A stretch of 64,000 nucleotides of DNA. Origin: Mobula hypostoma (lineage: Eukaryota). This document shows positions 1 through 64,000 of the stretch, piece by piece. The notes under the pieces are model-generated. The model made no database searches. It saw nothing but the letters and a program-made list of their open reading frames with translations, and was not told the origin of the DNA. The stretch is from positions 159,156,001-159,220,000 of the forward strand of contig NC_086097.1 in NCBI RefSeq assembly GCF_963921235.1, written 5' to 3'. Numbering within the stretch: position 1 is the first letter of the stretch; each line of letters begins with the position of its first letter. Both the position numbers and the translations under genes were made by a program.

Positions 1-542
1 AAGCTTAGAGTAGTCATCCAGTAGATATATTCACTGCCATTCTGGGCTGGCCACACAAAACATCTGTTATCTGACAAAGCCAGTCACTGTTCCTGGATCA
101 TGCTAAAATGCAAACATCAGTCTTGACTCCATTTCTTCACCGGAACTGCCTGCTTAAATTTCATTTTCCTGTTTCCGAACCTTCAACTCCATCGACAACA
201 TGGGAGACTGAGGATCTTCTTTGTCACTGAGATTGAAGCTACATTAAGCTATATTATCACTTACCCCTTCTTGGTTACCAGATATACTCTTTGGTTTCTT
301 CTGCTTTGGACCTGAGACCTGGCCTTTCTCGTGGTTTCTTTCCTCCTTCATCCCAAACCTCTCCTGGCTCATTCTAAATCCATCTTCTACTTGTTTAGCC
401 TGTTTCTATTTAAAGACTGATCTTACCACTTCCTTTACTGGCTTCTTCTTAATCTATAATGTCACAGACTCATATCTTCAACTCTGCCACAGTCACTCAT
501 CTCCTCCAAATAAAAAAAATGCCACCTTGTTCCCTCTAAACA

Positions 543-870
543 ACTGGATAGTGTGGCAGTGCAGAGGATATTTCAGTTAGTAGGAGACTCTGGGATCTGA
601 GGGCACAGCCTTGGAATAAAGGGATGTCCCTTTAGAAATGAGATGATGAGGAATTTCTTCCGTCAAAGGGTGGTGAATTTGTGGAATTCCTTGCCATAGA
701 GGGATATGAACACCAAGTCACTGGGTGTATTTAAGGTAGAAATTGATTCTTGATTGGTGAAATTTCTAAAGCTTATGTGGAGAAGGTAGCAGAATAGGGT
801 GGATAGAAAATGCTATGATTAAATGGTGGAACAAACACAGTGGGTCAAAATGCCTTGACCATTTGGTGTG
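543..870 (+). mobile_element. CR1-clade LINE, decayed 3' fragment
   Basis: Matches the CR1 ORF2 C-terminal sequence seen elsewhere in the window (gggcacagcct...aggaatttcttc...agggtggtgaatttgtggaattcc; compare 36121-36230). Confidence 0.75.
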
Positions 871-1399
871 GTCAATCATATGGTCCTTACCAATTCTCCT
901 CCCCACTTGTCCAGCCAGGTCTGCTGGCCCTATATAGTCATAGGGATAAATGGCATCACTTCCCACTTCTGCACTATTTCTCTGAGAATCCATACATACA
1001 CAGCCTCTTGTTAGCATTGGCCAATAAGCCAGTGGAAGTTTACACATGGATGTTTGTGTTGTGTAGTTCTTCTCAAACACCTTAGAATTTTCTGTGGCTT
1101 CCAATGCTTGGTTGGCATCCAGTCTGGCTGAGAAGGTATTTCTTGCAAGTCCGTTGTTGAGGAGAATAAAGCCATTGTTACTGGTCCCTTACACAAGCTC
1201 CATTCCATGGCTTCATCCCAATGCCGCCCGATCCATCAGCAACACCCCCTGTCCCCCCATCCCCCATCCCAGCTCATCTACCACTGAAGCTATTGAACAT
1301 GTATTGACTACCTCTAACTTTGTCTATTCTTGGCTAGCCCATGATTTCAACTGTCTGTAATTCTAAATCTAAAAATTTGATTTCCCCAGTGCTTAATCG

Positions 1400-1732
1400 C
1401 CTGCACTGGCATTTGTTCAGCAAGACCTTGTTCTCATCTTGTTCTTAAGTCTCTCAATTGTAACTTCCCCAAATCCAACAACCCAAACACTTTTTCAATG
1501 AGCATTCCATTGGCATCCTAAACTCTTGTCTTCTTTCTCTAGTCCTCTCTGTCTCTCCTCCTCTCATTCCTCCAACATACTCAAAACCTACATCTTCAAC
1601 CAAGCTTTTGGTGATTGCCCTAATACTTTTGTAAGTGGCTTGCTGTCATACTTTGTGTGATAATACTTGTGAAGTGCCTTGAGATATTTTGTTGCATTAA
1701 AAGGTACATAATGAATACTTGTTGTTGTTATT
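1400..1732 (+). mobile_element. Probable L2-type LINE/SINE 3' end, highly decayed
   Basis: ctcaaaacctacatcttcaaccaagcttttgg ... gtgaagtgccttgagatatttt ... ending in (gtt)n resembles L2-type 3' tails. Recognised by eye only. Confidence 0.4.
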
Positions 1733-2219
1733 GGACTGCAGAGGTGCCTACAATCTAAGAAAACTGAAAGAGTTGACATTAAATTAGGACTAGAAAAGAA
1801 TACCTTCACACATGAAAGCAGCATTTGCTTTGGTTAGCACCTTTCTTTCTAATACATCTAGAATAATTAATAGCTCTGCATATACTTAGGATGTAAAGCA
1901 CTTGACCCTTGCATTAGATTTAGAAGCAAAGGTGGGATATTCTAAGAGACAACCAATCCTCTGAGAAGTAATCATCATATTGAAGACACTTACTGTCTGA
2001 AGTAAAATGGAATTAATAACTGTCCTATTTTGAGTCAGAATGCCTTCATTAAATGCTATAATCCTTAAAAGGATGTCAGATTATGTGTTCATTTCATGAC
2101 CCAGCTTCCATTATTTGCAGCCCGATCCCTAGGCACAGTTCTCCTCCATTTTCTTGGTGCAGTGTAAGAAGAAATGCTTTGTTTAAAGTGAACTAGATGA
2201 CAAGATTTATCTTTCCTCT

Positions 2220-2340
2220 AGTGACACACAAAACAGCTCAGGAGACATCTATAAAAGGAAATGGACAGTTGATGTTTCAGGATGTGACCATTCATCAGGT
2301 GTGCTGCTGCAGATTCCAGCATCTGCAATCTTTTGTCTCG
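2220..2340. mobile_element. Decayed Penelope pseudo-LTR remnant
   Basis: gacagttgatgtttcagg..accattcatcagg followed by ttccagcatctgca; these are the same motifs as the pLTR copies at 7890-8931 and 55514-55752. Confidence 0.55.
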
Positions 2341-3689
2341 TTTCTCCAAGACTGCTCTATCCCATTCTATTTTTAACACTGACAACCAAAACCCATTCAA
2401 GTGTCAAACAAACTTAATATCATTTCAGATCACACTCCATAATGATTTGTGCCATTTTAACCACTTTTCCTTATTTGAATACTCATGCTACTCCTCTAGT
2501 TCTGTCATCTTAAGAACTAATCATTCAACTACTAAGTACTTGTCTTTGAACCTCTCAAACCATCTCACCTTGGCACTTTTCTCTTTTTTTTAAATTTCCT
2601 CTTGCTTGAAATCTTTCCCCATCTCAGACCTTCTCACTGCATACAGCTAAGAAATAACCATCAAGTCACTCCTTCCACAGGTAGGATCAGAAGCAACATT
2701 CAACGGTTTTTTGAGGGCTATGTTCTATGTCATTGCAAATTTTATAAAACAAGCAGTCTGAACCTTGCTGTCACCAATAGGTTTCTATATGGGTTGAGGG
2801 CTTACTGTGACCTTCTGTAGTTCAAATGTGGTTCAACAGATCTGCAATCCTGAACCATGAAGAGAATTTTTCTCTGGTGACTAGCATTAAACATGTGTGA
2901 GAGTAGTGACCAATAGTTGTACTCACCACCTAGAAGTGAACCATCATTGAAGTCAATGGACCTAAATTGCAGGACCTGAGCAACCAGGAATGAAAAAGAA
3001 GATCCAAAGAAATAGAATATTCTTGAAAGGAATTAAATTCCACTCAGCTTCCAAGAGGTGGCAATGACCAATATTTTCTAATTACAACTAATTATCAATG
3101 TACCATCCAAAAACAACCAAAATTTCCTCTCAGGAACTTATCAACCTGAGCTTATGATACCACAGGGATCTACACACATGACATAGATCAGTAATTTATT
3201 GCAAAGGGCAATGGCTCTTTGTGAAAATATTTTTCTTGTCTTTGAATTTCCAGCATCTGTAGACTTCCTTGTTTTTATGATTTTTTTTTGTCACTGTCAT
3301 TGATTTTTCTTCTGCCTGTAACTTTTCTGAGATACTCAAGCTAAATTTCTTCTGCATAAAGAAATGTATGTCTGAACCTGTTATAAACTTCTATGGAACC
3401 TGAATGTTACAAAGTAAATAACAGGGCTTTCAAAACCAATATGGGAATCAATGGAGCAAAAAGTGCAATATACCAGGGCTTTCCTATAATCTATAGGGTC
3501 CCTTGTTGTTTTTTAATATGCTGGAAAAACTAAACTTAGCAAAACTAATCAAATCATTTCCCCTCTTTTTCTGTGTCACCAAACAAATTGATCACTTGGT
3601 ATCATCTTTGACTAAAAGGTTAATTATGAGGGAAAAAAAAACAGAAATGTGAAAACACATATTTAGTAAGAGTTCCAATGGATATTTAA

Positions 3690-4050
3690 AAGAAAGAAGA
3701 ATTGGAATAGTGAGTTTAAGGCACTAAAATGGAAAACAAGGAAATGACAGATGAATTAAACAGATATTTTGCATTAGTCTTTATCATTGAGGTTCCAAAT
3801 GATATGTCAGAAATAGTTGAGAATTAGAAGGGACGGAGGAATTTAACAAAATTATAATCATCTGGGTAGTGGAACTGACCAACTTGCTGAAGCTGGGTAT
3901 GAGAGTCTGCAGGGTCCTGACTGACTTCATCCTAGCCTCCTAAAATTTATGACAAATGAATTATTATTCTGGTGGTTTTAAATTCCCAAACTTCCCTCAA
4001 TTTGGGCAAGGTTCCACTAAACTCAAAACCTGCCAATTTAACCTTTTTAC
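3690..4050 (+). mobile_element. CR1 LINE ORF2 internal fragment (EN-RT linker), decayed
   Basis: aaggaaatgacagatgaattaaacagatattttgcattagtcttt is homologous to 21053-21100. Confidence 0.55.
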
Positions 4051-4085
4051 AAAAGGGAAACTGACATGGTCCCCCTCCATACAAG

Positions 4086-7000
4086 TAGTTGTGACAAAGG
4101 CCCCCTCCCTAGACGCAGCTCCTGAAGTGCCAGAGACTTGCGCCAGCTGGAAGCCCCGGAAGAGAAACTTGTTCAGGATGTTATAAACTGGAACACAAGA
4201 ATATTCCTCTGGTCCATATCCTTCCCAATTTGCAGGACAATGGATCCTGTCCCACACTCGGTAAGATGTCAGGAAGCAGGGCACAGAGCAGACCTGGGAG
4301 TCTCTCAGGTTTCTCATTCTTTAGGAGTCTCTGTGATGGCCTTCTCCAATACAAATGGTCCTGCATAGCACAGGGCCAACTTGCAGCTCTCAGCTTTCAA
4401 GGGCAGATCTCTAGATGCCAGCCAGAGTTTCTCCTGTGGCTTGCCAGGCATCACTTGTTAGCAGCCAATCAAGTTATTGTGTGCAATCTTTGCCCACACC
4501 AGTTGGAAGCTCCATGTTGTGGGGTTGGAAGAGACAAGGCAGTACAAGGTTCTGTCCGGCTCCTAATTCATTCTCTCAGTCTAACCATTAGATTTAATTA
4601 GATTATTAGATTATGATGACACGCAATCCTCTTTTATTGTCATTTAGTAATGCATGCATTAAGAAATGATACAATATTCCTCCAGTATGATATCACAGAA
4701 ACACATGACTGACCAAGACTGAAAAACTGACAAAAACCACCTAATTATAATATATAGTTACACCAGTGCAAGCAATACGGTAACTTGATGAAGAACAGGC
4801 CATGGGCTCGGTAAAAAAAGTTCAAAGTCTCTCGAAAGGCCCACATCTTACGCAGATGGGAGAAGGACAAAAACTCTCCCTGCCATGCCCAACCACAGTC
4901 CGACTCTGAGTCATCTGAAAACTTCGAGCCTCCGACACCAAGCACCGAGCACCATCTCTGCTGAGCGCTTCGACCCCGGCCCCAGCTGCCAGCAGCAGGC
5001 AAAGCTGAGGATTTGGGGCCTTACCTCTGGAGATTCTTGATCGCACAGTAGCAGCGGCAGCGAACCGGGCATTCAGAAGTTTCTCCAAATGTTCCTCCGT
5101 GCTTCTCACAGCTGTCTCCTTCAGATCAGAATTGTGCACGGTACCCTATTTAACAAATACGATATCATTTAATGGAGAGACTGCGCACGCTGCGTTGCGT
5201 CGCCATCTTCTACTCCCGCATTTAGGGTGGAAACCTAAAGTGGCTGGATGTGGCTCTCAAAAGAGAACAAAAGGCATCCAAAAAAAGCATGTGAACTGTA
5301 GTCCTCAAACACTATGTCCTGAGGGAAGCCATGCAGCCTAAATACTTGCTGAAGGTGGCAGTTCCACGAGCCGATAGGAGTTTGGGGAGAGCAATGAAGT
5401 GGGCAGCTTTGGAGAACCAATAAACAAATGTCAGATGGTTGTGTTTCCATCTGATGGAGGTAGACGAGTGATGAAATCCACCAAAAGGAGGGACCAGGGG
5501 AGGTGAGGCACAGGCAGCAGGCAGAGGAGACCAGCAGGGTGCTAACATGACATCTTGGCCTGGGCACAAGTGGTACAGGAGAGATGAAGTACAAGACATC
5601 CTGGGGCATAGACAGCTACCAAAATCTTTGTAAATTACATGGTCCATTGAATTCCTGGATGACCAAGCAGGTGGGAAAAGTGACCCCACTCCAGCACAGT
5701 GGGATACACAGTGGCAGGAACAAACAGCCGGTTGGGGGGTCCCCCAACTGGGCCTGCATCCAACTGTGGGCAGCCCTCTCCTCTGCTCCTATTGCCCTAA
5801 TCACCAGGGCAGCTATGCTTGTGCTAGGAAGGATTGGCTCCAGATTGGCATTGTCCTCAATGATGTCAAACTGGTGGAAAAGAGCATCAGCCTTCGTATT
5901 CTTGCTTCTAAGATTGGTAGGTGAGGGGGAAATTAAACCAGGTAAAGAAGAGAGCCCAATGGGCTTGGTGGGAGTTGAATCTCTTGGTGTCACAGATATA
6001 GGAGAGGTTCTTGTGATCTGTCCATACCAGGAAGGAGAGTCCTTCCCCCTCCAGCTAATGTCGCCAGACCTCAGTTCCCAACATCATAGTTACACAGAAG
6101 GAGTCAAGCAATAGGACAGAAAAGCACAAGGGTGCATCCGAGAGCTTTGAGAGCACTGGGAGATGCAGCTCTGATGCCAACATCAGATGCATCAGCATTG
6201 ATAATGAATGGATGAAATGGGTCTGGAAATTGCCGCACTCTAGGGCTGTGGTGAAGTGTCATTTTTTCTTCCAAGAATACTAGAGCTGCTTCATAGGTCC
6301 ATGGGAATCCTGCAGAGGTCTTCTTGGTGAAAGCATTTACAAGAGCCATGATGGAACTGAAGTGACGATAAAAGTTTGCAAATCTCATAAAGTGCCTCAG
6401 CTGTTTGCTCATAGGTGGTTTGGGCCACTCTGTGACTGCCTGAACTTTACGTGGGTCAATTTGAAGGCTGGATAGGCTTAGGATGTAGCCCAAGCATGAC
6501 ACCTGCACTTTGGGCTTGACATAAAGGTTATTCTCGAGGAGCCATTTGAAATCACACCCCTCCCCACCCGGCCCCCCCCCCGGCCGACATATGGACGTGC
6601 AAAAATACACAAAAATAAATGGATTACTTTGTTGAAAAGGACTTGAAAGCAGTAGGGCTGTTAGCCAGATGAAAGGGCATCACAAGATACTCATAGTGGC
6701 CGGTGGAATTGTTGAATGCTTTCTCCCTCGCTTCATCTTCTCCAATATGATCTAAGTTGTAAGCATTGCACAGACCAATCAGGGAGAATATGATCGCTCC
6801 CTGGAGATGCTCGTATGCAGAGGTAAGCAGGCGAAGGTGGTTGTGGTTCTTCAGCATGATGTCGTGGAGAGGCCTGTATCAATGCAGGGACAGAGCTTGC
6901 TATCTTTCTTGCTCACAAAAAAGAAGTCTGCCCCTACTGGTGAATTTGATGGATGGATAAATCCTAAGGCTAATGCTTCATTGATATATTCTTCCATGGC

Positions 7001-7500
7001 CACCATTTCAGGATGAGAGAGGGAAAAAAGCTGGCCCCAGAGAGGACTAGTATTAGTTAAGAGGTCAATGCCACAGCTGTATGGCCAGTGGGAAGGCAGT
7101 GATATGGCTGCCTTCTTACTGAAGACCTCAACGAGGTCACCATATTCAGATGGAACACGAGTCAAGTCCACACTAGCCGATGGCACAGGAAGTGATATGT
7201 TGACTGGGGCTTGAGCTGGACCTAGACAGGTATACAGACATGTCGGTCCCCATTCTTGAAGTGCACTTAGGAACAATTGATCCATGAGTTATGTTAAGAT
7301 AGCAAGAGAAGTATTCAGATGAATTAAAAAGATAGAAAGAGAGCTTTTGCCTGGAATTGCATTCTAGCCTGAACCAGAAGCTGATCACCTGGAGCCGTGA
7401 CATCAATATTCTCTCAGAAGAGATATCATTGAGGTTCCTGGTTGCCCTGGAATCAATAAACATAATTTCAGTCAAGATGGTGCCTGTACACAACACTGCT
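4086..7500 (-). mobile_element. Decayed Gypsy LTR retrotransposon, Tf1/Sushi-like chromovirus (protease-RT-RNase H-integrase-chromodomain)
   Basis: Minus-strand ORF fragments in pol order: protease-like FIDSRA (7173-7496); RT 'YINEALALGFIHPSNSPVGADFFFVSKKD' (6851-7285) and 'GHYEYLVMPFHLANSP' (6624-6857); RNase H 'PFIINADASDVG' (6104-6610); 'KNTKADAL'; integrase 'VFRLHGFPQDIV'; chromodomain 'WEGYGPEEYSCVP' (3997-4317 ORF). A polypurine tract (~4101-4111) is followed by TGTCAC (LTR start, 4096-4091). Many stops and frameshifts. Confidence 0.88.
4590..5218 (-). mobile_element. Non-coding non-autonomous retroelement (5' AAGATGGCG head, (AATCT)n tail) inserted in the Gypsy integrase
   Basis: Reverse-complement homologue of 60591-61259. 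It splits the integrase FHP..NG.TER motif (flanks 4570-4589 and 5221-5240). Confidence 0.8.
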
Positions 7501-7946
7501 TTGATCGATATCTTCTGGATAAATTATGAAACCTTATTTCACTTCTTTTATGTCTTTTACGTTTGTTTTTCATCTTGAATGTGATTCTGGAACTGTTGGA
7601 GCCTTGATTTGCAGTTCAGAGATCGTTTGGGTGTTTCAGCACTCTGTAGTCTCTGAGGGAGGCAGAGGCAGTATGTGGGAACCTCTGGCAAGAAGGCTGC
7701 AAGCCAATTTTTGATTCCATATTGACGACTAAAACTTCATTTGTTCACCCATTAAAGCGATGAGTGAGATTGAACTGTTGGCTGCCTGCCTTTTTCTCGC
7801 TGGTGAGATCACTCTGCTATGGAGGTAGAGAATGTTAGCCAGGTTTTCTGTGTTTTGGAAGTGGACATGGATTGTACACTTCTTTCAGTAACACGCACAA
7901 CACGCTGGAGGAGCTCAGCAGGTCGGGCAGCATCCGTGGAAACGAA

Positions 7947-7984
7947 CAGTCAACATTTCGGGCCGAGACCCTTCATCAGGACTG
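7947..7984 (-). ncRNA. Minimal type I hammerhead ribozyme motif (PLE-associated)
   Basis: Minus strand reads CAGTC-CTGATGA-A-GGGTCTCGGCCC-GAAATGTT-GACTG: stem I, catalytic core, stem II, GAAA. Confidence 0.7.
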
Positions 7985-8799
7985 AAGAGGGAGGGGGCAG
8001 GGGTCCTATAAAGAAGGTGGGGGGAGGGTGGGAAGGAGAAGGCTGGTAGGTGCCAGGTGAAAAACCAGTAAGGGGAAAGATCAAGGGGTGGGGGAGGGGA
8101 TAGGCAGGAAAGGTGAAGAAAGAATAGGGGGAAGCACAATGGGTAGTAGAAGGAGGTGAAACCATGAGAGAGTTGATAGGCAGCTGGAGGAGGGGGTAGA
8201 GTGAAACTGGGATGGGGGAAGGGAATTACCGGAAGTTGGAGAATTCAATGTTCATGCCCAGGGGCTGGAGACTACCCAGACGGTATATGAGGTGTTGCTC
8301 CTCCAACCTGAGTTTGGCCTCATCATGGCAGTAGAGGAGGCCATGTATGGACATATCCGAATGGGAATGTGAAGCAAAGTTGAGGTAGGTGGCAACCGGA
8401 AGATCCGGTCTGTTGCGGCAGACAGAGCGGAGGTGCTCGATGAAGCGGTCACCCAATCTGCATCGGGTCTCACTGATGCACCGAGAGCACCGGATGCAAT
8501 AGGTGACTCCAACAGACTCACAAGTGAAGTGTTGGAAGGACTGTTTGGGGCCCTGAATGGTGGCAAGAGAGGAGGTGTAGGGATAGGTGTAGCACTTTCG
8601 CTTGCAGGGAAAGGTGCCGGGTTGGAGATCCGTGGGGAGGGATGTGTGGACCAGGGAGTCGCAGAGGGAACGATCCCTGCGGAAAGCGGAGAGGGGTGGA
8701 GAGGGAAAGATGTGCTTAGTGGTGGGGTCCTGTTGAAGGTGGTGGAAGTTGCAGAGGATAATGTGCTAGATCTTTATAGGACCCCTGCCCCTCCCTCTT

Positions 8800-8837
8800 C
8801 AGTCCTGATGAAGGGTCTCAGCCCGAAACGTTGATTG
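8800..8837 (+). ncRNA. Minimal type I hammerhead ribozyme motif (PLE-associated)
   Basis: CAGTC-CTGATGA-A-GGGTCTCAGCCC-GAAACGTT-GATTG. Confidence 0.72.
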
Positions 8838-9959
8838 TTTGTTTTCACTGATGCTGTCCGACCTGCTGAGTTCCTCCAGCATATTGTACATATTGCTTTG
8901 ACCCCAGCATCTGCAGAGAATTTTGTGTTTGCACTTTTTTCAGTCTTGTAGATTTTTAAAATATTCTATGATTTTCACCTGATCTTCTTTGTTTTTTGTG
9001 TGCAGGGGAGGAGGATTTGGGGGTCAATGTGCCTGTTCTGTTTTTATACATTTTTTTTGCAGGGAGGAGGTTTGATGATCTTGCTGTCGTTCTTTTCTTT
9101 CTTGGTTTCATGGCTATCTGGAGAAGAAGTAGTTCAGTGTTGTATACTTCGTTAATAAATGAACCTTTGAACCTTAATGCCTGGAGGTGTCCTGGAACAC
9201 CACAGTAGAGGCAGCACTTCCATCACTTCCTATTTTTTTTATATTTTAGATTTCCAGCATCCGTAGTTTATTCCAAATGTAAAGGCAACATTTACTGAGC
9301 ATATTTTATGATAACAAACTCCAAACCTGTCTTGCTTTTAGATATTTTTGCTTTTGTAACACAAAGGAAAAATCCACATACTCAACAATTTAATTGTAAA
9401 CTTGAATTGGAAGGACTATTCAGTATTAAGGTTCTGTTTGCAGATATACTAGTGGAAATTCTCTGAATATACTTTAGAGCAGTTATTGAAAATCTACAAA
9501 CCTTTCACACGATTTTTCCAATATGTTCAGCTGCAGGTGAGATTTCTTGACAGCTGAATGCATTCAAAAAATTAAGTTAATTTGTCAATATTTTGAGATT
9601 TATTTTTAAAACGTAGATGTCCAATCATGTAATTGGACTAGAATATTGATCTAAAGAATTGTACAATTAAAATCCTGATTATATATAGTTAGCAGAAAAG
9701 TTGATACTTAACAGTTGATCAGATTCAATCTCTGTGCTGGAGGCTGCAGAATTTGTTTGGTCTGTAACTGAACTACATCTAGAATTGCTTGCATTCCACA
9801 TCTGGTATGAGGGAAGACTCCCTGGCCAAAGTGCATCAATATCAATGCATTTATCATTCAATAAAATGCAGGATATTAGCTTTGACGCCAGAAGTATGGA
9901 TTTTGCAGTGATACACCAGGGCTTGCCATTTAAGCACTTTTTTTTCTGGAATAAAGAAC

Positions 9960-10880
9960 AAAATAAAATAAGAACAGTAGTAGGGCACCTAAGCCCTCAG
10001 TCATAATGTCCCACCATTCAATATGATCAGGGCTGATCTGTCTCATCTCAACTCCACTTCTGTTGTAATTTGACATAATTCTCATTTTACCAAATTTCAA
10101 AAATATACATTTGCATGCCCCTTTTCATCACGGGTATGAGAAGATTTGGTTTGTCACCTAAAACACTCAAAAACGTCTACAGATGTACCATGGAGAGCAT
10201 TCCAACTGGCTGCATCATCATCTGGTGTGGGGGTAGAGGGGGCTACTGCACAGGATTGTAGCATGCAGCAGTGAGTTGTAAAGTTAGTCACCTCCATCAT
10301 AGGTACTAGCCTCCATAATATCCAAGACATCTTCGAGGAACGGTGCCTCGGAATAGCTGCTTCCCCCATCACCCAGGACATGTTCTCTTCTCATTGTTAC
10401 TGTTAGGAAGGAGGTGTAGAAGCCTGAAGGCACACACTGAATTCAGGAACAGCTTCTTTGCCTCTATAATTTGATTTCTAAATGGACATTGAACCCATAC
10501 ACTCTGTCACAACATTTTCATAAATTTCTGTTTTTTGCACTACTTACCTTAATATAACTATCTAATATACATACATATACTTTCTGTAATTCGGTTTCTT
10601 TTTGTTTGTTTATCATGTATTTCATTGTACCACTGCCGCAAGGTTAACAAATTTCATGACATAAGGCGGTAACATTAAACCTGGTTTAGATTCTTCCTTA
10701 AAAATCTCCAATTACCTGGCATCCACAGCCCTCCAGGATAGAAAATATTAAAGATTTGGTCCTATCTGCATGAAGAAATACCTGAAATTGACTTATTCTT
10801 TAATTAAATGATCATTCTCTTAATGTAACCCCTGGTTTGAGACTCTGCCACCATTTGAATCAATATCTACCCTATCTTGC
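9960..10880 (-). mobile_element. CR1 LINE 3' end, decayed, interrupted by a Rex/Babar fragment
   Basis: cccaccattcaatatgatcagggctgatc (CR1 3' UTR, minus strand), resuming at ~10700 with ggcatccacagccctc... Confidence 0.55.
10135..10695 (+). mobile_element. Rex1/Babar-type LINE, 3' fragment
   Basis: gagaagatttggtttgtcacc..ctacagatgtaccatggagagcatt..ggctgcatca, homologous to 21337-21670 (reverse complement) and 58920-59470. Ends ...aaatttcatgacata..taaacctg. Confidence 0.8.
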
Positions 10881-10884
10881 ATAT

Positions 10885-11204
10885 GGAGTGGCACAGTAGT
10901 GTAGTAGTTAGCACAACGCTTTAGGGTTCAATTCCCGACGCTCTCTGTAAGGAGTTTGCATATTCTCCTCATGGCTGCATGGGTTTTTTTCAGATGCTCT
11001 AGTTTCCTCCCACAGTCCAAAGACATACCGGTTGGTAGGTTAATTGATCATTGTAATTTGTCCCATGATTAGGTTAGGGTTAAATTGGTGGGTCACTGCG
11101 TGGCATGGCTTGAAGAGCCAGAAGGGTCTACTCCACGCTGTCACAGATACTACACTTGATCTTAGCCTAAAGATCTTACTCCACGCTGTCTCTCAATAAA
11201 TAAA
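10885..11204 (+). mobile_element. tRNA-derived SINE with V-SINE-type core (HE1-like)
   Basis: A-box-like tagtgtagtagtt and B-box ggttcaattccc; core gtttcctcccacagtccaaagacat..gttaattg; ends tctcaataaataaa. Paralogue at 32693-33010. Confidence 0.82.
11143..11172 (-). pseudogene. U2 snRNA fragment (nt ~14-43), retro-insertion
   Basis: Reverse complement ctttaggctaagatcaagtgtagtatctgt matches vertebrate U2 CUUUUGGCUAAGAUCAAGUGUAGUAUCUGU at 29/30. Flanked by an exact 14-bp direct repeat tactccacgctgtc (11129-11142, 11177-11190). Confidence 0.9.
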
Positions 11205-12549
11205 CAACGATGTGCTTATCCAGCTATTTGTACTGGGACAATGCTCTCATCCAAGAATAAAGGAAAAATTGCCAGATAACATGTTGCAGTACTTTGTTAG
11301 AGAAAACGACATGTTCTGACTCAACCTTCCCAATTTCTTATTCCTATTTACATCTTTATTGTTCTAATGTCTCCACCCTGCCATTTTTATATTCTCGCCC
11401 AAATTTTAATCTGTATACATACAATATATTCCATACCTCTTTCACAAAATGCACCAAATTAATCTATTGTTAGTTCCCCATTATCTGAAGTTATAACCCA
11501 AACATCGCAGCTACAGAGAAACTATTACATCAGCAGTTCACATCACAGAGAAGCCATTTCATTAGCCTTAGCAGTTAACATTACTGAGAACCCTACATTA
11601 TTCTTTCCTATGTTCCAAGCTTGCAGTCATTACCCAAGTTTCTTTGTGATGAGCAGAGTTGAGAATGAGAGAAATGTTAATGTTGGGGTTAGCAAGGTTT
11701 ACTTTTGCAAAGTCATTAATTCTGAGATGGTATCAGCATGACAGTGCTACAATGCTAGTCAATGGGCATGCAAGGAGAGTGATGAAGTCTGGGTTTAAAA
11801 ATAATTTATGCTTTATTTCAGGCAGCACCTGGTAATCAAGTCTGCACTTAACAACATTCAGAATGGAATTTGGTATAAAATTGATTCTGGACATAAAGTT
11901 CCATAAGGTGTGGGGACCTTTTCTTGATTATTTTCATAACTCCTCTTTAGATTAAAGGTTTATCTTCATTTTTTTCCAGTGATTTAGTCCCTTACATCCA
12001 GTTTTCTTTTCTGATTAATTTTTATGTTTTTTATGATGTGAAATATATTATAGTTTAGGTAGTAGGCAATACACTTTTTTATATTCACAGCTCTGTGGCA
12101 ACAAAAGCTCTGATAAACTTTTCTTTATATCGTAATGGTTGGCTTCGAGTGCGTAGTGGGAGGGTGGGGTGGGAACTAACTTTATATGATTTTATTTTGG
12201 GTGCTTTTTCTTTACTGTTATCAATTGTACATCAGACATGTTGGTTTTGCACTGTATAACTCTCCTTTTTGTTGGTGGGTTTTTTTTGTTCCAATGTAGA
12301 AATTCATTAAAAAATTAATTTAAAAATCGATTCTTTATTTAGGAAATAGATTCCTTTTCTAATTCCTGTGCTCTAAACAGTTTGTTAACAATCAGCACAC
12401 AAAAAAGAGCACAAGCCCTTTTTTAATGTGCAAAGATAATTTATGACTGTGGCACTCAAGCTGATTATTAACCACCTTGAGTATTGAAGTTTCTTGGCAA
12501 TTTTCTAACAATACATAATTTCTGTCATTGCTTTAGGAGGTGAATGAGA

Positions 12550-13320
12550 TCATAGGAATGCAAGAAATAGAAGCAGATCTAGGCCACTTGGTCCCTTGTG
12601 CTTCCTCCAACGTTCAATCAGATCATGGCTAATCATTTAGTTCAGTGCCATTTTCCTGCGTTAATCCCATATCCCTTGATTTCTTTAATACCCAAGCATC
12701 AATCTCTGTCTTGAATTTATTCAGTAACTGAGCCTCCACAGTCCTCTTTGGTGAAGAACTGTAAAGATTTACTCTTTTATGGGTGAAGAATTCTTTCTCA
12801 TCTGTGACCTGAGTGGCCTACTCCTTTTTTTGAAATTGTGGCCATTGGTTTAAGCGTCTCAGCCAGGGGAAATATCAGAAGAACATTATTGAATCTGCAT
12901 TTTCTCTGTTGACCTGTGTAAGAATATTGTTTGTTTTTAATGATAATACTTCTCATTCCTTTAAATTCAAGAGTGTACAGACTCATCACAAATCTCTTCT
13001 CATAGGACAATCTCCCTTCCCAGGAGTCATTCTGATTAATCTCAATAAGAAGTATAATATTCCTTAGGAAGTGAGACCAGAACTGTACACAATACTCCAA
13101 ATGTGGTCTCACTAGTTACAAGGGCAAAAGCAAATCCTCTTCAGTAAAAACGAAAGAATGATGTTTTGTTTCCTAATTACTTGCATGGTATTTTTCAGTT
13201 ATTCATGTGCAAGGAAACCCACTTCTCTTTATTATCATTTTGTTATCTCTCATCATTAAAAACAAATCAATATTTCAAAGATTGCTGCCAAAATAGAAGG
13301 CCTCACACTTTTTTGGTATT
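12550..13320 (-). mobile_element. CR1 LINE 3' fragment
   Basis: ORF 12798-13112 'RPHLEYCVQFWS', plus a CR1-type 3' UTR. Confidence 0.85.
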
Positions 13321-13379
13321 ATATTCCATCTACTCTGTTTTCCAATTCAGTTAGCCCCATGCAGGCTCTAATCTGCTCC

Positions 13380-14317
13380 ATCCTCACCTCAGATTCTCTT
13401 ACTATTATCTTTTATGCTAATTCCTGCACACTGACCATTGATTTAACCAGTTAAACCAGCTCAAAGGGAGATAAAGACCTGGCCAGAAGGGGCAACCTCA
13501 GCATTGCGGGGCAATTTTAAAAACACAGAATTAAACATGTTCAGGAAGGCAGCTACCTACGACGATCGTATTAACATCAATGAATATACGAGACCTGTGA
13601 CTGGCTATATAGAGAAATGCATTGAGGACATCACTGTTATTAAATACATCTGTGTGAGAGCAAATCTGAAGCCATGACTGAGAGCAGAGGTGCGGACACT
13701 GCTAGAAGATCTGAATGCTGCCTTTCAGATTGAAGGAAAAGACAGGTTTCAGGTTAGCAAGAGCTCTGTTTTCCCATGCCATCAGGAAGATAAAACCGAA
13801 TTATTCTCAGAGAATATGCAGCCATTTCTGTGACACCAGGGATGTGAGGCACATATGGCTGGGCATTCAGACTATAAGACGTCCACCCTATGCGTCAATG
13901 ACAGCGATGCTTCTGTTCCTGAAAGGTTGAATGTCTTTCCCACCTGGTTTGATGTACGGAATAAGGTGCTGATGAGGAAGGCCCCTCCTCCCCCAGGGAG
14001 CAGGCACTCTGTCTGGCCGCAGCTGACATGAGGTGGACCCTAGCCAAGGTCAGCCCATGTAAACAGGGCCTGATAATGTACCTGCTTGGGTGCTGAGGGT
14101 CTGTGCAGCATAACTAACATAGGTTCGAACCTCTCGTCCACTGCACTTGCAGGCTTCAAGGTAGCCACTATCATCCCAGTGCCCAAGAGGGTGACAATAA
14201 CCAGCCTCAACAACTACTGTCCAGTGGCAATGACCTCAACAATAATGAAGTGCTTTGAGAGGCTGGTTATAGATCAATCCCATCTTCCTGTAATTTTGGA
14301 CACTTTCCAGTTTGCTT
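13380..14317 (+). mobile_element. Rex1/Babar LINE, 5' portion (continues at 23863)
   Basis: ORF 14086-14334 '[45 protein letters not shown]'. Breaks at the QFA motif. Confidence 0.82.
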
Positions 14318-15698
14318 CTAATAGACTGTGTTAAGGAGTCGGAGCTGAGACTGGATGAACTCCAGATCACTCAGGAGGCTGATAAACAGGACACATAGAG
14401 TGGTCGTAATACCCAAGGTGCAGGATACAGGAAACTGGATGATAGCCAGGAAGGGGAAAGGGGTTAAGGAGCCATTGAAGAGTACCCCTGGGGACATCCC
14501 CCTCAGCAACAGGTATATCACCTTGGATACTGTTGGGGAGATGATCTAACAGAGGAAAGTCACAGTGGTCGGGTCTCTGGCACTGAGTTTGCCTCTGTGA
14601 CTCAGAAGGGATAGAGGGGAGAAGGGGTACACTGTGGTGATAGGGGATACGTTAGTTAGCGGAACAGACAGAAGGTTCCGTGGGCGAGAATGAGATACCC
14701 GGATGACATGTTGCCTCCCGGGTGCCAGAGTCCTGGAAATCTCAGCTCAAGTCCTCAGCATTCTTAAGTTGGAGGACAAGCAGCCAGAAGTCGTGGTCCA
14801 TGTGGGTACCAATGACATGGGCAGGATGAGTGATGAGGTTCTGCATAGGGATTTCAGGGAGTTAGGTGCTAAGTTAAAGGGCAGGACCTCCAGGGTTGTG
14901 ATATCAGGATTGCTACCCATGCCACGTGCTTGGGAGTCCAGAACTAGGAAGATTATACAGTTTAATACGTAGCTAAGGAGTTGGTGTAGAAGGGAGGGCA
15001 TAAGATCTTTGGATCATTGAGCTCTTTCCAGGGAAGGTAGGACCTGTACAGAAAGGAAAACTTGCACCTGAACAGGAGGGAAACTAATATCCTAGCGGGA
15101 AGGTTTGCTAATTCTAGATGGTGGGGTTTAAACTCAAGTTGCAGGGGGCTGGGAACCAGAGCGCCAGAACAGTTAGTGGAGAGGTTGTGGAGGCAGATGT
15201 TGGTAATATCTCAGACAAAATTAGGAAGCAAAAGGCTGAGCATGGTGCAACTTGTGTCCTGAGCTGCACATACTTCAATGCAAGAAGTATCGCAGGAAAG
15301 GTGGATAATAGTGCTAAAGAAGAGGAAGCTGATTTACAAGCAGAGGCAATTAGTGTAGTGAAGAGAGGCCGTTAATAGGGCAAAACTGTAGTCAGCAGGA
15401 TGAAGTGCAACGTAAAAGGTGGACAAAATCGAAAATGGTGAATACAGGACTGAAGGTGTTATATTTGAATGCGCGCAGAATATGGAATACGGTATATGAA
15501 CTTATAGCACAATTGAACTTTGGCCGGTATAATGTTGTAGGCATCACTGAATCACGGCTGAAAGAAGGTTATAGTTGGGTGCTTAAAACCCAAAGATGCA
15601 CATTGAATCGAAAGGGCAGGCAGAAAGGCAGAGGGGGCGGTGTTGCTCTGTTAGTGAAAAATGAAATCAAATCATTAGAAAGAGGTGACGTATGGTTG
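14318..15698 (+). mobile_element. CR1 LINE ORF1 (SGNH esterase) and start of the ORF2 AP endonuclease, decayed
   Basis: 'CCLPGARV...VVVHVGTNDMG' (14703-14972); 'LYLNARRI..VVGITES..GRGGGVALLVK' (15405-15701). Resumes at 20157 after the Gypsy. Confidence 0.9.
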
Positions 15699-15928
15699 TG
15701 ATGCACCTTCAATTACTCCAAAAGACGGGAAGTAGGGTAAATACTGAAAGGCTTTTACTCACAGTAAAATGTGACCTCCATGCTGAGTGTCTGCCCCTGG
15801 ACTGAGGGGGAGGAGCAATGGCGAAATCACCTTTATTCAGGGCTCTGTGGGAGGAGCCACAGGGGCAGTCAGCAGAGGGGCGTGTCCAGACAGTTAACCC
15901 AGTTACAACATATATATGGTTTACCACA
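15699..15928 (-). repeat. 3' LTR of the Gypsy element
   Basis: Direct repeat of 19934-20151 (roughly 90% identity by eye, plus a ~14-bp indel). Reads TGTGGT...ATCA on the minus strand. Confidence 0.95.
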
Positions 15929-15948
15929 TTCACCCCTCCTTTTTTTTT
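15929..15948 (-). other. Polypurine tract
   Basis: Minus strand aaaaaaaaaggaggggtgaa lies immediately before the 3' LTR. Confidence 0.85.
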
Positions 15949-15997
15949 AAAGAGTCCCGTGGGGTGAAGTGACTGACAATATTTAAAACAAGTATAT

Positions 15998-17455
15998 TTA
16001 CAGGTCAGGTCTTGGCGGTCGAGTCCGTCGCTGTGATCTACGTAGCACCAGCGGTGATTGCACCAGCGATGGCGGTTGTGCTGGCTCCGGCCTGACTTGA
16101 GGTGTCAGCACGTTAGGCGTCGGTAATCCCTCATGCATGTGTGTCGCGCCCGGTATGGGAGTATTGTGGGGTGTCTGTGTAGGGCTTGGAGTGCGCAGTG
16201 TCTCGTAGGTACATACATTTGTGGGTACGGGGTCAATAGTCACCACGGAGTGTTCAGGGTAGGGGCCCGGAGCTCCTGCAGGCGCCAGGTCGCGGATGGA
16301 GACCGTGTCCTCCCGCCCATCAGGTAAAACCACATAGGCATGCTGGGAGTTCGCATGAAGTAAGTGAACCCTCTCGACCATCGGGGAGTATTTACTGCTC
16401 CTCGCATGTTTCCGGAGCAGCACTGGCCCCGGGGACGTCAGCCAAGATGGTAGGGTGGTTCCAGTGGTCGACTTTCTGGGAAAAGAAAAAAGTCGCTCAT
16501 GAAGGGTGGCATTGGTGGACGTGCATAACAGGGAGCGGATGGAGTGGAGTGCCTCGGGAAGGACCTCCTGCCAGCAGGAGACCGGCAGTCCCTTTGACCT
16601 GAGGGCTAGGAGTGTGGCTTTCCACACCATGGCATTCTCCTTCTCCACCTGTCCATTCCCCCGGAGATTATAGCTCGTGGTCCTACTAGTTGCAATTCCC
16701 TTAGCCAGCAGGTATTGGCGCAGCTCGTCACTCATAAATGAGGACCCTCTGTCACTGTGGATATGGCATGGGTATCCAAACAGAGTGAAGAGCTTGCGCA
16801 GGGCTTTTATAACTGACGTGGTAGTGGTGTCGGGGCAGGGGATGGCGAAGGGGAACCGCGAGTACTCACCGATAACGTTAAGAAAGTACACATTGCGGTC
16901 GGTGGAGGGAAGGGGGCCCTTAAAGTCAACACTCAGTTGCTCAAAGGGGCGGGTGGCCTTGATTAGTTGTGCTTTTTCGGGTCGGTAGAAGTGCGGTGTG
17001 CACTCTGCGCAGACTTGGCAGTCCCTGGTCATCGTCCTGATCTCTTCAAGGGAGGAAGGCAGGTTCCGGGCTTTAACGAAGTGGAAAAACCAGGTGAACA
17101 CTGGTTGGCAAAGATTTACATGTAGGGCGTATAGTCGGTTGATCTGCGCGCTGGCGCACTTTCCCCGGGATAGGGCATTGGCGGGCTTGTTGAGCTTTCC
17201 AGGCCTGTACATGATGTCATAGTTGAAGGTGGAGAGTTCAATTCTCCACCTCAGAATTTTATCGTTTTTGATTTTGCCCCGCTGTTGGTTACTAAACATG
17301 AATGCGACTGAGCGCTGGTCAGTTAGCAGGGTGATCGTTTTGACGGCGAGATAGTGTCTCCAGTGCCTAATAGATTCCACTATGGCCTGAGCCTCTTCCT
17401 CCATCGCGGAGTGCTGAATTTCAGGGCCTTGAAGGGTACGGGAGAAGAACGCCAC
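15998..17455 (-). CDS. Gypsy pol C-terminal part: RNase H end plus integrase (485-aa open frame)
   Basis: 'AFFSRTL..EEEAQAIVESIRHWRHYL..LLTDQRS', 'CQVC', 'LSVDFKGP', 'HSDRGSSF', 'NGQVEKEN'. Confidence 0.9.
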   Translation of the reverse strand: MAFFSRTLQGPEIQHSAMEEEAQAIVESIRHWRHYLAVKTITLLTDQRSVAFMFSNQQRGKIKNDKILRWRIELSTFNYDIMYRPGKLNKPANALSRGKCASAQINRLYALHVNLCQPVFTWFFHFVKARNLPSSLEEIRTMTRDCQVCAECTPHFYRPEKAQLIKATRPFEQLSVDFKGPLPSTDRNVYFLNVIGEYSRFPFAIPCPDTTTTSVIKALRKLFTLFGYPCHIHSDRGSSFMSDELRQYLLAKGIATSRTTSYNLRGNGQVEKENAMVWKATLLALRSKGLPVSCWQEVLPEALHSIRSLLCTSTNATLHERLFSFPRKSTTGTTLPSWLTSPGPVLLRKHARSSKYSPMVERVHLLHANSQHAYVVLPDGREDTVSIRDLAPAGAPGPYPEHSVVTIDPVPTNVCTYETLRTPSPTQTPHNTPIPGATHMHEGLPTPNVLTPQVRPEPAQPPSLVQSPLVLRRSQRRTRPPRPDL

Positions 17456-18340
17456 TGGTCTTCCTGCCTGGTTGAGGGTAGCAGCCAGCGCAAAGTCGGA
17501 GACGTCACTCTCTACTTAGAAGGGAATGGCCTCATCCACCGCATGCATTGCTGCTTTGGCAATGTCCCCTTTTATGCGGCTGAAGGCTGCACGGGCCTTG
17601 GCTTAGAGAGGGAATGTGGTGGACTTGACCAGGGGGCGGGCCTTGTCCGCGTAGTTAGAGACCCATTGGGCGTAATATGAAAAGAAGCCCAGGCACCTTT
17701 TGAGGGCTCTGAGGGTGTTGGGAAGAGGGAGTTCCAACAGGGGGCGCATACAGTCGGGGTCAGGGCCAATGACACCATTCTCCACGACACACCCAAGGAT
17801 AGCAAGTTGGGTGGTCCCGAACACACACTTGTCCTTGTTATAGGTGAGATTGAAAGCTTTGGCCGCTTGGAGAAATTTTTGGAGGTTGTTGTCATGATCC
17901 TGCCGGTCGTGACCGCAGATGGTGATGTTATCCAGATATGGGAACGTGGCCTTCAGTTGGCACTAGTCCACCATCCCATCCATTGCCCTCTGGAAGACTG
18001 ATACACCATTCATGACACCGAAGGGGACGCGCAGGAAGTGTTAAAACTTGCCATCCGCCTCGAAGGCAGTGTAAGGGCGGTCCTCCCGGAGGATGGGGAG
18101 CTGATGGTAAGCGGATTTTAGGTCTATGGTCGAGTACACCTTGTACTGTGCTATCTGATTGACCATATCCGCGATGCAGGGTAGAGGGTACATGTCGAGT
18201 TGCGTGAACCTATTGATGGTCTGGCTATAGTCCACGACCATCCTATTTTTCTCCCCGTTCTGAACAATGACCACCTGCGCCCTCCAAGGACTTGTGCTTG
18301 CCTCAGTGATCCCCTCCCTGAGCAGCCGTTACACCTCTAA
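17456..18340 (-). pseudogene. Gypsy reverse transcriptase / RNase H start, disrupted
   Basis: 'RMVVDYSQTINRFT..YPLP..STIDLKSAYHQ..YTAFEA' (18041-18274, then a stop); FPYLDNITICG at ~17910-17944; 'LKRCLGFFSYYAQW' (17603-17824). Confidence 0.9.
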
Positions 18341-18341
18341 C

Positions 18342-19037
18342 TTAATGAAGGCTCTTGTCCCCCGTGCTGTACCTCCTGCTTTTAGCTGCCACACGTTTAC
18401 AGTCGGGGGTCAGGTTGGCGAACAGCGGTGGGGGAGGGATCTTGAGGGTGGAGAAGCCACAAGAGGTGTCAGTAGTGTGGCAATTGGCATGGTGTTGGGT
18501 GGGATGTGCGGGTCGGTGTGTGTGTGTGGTCAGTAGCAGGGTATGTGACGTATTCCGACAAAACTGGGGATTTACGACAGTGATTGGTGGGAGGGGCCCA
18601 TCATACTCCATTGTCACGCTTTTCAAGTGGCTCTGGAAGTCGAGCCCCAATAGCACAGGGGCACACAGTTGAGGCATGACCAGTAACGTAAAGTCTCGAT
18701 ATTCTGTGCCCTGCACCACTAGCATCTCTACACAACCCCCCCCCCCGGAAGCCATGGCGACCCTCTGACTTACCGGCCATATCATGAGTCCACAATGCTG
18801 CACCGTGGCCGGGTGGATAAAACTCTCCGTGGTGCCCGTGTCAAACAGGCAGCTTGTCCTGCGCCCCTCCACCAGGATGCCCATCATTGACCTTGCGAGC
18901 TGGTGGGGAGCGCTTTGGTCAAGGGTCACTGAGGCCAGGGTTGGTTCGCTGTCTTGGTCCGGCGCGGTGGGATGCCCCATGAGCACCCGTTGGTCGTAGG
19001 CGGTGGGAGGTGGCGCCGACAAGATGGCCGCCCCCAT
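18342..19037 (-). CDS. Gypsy aspartic protease region
   Basis: 'SCLFDTGTTESFI' and 'PVLLGLDFQ'. In a different frame from gag. Confidence 0.85.
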   Translation of the reverse strand: MGAAILSAPPPTAYDQRVLMGHPTAPDQDSEPTLASVTLDQSAPHQLARSMMGILVEGRRTSCLFDTGTTESFIHPATVQHCGLMIWPVSQRVAMASGGGGCVEMLVVQGTEYRDFTLLVMPQLCAPVLLGLDFQSHLKSVTMEYDGPLPPITVVNPQFCRNTSHTLLLTTHTHRPAHPTQHHANCHTTDTSCGFSTLKIPPPPLFANLTPDCKRVAAKSRRYSTGDKSLH

Positions 19038-19908
19038 GTCTCACACGTGGTGGCGGCAGGCAAGATGGCAACCCCCATGTCTTGCATGTGGTGGCAGCGT
19101 GCAGGGAAGATGGCAGCAGGCAAGATGGCGACCCCCATGTCTCGTACGCGGTGCTGCTCGATCCCGCTTGCGTTTTGGACTTATGGACCTTGGCGAAGTG
19201 GCCCTTCTTTCCGCAGCTGGAGCAGGTAGCTTCTCGGGCCGGGCAGCATTTCCGGGGGTGCTTCTCAAGTCCACAGAAGTAGCACTTCGCGGACTCGTAA
19301 CTGGCAGCAGCCGAGGTCGAACCGCAGGTGGGTTGCGGGGTCTGCGGCGCCCATGAGGCCATCGGGGGATTGCATGCCTGGAGAGCCTCAGAGTTATGCA
19401 GAGCGGCCTCCAGCATGTCAGCCAGCTTGATCGCCGAACTTAAGGTAAGATCAGCTTTTTCCAACAGCTGCTGGCGCACATACACTGACCTGGTCCCCGT
19501 GACGAAGGCGTCTCTCACTAGGAGCTCTGCATGCTGTCCTGCCGTCAGCCCCTGGCAATCGCAGGCCCGCACGAGTGTCTGTAGTGCCCGGAAAAACTCA
19601 GCACTTGATTCCCCAGGCCGCTGGTGCTGAGTCGCTAAGTGATGCCGCGCGTAGCCGGTGTTTACCGGCCGCACGTCTTGTCCTTTGAGTGCGCTCATCG
19701 CGCCGTCGTAGCTCGGCCGGTCTCTGATCATCGAGTAGACCCGTGGACTGACCCTGGAGAGTAGAACTCTGCGCTTCGCTGTGGGATCGGTCGCTTCAGT
19801 CGCCTCCAGGTATGATTCGAAGCAGGCCAGCCAGAGTTCGAAAGCGTTTCCAGCTTCAGGTGTTTGCGGGTCGAGGTCTAACTTGTCGGTTCTCAGGGTA
19901 CGTTCCAT
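18919..19908 (-). CDS. Gypsy Gag with two zinc knuckles
   Basis: 'QRPGES..FFRAL', 'VRDAFVTG', 'CYFCGLEKH..CPAREATCSSCGKKGHFAKV'. The ATG lies ~25 nt after the 5' LTR. Confidence 0.9.
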   Translation of the reverse strand: MERTLRTDKLDLDPQTPEAGNAFELWLACFESYLEATEATDPTAKRRVLLSRVSPRVYSMIRDRPSYDGAMSALKGQDVRPVNTGYARHHLATQHQRPGESSAEFFRALQTLVRACDCQGLTAGQHAELLVRDAFVTGTRSVYVRQQLLEKADLTLSSAIKLADMLEAALHNSEALQACNPPMASWAPQTPQPTCGSTSAAASYESAKCYFCGLEKHPRKCCPAREATCSSCGKKGHFAKVHKSKTQAGSSSTAYETWGSPSCLLPSSLHAATTCKTWGLPSCLPPPRVRHGGGHLVGATSHRLRPTGAHGASHRAGPRQRTNPGLSDP

Positions 19909-19917
19909 GCTTTAAAA

Positions 19918-19932
19918 TTACTGCGAATAAAA
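19918..19932 (-). promoter_or_regulatory. PBS-position segment complementary to the element's own LTR (candidate self-priming site)
   Basis: Plus-strand ttactgcgaataaaa (19918-19932) is a 14/15 inverted repeat of ttttatttgcagtaa (19988-20002) inside the 5' LTR. There is no TGG tRNA-type PBS. Confidence 0.65.
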
Positions 19933-19933
19933 T

Positions 19934-20151
19934 TGATACACCATCAATAACTGCAAAAGACTAGAAGTAGGGTAAATACTGAAAGGTTTTTATTTGCAGT
20001 AAAATGTGACCTCCATGCTGAGTGTCTGCCCCTGGACTGAGGAAGAGGAGCAATGGCGAAATCGCCTTTATTCAGGGAACTGTGGGAGGAGCCACAGGGG
20101 CATGTCCAGACCGGTAACCCAGATACACATATATATATATGGATTACCACA
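19934..20151 (-). repeat. 5' LTR of the Gypsy element
   Basis: Direct repeat of 15699-15928. Contains two AATAAA motifs and a TCAGT initiator-like motif on the minus strand. Confidence 0.95.
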
Positions 20152-20156
20152 GGTTG

Positions 20157-21110
20157 TAAGGTGCTGAATCATTGTAGATAGTGCTAAGGAAATGCAAAGG
20201 TAAAAAGACGCTGACATGAGTTGTATACAGGTTCCTAAACAGTAGTAGGAATATGGCCTACAAATTACATCAGGAAACTGAAAACTCATGCCAAAGGGAC
20301 AGTTACAGTAGTCATGCGTGACTTCGATATGGAGGTTGATGCTGGATTCCAGGAGGGAAAATAAGGTTGGTGCTGGGTTCCAGGAGAGGGAATTTGTAGA
20401 ATGCCTACAAGATGGTGTTTTAGAGTAGCTTGTGGTTGAGTTCACTAGAGGATCAGCTATTCTGGATTAGGTATTGTGCATTGAACCAAACTGCTTGGAG
20501 ACCTTAAAGTAAAAGAATCCTTGGGGTAAGTGATCATAATATGATCAAATTCGCCTGAAATTTGAGATGGAGAATCTAAAGTCAGATGCATCAGTATAAT
20601 AGTGGAGTAATTGGAATTACAGAGGCATGAGACAGGAGTTGGCCAGAATTGATTGGAAAAGAACACTGGCAGAGATGATGGCAGAGCAACAATGGCTGGA
20701 ATTTCTGGAAGTAATTCGGAAGGCACAGGATATATATATACATCCCAAAGAGGAAGAAGTATTCTAAAGGTAAGATAACACAACTATGGCTAACAAGGAA
20801 AGTCAAAGCCAACATAAAAGCCAAAAAAAAAGGCATATAATAGAACAAAAATTAGTGGGAATTTAGAGGATTGGGAAGCTTTTAAAAACCAACAGAAGGC
20901 AACTAAAATGTCATTAAGAAGGTAAAAATGGAATACAAAAGTAAGCTCACCAATTATATTAAAAAGGATACCAAAAGTTTCCTTAGATACACGAAGCGTA
21001 AAAGAGAGGAGAGGATGGATATTGGTCCTCTTGAGAGGTAATAATGGGGGCCAAGGAAATGGCAGACGAACTGTATAAGTATTTTGCATCAGTCTTCACT
21101 TTGGAAGACA
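20157..21110 (+). mobile_element. CR1 ORF2 endonuclease/linker, continuing after the Gypsy
   Basis: gacttcgatat.., attctggattaggtattgtgca, agtgatcataatatgat (SDHN motif), ...tattttgcatcagtcttcact. Confidence 0.85.
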
Positions 21111-21112
21111 TT

Positions 21113-23065
21113 AGAATCAGAATCAGAATCAAGTTTATTATCACTGGCATGTGACGTGAAATTTGATAACTTAGCAGCAACAATTCAATGCAATACATAA
21201 TACAGAAGAAAAAATATAATAATAATAATAAATAAATCAATTACTATATATATATTGAACAGATTAAATATCGTGCAAAAAACAGAAATACTATATATTT
21301 AAAAATGTGAGGTAGTGCCAAGGGATCAATGTCCATTTAGGAATCAGATGGCAGAGGGTAAGAAGCTGTTCCTGAATCGCTGAGTGTGTGCCTTCGGCTT
21401 CTGTACCTCCAGCCTGAGAAAAGGGCATGCCCTGGGTGCTGGAGGTCCTTAATAATGGACGATGTCTTTCTGAGACACTGCTCCTTGAAAATGTCCTGTG
21501 TACTTTGTAGGCTATGGAGCTGACTAAATTTGCAACCTTCTGTAGCTTCTTTCAGTCCTGTGCAGTAGCTCGCCCATACCAGACAGTGATGCAGTCTGTC
21601 AGAATGCTCTCCATGATACATCTATAGAAGTTTTTGAGTGTATTTGTTGACATACCAAATCTCTTCAAACTCCTAATGAAGTATAGTCGCTGTTTTGCCT
21701 CCTTTATAACTGCATCGATGTGTTGGGACCAGGTTAGATCCTTAGAGATCTTGACACCCAGGAACTTGAAACTGGTTCTCACTCTCTCCACTTCTCATCC
21801 CTCTATGAAGTTTGGTATGTATTCCTTCATCTTACCCTTCTGAAAGTCCACAATCAGCTCTTTCATCTTACTGACGTTGAGTGCCAGGTTGTTGCCATGG
21901 CACCACTCCACTAGCTGACATATCTCACTCCTGTACACCTCCTTGTCACCACCTGAGATTCTAACAACAATGGCTGTATCATCAGCATACTTATAGATAG
22001 TATTTGAGCTATGCCTAGCCAGACAGTCATGGGTATCTCGAGAGTAGAGCAGTGAGCTAAGCACACATCCCTGTGGAGCACCAGGGTTGATTGTCAGCGA
22101 GGAGGAAATGTTATCACCAATCCACACAGATTATGGTCTTTCAGTGAGGAAGTAGAGGATCCAGTTGCAGAGGGAAGTACAGAGGCCGAGGTTCTGCAGC
22201 TTCTCAATCAGGATTGAGGGAATGTTGGTATTAAATGCTGAGCTATAGACAATGAACAGCATCCTGACATAGGTGTTGGTGTTGTCCAGGTGGTATAAAA
22301 CCATGTGAAGAGCCATTGATATTACATCTGCTGTTGACCTATTGTGGTGATAGGCAAATTGCAATGGGTCCAGGTCCTTGCTGGTCCAGGAGTTCATTAT
22401 AGTCATGACCAACCTCTCAAAGCATTTCATCACTGTAGATGTGAGTGCTACTGGGCGACAGTGATTAAGGCAGCTCACGTTATTCTTCTTAGGAACTGGT
22501 ATAATTGTTACCTTTTTAAAGCAAGTGGGAACTTCCGCCTTTAGCAGTGAGAGGTTGAAAAAGACCTTGAATACTCCCACCAGTTGGTTGGCATATGTAT
22601 TCAGAGCCTTACCAGGTACTCCATCAGGACCTTCCGCCTTGCGAGGGTTCATTCTCTTTAAAGACAACCTAACGTCGGCCTCTGAGACAGATATCATATG
22701 ATCATCAGGTGCAGCAGGGATCTTCACAGCCGTTGAGTTCACCTGGTAGTGAAGCATTGCTACCATTCATGCTATTGGGTTTCACTTTGTAGTAAGTAAT
22801 GTCTTGCAAGCCCTGCCAGAGTTGTCATGCATTTGATGTCGCCTCCAACCTCGCTCAAAGTTGTCTCTTCGCCCTTAAAATACTCGTCCACAAATCATAC
22901 CTGGTTTTCTGGTACAGGCCTGAGTGACCAGACTTGAATGCCACAGACCTAGCTTTCAGCAGATGACGTACCTCCTGGTTCATCTGTGGCTCTTAGTTTG
23001 GGAATGTACAGTAAGTCTCTGTAGGCACACACTCATCCACACAGGTTTTAATGAAGTCAGTATGA
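21113..23065 (-). mobile_element. Rex1/Babar LINE (5'-truncated) with RT, nested in the CR1
   Basis: ORFs 22131-22766 'GPDGVPG..IIPVPKK..PVALTSTVMKCFERL..DPLQFAY', 21795-22127 'GAPQGCVLS..YKYADD', 21552-21791 'FKFLGV'. (GATTCT)n tail at 21113-21130. Confidence 0.92.
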
Positions 23066-23730
23066 AGTTAGCAGCACGCTGGAGCTTTCAGGTGTCAGGT
23101 ATCATGAAGTGTGTGAAGTTACCATTACAGGAGAGAAGGTTCTTGGCGAACTGAAAGATCTGAATGCAAATAAGTCACCTGGACCAGATGGTGTACACCC
23201 TAGAGTTCTGAAAGAGGTGGCTGAAGAGATTGTGGAGGCTTTAGTAATGATCATTCAAGAATCATCAGATTCTTAAATGGTTCTGGAAGAATCTTCAAGA
23301 AGGAAGAGAGGCAAAAGTCAAAAAACTATAGGCCGGCTGTTCTGACCTCAGTGATTGGGAAGATGTTGGAATTGATTATTAAGGATGAGGTCTCAGGCTT
23401 GTTGGAGGCACATGATAAAATAAGCCATAGTCAGTATGGTTTCCTCATGGGAGAACCTTGCCTGACAAATCTGTTGGAGTTAACGGAGAATCACTGATAA
23501 CGGAGAATTGGTTAATGTTGTATACTTGGATTTTCAGAAGACCTCTGACAAAGTCCCACACATGAAGCTGCTAAACAAGCTACAATCCCATGGTATTACA
23601 GGAAAGATTCTAGCATGGATTGGCTGATTAGCAAGATGCAAAGAGTGGGAATAAAGGAAACCTCTTCCGGCTGGCTGCCAAAAACTAGTGGTGTTCCACA
23701 GGGGCCTGTGCTGGTTCTTTTTACGTTATA
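23066..23730 (+). mobile_element. CR1 RT region, continuation
   Basis: aagtcacctggaccagatgg (SPGPDG), tgcctgacaaatctg (CLTNL), 'QRVGI..SGVPQG' (23615-23941 ORF). Confidence 0.85.
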
Positions 23731-23862
23731 TGTGAAACCCTGCTGGTTTCCTTGGCTGCGTACGTCTCGGGAAGACACATTCCAGTCCCGCCAAACCTGT
23801 GAGATGGAGCCGGCTCTCCCACCCCAAACCCTGGTTCGCTCCTATATGTTATGGTCTGATGG

Positions 23863-24830
23863 TAAAATTGGTTCACTGATGATATCACAGATTCTGCACT
23901 GCATGCTGTCCTATTCCACCTGCCAGGAAGCTGTTTATTGACATTAGCTCGGCATTTAATATGATCATCCCTCAGAAGCTGGTGGGTAAACTGTCCTCAT
24001 TGAGTCTCAACACCTCTCTAAGTAACTGGATGCTGGACCTCTTGATAGATAGGCTACAATCAGTCCCAGTTGGAAGCCCCATCTCTAGTTCCACCATGCC
24101 TAGCACCAGCGATCCCCAGGGCTTTGCTCAGCCCGCTGCTGACACATGACTGCATTGCTAGATCCAGTTCAAACCGAATCATGCAGTTTGGCGATGACAC
24201 AAGAGTGGCTGGCCTCATCAGCAACGAAGCAGTGTACAAAAGGGAGTTAGAGTAGCTCGCAGAATGGTGCCAGCACAACAGGAGCACCATCGAGAGTGTT
24301 CTGACCACCTGCATCACTGTCTGGTACAGGAATCTCAAAGCATCTGATCACAAGTCCCTACAAAGGATTTTGAGGACTGCTGAGATGATCGTCGAAGTCT
24401 CTCTTCCATCCATCAGACATATTTATCAGGGGCACTGCATGTGCAGAGACCTTAGCATTGTCAATGATCCTCCCATCCATCCAACAACCTCTTTGACCCC
24501 CTGCCATCAAGCAGGAGCATTAGGACAAGAACTGTCAGGTTGGGAAACAGCTTCTTCCTCCAGACCATAATACTACTGAACTTCCTGCCACCACCCAGCT
24601 ATCATCATGCATGAAGCACCAGTAGTGTTATACTGTTTACTTTTTAACTTGTGTCATAAATGCATCTTATTATTCATTAATTTACTAGTGGTAATATTAC
24701 TTTATGTGTTACATGTGTGAGTTATATGTACTGTATTCTGTACCTTGGTCCGGAGGAACATTGTTTTGTTTGGCGGAATACATGTGTATGGTTGAATGAC
24801 AATAAACTGTGGTTGAACATGAACCTTCTC
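23863..24830 (+). mobile_element. Rex1/Babar LINE, 3' portion (continuation of 13380-14317)
   Basis: Resumes just after QFAY (..tcactgatgat..); '[10 protein letters not shown]', 'QFGDDT'; 3' UTR ending gaatgacaataaac. Confidence 0.8.
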
Positions 24831-25259
24831 ATCACACAGATTGTTTCTTTATCAGGATGATATACTAAATGAAAATAGATTTTAAAAACTGTAGATTTTG
24901 GCCATCTGAAACAAAACAACAGAAAATACTATAAACTAGCCTGTTCATTCGAGAGTTCTTCAGCATACCGATCAGGAAAGCTAACTTGCATACAGACCAT
25001 GAGTTCATCCTTCACATTATTGCTATTAATTTAGTTCACCTAGTCTATACATTGGTTAAATTACCCCAAAATATGTATATGTCACCATACACTACCTTGA
25101 GATTCATCTTCTTGCAGGTAATCGCCGTTGAACAGAGAAGTACAATAGAATCAATAAAAATCTACACACAAAGACCGACAAACAATCAATATGAAAAATT
25201 ATTTCTCTTATTACATGTACTTTACTTTCCTAATACAATTCATGCTTTACATTACCACT

Positions 25260-25566
25260 CATAAAATGTTGGAGAAACTCATCAGGTCAGGCAGCATTTA
25301 TGGGAAAAAAGAGACGGTGTTACGAGCCCAGACCCTTCATCAGGTTGCATCTATAAAGAGGAATAAAGAGTCAGGCAGCACCTATGAAGAGGAATGAAGA
25401 GTCAATGTTGCTTGTTGAGACCCTTCATGGGTCTTGATAAGTCCTGATGAAGGGTCTCAGCCCAAAACGTCAACTCTTTATTCCTCTCCATAATTGCTGC
25501 CTGACCTGCTGAGTTGCTCAAGCATCTTGTGTGTGTTGCTCTCCAGCATTTGCAGAATCTCGCGCA
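25260..25566. mobile_element. Fold-back mini-element made of Penelope pLTR pieces, decayed
   Basis: Two inverted pLTR pieces plus one direct piece with ctgatgaagggtctcagcccaaaacgtc. Exact 14-bp TSD tttacattaccact (25246-25259, 25567-25580). Confidence 0.85.
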
Positions 25567-26934
25567 TTTACATTACCACTACTGTTTGAGAGAGAGAGAG
25601 AGTAGAGAACTCCTATCAAGATTATCTTCCTGGTGGTGTTCCTTAACTTCAAGTAAATTAATTCCACTTCTTGATTTTCCTAGTTATGATTCTTTCTCTC
25701 GACTCTAACTCAACCATTTTATCCAACTTTGTTTTCTATTTTGTCTACTCTGGGACATCCTTCATCATTTTGCAATAATAGTAGCTTTTTAGACATACTG
25801 TTATGTTTTAGGCTCTGACTTTGTAGATTTCCAGTGCTTGCTACAAGAATTAAGATACCCAGTGGTTTGAGAAGAATATATATGCAAGGGGAGGCTTGAC
25901 ATTGTACTTTAAGCAATGATTCAGTTTCAGATCTGATATGCACAACTGGTGATGCAATTGCCCTTCACTGTCTTTCTTCCTAAATACACATGACAAATAG
26001 AATACAGAGCAGGTCATGTTGAAACTACAGAAAAAAAAATGATGAATTGCAAGGTGAGTGGAAAGAAAACACTTTGGCACTTGTTTGTAAAAAGGCAAAG
26101 CAAATAGCCAACTGTATAGTTGCAATGAAAGCTAAATTACTCATTTAAGGACACTTTATTGAAAGAATATTTGAGAGATGATCTAACTGAAAATAGTATT
26201 GAAAGTCTATTTCCACTGATAAATGATTGATCAAAAAGGGTGAGAAATACTCAGTGGCATTACGAGTCAATCAAAGATGAAACTTTTCACCTCCTTCACT
26301 ATCACTTTGCACTATAAAGTATATGCTTTGCAAGTGACATTGATTTATTACATTTTTTCCTTGTATTTACTGACCTTGGTGGCCCATTTCTTTGGCTTTT
26401 TACCAATATTATTTCAGATTTTTTGAGCAAAAACATCAGCTATTAAGGCACTTCCATTTGCTGATTAATATTTCATTGTAACAGGCAATAACAAGACATT
26501 CTTTTTCCTTCAAATCAGTTAAACATCAAAGAAATAGGAAGCATAATTTTGTGAGAATGTAATATACAAAAGGAAAAATATTGCAGATGCTAGAAGTCTG
26601 AAATATTTTTAAAAATCTGGAATCATTCAGAAAAAAATTGTGTTGTCAGTGGCAAGCTTAAACCATGTACACCCCATAATACAAAATTTTAAATATATAA
26701 AGAATATCCTAAACATTCAGAGCAACTCTAATCAATAATTATGTCTAGTTTCCAATTCATGAATTAAACATTTTCCATCAAATGACAAACAATGTTAGAC
26801 CATTTCAGACTAATGGTCTATTATCTACATTGCAGTCTATTGTAAGTTCTTGAAATCAAAATATACATGGCAGACTATGGAAATAATATACTCTTTGCTT
26901 TGTGATGAGAGTAGGACATGTAGATTTACCAATT

Positions 26935-29900
26935 GTCCATAAGACCATAAGACATGGGAATAGATTTAGGCCACTCATTGCTATGCACTGCTATTCCACC
27001 ATGGCTGATTTATCATCCCTCTCAACCCCATTCTCCTGCCATCTCCCCGTAACATTTGATGACCTGACTAATCAAGATCTATCAACCTCTGCTTTGAATA
27101 TACTCATGACTTGGCCTTCACAGTTGTCCATGGCAATGAACTCCAGAAATTCACTACTGCCTGACTAAAGAAATTCTTTCTCTACTCTATTCTAAATGGA
27201 TACCCCTCAATTCTGAGGCTGTGCCCTCTGGTCCTGGACTCACCCACTATAGAAAACATCCTCTCCGCATAACTTTGTGTAGGCTTTTCAATATTCGATA
27301 GGTTTCAATGAGAGTCCCCTTCATTTATCTGAACTCCAGCAAGTACAGGCCAATAGAAATAAAACGCTTTCGTTCCCAGAATAATTATCGTGAAGTTCCT
27401 CTGGACCCTCTCCAAGGCCAGCACATCTTTTCTTAGATAAGGGACCCAAAACTGCTCATAATACTCCATGTGCTGTTAGACCAATGCTTATAAGGCCCCA
27501 GCAGCACTTTCTTGCTCTTATATTTTAGTTCTCTTGAAATGAATACTCACATTGCATTTGCCTCCCCTATCAGTGACTGAAGCTGCAAGTTAACCTTTAG
27601 GAAATCTGGCACAAGGACTCTCAACTCCCCTTGCACCTCTGAATTTTGAATTTAATTCCTGTTTAAAAAATACGCTTTTATACCTTTTATCATAGTGCAT
27701 GACCATACACCACCCTACACTAAATTTCATCTGCCACTAGTTTGCCTATTCTCTCAATCTGTCCCAGTCCTGCAGACTCCCTTCTTCCTCAATACTACCT
27801 GCCCCTCTACCTATCTTTGTATCATCTGCAAACTTGGTCATAAAGCCATCAATTCCTTTATACAAATCTTTGAATAAAATGTGAAAAGAAGCGGTCCCAA
27901 TACAAACCCCTGAGGAACACGATACCAGCAGCCAACCAGAATAGGCCTGCATTATTCCAACTCTTTGCCACCTGCAAATCAGCCAATCTTCTTTCCATGC
28001 TAGAATAATACCATGTGTTCTTATCTTGCTAAGCAGCCTCATGCATGGTACCTTGTCAAAGGCCTTTTGAAAAACTAAGTAATCAACATCCACTAACTCT
28101 CCTTTGTTTATCTTATATAGATATAGAATAGTACAGCACAGTACAGGCCCTTCGGCCCACAATGTTGTGCCCTCAAACCCCGCCTCCCATATAAGCCCCC
28201 ACCTTAAATTCCTCCATATACCTGTCTAGTAGTCTCTTAAACTTCTTAAAGTGTATCTGCCTCCACCACTGACTCAGGCAGTGCATTCCACGTACCAACC
28301 ACTCTGAGTAAAAAACCTTCCTCTAATATCCCCCTTGAACTTCCCACCCTTTATGTTAAAGCCATGTCCTCTTGTATTGAGCAGTGGTTCCCTGGAGAAG
28401 AGGCGCTGGCTATCCACTCTATCTATTCCTCTTATTATCTTGTACACCTCTACCATGTCTCCTCCCATCCTCCTTCTCTCCAAAGAGTAAAGTCCTAGCT
28501 CCCTTAATCTCTGATCATAATGCATACTCTCTAAACCAGGCAGCATCTTGGTAAATCTCCTCTGTACCCTTTCCAATGCTTCCACATCCTTACCTGTTAT
28601 TTCCTCAAAGAATTACAGCAGATATGTTAGGTAAGATTTTCCCTCAATGGAAACCCTGCTAACTTTGGCCTATTTTATCATGTGCCTCCAAGTACTCCTA
28701 AAACTCATCCAATCGATTCCAACATCATCCTAACCACTGAAGTCAAGCTAACTGACCTATAATTTGCTTTCCTATGCCTCCATCTCTTCTTAAATAATGG
28801 AATGACATTTGCAATTTTCAGTCCTCTGGAACCAATCCAGAATCAGTGATTCTTGAAAGATTATTTCTAATGCCCCCACAATCTCTTTAGCTACCTCTGG
28901 GTGTAATCCATTGGATCCAGGTAATTTATTTATCATCAGAAAATTCAGCTTCCTAAGCACCTTCTCCTTAGTAATAGCAACTACCCTTGACACTCTCGAA
29001 TTGTGGGCATTCTGCTAGTGTCTTCCATAGTGAAGACTGATGGAAAGTACATACCAAGTTTGTCCATCGTTTCTTTGTCCCCCATTACTACCTTTCCAGC
29101 GCCATTTTCCAGCAGTCCAATACCTACTCTTGCCTCTCTTTTACTCTTTATGCATCTGAAAAAAAAAACATTTGGAATGCTCTTTGATATTTTTGGCTAG
29201 CTTACCTTCATAGTTTACCTTTCTCTCCTTATGGTTTTATTAATTGCTTTTTGTTGTTTATTAAAAGCTTCCCAGTCCTCTAACTTCCCACTATTTTTTT
29301 GCTAGATTATGTGCTCTCTCTTTTGCTTTTGTGCTATCTTACACTTTCCTTGTCACCCATAGATTCTTCATCCTCCCTTTAGAACGCTTATTCAACTTTG
29401 GGATGTATTTGTTTTGCGGCTTTCAGATTGTCCCAAGAAACTCCAGCTATTACTATTCTGCCATCATCTCCGGTAGTGTCCCCTTCCAATCAAATTTGGC
29501 CAGCTCCTTTCTCAAGCCTCTTTACTTCCCTTTGCTTCACAGTAACACTGATACATCTGGCTCTATCTCCTCCCTCTCAAACTGTAGGGTGAATTATATC
29601 ATATTCTGATCATTGATTCCTAGAGGTTCCTTTGCCTTAAGCTCCCTTATCAAACCTAGTTCATTACACAATATCCAATCTCGAATTTCCTTTCTTCTAG
29701 TGGGCTCAACCAAATGCTGTTCTAAAAAGCTGACTTACAGGCATTCTACAAATTCCCTCTCTTTGGCCCCAGAACCATCCTGATTTTTCTAATCTACCTG
29801 CATATTGAAATCCCCCTTGACTATTGTAACATTGCCCTTATTACATGCCTTTTCTATTTCCCATTGAAATTTATATCCCACATCCTTGCCTCTGTTCAGA

Positions 29901-30505
29901 GAACTGTATATAATACCCGTCGGGTTTTTTTAACCTTTGCAGTTTCTTTGCTCTACCTTCATGGATCCTACATCTTCTGATCCTATGTCGTCTTTTTTTA
30001 AGGATTTGATTTAATTTTTTACCCACTGAATCACCCCAACCCCCCCTTCTATCTGTCTGTCCTTATGACCCTTGTATGTTAAGCTCCCAAGCCCCATCTC
30101 AGTGATGTCCACAACATCATACCTGCCAATCTCTAATTTGCACTACAAGATCATCTACCTTATTTTGTATACTGCATGCATTCAAATATAACATCTTCAG
30201 TCCTGTATTCATCACTTTTTTCTATTTTGCCCTAAGTTACACTTCACCTCAACCCACTGACTGCAATTTTGCCCTTTTGTCTGCCTTTCCTTCCTCACAC
30301 TCTCTATCCACACTGCACTGACTTTTATACCAACTGCACCATCTCAGCCCTATCTCTCCAGTTCCCATTCCCCGGCTAAGTGAGATTAGATCCTCCCCAA
30401 TATCATTAGCAAACCTACCTGCAAGGACATTGGTACTCCTCGTGTTCGAGTGTAACTCATCCTTTTTGTATAGTGCATGCCTTCCCCAGAAGAGATCCCA
30501 ATGAT
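26935..30505 (-). mobile_element. Long CR1 LINE (ORF1 end, ORF2, 3' UTR), decayed
   Basis: ORF 27746-28162 'FQKAFDKVP..QRVGI..TKFADDTKIG'; 28790-28993 'LPGSNGLHP'; endonuclease-like sequence to ~30200; (ataagacc) tail at ~26940. Confidence 0.88.
28115..28590 (-). mobile_element. CR1/HER1-like 3' fragment nested in the long CR1
   Basis: ORF 28274-28585 'ALERVQRRFTKMLPGL..LERRRMGGDM..TRGH'; tail gggccgaagggcctgtactgtgctgtac. Confidence 0.88.
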
Positions 30506-31169
30506 CCCTTGCTTTTTTTTGTTGCTTTGTTTGTGTGTTAACTGGAAATGCTTTTCAATTTATTTGATATTTTCACTATTTCTTTACTTTATTAGTTTCA
30601 TTTTTACTTACCGTACAGGGTCTAAATTATTCTTAGAATATTTTGTAAACCAGATCTGTCTGATATTGTATTTTCTTCCCCAAAGAAGGAAAAAGTTAAG
30701 TCTTACTTAGTTTCCTCATTACCTAGAAGATGCTAAAGAACTTTGTGGCTATGCAATAACATTCTGGCTTTGGTTGTTCTTGTCAGTATCAAATTTTTGG
30801 AAAGTTTAAGTGAAGATTTGGGACATGATATTTGTACATTTTCCAAGCTATTGAAAAGAGTTGATGGAAGTGAATATTAATAGCACCACTTGAGCTCGAT
30901 TAATATTTATAAATTATCACCATTAATTGTGTTGAATTGCAGAGCAAACAACTATAGAATATTCATTAGCAATTTCAACACATGTCTTAGAGAAAAAAGG
31001 ATAGAGTGAGAAGTTACAGTTCCACAGGGTTTAGCAGATTTAGAATGGTGTAAAAGAAAAATATCTAATCTGTTCGCAGAATATAGCTGAACACAACTTG
31101 AACAGATTATTGTACATTAGACCTCAATCTAGTCTGCAGAGGAAGTAAGATCACAGTGACATTGTCCAT

Positions 31170-31620
31170 GGTCATAGAACTGGAATTATACCATACACCC
31201 TTCATCTTCTAAGCCCATGCTAATCATACCCATCCATATTAATTCCCTCACCAGCACTTGATCTACAGATAAATGCCTTTCAATTCAAGTGCCTGTCTGG
31301 ATACTTGCAAGACGTTGTGAAAAGCTTTGCTAACATCCTCTCCTCAAACAGTGTAATACAGATTCCAACCACCTTCTGGATGAAAACATGTTTCCTCAGA
31401 TTGCTCCTAAACCTCCTAAACATTTCCCCATTTCTAAGGCTGTTCATCATCTTTCCTATCATATCTGCATTCTCTCAAATGAAATCACACTCTTCCTGCA
31501 ATATGGTAACAATACTCCATATATGTCCTAACCAATATTTTACATCATAATCTTCTTGCTCATATATTCTATGCATCAATTTAAGAATCTCATACACTTT
31601 TTTCACACGTGATCTACCTG
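31170..31620 (-). mobile_element. Old CR1 3' fragment
   Basis: ORF 31280-31462 'RRFRSNLRKHVFIQKVVGIC' resembles the CR1 ORF2 C-terminus. Confidence 0.55.
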
Positions 31621-32142
31621 CAAAATAAAGAAGACCTTCTAGAAAAGTTCATTCAGTGCTATTAAAGTCCATCTCAAATACTTCGATCTGAAATGGAAAG
31701 GGACAATACAACTTCAATGGTAAATAGACTCCAAACAAAACAGATTAAAGAGAAAAATGGAGGCAGACAGTGCCAGGCCATCTTTCCCCAATTTCTACCT
31801 GATTATGGGTGCTCCACACCCCTTTCCCTCAAGGTTCAGAGTGTAAAAGGTTTTTTTCAGCTTCCATCCAATTCTCGGTTCTTTTGCTTTGCATCTGGGA
31901 GTTAAATATTACTAGGAGGTATACTGACACCAAGATGTTGACGCAACTTTGGGAACTACAGGAATTAGAACTGTGTTTTTATTGTATATACACTTGAATA
32001 AGTTAGTCATCGGAATATGATTGGTAGTCAGGAGCAGGAAATCAATTTATGTTCAACCACTCCAAACCAAAGCTACAGTACTGAACTGTTGCACTTCTGC
32101 TGAATATCTTTCAAATTTTCATATTGATATAATTTACATGAT

Positions 32143-32254
32143 ATAACCTTCTGCCACCTTTTTAAAATTGTGAATATCAATAACCTTCTGCCACCCTTTT
32201 TAAAATTGTGAATATCAATAATCTTCTGCCACCTTTTTTGAATTGTGAACATCA
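32143..32254. repeat. Minisatellite, 3 x ~37 bp
   Basis: Unit ataaccttctgccacctttttaaaattgtgaatatca repeated head-to-tail three times with small variants. Confidence 0.9.
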
Positions 32255-32692
32255 AATCATCAACTTTTTCCAAGCCCTCTCTAATTACCCACTGTTAGAG
32301 TTATCTAAATAAGAGCTGGATACTAATAATAACTTCAATCATTCAAAATCAGAATACTATTGACGCTGGAAATTTGAAATGAAGTGCTAGATCAGGCAGC
32401 ATCTGTGGAGAAAGAAAAACAGATCCTTTCTCACTTCATAAATCTGAAATATTAACTGTTTTTCTCTCCATGAAAGCTTCATTTGTGGAGTATTTCTAAT
32501 ATTTACTGAATTATTTATTGACAGTAATTGTGCTTATTACCACATGCCTTTATGAAAAGTATTGGAATGCATTAAAAATTGAAATATTCCTTTACGTTAA
32601 CTCCCAGAAGTCAGTATATGCAATTCATAAGTGGATGTTGAAAAGACTATGTGTGAAGTGATTTGTTGTTTGCTTTGTCTGAAATGGGACCT

Positions 32693-33010
32693 TGGGCAGC
32701 CATGGAAGAGTAGCAGTTAGCGCGATGCTATTACAGCTGGGGGCGCCAGTGTTCGGAGTTCAATCCTGGAGCCCTCTGTGTCTGTATGTCTGTATGTGTG
32801 GGTTTTCTCTGAGTCCTCTGGTTTCCTCCTACAGTCCAAAGGTGTACTGGTTAGGTTAATTGGTCACTGTAAATTGTCACGCGATTAGGTTCGGCTGAAA
32901 TCAGGGTTGTAGGGGGTTGCTGGGTGGTGCAGCATGAAGGGATGGAAGAGCCTATTCCACACTGTATCTCTTAAATAAATAAAAATAAAATTTAAAAAAT
33001 AAATAAATAA
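32693..33010 (+). mobile_element. tRNA-derived V-SINE-type (HE1-like) SINE
   Basis: B-box gagttcaatcc; core ggtttcctcctacagtccaaag..ggttaattggtcactgtaaattgtc; A-rich tail. Paralogue of 10885-11204. Confidence 0.82.
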
Positions 33011-33780
33011 AGTAAATATACAGCAGATGCAAATTTAGATCATATGACCTAAAGACATAGGAGTAGAAATAAGCTATTTGACCCATTGAGTCTGCTTCGT
33101 GGTCCGTCATGGCTGATTATTATCCTTCTCATCCCCATTCTTCTTGTAACATTTGAAACCCTGTTTAATCAAGAACTTACCAACTGCTGCCTTAAATATG
33201 CCAAATGACTTAGCCTGCTTAGCCATCTATGGCAATGAATTCCACAGATTCAGCAATCTCTGGTGAAAGAAATCTTTCCTCATCTCTGTTCTAAGTGGAC
33301 ATTCCTCTATTTTGAGGCTGTACCCCCCGGACCTACACTCCCACACTACAGGAAACATCCTCTCCACATCCACTCCATCTAGGACTTTCAATATTCAATA
33401 GGTTTCAATGAGATTCACCCTCATTCTTCTGAACTGCAGCAAGTACAGGCCCAGAGCCATCAAACGCTCCTCTTATGTAAACTCTTTCATTCCTGGGATC
33501 ATTCTCGTGAACCTCCTCTGGACTCTCTCCAATGCCAGCACATCTTTTCTTAGATACGGGGCCCAAAACTACTCACAAGATTCCAATGTACGGTTTGACC
33601 AGTGCCTTATAAAGCCTCAGCCTTTGCAGAAGTCCTCTGGAAATGAATGCTAACATTGCATCTGCCTTCCCTACCACCAACTCAACCAGCAAGTTACAAG
33701 GAATCCTGCACAAGGGCTCTCAAGTCTTTTTGCACCTCTGATTTTTGAATGTTCTCCCCATTTAGAAAGTAGCCTGTGCC

Positions 33781-34774
33781 AGTTGTTTACAATATATATT
33801 AATGACTTGGATGAGGGAATTAAATGCAGCATCTCCAAGTTTGCGGATGACACGAAGCTGGGCGGCAGTGTTAGCTGTGAGGAGGATGCTAAGAGGATGC
33901 AGGGTGACTTGGATAGGTTGGGTGAGTGGGCAAATTCATAGCAGATGCAATTTAATGTGGATAAATGTGAAGTTATCCACTTTGGTGGCAAAAATAGGAA
34001 AACAGATTAATATCTGAATGGTGGCCGATTAGGAAAAGGGGAGGTGCAACGAGACCTGGGTGTCATTATACACCAGTCATTGAAAGTGGGCATGCAGGTA
34101 CAGCAGGCGGTGAAAAAGGCGAATGGTATGCTGGCATTTATAGCGAGAGGATTCGAGTACAGGAGCAGGGAGGTACTACTGCAGTTGTACAAGGCCTTGG
34201 TGAGACCACACCTGGAGTATTGTGTGCAGTTTTGATCCCCTAATCTGAGGAAAGACATCTTTGCCATAGAGGGAGTACAAAGAAGGTTCACCAGATTGAT
34301 TCCTGGGATGGCAGGACTTTCATATGAAGAAAGACTGGATGAACTGGACTTGTACTCGTTGGAATTTAGAAGATTGAGGGGGGATCTGATTGAAATGTAT
34401 AAGATCCTAAAGGGATTGGACAGGCTAGATGCAGGAAGATTGTTCCCGATGTTGGGGAAGTCCAGAACGAGGGGCCACAGTTTGAGGATAGAGGGGAAGC
34501 CTTTTAGGACCGAGATTAGGAAAAACTTCTTCACACAGAGAGTGGTGAATCTGTGGAATTCTCTGCCACAGGAAACAGTTGAGGCCAGTTCATTGGCTAT
34601 ATTTAAGAGGGAGTTAGATATGGCCCTTGTGGCTAAAGGGATCAGAAGGTATGGAGGGAAGGCTGGGGCGGGGTTCTGAGTTGGATGATCAGCCATGATC
34701 ATAATAAATGGCGGTGCAGGCTCGAAGGGCCGAATGGCCTACTCCTGCACCTATTTTCTATGTTTCTATGTTTC
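33781..34774 (+). mobile_element. Young CR1 LINE, 5'-truncated
   Basis: SKFADDTKLGG; 'RDLGV..LVRPHLEYCVQF'; ORF 34296-34679; (tttctatg)n tail. Near-identical to 59572-59945. Confidence 0.93.
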
Positions 34775-34910
34775 TATTCCTTCTACCAAAGTATATGACT
34801 ATGCACTTCCCTACACTATATGTCACCTTCCAGTTCTTTGGCTATTCTCTAAGTCTGTCTAAGTCCTTCTGCAGACACTCTGGTCCTTCAACATACCTGC
34901 CCTTCACCTA

Positions 34911-35820
34911 CCTAGGTGGGGGAGCAGGTAGTGTTGAGGAAACAGAGAGCCTGCAGAGAGATTTAGATAGTTTAGGGGAATGGGCAAAGAAGTAGCAAAT
35001 GAAATACAATGTTGGAAAGTGTATGGTCATGCACTTTGGTGGAAGAAATAAATGGGTAGACTATTATTTAGATGGGGAGAGAATTCAAAATGCAGAGATG
35101 CAAAGAGACTTAGGAGTCTTTGTGCAAAATACCCTAAAGGTTAACCTTCAGGTTGAGTCAGTGGTGAAGAAGGCCAATGCAATGTTGGCATTCATTTCTA
35201 GAGGTATAGAATATAAGAGCTGGGATGTGATGTTGTTGAGACGCTGTAAGGCACTCGTGAGACCATACTTGGAGTATTGTGTGCAGTTTCGGGCTCCTTA
35301 TTTTAGAAAGGATATACTGGCATTGGAGAGGGTTCAGAGAAGATTCACGAGAATGATTCCAGGAATGGAAGGATTACCGTATGAGGAATGCCTGGCACCT
35401 CTTGGGCAGTATTCCCTGGAGTTCAGGACAATGAGGGGGGATCTCATTGGAACATTCCAAATGTTAATAGGCCTGTACAGATTATATATGGAAAAGTTAT
35501 TTCCCATGGTAGTGGAGTCTAAGACAAGAGGGGATGACTTCAGGATTGAAGGACGTCCATTTCCAACAGAGATATGGAGAAATTACTTTAGTCAGAGGAT
35601 GGTAAATCTGTGGAATTTGTTGCCACAGGTGGCTGTGGAGGGCAAGTCATTGAGTCCATTTAAGGCAGAGATAGATAGGTTCTTGATTAGCCAGGGCATC
35701 AAAGGGTATGGGGAGAAGCAGGGGAGTGGGGATAACTGGAAGAATTAGATCAGCCCATGATTGAATGGTGGAGCAGACTCGATGAGCCAAATGTCCTACT
35801 TCTGCTCCTATATCTTATGA
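34911..35820 (+). mobile_element. CR1 LINE 3' fragment
   Basis: ORF 34999-35748 (249 aa) 'KYNVGKCMVMHFG..RPYLEYCVQF..LERVQRRFTRMIPG'. Confidence 0.92.
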
Positions 35821-36420
35821 TTAGCATATCAAAACAAGGATGTAATGTTGACACTTTATAAAGCAATGGTGAGGCCTCACTTGGACCCCATACATTAGAA
35901 AGGTTGTGCTGAAACTGGAGAGGGTTCAAAGGAGGTTTACAAAAATGGTTCCAAGTTTGAACAGCTTGTCATATAAAGAGTGTTTGATGGCTCTGTGTCT
36001 GTATTCACTGGAATTAAGAAGAATGAGTTGTGACCTCATTGAATGAAACCTATCAAATAGTGAGTGGCCTTGATGGAGCGGATGTGGAGAAGATGTTTCC
36101 TATGGAGGGAGAGTCTAAAACCAGAGGACACAGCCTCAGAATAGAGGGACATCCTTTTAGAATGGAGATGAAGAGGAATTTCTTTGGACAGAGGGTGGTG
36201 AATCTGTGGAATTCATTGCCACAGGCAACTGTGGAGACCAAGTCTGTATGTATATTTAAGGATGAGGCTGCTGGATTCTTGAGTGGTCAGGACACGAAGA
36301 GATACAGGGAGAAGGCAGGATATTGAGGCTATAGTAAAATGGATCAGCAATAATGAAATGGCCGAGCAAACTCAAAGGGCAAAATAGCCTAATTTTGCTC
36401 CTGTGTCTTATGGTCTTATG
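35821..36420 (+). mobile_element. CR1 LINE 3' fragment
   Basis: ORF 36030-36326 'TRGHSLRI..NFFGQRVVNLWNSLP'; tcttatggtcttatgg tail. Confidence 0.9.
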
Positions 36421-37379
36421 GTTTAAATTTGTCAGGCAAGATTTCCTCTGAAGGAAATCATGCTGACTTTGGGCTATTTTGTCAAGTGCCTTCATGTAAC
36501 CTGAAACTTTATCTTTAATTGTTGTCAGCCATGGTTGCCTCATTCTCCCTTTAGAATACTTCTTCATTTTTGGGATATATCTTTCCTGTGCCTTCTGAAT
36601 TTCCCCCAGAAGCACCAGCCATTGCTGTTTCACCTGCAACCCTGCTTGTGTCTCATTTCAATCAACTTTGGCCAGCTCTTCTCACATGCCTCGTAATTTG
36701 CTTTTCTCCACTCTAATATTGATACATCCAATTTTAGCTTCTCCTTCTCAAACTGCAGCATGAATTCTATCATATTATGATTGTTGTCTCCTAAGGGTTC
36801 CTTTACCTCGTTCCCTAATCAAATTGGGGTCATTACATAACACCCAATGCAGATTTGCTATTCCCTTAGTGGTTTCAACCACAAGCAGCTCTAAAAAGCC
36901 ATCTTATAGGCATTTTTACAAATTCTCTCTGTTGGTATCCAGCACAAACCATATTTTCCTAATCTATCACTTATTGAAATCCCCTTTGACTATTGCAACA
37001 TTGTCCTTTGTACATGCCTTTTCTACCTCTCACTGTAACCACATCCTGGCTGCTGTTTGGAGGCCTGTATGTAACTCACATCAAGTCCTTTTTACCCTTG
37101 CAGTTTCTTAACTCTACTCATAAGGTTTTATATTTTCCGACCCTATGTCCCATCTTTCCAAGGATTTTATTTTATTTTTACCTACAAAGCCAACCCACTC
37201 CTTCTGCCTACCTGCCCATCTTTTCAATACCATGTGTATCCTTTGGTGTTAACCTCCCAGGTATTATCTTCTTTCACCCATGTCTCAGTCTTGCCCACAA
37301 TGTCACACCTGTAAATCTACAACTGTGCTTCAAGATCATCTACTTTATCCCATTTACTCTGTGCATTCAAATGTAACAT

Positions 37380-37445
37380 CTTCAGTGCTGTATTCATCAC
37401 TCCTCTTTAGATCTTCAGTGTTGTATTCATCACTCTTCTTTAGAT
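37380..37445. repeat. Tandem duplication, 2 x 33 bp, inside the CR1
   Basis: cttcagtgctgtattcatcactcctctttagat / cttcagtgttgtattcatcactcttctttagat. Confidence 0.85.
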
Positions 37446-39939
37446 TTTGGCCCCTGGTACACTTCAACTCATCCCACTGACTTATTTTTGCCCTATCATC
37501 TGCCTGTCCTTCCTCACAGTCTCATTACACACTGCATCTAGATGTATACCAACTGCCCCACCCTCAGGCATATTACTCTGATTCCCATCCCCTGCCAAAT
37601 TAGTTTAAACCCTTCTTAACATCTCCAGCAAATGTGTCTGAAAGAATATGCTTCACCCTTGAGTTTAGGTGCAATTCGTCCTTTTTGTACAGGTTATCTC
37701 TTTCCCAGAAGACATCCAGAAATCTAAAACCCTGTCACCTACACCAATTCATCAGCCATGCATTCATCCACCAAATCATCCTATTTTTATCCTCACTGGC
37801 ATGTGGCACAGGCAGCAATCCAGATGTTACTCCCCTGGAGGTCCTGCTTTTCTGCTTTCTACCTAACTCACTATATTCTCTCTTCAGGACCTCCTCCCCT
37901 TTCCTACTATGTCATTGATACCAATATATACCATGATTTCCAGCTGTTAACCATCCCAGTCAAGACATCCTTGACCCTGGCACCTGGGAAGTAACACACC
38001 ATCCAGGTGTCCCTTTCATGTTCATAGAATCTGCTGTATATTCCTTTAATTATGGAATCCCCTATCACTACTGCACTGGTCTTCTCCCCCCTTCCCTTTT
38101 GAAGCACATAGTCAGACTCAGGTTACTGCGCTTTCCCCTAATAGGATGTTCCCCCACCCCCCCAACAGTATCCAAAGTGGTTTTATTGTTATTGACTGGA
38201 ACGGCCACAGTGGTACTCTGCACTAGCTGCCTATTCCCTTTCCCTTTACTGGAAAGACACCCAAGTATCTGCTTCCTACAGTTTAGGAGTGATTACCCCC
38301 CTGTAGCTTTCCCATATATACTGAAGGTCATCCAGCTGCATCTCCAGTTTCTTAACACGGTCTCTAAGGATCTGCAGTCCAGTGCACCTTGAGCAGATGT
38401 AGTTGTCGAGCAGTTTGGAGATCTCCCAAAGTTCCTATATTTCACACATGGAAAATACCACTAACTCTGGACCCATTCTCAGCACACTAGCTATGTACAA
38501 ACAGAAAAAAATAAACTTACTAGAAACATACTTAGAACCTCCATCTGTGCTTCCCCAAGCCATTTCTTCCATGGTATAGATATTTCAGGTGGGCTGGTTA
38601 TTTTATCTTTGTCTAAATCAATTGTCAAGTTGTGCCTTTTGTGTCAACCTACAATCTATTTCTGTAGCAATGGTTTACTTCATAAAAAATAAAATAGCTT
38701 GTGCTTTGAAAATAATAATGCATTCCATTGCTGATATTCCTATGAGGAAAGAATGTATTTTTCTAGCTTCCTGCCCTTCCCTCCTGGTTTGCATTGGGAT
38801 ATAGTTCAGTGGTTTCTCCCATCAACTCTCAAAGATGGTGGATCTTCTGAGAAGGAGTTTTAATTCAGGTACAATCTACCTGCAGTTCCCACCCATTTTG
38901 AAAAGCAACCTTGTTGATAAAAATTGAATGATCTGTCATTCCAAAACATAACTAAAGTGGTACCAGCTACTGGGTATTGTCTTTCACAATGAAGAAAAGA
39001 TCCCATAGGATTAATTCAAGAAAGGGCATAAGGGTCATTACTAACGTGCTGGACAACATTTATTCTCAATTAACATTGTGGATGAAGTGGGCTGGAAGAG
39101 CATTTTTCTCTGCTGTAGGATTCTTTATTGCAGTATTAAAAGCAAATAATCCGGGCAGTATCATATTATGCTTTGTGGGATCTTCCTTGGCATAATTTAA
39201 CTTTTGGATTGGAATAATGACAATATTTTGCAAAGGCCTTGTTAGCTGTAAAAACATGTGGGGATTATCTAAAGCTGTAAGGATCTGATATAAATCAGGT
39301 GTCTCGAAGGCAATCAAGCCAGTAATAATGTGCATTTATCTGATATTTTGAATTCCCAGGGATTTTTTATTGGAACATTATTGAAGAGCATTTGATGCTG
39401 AACTGGGTGAGGAAGTAGTCAAATAGGTATTAGAAAACTTGGTCAAAAAGATAGGATTTAATCCAAATCTTTTTGGGAAGGTTTTCTTTTGTGGGGAGTG
39501 GAATTAAGTGTGGGTGGTGGGATGGGGATGGGGAGGGGTTACACTTTCTGACATGGCTGAAACCCTCCTATTCCTCTTGAACACGGACAAAATGCCACTT
39601 GTGCTCATCATCAACACTGCCAGCATTCATTGGTCGTTTGTCTCCAACAGACGGTCCATTCAAACAGGAATTAAAATGAGGTCCTGTGATTGTAAGGAAT
39701 ACTGAATTATTGCCATTCATATAGCTCTTGTCTGACAGAGGAAGGTAACCATACAGATGAAGGAAACTGGCCAAATGGGAGCTGAGGGATTTGTGGATGT
39801 TACTTCTGTTCCCCTTGGTTTGGCCAGACACTTTTCACTTACCGTGCTGCACACCTGACTGCTATTTAACCCTCAAATATCATTCTAAAATCTCTGAAAA
39901 ACCTGCATCTGATTAGTTAGAAATTCTAAAAGATCAACA

Positions 39940-40120
39940 GCCCCCTCCCACTTTCAAATCTCTTACTAGGTCTTCTTTCAGTTACTCCTGACGAAGGGTC
40001 TTGGCCCGAAACGTTGACTGTACCTCTTCCTATAGATGCTGCCTGGCCTGCTGTGTTCAACAGCAACTTTTATGTATGTTGCTTGAAATTCCAGCCTCTG
40101 CAGATTTCCTCGTGTCTGCA
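39940..40120 (+). mobile_element. Solo Penelope pLTR fragment with hammerhead motif
   Basis: CTGACGA-A-GGGTCTTGGCCC-GAAACGTT-GACTG at 39988-40020, followed by the same downstream pLTR sequence as 55650-55750. Confidence 0.85.
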
Positions 40121-40381
40121 TATTCCAGTTCCCTTTAAACCCCCAGGATCTCTGGCAAATGCATTGTACTAACAGTTAACACATGAAAAAAGGAAATTAA
40201 ATGAAATGGAAACCCAAGACTTCTGACTTTCCAAATAAAAAAGTGTCATTTTTTAGAAGTGACATTTTCCAGGAAACTTAGCTGTGTGGATTCAGAATTG
40301 GCTTGCCCACAGAAGGCAAAGGTTGGTAGTAGATAGAGTGTATTCTGTATGGAGATCTGTGACCTGCTGTGTTCTGTAGGG

Positions 40382-41485
40382 CAGCAGTCCCCAACCACCG
40401 GGCCGCAAAGCATGTGCTACCGGGCCACGAGGAAACAATATGAGTCAGCTGCACCTTTCCTCATTCCCTGTCACGCCCACTGTTGAGCTTGAACGCACGC
40501 GAGGTCATTACCTGCGCGTCATCCATGTCAGCGCGGGAAGAAGATCAACTCCTCGAACTTGCAAATGATGGCGGGCTGAAAAGTATGTTTGACATAACAT
40601 CTCTGCGGGCATTCTGGATCAAAGTCAAGGCTAAATATCCTGAGCTAGCCACGAAAGCACGGAAAACATTGCTTCCATTTCCAACATTTTTCTGCGAAGC
40701 GGAGTTTTCTGCAATGAATGCAACAAAAACTAAATTGCAGAATAGACTGGACATAAGGAACCCCCTTCGAGTATCGCTGTCTCCCATCACCCCTCGATAG
40801 GACTGTCGTGTTGCAGGGAAACAAGCCCAGGGCTCCCACTGATTCAGCGATATTGGTGTGTTGCAATGATTTTATATGTTCATACGGGGAAAATATACGC
40901 TGTGTGTTTAATATCCAAACATTACTTAAAATGTTACGATGCTATTGACTTACTTATATAACTATATAACAATTACAGCACGGAAACAGGCCATCTCGGC
41001 CCTTCTAGTCCTTGCCGAACGCTACTCTCACCTAGTCCCACCGACCTGCACTCAGCCCATAACCCTCCATTCCTTTCCTGTCTATATACCTACCCAATTT
41101 TTCTTTAAATGATAATATCGAACCTGCCTCTACCACTTCTACTGGAAGTTCATTCAACACTTACTTCAAACTTCCCTGTCCTCCCCGATAATTGACTTCT
41201 CACTACATTCATGCGAGGAAAATATGCGCTGTGTGTTTAATATTAAATTTGTTAGATAAACCCTTTTAGAAATGAAATTGAGTGTATTAACCACTTATCA
41301 CCTATATTCCGGTCATGATTAACATTAACCCCCACCCCCCACCCCAGACAGAATCGTCAAAAACGATTTACAGGATAGTAAATCGACAGGCACACGCATG
41401 CGCTCGGGTGCCTGCGCAAGGCTTCATGGTCATTGTCGTCTTTCTCTGGGTAAACACAACATGATTGGCTGCTACTCTTGTCCAT
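40382..41485 (+). mobile_element. hAT (Charlie/Buster-type) non-autonomous DNA transposon, right end missing
   Basis: Left terminus cagcagtccccaacc. ORF 40483-40800 'FWIKVKAKYPELATKARKTLLPFPTFFCEAEFSAM..KTKLQNRL' is a hAT C-terminal dimerisation domain. No right TIR found. Confidence 0.85.
40960..41160 (-). mobile_element. CR1 3' tail embedded in the hAT
   Basis: acagcacggaaacaggcc..ggcccttctagtcc..acctagtccca..gacctgca..cccataaccctc, homologous to 43010-43100 in reverse. Confidence 0.75.
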
Positions 41486-42176
41486 TGGCTCTGGAACTCC
41501 TGCTCTCTGTGATTTTTATAAAAGACTTGAATGAGGAAGTGGAAGGATGTGTTAGTAAGTTTAAACATGATACAAATGTTGGTAGTGGTGTGGAAAGTGC
41601 AGAAGGTCGTTTTAGCGTACAACAGGAAAATCATGGGCTGAGAGATGGCAGATGGAATTCAATCCAGAAAAGGGAGAAGTGGTACTCATTGGAAGGGCCA
41701 AGTGGATGGCAGAGCATGAAGTTAACAGTAGGATTCTGTGCAGTGAGGAGAAAGAAAGGGGCCTTGAGGTCAATGTAGCTGCATTTACTAGCAGGACAAA
41801 AATTGAATAAGACCAATGAAAGAATGTTATCCTGGCATTAATCTTGGCTGTCATATCCCACATTTGGAGGTTTTGACTTCAAGTCTCACTCCAGAGACCT
41901 GAGCAAAAATAAATCTAGACTGACTAGTAAGTGGATGACTAAATTGCCTGAATTTTAAAACATATCCACCACAGCACTTCCAGGTTGATATAAAAGATTA
42001 CATAGCATTATTCTTAGGGGCAAATTAGGGTTGCAAATCGCAGGAGACCAGTACAACTTTCAGGTACTTTTTGTTCAGAATGCAATGTCTGTAGACTCAT
42101 AGCAAAGAATGCCATGCCCATGCTCCATTAGCCTTCATTACAATTTATCCATTCCCTGCTGGCTATATCAATGATC

Positions 42177-43110
42177 TAGTTAATAATGTGGTAAATTGGA
42201 TCAGCAAGTTTGCTGATGACACTAAGATTGGAGGTGTTGTGGAAAGCGAGGAAGGTTTTCAAAGCTTGCAGTGGGATCTGGACCAACTGGAAAAATGGGC
42301 CAGAAGATGGCAGATGGAATTTAATGCAGCCAAGTGTGAGGTGTTGCATTTTGGATGGACAAATCAAGGTAGGACATACACAGTAAATGGTAGGGTGCTA
42401 AGCAGTGTGGAGGAACAAAGAGATCTGGGAGTTCAGATACATAATTCCCTGAAAGTGGTGTCACATGTAGACAGGGTTGTAAAGAAGGCTTTTGGCATCC
42501 TGGCATTCATAAATCAAAGTATTGAGTATAGGAGTTGGGATGTAATGGGGAGGTTGTATAAGACATTGGTGAGGCCAAATTTGGAGCATTGTGTACAGTT
42601 CTGGTCACCTAACTATAGGAAGGATATTCGTAGGATTGAAAGAGTGCAGAGAAGATTTACTAGGACGTTGCCGGGTCTTCAGGAGTTAAGTTACAGGGAA
42701 AGGTTGAACAGGTTAGGACTTTATTCCTTGGAGCATAGAAGAATGAGGGGAAATTTGATAGAGGTTTACAAAATTATGAGGTGTATAGACAGAGTAAATG
42801 TGAATAGGCTCTTTCCACTTAGATGATGAGAGATAAATATGAGAGGACATGGCTTTAGGGTGAAAGGGGAAAGGTTTAGGGGGAACGTTAGCCGGAACTT
42901 CTTCACTCAGAGAGTGGTGGGAGTGTGGAACGAGCTGCCATCTGACGTGGTAAATGCGGGCTCACTCTTAAGTTTTAAGAATAAGTTGGACAGGTACATG
43001 GATGGGAGAGGTCTGGAGGGTTATGGACTGGATGCAGGTCAATGGGACTAGCGGAATAATGTTCCGGCACAGACTAGAAGGGCCTGTTTTCTGTGCTGTA
43101 GTGTTCTATG
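42177..43110 (+). mobile_element. CR1/HER1-like LINE, 5'-truncated, well preserved
   Basis: ORF 42188-42826 (212 aa) 'SKFADDTKIGG..LVRPNLEHCVQFWSP..ERVQRRFT', then 42839-43051. Confidence 0.93.
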
Positions 43111-44403
43111 GCTGGCTGCTCCATTTCCAGGTTCACCTTCTTCTCCTTTATATCTAATTGAGGCAGTGACAAATTGGTGGCATCCACATCCCCCCTGGTC
43201 ACTGGTCAAAGTTAATTAATATGAGTCATGTTCAGTTCTCTCACTCAAGAGGTTTGCTCAGCAGTGGGATTGCAAAGACCATCACCTACTGCAAATCACA
43301 TCCTTAGAGGGCCACAGAGATGAGAGAGAAATGAAAGACAATACTGATAAAGAAAGGAACAACATCAAAAGATGCAGTGATATAAATAAAGCGACACAGA
43401 AAAGCTTACATCAGAACCTTTGTGGTTGTGGCATTGTAACAGTAGAGTTGGAGATATTAAGTTGACTTTATATCCTTAAGGTGCCTTTGTCCCAGGAAAA
43501 AAAGTTAAATATTGCTTACACTAGGCATTCAACAGCTGAGAATGCTCAATAACAGACTTCTCTATTTTTGTTAGCTTAGGTTGCAAATTTAAAAGATGTC
43601 ATCAATCCTTCTTTAATTAGTGTGGCAATCAGAATGTTTTGGTGTTAAATATGAATGTAAATGGAATCTATTTTCCTTTTATTCATTAATTTTATCTGAA
43701 GATTTAAGCATGCTTTCACAGTGAAATGAGAACATCAAAAGAATCTCTGTGGGTTCTGCCTGATTTCACACATTGCTCTGCTAAATTATATACTGACGGA
43801 TAGAAATGAAAAAGCTTATCTGATTTGCTTTGAAATTTCAAAAAAAAATTTAAAAACAAATAAAAAACGAGCAAATCCACAGATTAGAATCCAACCCTTT
43901 GAGTATTCAAAGATGTCATCAAATTTCAAACCATATTCCTTAATGACTTTAGATAAGGACAAGAGAAAGGCGCCTTTATTTGATATAAACAGAACAGAAT
44001 AATTCAAATTGTCCTTTCTGTTTAATTATAATTATGTTGAGTAGCATTTTTTAAAAAAATATTCCCCAATGTGGTATCTCCTGCTCTTGTTCCCCAAGCA
44101 CTCGGTGGGAGCAAACTGAAAAATCACCTGGAGTTGGTGTTCAAAATAACGGGCGATTTATTAAAAACTGGTGGGCACTGGAAGACCAGTCAAAGGTGAT
44201 CTTCCCAAGCATGAATTTAGTAGAGCTTTTACAATCTCAGTTGATGAGATTCCCAGTAAAACTACATTTTGTTAACAGAATGATGGTTATTTATTAATTA
44301 AATAATACACTAGGTCCTGATTGCAGAGTAAACTGTTCATCCACAGGTCTAACAGTAAATGCAATTTTCTCTTACAGCAATGGATGCATCTACCTATCTT
44401 CTA

Positions 44404-46001
44404 TCTATACATTACTAAATTCTCATTCTGTTTATCTGTTTGTCTGTTTGTGCCCTCAAAGTAGCCCAAATGGTGCATTAATGTACTTTTTTTGACTAAA
44501 TGGACTTAAAATGTGCTAACTTACAGAATGCATGCAAAAGTCAGGGTTAAATTGGGTTATATTCATTTAAAATTGCTCACTCATCAACAGGCCCCGCTTT
44601 CCACACGCGATTCCAGCTTTCTTGGAAACTGTGACACGACACCCCAACACATGTGCACGGCCAGCCTCAGCAACGTCTCACGATGCTCACAGCAGCAACA
44701 CCGACCACAGCAAAAGGGCAGGGCAGCTCGATTTCGAATGGCCACATTCTGCTAATCACCATCAGCATGTGCAGGATTAGGACAGATCAAACTGCGACCC
44801 ATCAATAAGAGATAGTTAAATCTTATTGTAATGAAGTACTTCGAATCACCGATCAAATCCTTTGCTGCAGTCAAAGGACAATGGTGACTATATCACGCCC
44901 ATTTAGGAGAGCGTCAACAACATTATCAAGAGAAATCAGCATCCTGGAGGCTTTGGTGTTACTGCTTCGTATCTTGTATCCAGCATTAAGGTAAAAAAAT
45001 ATGGTCAGCCTAATTATGCTGCGTAGAAAGAGAAGGGGGACATTATGGTCAAGAGATTACGCCAAATGTCGTCGGGAAGCAGCAAGGAGAGGGAGAGAAC
45101 AAGAACCAGACGAGGCCGGGGCCCCACGAATCCAGGATCAAAGAGTCAGGAGAAAAAAGATGAGAGAAGAAGAGACAGAGGAGGAGAGGCATGCATGTCT
45201 CCAAAATGACAATAATGGGCACAGAAGGAGGAGAGAACAAGAATCGGATCAGGCCAGGGCCGCATGACTCCAGGATCAGAGAGAAAGAACAAATGGTAGA
45301 AGAGATGAAGAGACGAAGGATGAAAGGGTTGCCCATCTCCAGAAAGACAACAACTGCCAAAGAAGTCGCTGTCATTATACCGAACAGCACCGAACCTGAA
45401 GCAAGATCACAGCATCCCATCATTTCAATGAGGAACTTGGATCCACCAAGGCTTTGCAATGGAACACGAATGATGGTGGAAGAACTGCACGACAATCTCA
45501 TCGTAGCAAAGATAAACATTAGTGCGTTCAAAAATGACATTGTCATGATCCCAAGAATTACTGTCAGTTTATCAGAAGGGGAGGATGTCCCTCGTCAGCG
45601 GAGCCAGTTCCCGATATAGTCATGCTTTGCTATGACTATACATAAGGCACAAGGCCAAACCATGGAGAATGTGTTGACTTATCTGGAGAAACCAGTATTC
45701 CAGCATGGCCAGCTGTATGTGGCTTTAAGCCGGGGAAAAAGAAATGAAAACCTCAGAGTATTCTTGAAGGGTGGTGGATCAGAAATGTTGTCATCAAAAG
45801 TGTCCTTTGATAAAATGAGGAGGAGCTATATTTGTCTTGCTACGCATCTTATCTTCATCAATAAACTGAGATTTTCTTGTTTAATTTCCAAAGCAAAGCA
45901 ATAGCAAGAGCATTCAGGGAAATTTAATGTTCATTCTGGTCACATCAGACTGCACTAGCTTTCTCTCAAAGGGTGACCCAACGGGTCACCCAGTTGTCTA
46001 G
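44404..46001 (+). mobile_element. Internally deleted Helitron (~1.6 kb) with PIF1 helicase C-terminal remnant
   Basis: 5' A|TCTATAC start (the exact TC is ambiguous, 44389-44404). 3' hairpin gggtgaccc-aac-gggtcaccc (45971-45991), then CTAG|T (45998-46002). Helicase motifs 'RNLDPPRLCNGTR', 'QFPI', '[23 protein letters not shown]'. Confidence 0.93.
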
Positions 46002-48297
46002 TAATTAATAAAACTCTCAAACCTTGGATGCCATCACTGCTGCATTTCATGTCTCATCCTCAAGGCTTTGTCTGTGGTTCCCTATTCCACATCAGCACCA
46101 TCCACATCCCTATTACAAGTTACAAGCACTTACTATCTTTTCCCCTACAACACACTCCCTGAACTCTGAAATTCCTTTTGTTTTAAATCCTGAGCATTGC
46201 TTATGATACTCCTGCCTAAAACAGACATGCAAGTTTATGGGCAACATGGGACCAAGCAAAGCTATACACATTTGAGTTGCTTCTCTAAAATTTGACTGGT
46301 ATCTGTTTAAGATCAAATTTATTTCACAAATTACCTTTGATTAAATTTGAAAGAACACAACATAAGGAGCTAGAATTTTATAGTACTTGATATTTGATTT
46401 AATTCTTTGCAGACTTGGGAGATGTATTGTCATGAAATAATAAACTAAGTTATGAGACTGTGCATGAAAGGTGAAGGGAATGTGACTGCAACTGCAGTGG
46501 TGTGAGTGATGGTAAGAAATAAAAGTCACAAATTGTTTGAAACTATCATTGAATATGTATTGGAAATGAAACAAAAACCAAAACTAGTTTGTTCAAGATT
46601 TTTTTTTGTAATTTAATTGTTGCATTCCTGCTAGGTTGGTTTGGAATGATAAATATGTTTGAATGAACAATGAGAGCTAACAATGCTTAATAAGCACAGC
46701 TGAATTCTTTATCTATTTGTTCTTCCTCCCTTTTCAGAATATAATTCTGCTCCAATCTGCTCTGGAAAATTAATAAAGCCATTGTGTCTTCATGACCCAT
46801 AACTATGTGATTCTTGTGGCAGCACATTCACTTCATTTCATCAAAGGTTTTGTTTGTGGGATCCATTTTGCAGAACCTCTTGTTATACTGAAGCTGAAGT
46901 CTAAACAAATCATCGATATCTCACTTCCAGAGAAGAGTTATATTTCCATACATCAATTACCATTCTGGTAGCTTGGATTAGATTGCAGATATATTATACC
47001 TTGTTGGGCCAAATGGCCTCATTCTGCTCCAATGTCCTATGTCAAATGGTTTACCTAAACTGAAAGCAGGAAGATCAAAACGTACGTAAGTATTGGAAAT
47101 GTTCGGATGGATATGAATCTGTGCAAAATATTGTTTTTGTTCTTAAAAATAAAATGCAGTTACTATTCAGTAAAATAATGCACACATTTACAGTACTTTC
47201 ACAAAGTGAAAAATATTTTGCTAATATCTTACATGACCGTTAGCAAAAGGGATAGACAGTGCAAATTTATTGCTTTTGAAATATCTTGAATATTGCAATT
47301 TGACAGAATCTTATATTATTTAGTACATTTTTTCCTTTTGAAATGATTTCAGAGATAATTAGTTTCTTGTCATCAATTGTAAGTTTCCTACTGTTGGATT
47401 TGTCACTTCAGAGTTTATTATTCTCACTCAGTAGAAACTGAACAATGAATACTAATTGCCAGTTTCTCACTTTCCTAATCTAGATGTTGTAGAGGTGCTG
47501 AAGTCTAAAAGAAAAATTATGTCTGTGGCTTGGCAACGGAGTTAGTGTAGGTCTAAGGAAAATGGCTTTAGCCTTGCTGGTATTTAATTATAGAAATTTA
47601 TTTTCATCCACTGTTCAGTTGCAGTATGTGTCAAATATTTCTTCAGCATTATAAAGGGATACTCAAGTTGCATTTGGAACCAGGATGGTATCTACTTCAG
47701 ATCCAGGTCAATTTTCTCAACAATGTTGTAACACGTAAATGAATCTAGTACAGTACTATTACTAGTGAAGGTCAATGGGACAGTGGTTACAATGCAGACC
47801 CTTTAGTTCAAATTCCCTAAAGGCAGGTGGGGTATTTGAATTCAGTGAATTGAATAATCAGTTATCAGTAAAGGTGAGCATTAAACTACAAATGTGTATG
47901 GGTATATCAGTCTTTACTTAAAGAAGATTAAAAGTAGGCTTAAGTATATGAAAGCAGCCTTTATCAAAGAAAATCTACAACTCCTATTTGGATAGGAAAA
48001 GCTTCGAGGGATGCAAGCTAAATGTCAGAAAATAGGACAAGCCTGGGTGGGCGCCTTATTAGCATGGACAAGTTGGACCGGAGGGCCTGTTTCTGTGCTG
48101 TATTACTCTATGACTCCATTGATTTCAGATTATGCAGCTTGAAATGTAAAATAATCTAAAGGTCTTAGTACATGATTTATGGAAGGTTAGTGTACAGACA
48201 CTGCAAGTAGGAAAGATAAAAGAATATTATCATTTATTGCAAGGGGGATTGAATACAAAAGTGTGGAAACCATGCACTGATTGCAGGGCAGTATTGT

Positions 48298-48494
48298 TCC
48301 TTTTCACACATTGTGGTGCATCGGATGGCACTTTTGCCATTTCTGTAGCATTTGACTGTTTATTTAATGAGGCTGAGTTGCTAGCTCAATGCTCATCCCT
48401 GCACAGATGGAAAGCATGCAAGAAGCTGGCTGGATTCGAACTCTGGCCCATTCGCCTCAGTGTCTGGTGCTGATGCCACTACACCACCAGCGGC
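48298..48494 (-). mobile_element. Short tRNA-derived SINE (~200 bp), a different family from the V-SINEs
   Basis: Minus strand begins gccgctggtggtgtagtggc (A box) ... gagttcgaatcc (B box). Confidence 0.78.
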
Positions 48495-48513
48495 AATTAC
48501 AGGGTATTGCTAA

Positions 48514-48621
48514 TGTGACAGGGTCCTGAATTACCCCTATGAACTGTGCTCGATTACTCCTATGAACTGTGCTTTTGAAAAAAGAGAGAGAGAGAGTTAT
48601 TTAATACCGTCATGTTGTTTT

Positions 48622-48658
<37 letters not shown>

Positions 48659-49209
48659 AGACTAACTATTGGACTGTCACCTTAAGGTATGAGAAAGAAC
48701 TGGCTAACTTTTGGATTTCTGCTGAGTTGGAGACAGCACCGAGCAGCTCGCAAGTTGCTATGGTGACTGAGGGCATTACTTGATGGACAATTGATGTTAT
48801 GATTTTTCGGCAGCGTGTTGATACTTCTCAAAGACATTTGCCTGCTTGAATTTCTTACACAGAGAGAGGAAGGAGGAGTTATTTGAATGACAGCTGGTAT
48901 CCAGTATGGTGAGATAAATAGGAGGTCAGATGATGTAGACCTCAGACACATGTTTTGGACACTGAATGAGCTTTGTTGTGCCCTCAGAAAAGTGGGGTTT
49001 TTGGAGGATCATCAGGCAGATTGATCAGTGACTCTTGCAGTGAAAAGAAAAGGCAGTGATTGGTGGGGAGTTGTCCATGTGTCCACCCTTGCCTGGGTGA
49101 TAGCTCCACCACAGAAAAACGGTCCTCTTTGTTGTGGTCACAGTCAGTGACTTTTAAAGGATTTCGGAGGACAACGAGAAGATCGACGGCGTCAGCTCAC
49201 CAGAAGACT

Positions 49210-49247
<38 letters not shown>

Positions 49248-49537
49248 ACTTCACAACTCAATACCACAAACTGAACTGAACTGAACTTTACTCATCTCAT
49301 GGTAAGACAGTATCTTTTTACCTCTAGACTTGAAGAAGCTTGGTTTTCATATATATTCCCACACTTACTGATATACTTACTTATATATATAATCATTGCT
49401 AATCTCTTTGATTTATCTACATTTATATTACTGTATTGCGTAGTTACTAATAAATATTATTATTTAATAGCAATACTGGACTCCAAAGTGTTTTCCATTT
49501 CTGTTGGTTCTTTATTCCTGTCACGGGGTATGTGACA
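48514..49537. mobile_element. Solo LTR (1024 bp)
   Basis: Starts TGTGACA and ends TGTGACA (TG..CA). 4-bp TSD CTAA at 48510-48513 and 49538-49541. Internal (GA)n and (CT)n tracts; aataaa near the 3' end. Confidence 0.8.
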
Positions 49538-49589
49538 CTAAGGCAAAATCTTACCAGTTTTATGTATATAATATTGATATTTATTTAAA

Positions 49590-49830
49590 GAAAGAGATTT
49601 GGTATGTCATTAAAGACTGTAGCAAATTTCTACAGATGTACCACGGGGAGCATTCTGACTGGTTGCATCATTGGCTGGTACAGAGGTTGCAACGGTTACA
49701 GAATATTGTTGTCTCAGTCAGTTCCATTTCAGTCACAAGCCTCCCCACCATTGAGGACATGTTTAAAAAACATTGCCTCAAGAAAATAGCATCAATAGTT
49801 AAAATCCCCAGCATTAATGACATGCCCTCT
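49590..49830 (+). mobile_element. Rex1/Babar 3' fragment
   Basis: 'ANFYRCTTGSILTGCIIGWY' (49604-49789). Confidence 0.75.
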
Positions 49831-49834
49831 CAAA

Positions 49835-50700
49835 GAGCCATAGAACACAACAGCACAGAACCACGCCCTGCAGTCCATCTGGTTCCATTTCTAAAGCATT
49901 GAAAACTCTTCATTCTAGCCTGTGCTGAACTGTTATTCTGCCTAGTTCCATTGAGCTGTACCTGAGCCATAGCCTCCCAGCCACGTAATTATCGAAATTT
50001 CTCCTAAATGTTGCAGTCGAACCAGCATCCACCACCTCCGCTGGCAGCTCATTCCACACTCGCACCACCTTCTGGGTGAAGAAGTTTCCCTTCAGTTCCC
50101 CTTAAATGCTTGACGTTTCACCCTGAATATATTTTCCTTTGGATGCTCTGATTTCCTCCAACATTCCAAAGGTGTATGGGATGGGGTCAGTAAATTGTGG
50201 GCACACTGTGATGTATGATGATATTTGTGGGCTGCCCCCAGCACAATCTTTGCTGATTGATTGTTTATTCATCTCCATAGGAGCTACCTGACCTGCTGAG
50301 TTCCTCCAGCATTTTGTATGTGCTTCCCTGGATTCCAGCATCAGCAGAATCTTGTGTTTATGAGAGAAGATGTGATTGAATCGTGTCAGATTCTGAGGGG
50401 TCTTTACAGGATGGATGTTAAGCAATGTTTCCTTTTATGAAAACACTGGAACCAGGATTGCCATTCAAAGCTGTGTTCACTCACTTAAAGCAGTAAGAAT
50501 TTCAACTCATTTTTATCATGCAGTTGTGCAATAAAAACAGAGTGTTAGAAAACTTTGTTTCTGGTAGAGGTGGGTAGGGACCGAGAAGTTACAGCACAGA
50601 GCTGGGAATGTAAACTTGAATTACAATTAGAACAGCTTGATCTTATAAAATCCTGGATTTGAGGGGCCAAGTGGTTTTAATGTGGCCTACTTTACAAGTG
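49835..50700. mobile_element. Mosaic of short fragments: CR1 tail (minus), V-SINE core, Penelope pLTR tail, old CR1
   Basis: ctggcagctcattccacactcgcaccacc (CR1); tttcctccaacattccaaagg (V-SINE); gacctgctgagttcctccagcatttt (pLTR). Confidence 0.55.
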
Positions 50701-50756
50701 CATGAACATATATGTTTGCTTGTTCCATTAAAGATGTAATTTTATTGATATGTAGA

Positions 50757-53115
50757 GAGATAGATAAATACTTTATTAATCCTAAAGGGAATTACAGTGC
50801 CACAGTAGCATTATAATTCACAGATATACAGTATTAGAGGAGAAGTAAGAAGAATAAATAAAAATAAATTTTCTGGAACAGTTTAACAGGGGGGGATTAT
50901 CACTTCCCTGGCTATAGGTTGACTCATTATAGAGCCTTGTGGCCAAGGGTAATATTGACCTCATATAGTGCTCTTTGGAGCAGCGCAGTTGTCTAAGTCT
51001 TTTACTAAAAGTGCTCCTCTGTTCCGGTAAGGTGGCATGCAGAGGGTGAAAAACACTGTCCAGAATTGCCAGGATTTTCTGTAGGGTACTTTGTTCTGCC
51101 ATAGCCTCCAGTCTCCTATAACAGAGCCAGCCCTTCTAAACAATTAATTGAGCCTGCTGGCATCACCTGTATTGATGCCATTGCTCCAGAACTCCACTGC
51201 ATAGAAGACAGTACTGGCAACAACAGGCTGGTAGAACATGTGAAGGAGAGGCCTGCATACTCCAAAGGACCACAGTCTGCTCAGGAAGTAGAGGTGACTC
51301 TGGCCCTTCTTGTGCACAGCCTCCGTGTTGGTTCTCCACTCAGGTTTGTCATCGAGGTCCACCACCCCAGGTGCTTGTAGGTCCCAACCACATTTATGTC
51401 TAACAGGGAGCAGTGCAGGCTTAGTCTTCCTAAAGTCCATCACCATCTCCTTTGTCTTTCTGATGTTGAGCTGCAGATGATTCAGCTTGCACCATTCGAC
51501 AAAGTGCTTCACTAGGGCACTGTATCCATCCCCCTGGCCTCCCTATACACCCAACTATTGCTGAGTCAGAGAATTTCTGCAGATGACATGACTGTGTTAC
51601 ATTTAAAGTCCGAGGTATACAGGGTATACAGGGAGGAAGCCACTACAGACCCCTGAGGGCCCCCAGTGCTGCTTATAGCCACCTCTGATGCACAGCTGTG
51701 AAGTTGCACACTGTAGTCTGCCAGTCAGGTAATCCATTATCCGGGATACAATGAAAGTGCCAGCCTGCATTGAATGGAGCTTTTCCCCCAGCAATGGGTA
51801 CTGTACAGTATTGAAGACACTTGAGAAATCAAAAAAACATGATCCTCACAGTGCTGCCTTGCTTATCCACTTGGGAGGAGACTTTGTTCAGCAGGTAGAT
51901 GGCAGCATTGTCGACTGAAATGTGCTCCTGGTGGGCAAACTGTAAGGGATCAAGGACTGATCTGACCATGGGTTGGAGGTGAGCCAGGTCGAGCCTCTCT
52001 GGGGTCTTCATGATGTGCAAGGTCAGGGCCACTGGACTGTCTCATTCAAGACTTTTGGTCGGCCTTTCTTGGGTGCTGGGACCACACACAATGTTTTCGA
52101 GACAGTTGGGACCCTTTCCAGTTGGAGACTCAGATTGAAAATGTGCTGGCGAGCTCCACACAACTGCTCAGCACACTCCTTCAGGGCTCACACCATCTGG
52201 TCCCAATGCTTTGCTGTGTCTGAATTTCCCCAGAGCCCAGGTGAAGGGCAATTCTGAAACCTATTAAAGAATTGGTTTGACTCACTAGCTCATTCACGGC
52301 TGCATTCTAGGCTGATTGAAGCCAGTGATGCTCTTCTTGCCTCTCCACACCTCCTGTGTGCTACTCTGCCAAAGCCTGTTCTCCAGCTCTCTCCTGTAGT
52401 CCTCTTTGGCCACCTCAATCCTCTACTTTAACTCCCTCTGCACATGTTTCAGTTCCTCACTGTCTCCTGTTCTAAAAGCTCCCTTTTTGTGGTTGAGAAG
52501 AGCCTTTAGATCACTGGTGACCAATGGTTTGTTGGTAGGGAAGCAGCGAACAGTCGTTGATGGAATTACGGTGGCCACACAGAAGATGATGTAGCCAGTG
52601 GTACAATCAGTAAGTCCGTTAATGTCCTTCCTGTATGGTTCACAAAGCACATTTCAGTCAGTAACCTCAAAGCAGCCCCTCAAGGCCTCGATGGCCTCTG
52701 GAGACCATTTCTTTACTGCTATGGTGGTAACTAGCTGTTGCTGCACTTTGGGCTTATACAAGGTCATGAGGTGAACCAGATTGTGATCTGATCTTTGAAG
52801 ACGCGGGAGTGCGGTGGAGCAGTAAGCATCTTTAACATTTGCAGAGAAGAGATCCAGTGTTTTATTTCCTCTTGTATAATACGTGACAAACTGATCGAAG
52901 GTGGATAGGGTTGTTGAGAGAGAAACATGGTTGAAGTCTCCTGATACTACAATGAACGCATTGGGGCATTGAGTCTGGAGTCTCGCAATGGCAGTGTGTA
53001 TGACATCACACGCAGCATCGGGACTGCACTGGGAAGGCGGAATATAGACACAAACAATATGGCATGTTTAAGCTCACATGGTAGATAAAACAGAAGCAAA
53101 TTCATAGCAAGAAGT
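50757..53115 (-). mobile_element. Rex1/Babar LINE (second subfamily), endonuclease to 3' end, decayed
   Basis: 'FVEWCKLNHLQLNIRKTKEMVMDFRK' (51144-51512); 'LDPLQFAH..VRIMFF' (51829-52032); 'RCFPTNKP' (52423-52650); GDFNH and SDHN endonuclease motifs at ~52780-52945; tail gatagataaatactttatt. Confidence 0.88.
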
Positions 53116-53384
53116 GAAATATGTAATGTGGTTAAAGAAACATGGAATGTTGGTGGTAGGTAATGAGGCTTGGATTAACTGGAAAAAAGCAGGTGTAAAA
53201 CTGCGAAGTGCATTCGGCATATCAGGAATTCCAGATAGCATGGCATGGATAAGAAACTGTTGATGCTGAAATAGGGTTGGGCTTATTGAACATATATTCT
53301 AAACAGGCACATTTAATGTATGGAATAATATTCCCCATCTATAATTATCACGGACTATTCAGGTTTGCCTACCAAAGGCAGAGC

Positions 53385-53800
53385 GTGTATTTTGCTTGGA
53401 GGTTGGTGACCAGTGGTCTTCCACAGGAATCTGTTCTGGGACAAGATGATAAGAGGCATCAGTGGAGTGTACAGCCACATACTTTATTTTTCCCAGGGCA
53501 GAAGTGGCTAATATGAGGGGGTATACAGTGAGGTGATTGGAGGAAAGTATAGTGGGGATGTTGGAAGTATGTTTTTTTTTACACAGAGACGTAGGTGTAT
53601 TCAACTTGCTGCCAGGCATGGTGGTAAAGGCAGATAAATTAGGGGCATTTTAAGAGACGCTTAGATTGGTACGTGGATGAAAAATTAGAGGGCAATGTTT
53701 GAGGGAAGGGTTAAATTGATCTTGGATTAGGTTAAATGATTAGCACAACATCATGGGCAGAAGGGCCTGCCATGTGCTCTGGTGTGCTGTTCTACAACAT
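53385..53800 (+). mobile_element. CR1 fragment with internal deletion
   Basis: 'WRLVTSGLPQESVLG' is joined directly to the ORF2 C-terminus and 3' tail. Confidence 0.7.
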
Positions 53801-54699
53801 GCTCTGTATGTTAGGGTACACATTCTATCACCCATGACAGAGAATGATACAGATACATTTAGGAATAAAGAAATGAAAACTGTCTGAACAATATAGGATT
53901 TGTTCTAACACAATTTTCCGAAAACAATGTATCTGGATGGAGCAAATAAATGACAAAGTTGTCTTTATGCAGCATTAATAGTGACAGGACTTCTGAGATC
54001 ATTTTATGGGATACTATTAACGTTCATCCAAATAACACTGATAAACAGAGCAGCCCTCATGTGTCAAGCAGCTTGTTTTGAAGTGTGATGAATTCAATGG
54101 ATTGGGGGAAAATAAACAACTGGGGAATACCGAAGATTTTCAGAAGGAATACCAACCAGCTGTGTAAAAATTCTGTAGTATTTCTCTCCACTGCATTTAT
54201 TTTCATGTCTGCCTTTTCAACTTATTCTGATAGAATCAAGGAATCATTGAAATTTCCAGCACGAAGGAGACTGTTTGGCCCTTCATTGTGATTCAAGGTC
54301 AGCTGTTTGAATGATCAAAATTCATTGTAAACAACTAAAGCATTAAGGCAAGTTGCAGCACCCCATTAAAAGATTAAAGGGCATTCAATGCAACTTAACA
54401 GCATGATCCATATTTATTTTAGTCACACAGGAAAGGCTGACAATTTGCTCTCATACATGTTTTATTCGTGCAATATCTCAATTACTTCTTTAATTGTGGG
54501 ATAGGACCAGAGGGAACAAAACCTTAAGTGGCTCAGAGATTTTGATTGTTTTATTGCCCAGTAAAAGACTATAATACACAGAATACGGTCAGTTGAATAG
54601 AAGAATGGTAAGGCCAGAACACATTTTCAGGGAAAGGAGCAGATTAGCCTGTTCACACAATTCTATCGAGTGCTCAAGCATGCAATCAGCCATTACTCC

Positions 54700-55400
54700 C
54701 CATATATAAAGGGATCTTAAGGTTCAAGTCCATAGCTCCCTGGAACTGATGAGTCCGATGGGCTGGTAATAAAGGTGAATGCCATGCTTGAATTTATTAG
54801 TGAAGGCATTGAATTCAAATGTCAGGAACTTCATAAAATTCTGGTTAGGCTGCATCGGGATTGTTGCATTCAGTTCTGGCCGCTCCTTTATGGGAAGGAT
54901 GTGGAGGCTTTGGAGAGGGTGAGGAAGAGATTTACCAGGATGTTGCCAGGATTAGAGGGCATGTGCTGTACACAGAGGTTGGATGAACTTAAGTTGCATT
55001 CTCTAGAATGACAGAGGCTGAGGAGAGACCTAATAGAAGGTAATAAGATTATGGCAGGTATAGTAAAGTGGACAGCTGGTATCTTTACTCCAGGGTCAAA
55101 ATGTCTAATATTAGAGAGCATGCATTTAGCATGAAGGGAGCAAGTTCAAAGGCTATGTGCAAGGCAGGTTATTTTACACAGAGATTTGTGAGTGCCTAGA
55201 ATGTGCTTGTAGGGGCCGTGCTGGAAGCAAATATGACATTTAAGAGGCTCTTGGATAGGCACATGAATGAGTAGGGAATGGAGGGTTACGCACATTGTGG
55301 AGACAGAAGAGGTTACTTTTGTTAGGTGTTTAATTACTAGTTGAATTAGATTGCAACAACATTGTGGGTCAAAGGGCTTGCTCCTCTGCTTTGTTTGACG
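54700..55400 (+). mobile_element. CR1 3' fragment
   Basis: ORF 54775-55011 'CIQFWP..ALERVRKRFTRMLPGL'. Confidence 0.85.
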
Positions 55401-55513
55401 TTCTTAGCATTTAGGTCTGGAAAACTTACTCAGAGCCATATGGATGGAATATGGGTCGAGAATGTTGGGGGATTTAAAGTGATTGTTGACCTGCAGAGAT
55501 AATTCAAATGTCA

Positions 55514-55752
55514 GCAACACACATCAAAGTTGCTGGTGAACGCAGCAGGCCAAGCAGCATCTATAGGAAGAGGCGCAGTCGACGTTTCAGGCCGAGACCC
55601 ATCGCCAGTCCTAGTCCTGACGATGGGTCTCGGCCTGAAACGTCGACTGCGCCTCTTCCTATAGATGCTGCCTGGCCTGCTGCGTTCACCAGCAACTTTG
55701 ATGTGTGTTGCTTGAATTTCCAGCATCTGCAGAATTCCTGTTGTTTGCGTTT
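55514..55752 (+). mobile_element. 239-bp fold-back mini-element made of Penelope pLTR, with hammerhead motif
   Basis: 91-bp inverted arms 55514-55604 / 55621-55711 with one mismatch. Exact 14-bp TSD taattcaaatgtca (55500-55513, 55753-55766). Confidence 0.93.
55613..55648 (+). ncRNA. Minimal type I hammerhead ribozyme motif
   Basis: AGTC-CTGACGA-T-GGGTCTCGGCCT-GAAACGTC-GACT; predicted GUC cleavage triplet at 55642-55644. Confidence 0.75.
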
Positions 55753-56869
55753 TAATTCAAATGTCATGGTCTTGGAGCCAGCTGGTCAGAATGAATAATT
55801 AATAGTGGAGTTAGCTGGAATGTCAAGGTGGTCAGTGGTAGAAGCAAGGTTATGGGCAGCAGGACGTCACCATACTTGACACTCGAAACATATCCCAAGC
55901 ACAATGGTAAATCACCTGGAAGAGCTGGCGGTTTATCATGTCCCAGGAGGCAGAGAGAATGGAAGGTTGGGGCCGTCAATTTATAGCTGTATGGCGAAAC
56001 TCCTGCTACTCCAGGTCCACAAGAAAACTACGATTTAAATAAAAACATATTTCAGGAATACTTACTGCTTTGTGATCTCTTCCAGGGCAGTGTGGGGTTA
56101 ATATTGGAAGATATCAAGAGTTTCAGCTCCATTCTACAAAATTTCCTCAAGTACCCAGAAGTGAATGAACGAAAACAGCAAGGTAATAAACAAAAGGTAT
56201 TTAATTATTCATCATCGACCTATCACCTTCCAAGACATGATATTTCCATTATCTCAACAGCTCAGAATCTACTCTGTTACACACAATAATTTCAGTCGCT
56301 GCCCTGCCCAGCCACTATCACCACCGCTGCTAGTCAAGTATTCATCACCTTCCGTAAAAAAAAGCACTCATTAATCCTTGAGCAGCTGCTTTATTAAGAA
56401 GGTATTCTACTCTGCCTATCCATGACACTGTGATGACAAATCCTGATCTCAACTATTAATTAGGGTTTGTTAATTTGAAAGATCATGCCCTCTACTTCTT
56501 TGTTTACAGACAAAATTAAATAATCTCCTTAAATTTGTGGTATCCACCCATTTTGAGCAGTTTAAACACTGATTGTGTCTTCTGCAAATCTTCTTTCTTC
56601 AGATCATCTTATTATCCACTTAAATTTGTTAATTACATCCTTTCCGCTCACCCACACATTCTACTTCTCATTGTTTAAATCTCTCCAGCCTGTTCTCCGT
56701 TGGGTAGACAGGATTTTGCCTGAGGCCCTCTCTCACAACTGTTAAAGAAAATTCTGGGGTCAAGGCAGAAAGTCTTTTGCAAAGGCAGCTACCATGTTGT
56801 GATGCTGTTTCATCGACAAATTCTTTTCAAACTTGATTCCACATTGATTGGAACGTAGAACTTGGGAAC

Positions 56870-57200
56870 CCCTACCACCCACGTCATGCCTTCTTCTCAC
56901 TACTGCCATCAGAAAGAAGGTACGGGAGCCTCAGGACTCGCACCGACAGATTCAGGAACAGTTATTCAGTTATTACCCTTTAGCCATCAGGCTCCTGAAA
57001 CAGCGGGGCTAACTTTACTCAACTTCACTTGCTCCATCACTGAAAAATTCACACAACCTATGAACTCACTTTCAATGACTCTATATTTCATGTTCTCAAT
57101 ATTTACTGCCTATTTATTTATTATTATTTTGCACTTGCACAGTTTGTTGTCTTTTGGATACTTGTTGTCTGCCCTGCTGGTGCAGTCTTTCATTGATTCT
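56870..57200 (+). mobile_element. Rex1/Babar-type 3' tail
   Basis: cttctcactactgccatcag..aaggtacgggagcctcaggac..gattcaggaacagtt. Confidence 0.7.
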
Positions 57201-57204
57201 GACG

Positions 57205-57880
57205 AACGGAGCATTTCCCGTTTGTTCTGGCGGTGGGGTCTCACCTGTATATCGGTGAGACCCGATGTAGATTCGGAAACCACTTTGCTGAGCATCTACA
57301 CTCTGTCCACCAGAACAAGCGGGATCTCCCATTGACCACCCATTTCAATTCTACTTCCCATTCCCATATGTTCATCCATGGTCTCCTCAGCTGTCGCGAT
57401 GAGGCCACACTTAGGTTGGAGGAACAACGCCTTGTATTCCGTTTGATAGCCTACAACCTAATGGCATGAACATCAATTTCGTAAACTTCCAGTAATGCCT
57501 CCCCTCCACCCTTCACCATTTCCCATCCTCTCTTCCCCCTTTCATGTTATCTCCTTGCCTGCCTCTGGTGCTACTCCTCCCCACCTTTTTCCTTTCTTCC
57601 ATGGCCCTCTGTCTCTTTCATCAATCAACTTTCTAGCTCTTCGCTTCATCCTTCCCCCTTTAAGTTTCACTTATCGCTTGGTGTTTTCATCTCTCTCTCT
57701 CCAGCCACCCCCAACCCCACCTTTCAGCCTTTCACCACTGCCCCCAACCTTTCAAATCTATTCCTCAGCATTTTTTTCTCCAGACCTGCCAAAGGGTTTC
57801 GGCCTGAAATGTCGACTGTGCTTTTTTCCATAGATGCTGCCTGGCCTGCTAAGTTCCTCCAGCATTTTGTGTGTGTTACA
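57205..57880 (+). mobile_element. Penelope-like fragment (GIY-YIG C-terminus plus pLTR)
   Basis: ORF 57233-57469 'LYIGETRCRFGNHFAEHLHSV..LRLEEQRLVFRL'; degenerate hammerhead at ~57781-57818. Confidence 0.88.
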
Positions 57881-57904
57881 TTAAAACTAATGCCCTGATT
57901 CATA

Positions 57905-59470
57905 AGGTTGTGTGGAAATAGCAAATGGCTGATTGTGGACTTCAGGAAGGGTAAGACAAGGGAACATGAACGAATCCTTATAGAGAGAGTGAGCAATTTG
58001 AAGTTCCTGGGATGTTAAGATCTCTGAGAGTCTAACCTATTCCCAACATATTGATGCAGCTATAAAGAAGGCACAGACATGAGGAAGTCTGCAGATGCTG
58101 GAAATTCAAGCAACACAAACAAAAAATGCTGGTGAACGCAGCAGGCCAGACAGCATCTATAGGAAGAGGTACAGTCGAAGTTTCAGGCCGAGACCCTTCG
58201 TCTGGACTAACTGAAAGAAGAGATAGTAAGAGATTTGAAAGTGGGAGGGGGAGTGGGAGATCTGAAATGATTGGAGGAGGGGGAGGGATGGAGCTAAGAG
58301 TTGGAAAGTTGAATGGCAAAAGGGATACAAGGCTGGAGAAGGGAGAGGATCATGGGACGGGAAGCCTAGGGAGAAAGAAAGGGGGAGGAGAGCCCAGAGG
58401 ATGGAGAGCAGGCAAGGAGTTATAGTGAGAAGGACAGAGGGAGAAAAAAGAGAGAGAGGAAAAAGGGGAGAAAAAAAAATTTAAAAAAAATAAATAAATA
58501 AGAAATGGAGTATGAAGGGGAGGAGTGGCATTAGCTGAAGTTAGAGAAGTCAATGTTCATGCCATCAGGTTGGGGGCCACCTAGACGGAATATAAGGTGT
58601 TGTTCCTCCAACTTGAGTGTGGCTTCATCTTTACAGTAGAGGAGGCTGTGGATAGACATATCAGAATGGGAATGGGATGTGGAATTAAAATGTGTGGCCA
58701 CTGGGAGATCCTGCTTTCTCTGGCGGACAGAGCGTAGATGTTCAGCAAAGCGGTCTCCCAGTCTGCGTCGGGTCTCGCCAATATATAGAAGGCCGCACCG
58801 GGAGCACTGAACGCAGTATATCACCCCAGCCGACTCACAGGTGAAGTGTCGCCTCACCTGGAAGGCCCCAGCCAACTCACAGGTGAAGTGTCAAGACAGC
58901 AGCTATATCTCATTAGGAGTTTAAAGAGATTTGGTTTGTCACTGAAAACACTCGAAAACTTATATAGATGTATCTTGGAGAGTATTCTGACAGGCTGTAT
59001 TACTGTCTGATGGGGGAGGGTCTGTGGCACAGAACTGAAAGAAGCTTCAGAAAGTTGTAAAATTACTCAGTTCCATCATGGTATCCAAGACATCTGCAAG
59101 GAGTGGTGCCTCAGAAAGGTGCCGTCCATTATTAGAGACACCCATTACCCAGGACATGCCCTCTTCTCACTGTTACCATCAGGTAGGAGGTACAGAAGCC
59201 TGAAGCCACACACTCAGCGATTCAGGAACAGCTTCTTCCCTTCTGGCATACAATTCATAAATGGACAGTGAACTCCTAAATACGACCTCACTTTTTTCAT
59301 ATATATTACTTCTGTTTTTGTACCATTTTAAATCATATATATATTTACCGTAATTGATCTATTTATTTATGTTTTTTCTCTTTCTATATTATCATGTATT
59401 GCATTGTACTGCTGCTAAGTTAACAAATTTCATGACACAGCCAGTGATAATAAACCTGATTCCGGTCTGG
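57905..59470 (+). mobile_element. Rex1/Babar LINE 3' part, interrupted by a Penelope insertion
   Basis: ctgattgtggacttcaggaagggtaag..aagttcctggg; ..tataaagaaggca | caagacagcagctata.. resumes at ~58893; tail taataaacctgattc. Confidence 0.85.
58073..58892 (-). mobile_element. Penelope-like fragment (GIY-YIG plus pLTR)
   Basis: ORF 58531-58875 'VIYCVQCSRCGLLYIGETRRRLGDRFAEHLRSV'; pLTR ~58075-58530; 26-bp duplication at the 5' junction. Confidence 0.92.
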
Positions 59471-59571
59471 CTGCAAACTTTAAGATTGTCTTTTAAATTA
59501 ATCTTTTCTGGTAATGTGCTTTCCAGATATGTTTAAGGGTAATTTTCTTTTTTTGTGTTTTGGTATATTTA

Positions 59572-59945
59572 ACATAGAAACATTGAAACATAGAAAATAG
59601 GTGCAGGAGTAGGCCATTCGGCCCTTCGAGCCTGCATCGCCATTTATTATGATCATGGCTGATCATCCAACTCAGAACCCAGCCTTCCCTCCATACCCCC
59701 TGATCCCCGTAGCCACAAGGGCCATATCTAACTCCCTGTTAAATATAGCCAATGAACTGGCCTCAACTGTTTCCTGTGGCAGAGAATTCCACAGATGCAC
59801 CACTCTCTGTGTGAAGAAGTTTTTCCTAATCTCAGTCCTAAAAGGCTTCCCCCTTATCCTCAAACTGTGACCCCTCATTCTGGACTTCCCCAACATCGGG
59901 AACAATCTTCCTGCATCTAGCCTGTCCAATCCCTTTAGGATTTTA
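59572..59945 (-). mobile_element. Young CR1 3' fragment
   Basis: Near-identical to the reverse complement of ~34400-34770; possible TSD tttaaca (59568-59574, 59942-59948). Confidence 0.92.
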
Positions 59946-60590
59946 ACAGCCAATAATGTCTACACATGAACCTGATTTACATTCTCAGAATAAAAAAACC
60001 CTGTTTCAAATACATTCCAGTACTTTCAATAGACAGTATAAAGAAACACCCTCTCTAACAGAAAAGATAAAAGGCTGGATGTATAGCAGACAGCCAATCA
60101 ATCACCGCCAATCAAATACACAATGCTGAAGTTGGAAGGTCATCATATAAAGTTAGAAAATGTCTCCTTTTGCAGTTGGTACATGTTAAAATTGGTGTCA
60201 AGTCTAGATTAGTCATGCTGAATTCTTTTCTGCTTGAAATTTTTATTTGACAAACATGACCAGATGAAAGAGGTTTATATTTTCAGCAACAATAGCAACA
60301 TAATCTGAGCTGCAGCAGACGAATTATGAGAACTAGGGTGGAACAGCTAACTGGTGCTGAGTTAATGGGAGAATTGGATAAGCATATTACTTGAAATTGT
60401 TCTTAGTGCTAGGTTCCAGGGGTTGGAACATCTTGGGCAGTTACTCCTAAAGCAACACTCAAATAGACCTCACAGGTTTGCTTCATCATAAGTAAATATT
60501 GGCATTTTCAGTTCATGGATGCATCAGTGGAACTTCTAGAAGAGGTGCCCAGACATATATTACACGCCATTGGTTGTCCAATCATCTGCA

Positions 60591-61259
60591 GGAGGAGGAG
60601 GAGAAGATGGCGACGTGACACAGCGCGCAGCGGCCACTCCGGTGAATGATATCTGTTATTTGTCAAGTAGGGTGCCGTGCACAATCCTGATTTGATGGAG
60701 ACAGACGTGAGAGCATGAAGGAACATCTGGAGAAACTTCTGAAATGCCTGCTTCGCTGCTGCTGCTACTGTGTGATCCAGAATCTCCGGAGGAGAAGGCC
60801 CCGAGTCCTCGCCTTTGCTTGCTCCTCAGCAGCCGGGGCGGGATCGAAGTGTTCAGCAGAGGATGGTGCTCGGGAGGCTGTATCGGAGGGGCTGGTCAGA
60901 GGCACGAAGTTTTCAGACAGACTCGGAGTCAGCTGTAGTCGGGTGCTTTCAATGCATCGGCAGTTGTTGGCGCCTGGAGGTTATGGCAGGGAGAGTTTCT
61001 CCCTTTTGCTGCCTGCTATCGGGACTATCGGGAGTCGATCAGAATTTGAGACTTTTTTTTTACCGTGCCCATGCTCTGCTCTTTGTCAAATTATGGTATT
61101 GCTTTACACTGCTGTAACTATATGTTATAATTATGTGGTCTTGCCAGTGTTAGTCTTTGGTTTGTCCTGTGTTTTTTGTGATATCACTCTGCATGCATTT
61201 CTAAATGACAATGAATGAGGACTGAGAGTCCTCATAATCTAATCTAATCTAATCTAATC
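60591..61259 (+). mobile_element. Non-coding non-autonomous retroelement (AAGATGGCG head, (AATCT)n tail)
   Basis: Same family as 4590-5218; ends ataatctaatctaatctaatctaatc. Confidence 0.8.
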
Positions 61260-62083
61260 ATCGACTCCTCTCTCTGTAACCATCTTCATCACAAAGAGAC
61301 AAAGGAAATTAAAGGACTTTGTCGAACGCACAGTGAGTCTTGTGGATAACCATTCATTGGAATTAAATGATACAGTGTATACAATATTGTGCTATGTGAC
61401 CCAGCTTCTTGATAAAATGAATTCATTCAGTCTTAGGCTGTCAGAGTGCACTTTAATTGAAAAATAATGTTTTTTCATACATCCATTAGGTCAGTAATGA
61501 GGGCAGTAAATTGAAAAGTGAACATACTAGAAATACTGAACAAGTTAGACTGCATTTGTAGAGAAAAAATGTATGTTATTTGTTTTTGTTTATTTCAATT
61601 TTGTTTTTGAAAGAAAATGCAAAATATCACCTGAAATGTATATCTTACTAATTAATATTGACTTAAAAGATTTAATGGTTGATGGAACACACATCAAAGT
61701 TGCTGGTGAATGCAGCAGGCCAGGCAGCATCTCTAGGAAGAGGTACAGTTGACGTTTTGGGCCGAGACCTTTTGTCAGCACTAACTGAAGGAAGAGTTGA
61801 TAAGAGATTAGAAAGCGGGAGAGGGAGGGGGAGATCCAAAATGATAGGAGAAGACAGGAGGGGGAGGGATGGAGCCAAGAGCTGGACAGGTGATTGGCAA
61901 AAGGGATACGAGAGGATCATGGGACAGGAGGCCCAGGGAGAAGGAAAGGGGGGAGGGAGGGAAAACCCAGAGGATGGGCAAGGGGTATAGTCAGAGGGAC
62001 AGAGGGAGAAAAAGGAGCGAGAGAGAAAGAATGTGTGTATATATAAATAAATAACGGATGGGGTACGAGGGGGAGGTGGGGCA

Positions 62084-62510
62084 TTAGCAGAAGTTAGAGA
62101 AGTCAATGTTCATGCCATCAGGTTGGAGGCTACCCAGACGGAATATAAGGTGTTGTTCCTCCAACCTGAGTGTGGCTTCATCTTTACAGTAGAGGAGGCC
62201 GTGGATAGACATGTCAGAATGGGAATGGGATGTGGAATTAAAATGTGTGGTCACTGGGAGATCCTGCTTTCTCTGGCGGACAGAGCGTAGGTGTTCAGCA
62301 AAACGATCTCCCAGTCTGCGTCGGGTCTCGCCAATATATAGAAGACCACATCGGGAGCACCGGACGCGGTATATCACCCCAGCCGACTCACAGGTGAAGT
62401 GTCGCCTCACCTGGAAGGACTGTCTGGGGCCCTGAATGGTGGTAAGGGAGGAAGTGTAAGGGCATGTGTAGCACTTGTTTCGCTTACAAGGATAAGTGCC
62501 AGGAGAGAGA
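62084..62510 (-). CDS. PLE GIY-YIG endonuclease domain
   Basis: 'GTYPCKRNKCYTCPY...VIYRVRCSRCGLLYIGETRRRLGDRFAEH..HF..EEQHLIFRLGSLQPDGMN'. Confidence 0.9.
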
Positions 62511-63020
62511 TCACACCTCGCACTTCCCATTTCTACCTCCTACCCAAGATCCACAAACCTGCCTGTCCTGGCAGACCTATTGTCTCAGCTTGCTCCTGCC
62601 CCACCGAACTTGTTTCTGCATACCTCGACATGGTTTTGTCCCCCCTTGTTCAATCCCTTCCTACCTATGTTCGTGACACTTCTCACGCTCTTAAACTTTT
62701 CGATGATTCTAAGTTCCCTGGCCCCCACCACTTTATTTTCACCATGGATGTCCAGTCCCTATATACTTCCATCCCCCATCAGGAAGGTCTCAAAGCTCTC
62801 CACAACTTTTTGGATTCCAGACCTAATCAGTTCCCCTCTACCTCCACTCTGCTCCGTCTAGTGGAATTAGTCCTTACTCTTAATAATTTCTCCTTTGGCT
62901 CCTCCCACTTCCAGCAAACTAAAGGTGTAGCTATGGGCACCCATGTGGGTCCTAGCTATGCCTGCCTTTTTGTTGGCTTTGTGGAACGATCTATGTTCCA
63001 AACCTATTCTGGTATCGGTC
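62511..63020 (+). pseudogene. Inverted PLE RT fragment
   Basis: 'PRTSHFYLLPKIHKP..PGRPIVS..MDVQSLYTSIP..GVAMG' (62399-63127 ORF). Confidence 0.9.
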
Positions 63021-63029
63021 TCCCACATT

Positions 63030-64000
63030 TCCCCCACCTGGAGGCTGGTGGGGTGGTAGGTGAGGACCAGGGGAACCCTATTCCTAGTGGGATGACGGGA
63101 GGATGGAGTGAGAGCAGATGTGCGTGAAATGGGGGAGATGCGTTTAAGAGCAGAGTTGATGGTGGAGGAAGGGAAACCCCTTTCTTTAAAAAAGGAGGAC
63201 ATCTCCTCCTCGTCCTGGAATGAAAAGCCTCATCCTGAGAGCAGATGCGGCGGAAACGGAGGAATTGCGAGAAGGGGATGGCATTTTTGCAAGAGACAGG
63301 GTGAGAAGAGGAATAGTCCAGATAGCTGTGAGAGTCAGTAGGCTTATAGTAGACATCAGTAGATAAGCTGTCTCCAGAGGTAGAGACAGAAAGAACTAGA
63401 AAGGGGAGGGAGGTGTTGGAAATGGACCAGGTAAACTTGAGGGCAGGGTGAAAGTTGGAGGCAAAGTCAATGAAGTCAACGAGCTCAGCATGCGTGCAGG
63501 AAGCAGCGCCAATGCAGTCGTCGATGTAGCGAAGGAAAAGTGGGGGACAGATACCAGAATAGGCACGGAACATAGATTGTTCCACAAACCCAACAAAAAG
63601 GCAGGCATAGTTAGGACCCATACGGGTGCCCATAGCTACACCTTTAGTTTGGAGGAAGTGGGAGGAGCCAAAGGAGAAATTATTAAGAGTAAGGACTAAT
63701 TCCACTAGACGGAGCAGAGTGGTGGTAGAGGGGAACTGATTAGGTCTGGAATCCAAAAAGAAGCGTAGAGCTTTGAGACCTTCCTGATGGGGGATGGAAG
63801 TATATAGGGACTGGACATCCATGGTGAAAATAAGGCGGTGGGGGCCAGGGAACTTAAAATCATCGAAAAGCTTAAGAGCGTGAGAAGAGTCACGAACATA
63901 GGTAGGAAGGGATTGAACAAGGGGGGATAAAACCGTGTCGAGGTATTCAGAAACGAGTTCGGTGGGGCAGGAGCAAGCTGAGACAATAGGTTGGCCAGGA
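63030..64000 (-). pseudogene. PLE reverse transcriptase (core motifs present, frameshift near the C-terminus)
   Basis: 'MDVQSLYTSIP', 'GVAMGTRMGP', 'FLRYIDD', 'YYKPTDSHSYL'; then 'FFKERGFP..RVPLVLTYHP' in another frame. Confidence 0.92.

Follow-up and report, generated by a model that had tools for sequence, protein, structure and literature searches.

How does a Ty3/Gypsy retrotransposon start reverse transcription when no tRNA-type primer site follows its 5′ LTR? The question is raised by an element in the genome of Mobula hypostoma, within a stretch of 64,000 nucleotides (hereafter the window; contig NC_086097.1, positions 159,156,001 to 159,220,000). On the minus strand of the window, from 20151 to 15699, lies a decayed 4,453-bp LTR retrotransposon whose two LTRs are 90.7% identical, with the domain order gag-PR-RT-RNase H-IN inside TG...CA LTRs, together with a polypurine tract (PPT) and a target-site duplication (TSD), as expected of Ty3/Gypsy. 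Its features, in window coordinates, are as follows.

20152-20156, minus strand: left copy of the 5-bp TSD, CAACC
19934-20151, minus strand: 5′ LTR, 218 nt, TG...CA
20066-20072, minus strand: AATAAAG in the window copy, at the site equivalent to the TATAAAG box of the sister subfamily
20036-20040, minus strand: initiator-like TCAGT, predicted +1 the A at 20038, from the 31-nt TATA-to-A spacing of the sister subfamily and the truncated fold-back arms that cluster there
19988-20002, minus strand: LTR segment pairing with the primer site, +37..+51, with AATAAA; predicted 3′ end of the self-primer
19934-19987, minus strand: stem-loop led by RCC, from the primer strand to the LTR end, with the predicted cut at 19988/19987 (from folding and the RCC of 18/19 primer groups)
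19918-19932, minus strand: 15-nt primer-binding site, no TGG, 1 base past the LTR end
18919-19908, minus strand: part of gag with two zinc knuckles, the frame broken downstream in the window copy
18342-19040, minus strand: aspartyl protease frame
17516-18343, minus strand: reverse transcriptase (YLDN), with in-frame stops
15998-17515, minus strand: RNase H and integrase, no chromodomain
15933-15948, minus strand: polypurine tract
15699-15928, minus strand: 3′ LTR, 230 nt, TG...CA
15694-15698, minus strand: right copy of the TSD, CAACC

Stops and frameshifts interrupt the coding region of the window copy. Two sibling copies that we fetched each carry one frame of 1,238-1,286 codons, indicating that gag-pol is a single frame. 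The best solved relative of the reverse transcriptase (RT) is that of Ty3, and a literature search for its YLDN motif returned no relevant match. Gag has conserved cysteines at C210, C213, C223, C230 and C233, with a weak match to zf-CCHC, and the gag-protease linker (19010-19153) contains three repeats of ~43 nt. Much of the element's flank in the window is made of decayed LINE-like copies (20358-23678 versus 27928-29787; 27042-27672 versus 33139-33771; 42095-42826; 62342-63127), with RVT_1 matches at 22131-22766, 42095-42826 and 62342-63127.

Directly past the 5′ LTR, the element reads one A (19933), TTTTATTCGCAGTAA (19932-19918), 9 nt and the gag ATG (19908), which bears out the preliminary description in its claim of a short leader lacking a TGG primer site. 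That description had also proposed that the 15-mer is complementary to the element's own LTR about 55 nt upstream, over an AATAAA, and we recovered the same pairing: TTTTATTCGCAGTAA matches TTACTGCAAATAAAA (20002-19988) at 14/15 positions, the single mismatch falls on a CpG position, and the 3′ end of TTACTGCAAATAAAA lies 54 nt upstream of the LTR end. The 3′ LTR version can likewise pair, through 13 Watson-Crick and 2 G-U pairs, as had been anticipated. A 158-nt RNA of the window copy is about as stable as its shuffles (z -0.20); in three less decayed copies the RNA does beat its shuffles (z -2.0 to -3.4), and the bases of the helix pair with a probability close to 1.

A DNA search of the genome yielded 30 sibling loci, the window copy included; an indel kept one of them from being scored. 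In the other 29, the 15-mer pairs at all 15 positions in 11, at 14 in 12, at 13 in four and at 12 in two, and a TGG site was found in none of the sibling loci of the window's subfamily. Helix position 8 covaries, with G-C in nine copies, T-A in nine, T-C in four and G-A in one (Fisher p 0.01 once six rows with other types are set aside, the copies being related rather than independent). A second subfamily (28/30 loci) pairs GTACAGCGAATAAAA with TTTTATTCGCTGTAC, with two further pairs altered on both strands. As a control, ten elements of this genome that do bear a TGG gave self-pairing scores of only 5-7. The family is large: in this 3.5-Gb genome, first-look candidates numbered 3,634 and 10,971, which are not copy numbers. 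At three loci (L073, L074 and L079) the covarying position differs between the 5′ and 3′ LTRs, suggesting recombination between co-packaged subfamilies.

To look beyond this genome, we scanned metagenome contigs with a full-length alignment as query, the Gag alignment being too variable, and obtained 79 loci; viral contigs scanned yielded no relative. The helix count is restricted to the 44 loci that include the start of Gag. A helix of 11-19 bp is present in 37 of them, one extending further with mismatches, and in 37/37 it begins exactly 1 nt past the CA of the LTR end, while its sequence is family-specific. The helices scored 10-19, where shuffles averaged about 5-7, and 36/37 beat all 60 shuffles, a null for which fewer candidate ends were tried than in the real search. 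These 37 loci represent 21 families at 80% identity and 24 at 90%, and comparison of the LTR end with the 3′ LTR confirmed it in 16, disagreed or was cut short in six and could not be made in 15. The seven loci without a helix comprise two truncated ones, two decayed copies of a helix-bearing family and three that are unexplained.

When the relatives are sorted into 19 groups by primer sequence, the pairing segment ends in AAA in 17/19, RCC follows in 18/19, a stem opens at that base in 16/19, and TGG occurs in 0/19. One clade member, L133, keeps the helix and lacks the AAA/RCC motif. Of the three objections that the preliminary description had raised against itself, two did not hold, namely a TGG site deleted here and kept elsewhere and a complementarity peculiar to this copy: no copy or relative examined carries a TGG, and the pairing is kept among relatives, with covariation of its two strands. 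Judged from sequence, the helix is maintained by selection, since both strands change together in two subfamilies and the relatives have family-specific helices of their own. Chance pairing and a decayed or deleted TGG site were considered and are ruled out by the sibling pairing, the second subfamily and the relatives' helices.

The conserved site could still be occupied by a tRNA half or another host small RNA, the match to the LTR being incidental. Plant Ty1/copia lineages use half-tRNA primers (PMC6317226), and TTTTACTGCGAATAAAA resembles an anticodon stem-loop. In a comparison of the primer site with 39 tRNA calls, a small set spanning only 4 isotypes from 50 loci, the best intron-less match was 7-10 nt with G-U allowed; within this set the third objection of the preliminary description, a match of the 15-mer to a tRNA or tRNA fragment, did not hold either. 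The site, however, differs by family and always tracks that family's own LTR, a pattern that no single unvarying host RNA could produce. Given the covariation, a host tRNA primer is disfavoured, and we regard host-RNA priming as extremely improbable.

If the primer comes from the element itself, the position of the pairing segment within the RNA becomes important. The A of TCAGT at 20038 would put the segment at +37..+51, in keeping with the earlier suggestion that the partner lies downstream of this motif in a geometry unlike that of Tf1. The second subfamily has a TATAAAG box 31 nt upstream of the same A, the textbook spacing between TATA box and initiator, and this spacing places the segment at the predicted +37..+51. 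Counting against the predicted start, AATAAAG replaces the TATA box in the window subfamily. This AATAAAG (20072-20066, minus strand) is also a second poly(A)-like hexamer of that subfamily, located in U3. Elsewhere in U3, the stretch 15870-15855 is by eye an almost perfect complement of 20038-20025 (both minus strand), where the RNA is predicted to begin, and end-to-end pairing is possible.

The genome also holds molecules in which the R leader is joined to minus-strand U5. A search for such fold-back junctions found 72 (46 of them exact) against 0 in a backwards control, and all 72 loci were retrieved for analysis of their arms. Both arms reach the LTR start in 38/72, and 28 of these 38 are flanked by a 5-bp TSD (at least 4/5 positions), perfect in 24. 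TSDs around palindromic inserts indicate that the palindromes were made before integration and not by host replication. The inserts (L194-L265), of ~405 bp and composed of a partial LTR plus an inverted LTR between 5-bp TSDs, constitute an integrase-made class of mini-element. Any plus strand with the primer site at its end could fold back to the same junction, which alone is evidence only that this site was copied into the plus strand. Double template switches at short homologies occur at four fold-back loci, so short homologies do rearrange these molecules.

The arm ends are more informative about the primer. Seven forward arms are truly truncated, beginning at about -4/-2, -1, +2, +2, +16, +21 and +25, with 0 within U3; the fraction that falls in -4..+2, 4/7 (P about 1e-4 for uniform ends), rests on these seven loci after exclusion of L218, L221, L245 and L254, which have internal deletions or an insertion. 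Among 20 incomplete inverted arms, three end at LTR positions 171-175, where the cut is predicted (P 0.017, weak). The fold-back arms suggest a primer that keeps its 36-nt leader.

These data also bear on self-priming by some other piece of the element's RNA, such as a short internal fragment freed by cutting on both sides, the 3′ repeat or a short transcript acting in trans. The identical segment is indeed present in the 3′ repeat, 3/7 truncated arms have their first base between +16 and about +25 and not at +1, and arms ending at +1 could equally reflect copying of the 5′ end of uncut RNA. Set against this are the clustering of the other four arms around the predicted start with none ending in U3, the near-certain pairing of the helix in cis, and the consideration that a polyadenylated 3′ repeat would have no 3′ end at this base unless it were cut. 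We consider such an alternative primer improbable.

Our preferred reading, which we hold to be very likely, is that the clade of the window element primes itself with its own 5′ RNA fragment of ~51 nt, cut behind AATAAAA. Transcription would begin at the initiator, +37..+51 would anneal to the primer site, and the RNA would be cut after ...AAA, ahead of RCC. Both the cut and the enzyme behind it are what we infer, RNase H being the candidate nuclease by analogy with Tf1. The 3′ end of the primer would then be extended over the spacer base and U5, and the short cDNA would be transferred to the 3′ repeat through the roughly 20-25 nt of repeat that remain. The primer would often be retained and then copied by the plus strand, which, carrying the copied primer, could fold back and give rise to an integrated palindrome of ~405 bp. 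In families whose segment includes a poly(A) hexamer, that signal in the 5′ LTR would be masked by the helix as well.

This last feature admits a reading in which the helix serves regulation, as a hairpin that conceals the poly(A) signal of the 5′ LTR, as the poly(A) hairpin of HIV-1 does, and something else primes. The window segment includes AATAAA, AATAAA or ATTAAA lies inside the pairing segment of 11/19 primer groups, and the helix partner is present only at the RNA 5′ end. Neither hexamer occurs in the segment of the remaining 8/19 groups, however, and the one-base spacing in 37/37 relatives is explained by priming and not by occlusion. No alternative primer site is present, and fold-back inserts need plus-strand copying of the primer-site sequence. 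A purely regulatory hairpin is thus quite improbable to us. Occluding the poly(A) signal may be an additional role of the helix, alongside priming; it cannot be the sole one, given the eight groups without the hexamer and a spacer that is one base long throughout.

Where does the clade belong? The closest proteins are from rays, followed by sharks, crustaceans, a snail, corals and anemones, a damselfly and nematodes. Chromo and SH3_Tf2-1 gave no match in 5/5 full-length clade proteins, consistent with the earlier remark that no chromodomain was visible, and both are present in the Sushi-like L167. In a quick maximum-likelihood tree of 74 RT rows (94 before removal of near-duplicates) with three outgroups, the window element falls in a clade of 56 rows (SH-aLRT 100), apart from six Sushi-like rows, a Gmr1-like group and one other TGG-bearing group; long branches meet in this tree, its root is undecided and Tf1 is absent from it, so that a sister relation to chromoviruses is compatible with it. 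On these grounds the clade, although it appears to work like Tf1, falls outside the Tf1/Sushi chromoviruses, which supports the proposal of a separate self-priming lineage. The Gmr1-like loci (L178, L179, L183, L184, L190 and L191) have a SCAN domain, integrase ahead of RT and TGG sites, and one of them carries a frame of 1,551 codons.

A Mag-like Gag with a double knuckle had been proposed as well, and here the claim stands in part: two knuckles are conserved, and it is for those knuckles that the likeness to Mag is shown. The Mag lineage has two CCHC knuckles in Gag, which the clade shares, and a tRNA-type primer site starting with TGG, which the clade lacks. Cigr-1 reportedly has short LTRs, one frame of ~1,200 codons and a SURL-like Gag. 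By this description, and with a Biomphalaria Gag among our protein matches, the Cigr-1 clade is a candidate relative. PMC6238403 places this clade (Ciona, molluscs) under the Mag lineage and reports it in Biomphalaria.

Among known self-primed systems, Tf1/Tf2 of Schizosaccharomyces pombe and Tj1 of S. japonicus are, like the clade, Ty3/Gypsy elements with no tRNA site and a site complementary to their own RNA. Tf1 pairs its first 11 bases, whereas the clade pairs 11-19 bases at about +37..+51 (predicted), behind a leader of ~36 nt; unlike Tf1, it has a conserved TTT/AAA end, an RCC hairpin, no chromodomain and animal hosts. Tf1 RNase H cleaves between bases 11 and 12 (PMC7175516), and Tf1 cDNA frequently keeps the primer site as a single-stranded end (PMC11042837). 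In the M. hypostoma genome, Sushi-like chromoviruses (L166-L177) also lack TGG, and 2/3 tested (L169 and L172) have a 10-bp self-match. This match lies 241-342 nt upstream of the LTR end, versus 23-86 nt in the clade, and the Sushi-like elements differ further in their chromodomain (L167), their motif, their separate RT clade and an identity to the clade of about 24-32%. Self-priming is predicted from sequence for TAR copia (Houba, Osr-1), Tcn1 and the hairpin site of fungal GalEa (PMC6317226; PMC6934838), which implies that the trait arose more than once. TAR copia, Tcn1 and fungal GalEa belong to a different superfamily or lineage from the clade, and the hairpin site of GalEa is entirely within the internal region, unlike the LTR partner found here.

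In the openly available papers searched on self-priming and clade names, self-priming is described for Tf1/Sushi, Tj1, Tcn1 and TAR copia, and not for the clade. Some animal Gypsy families are reportedly called self-primed in Repbase entries. As read from its sequences, the complementarity is real, and the probable self-priming of the clade would be a variant of a known mechanism with a different primer design; the clade may already be catalogued in Repbase. A more ambitious account we put forward only tentatively, leaning slightly against it as a whole: an animal-wide Gypsy clade, so far unpublished, with self-priming independent of the chromoviruses, a capped primer of ~50 nt cut at an AAA/RCC junction of helix and hairpin, one RNA fold that both yields the primer and masks the poly(A) signal at the 5′ end, and palindromic mini-elements, made by integrase, in which the intermediate of priming is preserved as a fossil.

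Self-priming is proven in Tf1 and usually associated with chromoviruses. The fold-back inserts would be a genomic record of an intermediate of reverse transcription, and an RNA of ~135 nt makes the predicted cleavage step open to direct test. A self-primed clade would also explain why LTR annotation that relies on the primer site misses or misclassifies such elements. If our reading is true, this is a second widespread Gypsy clade of animals that primes itself, with another primer design, implying repeated loss of dependence on tRNA, and such elements would be predicted to escape silencing by tRNA fragments.
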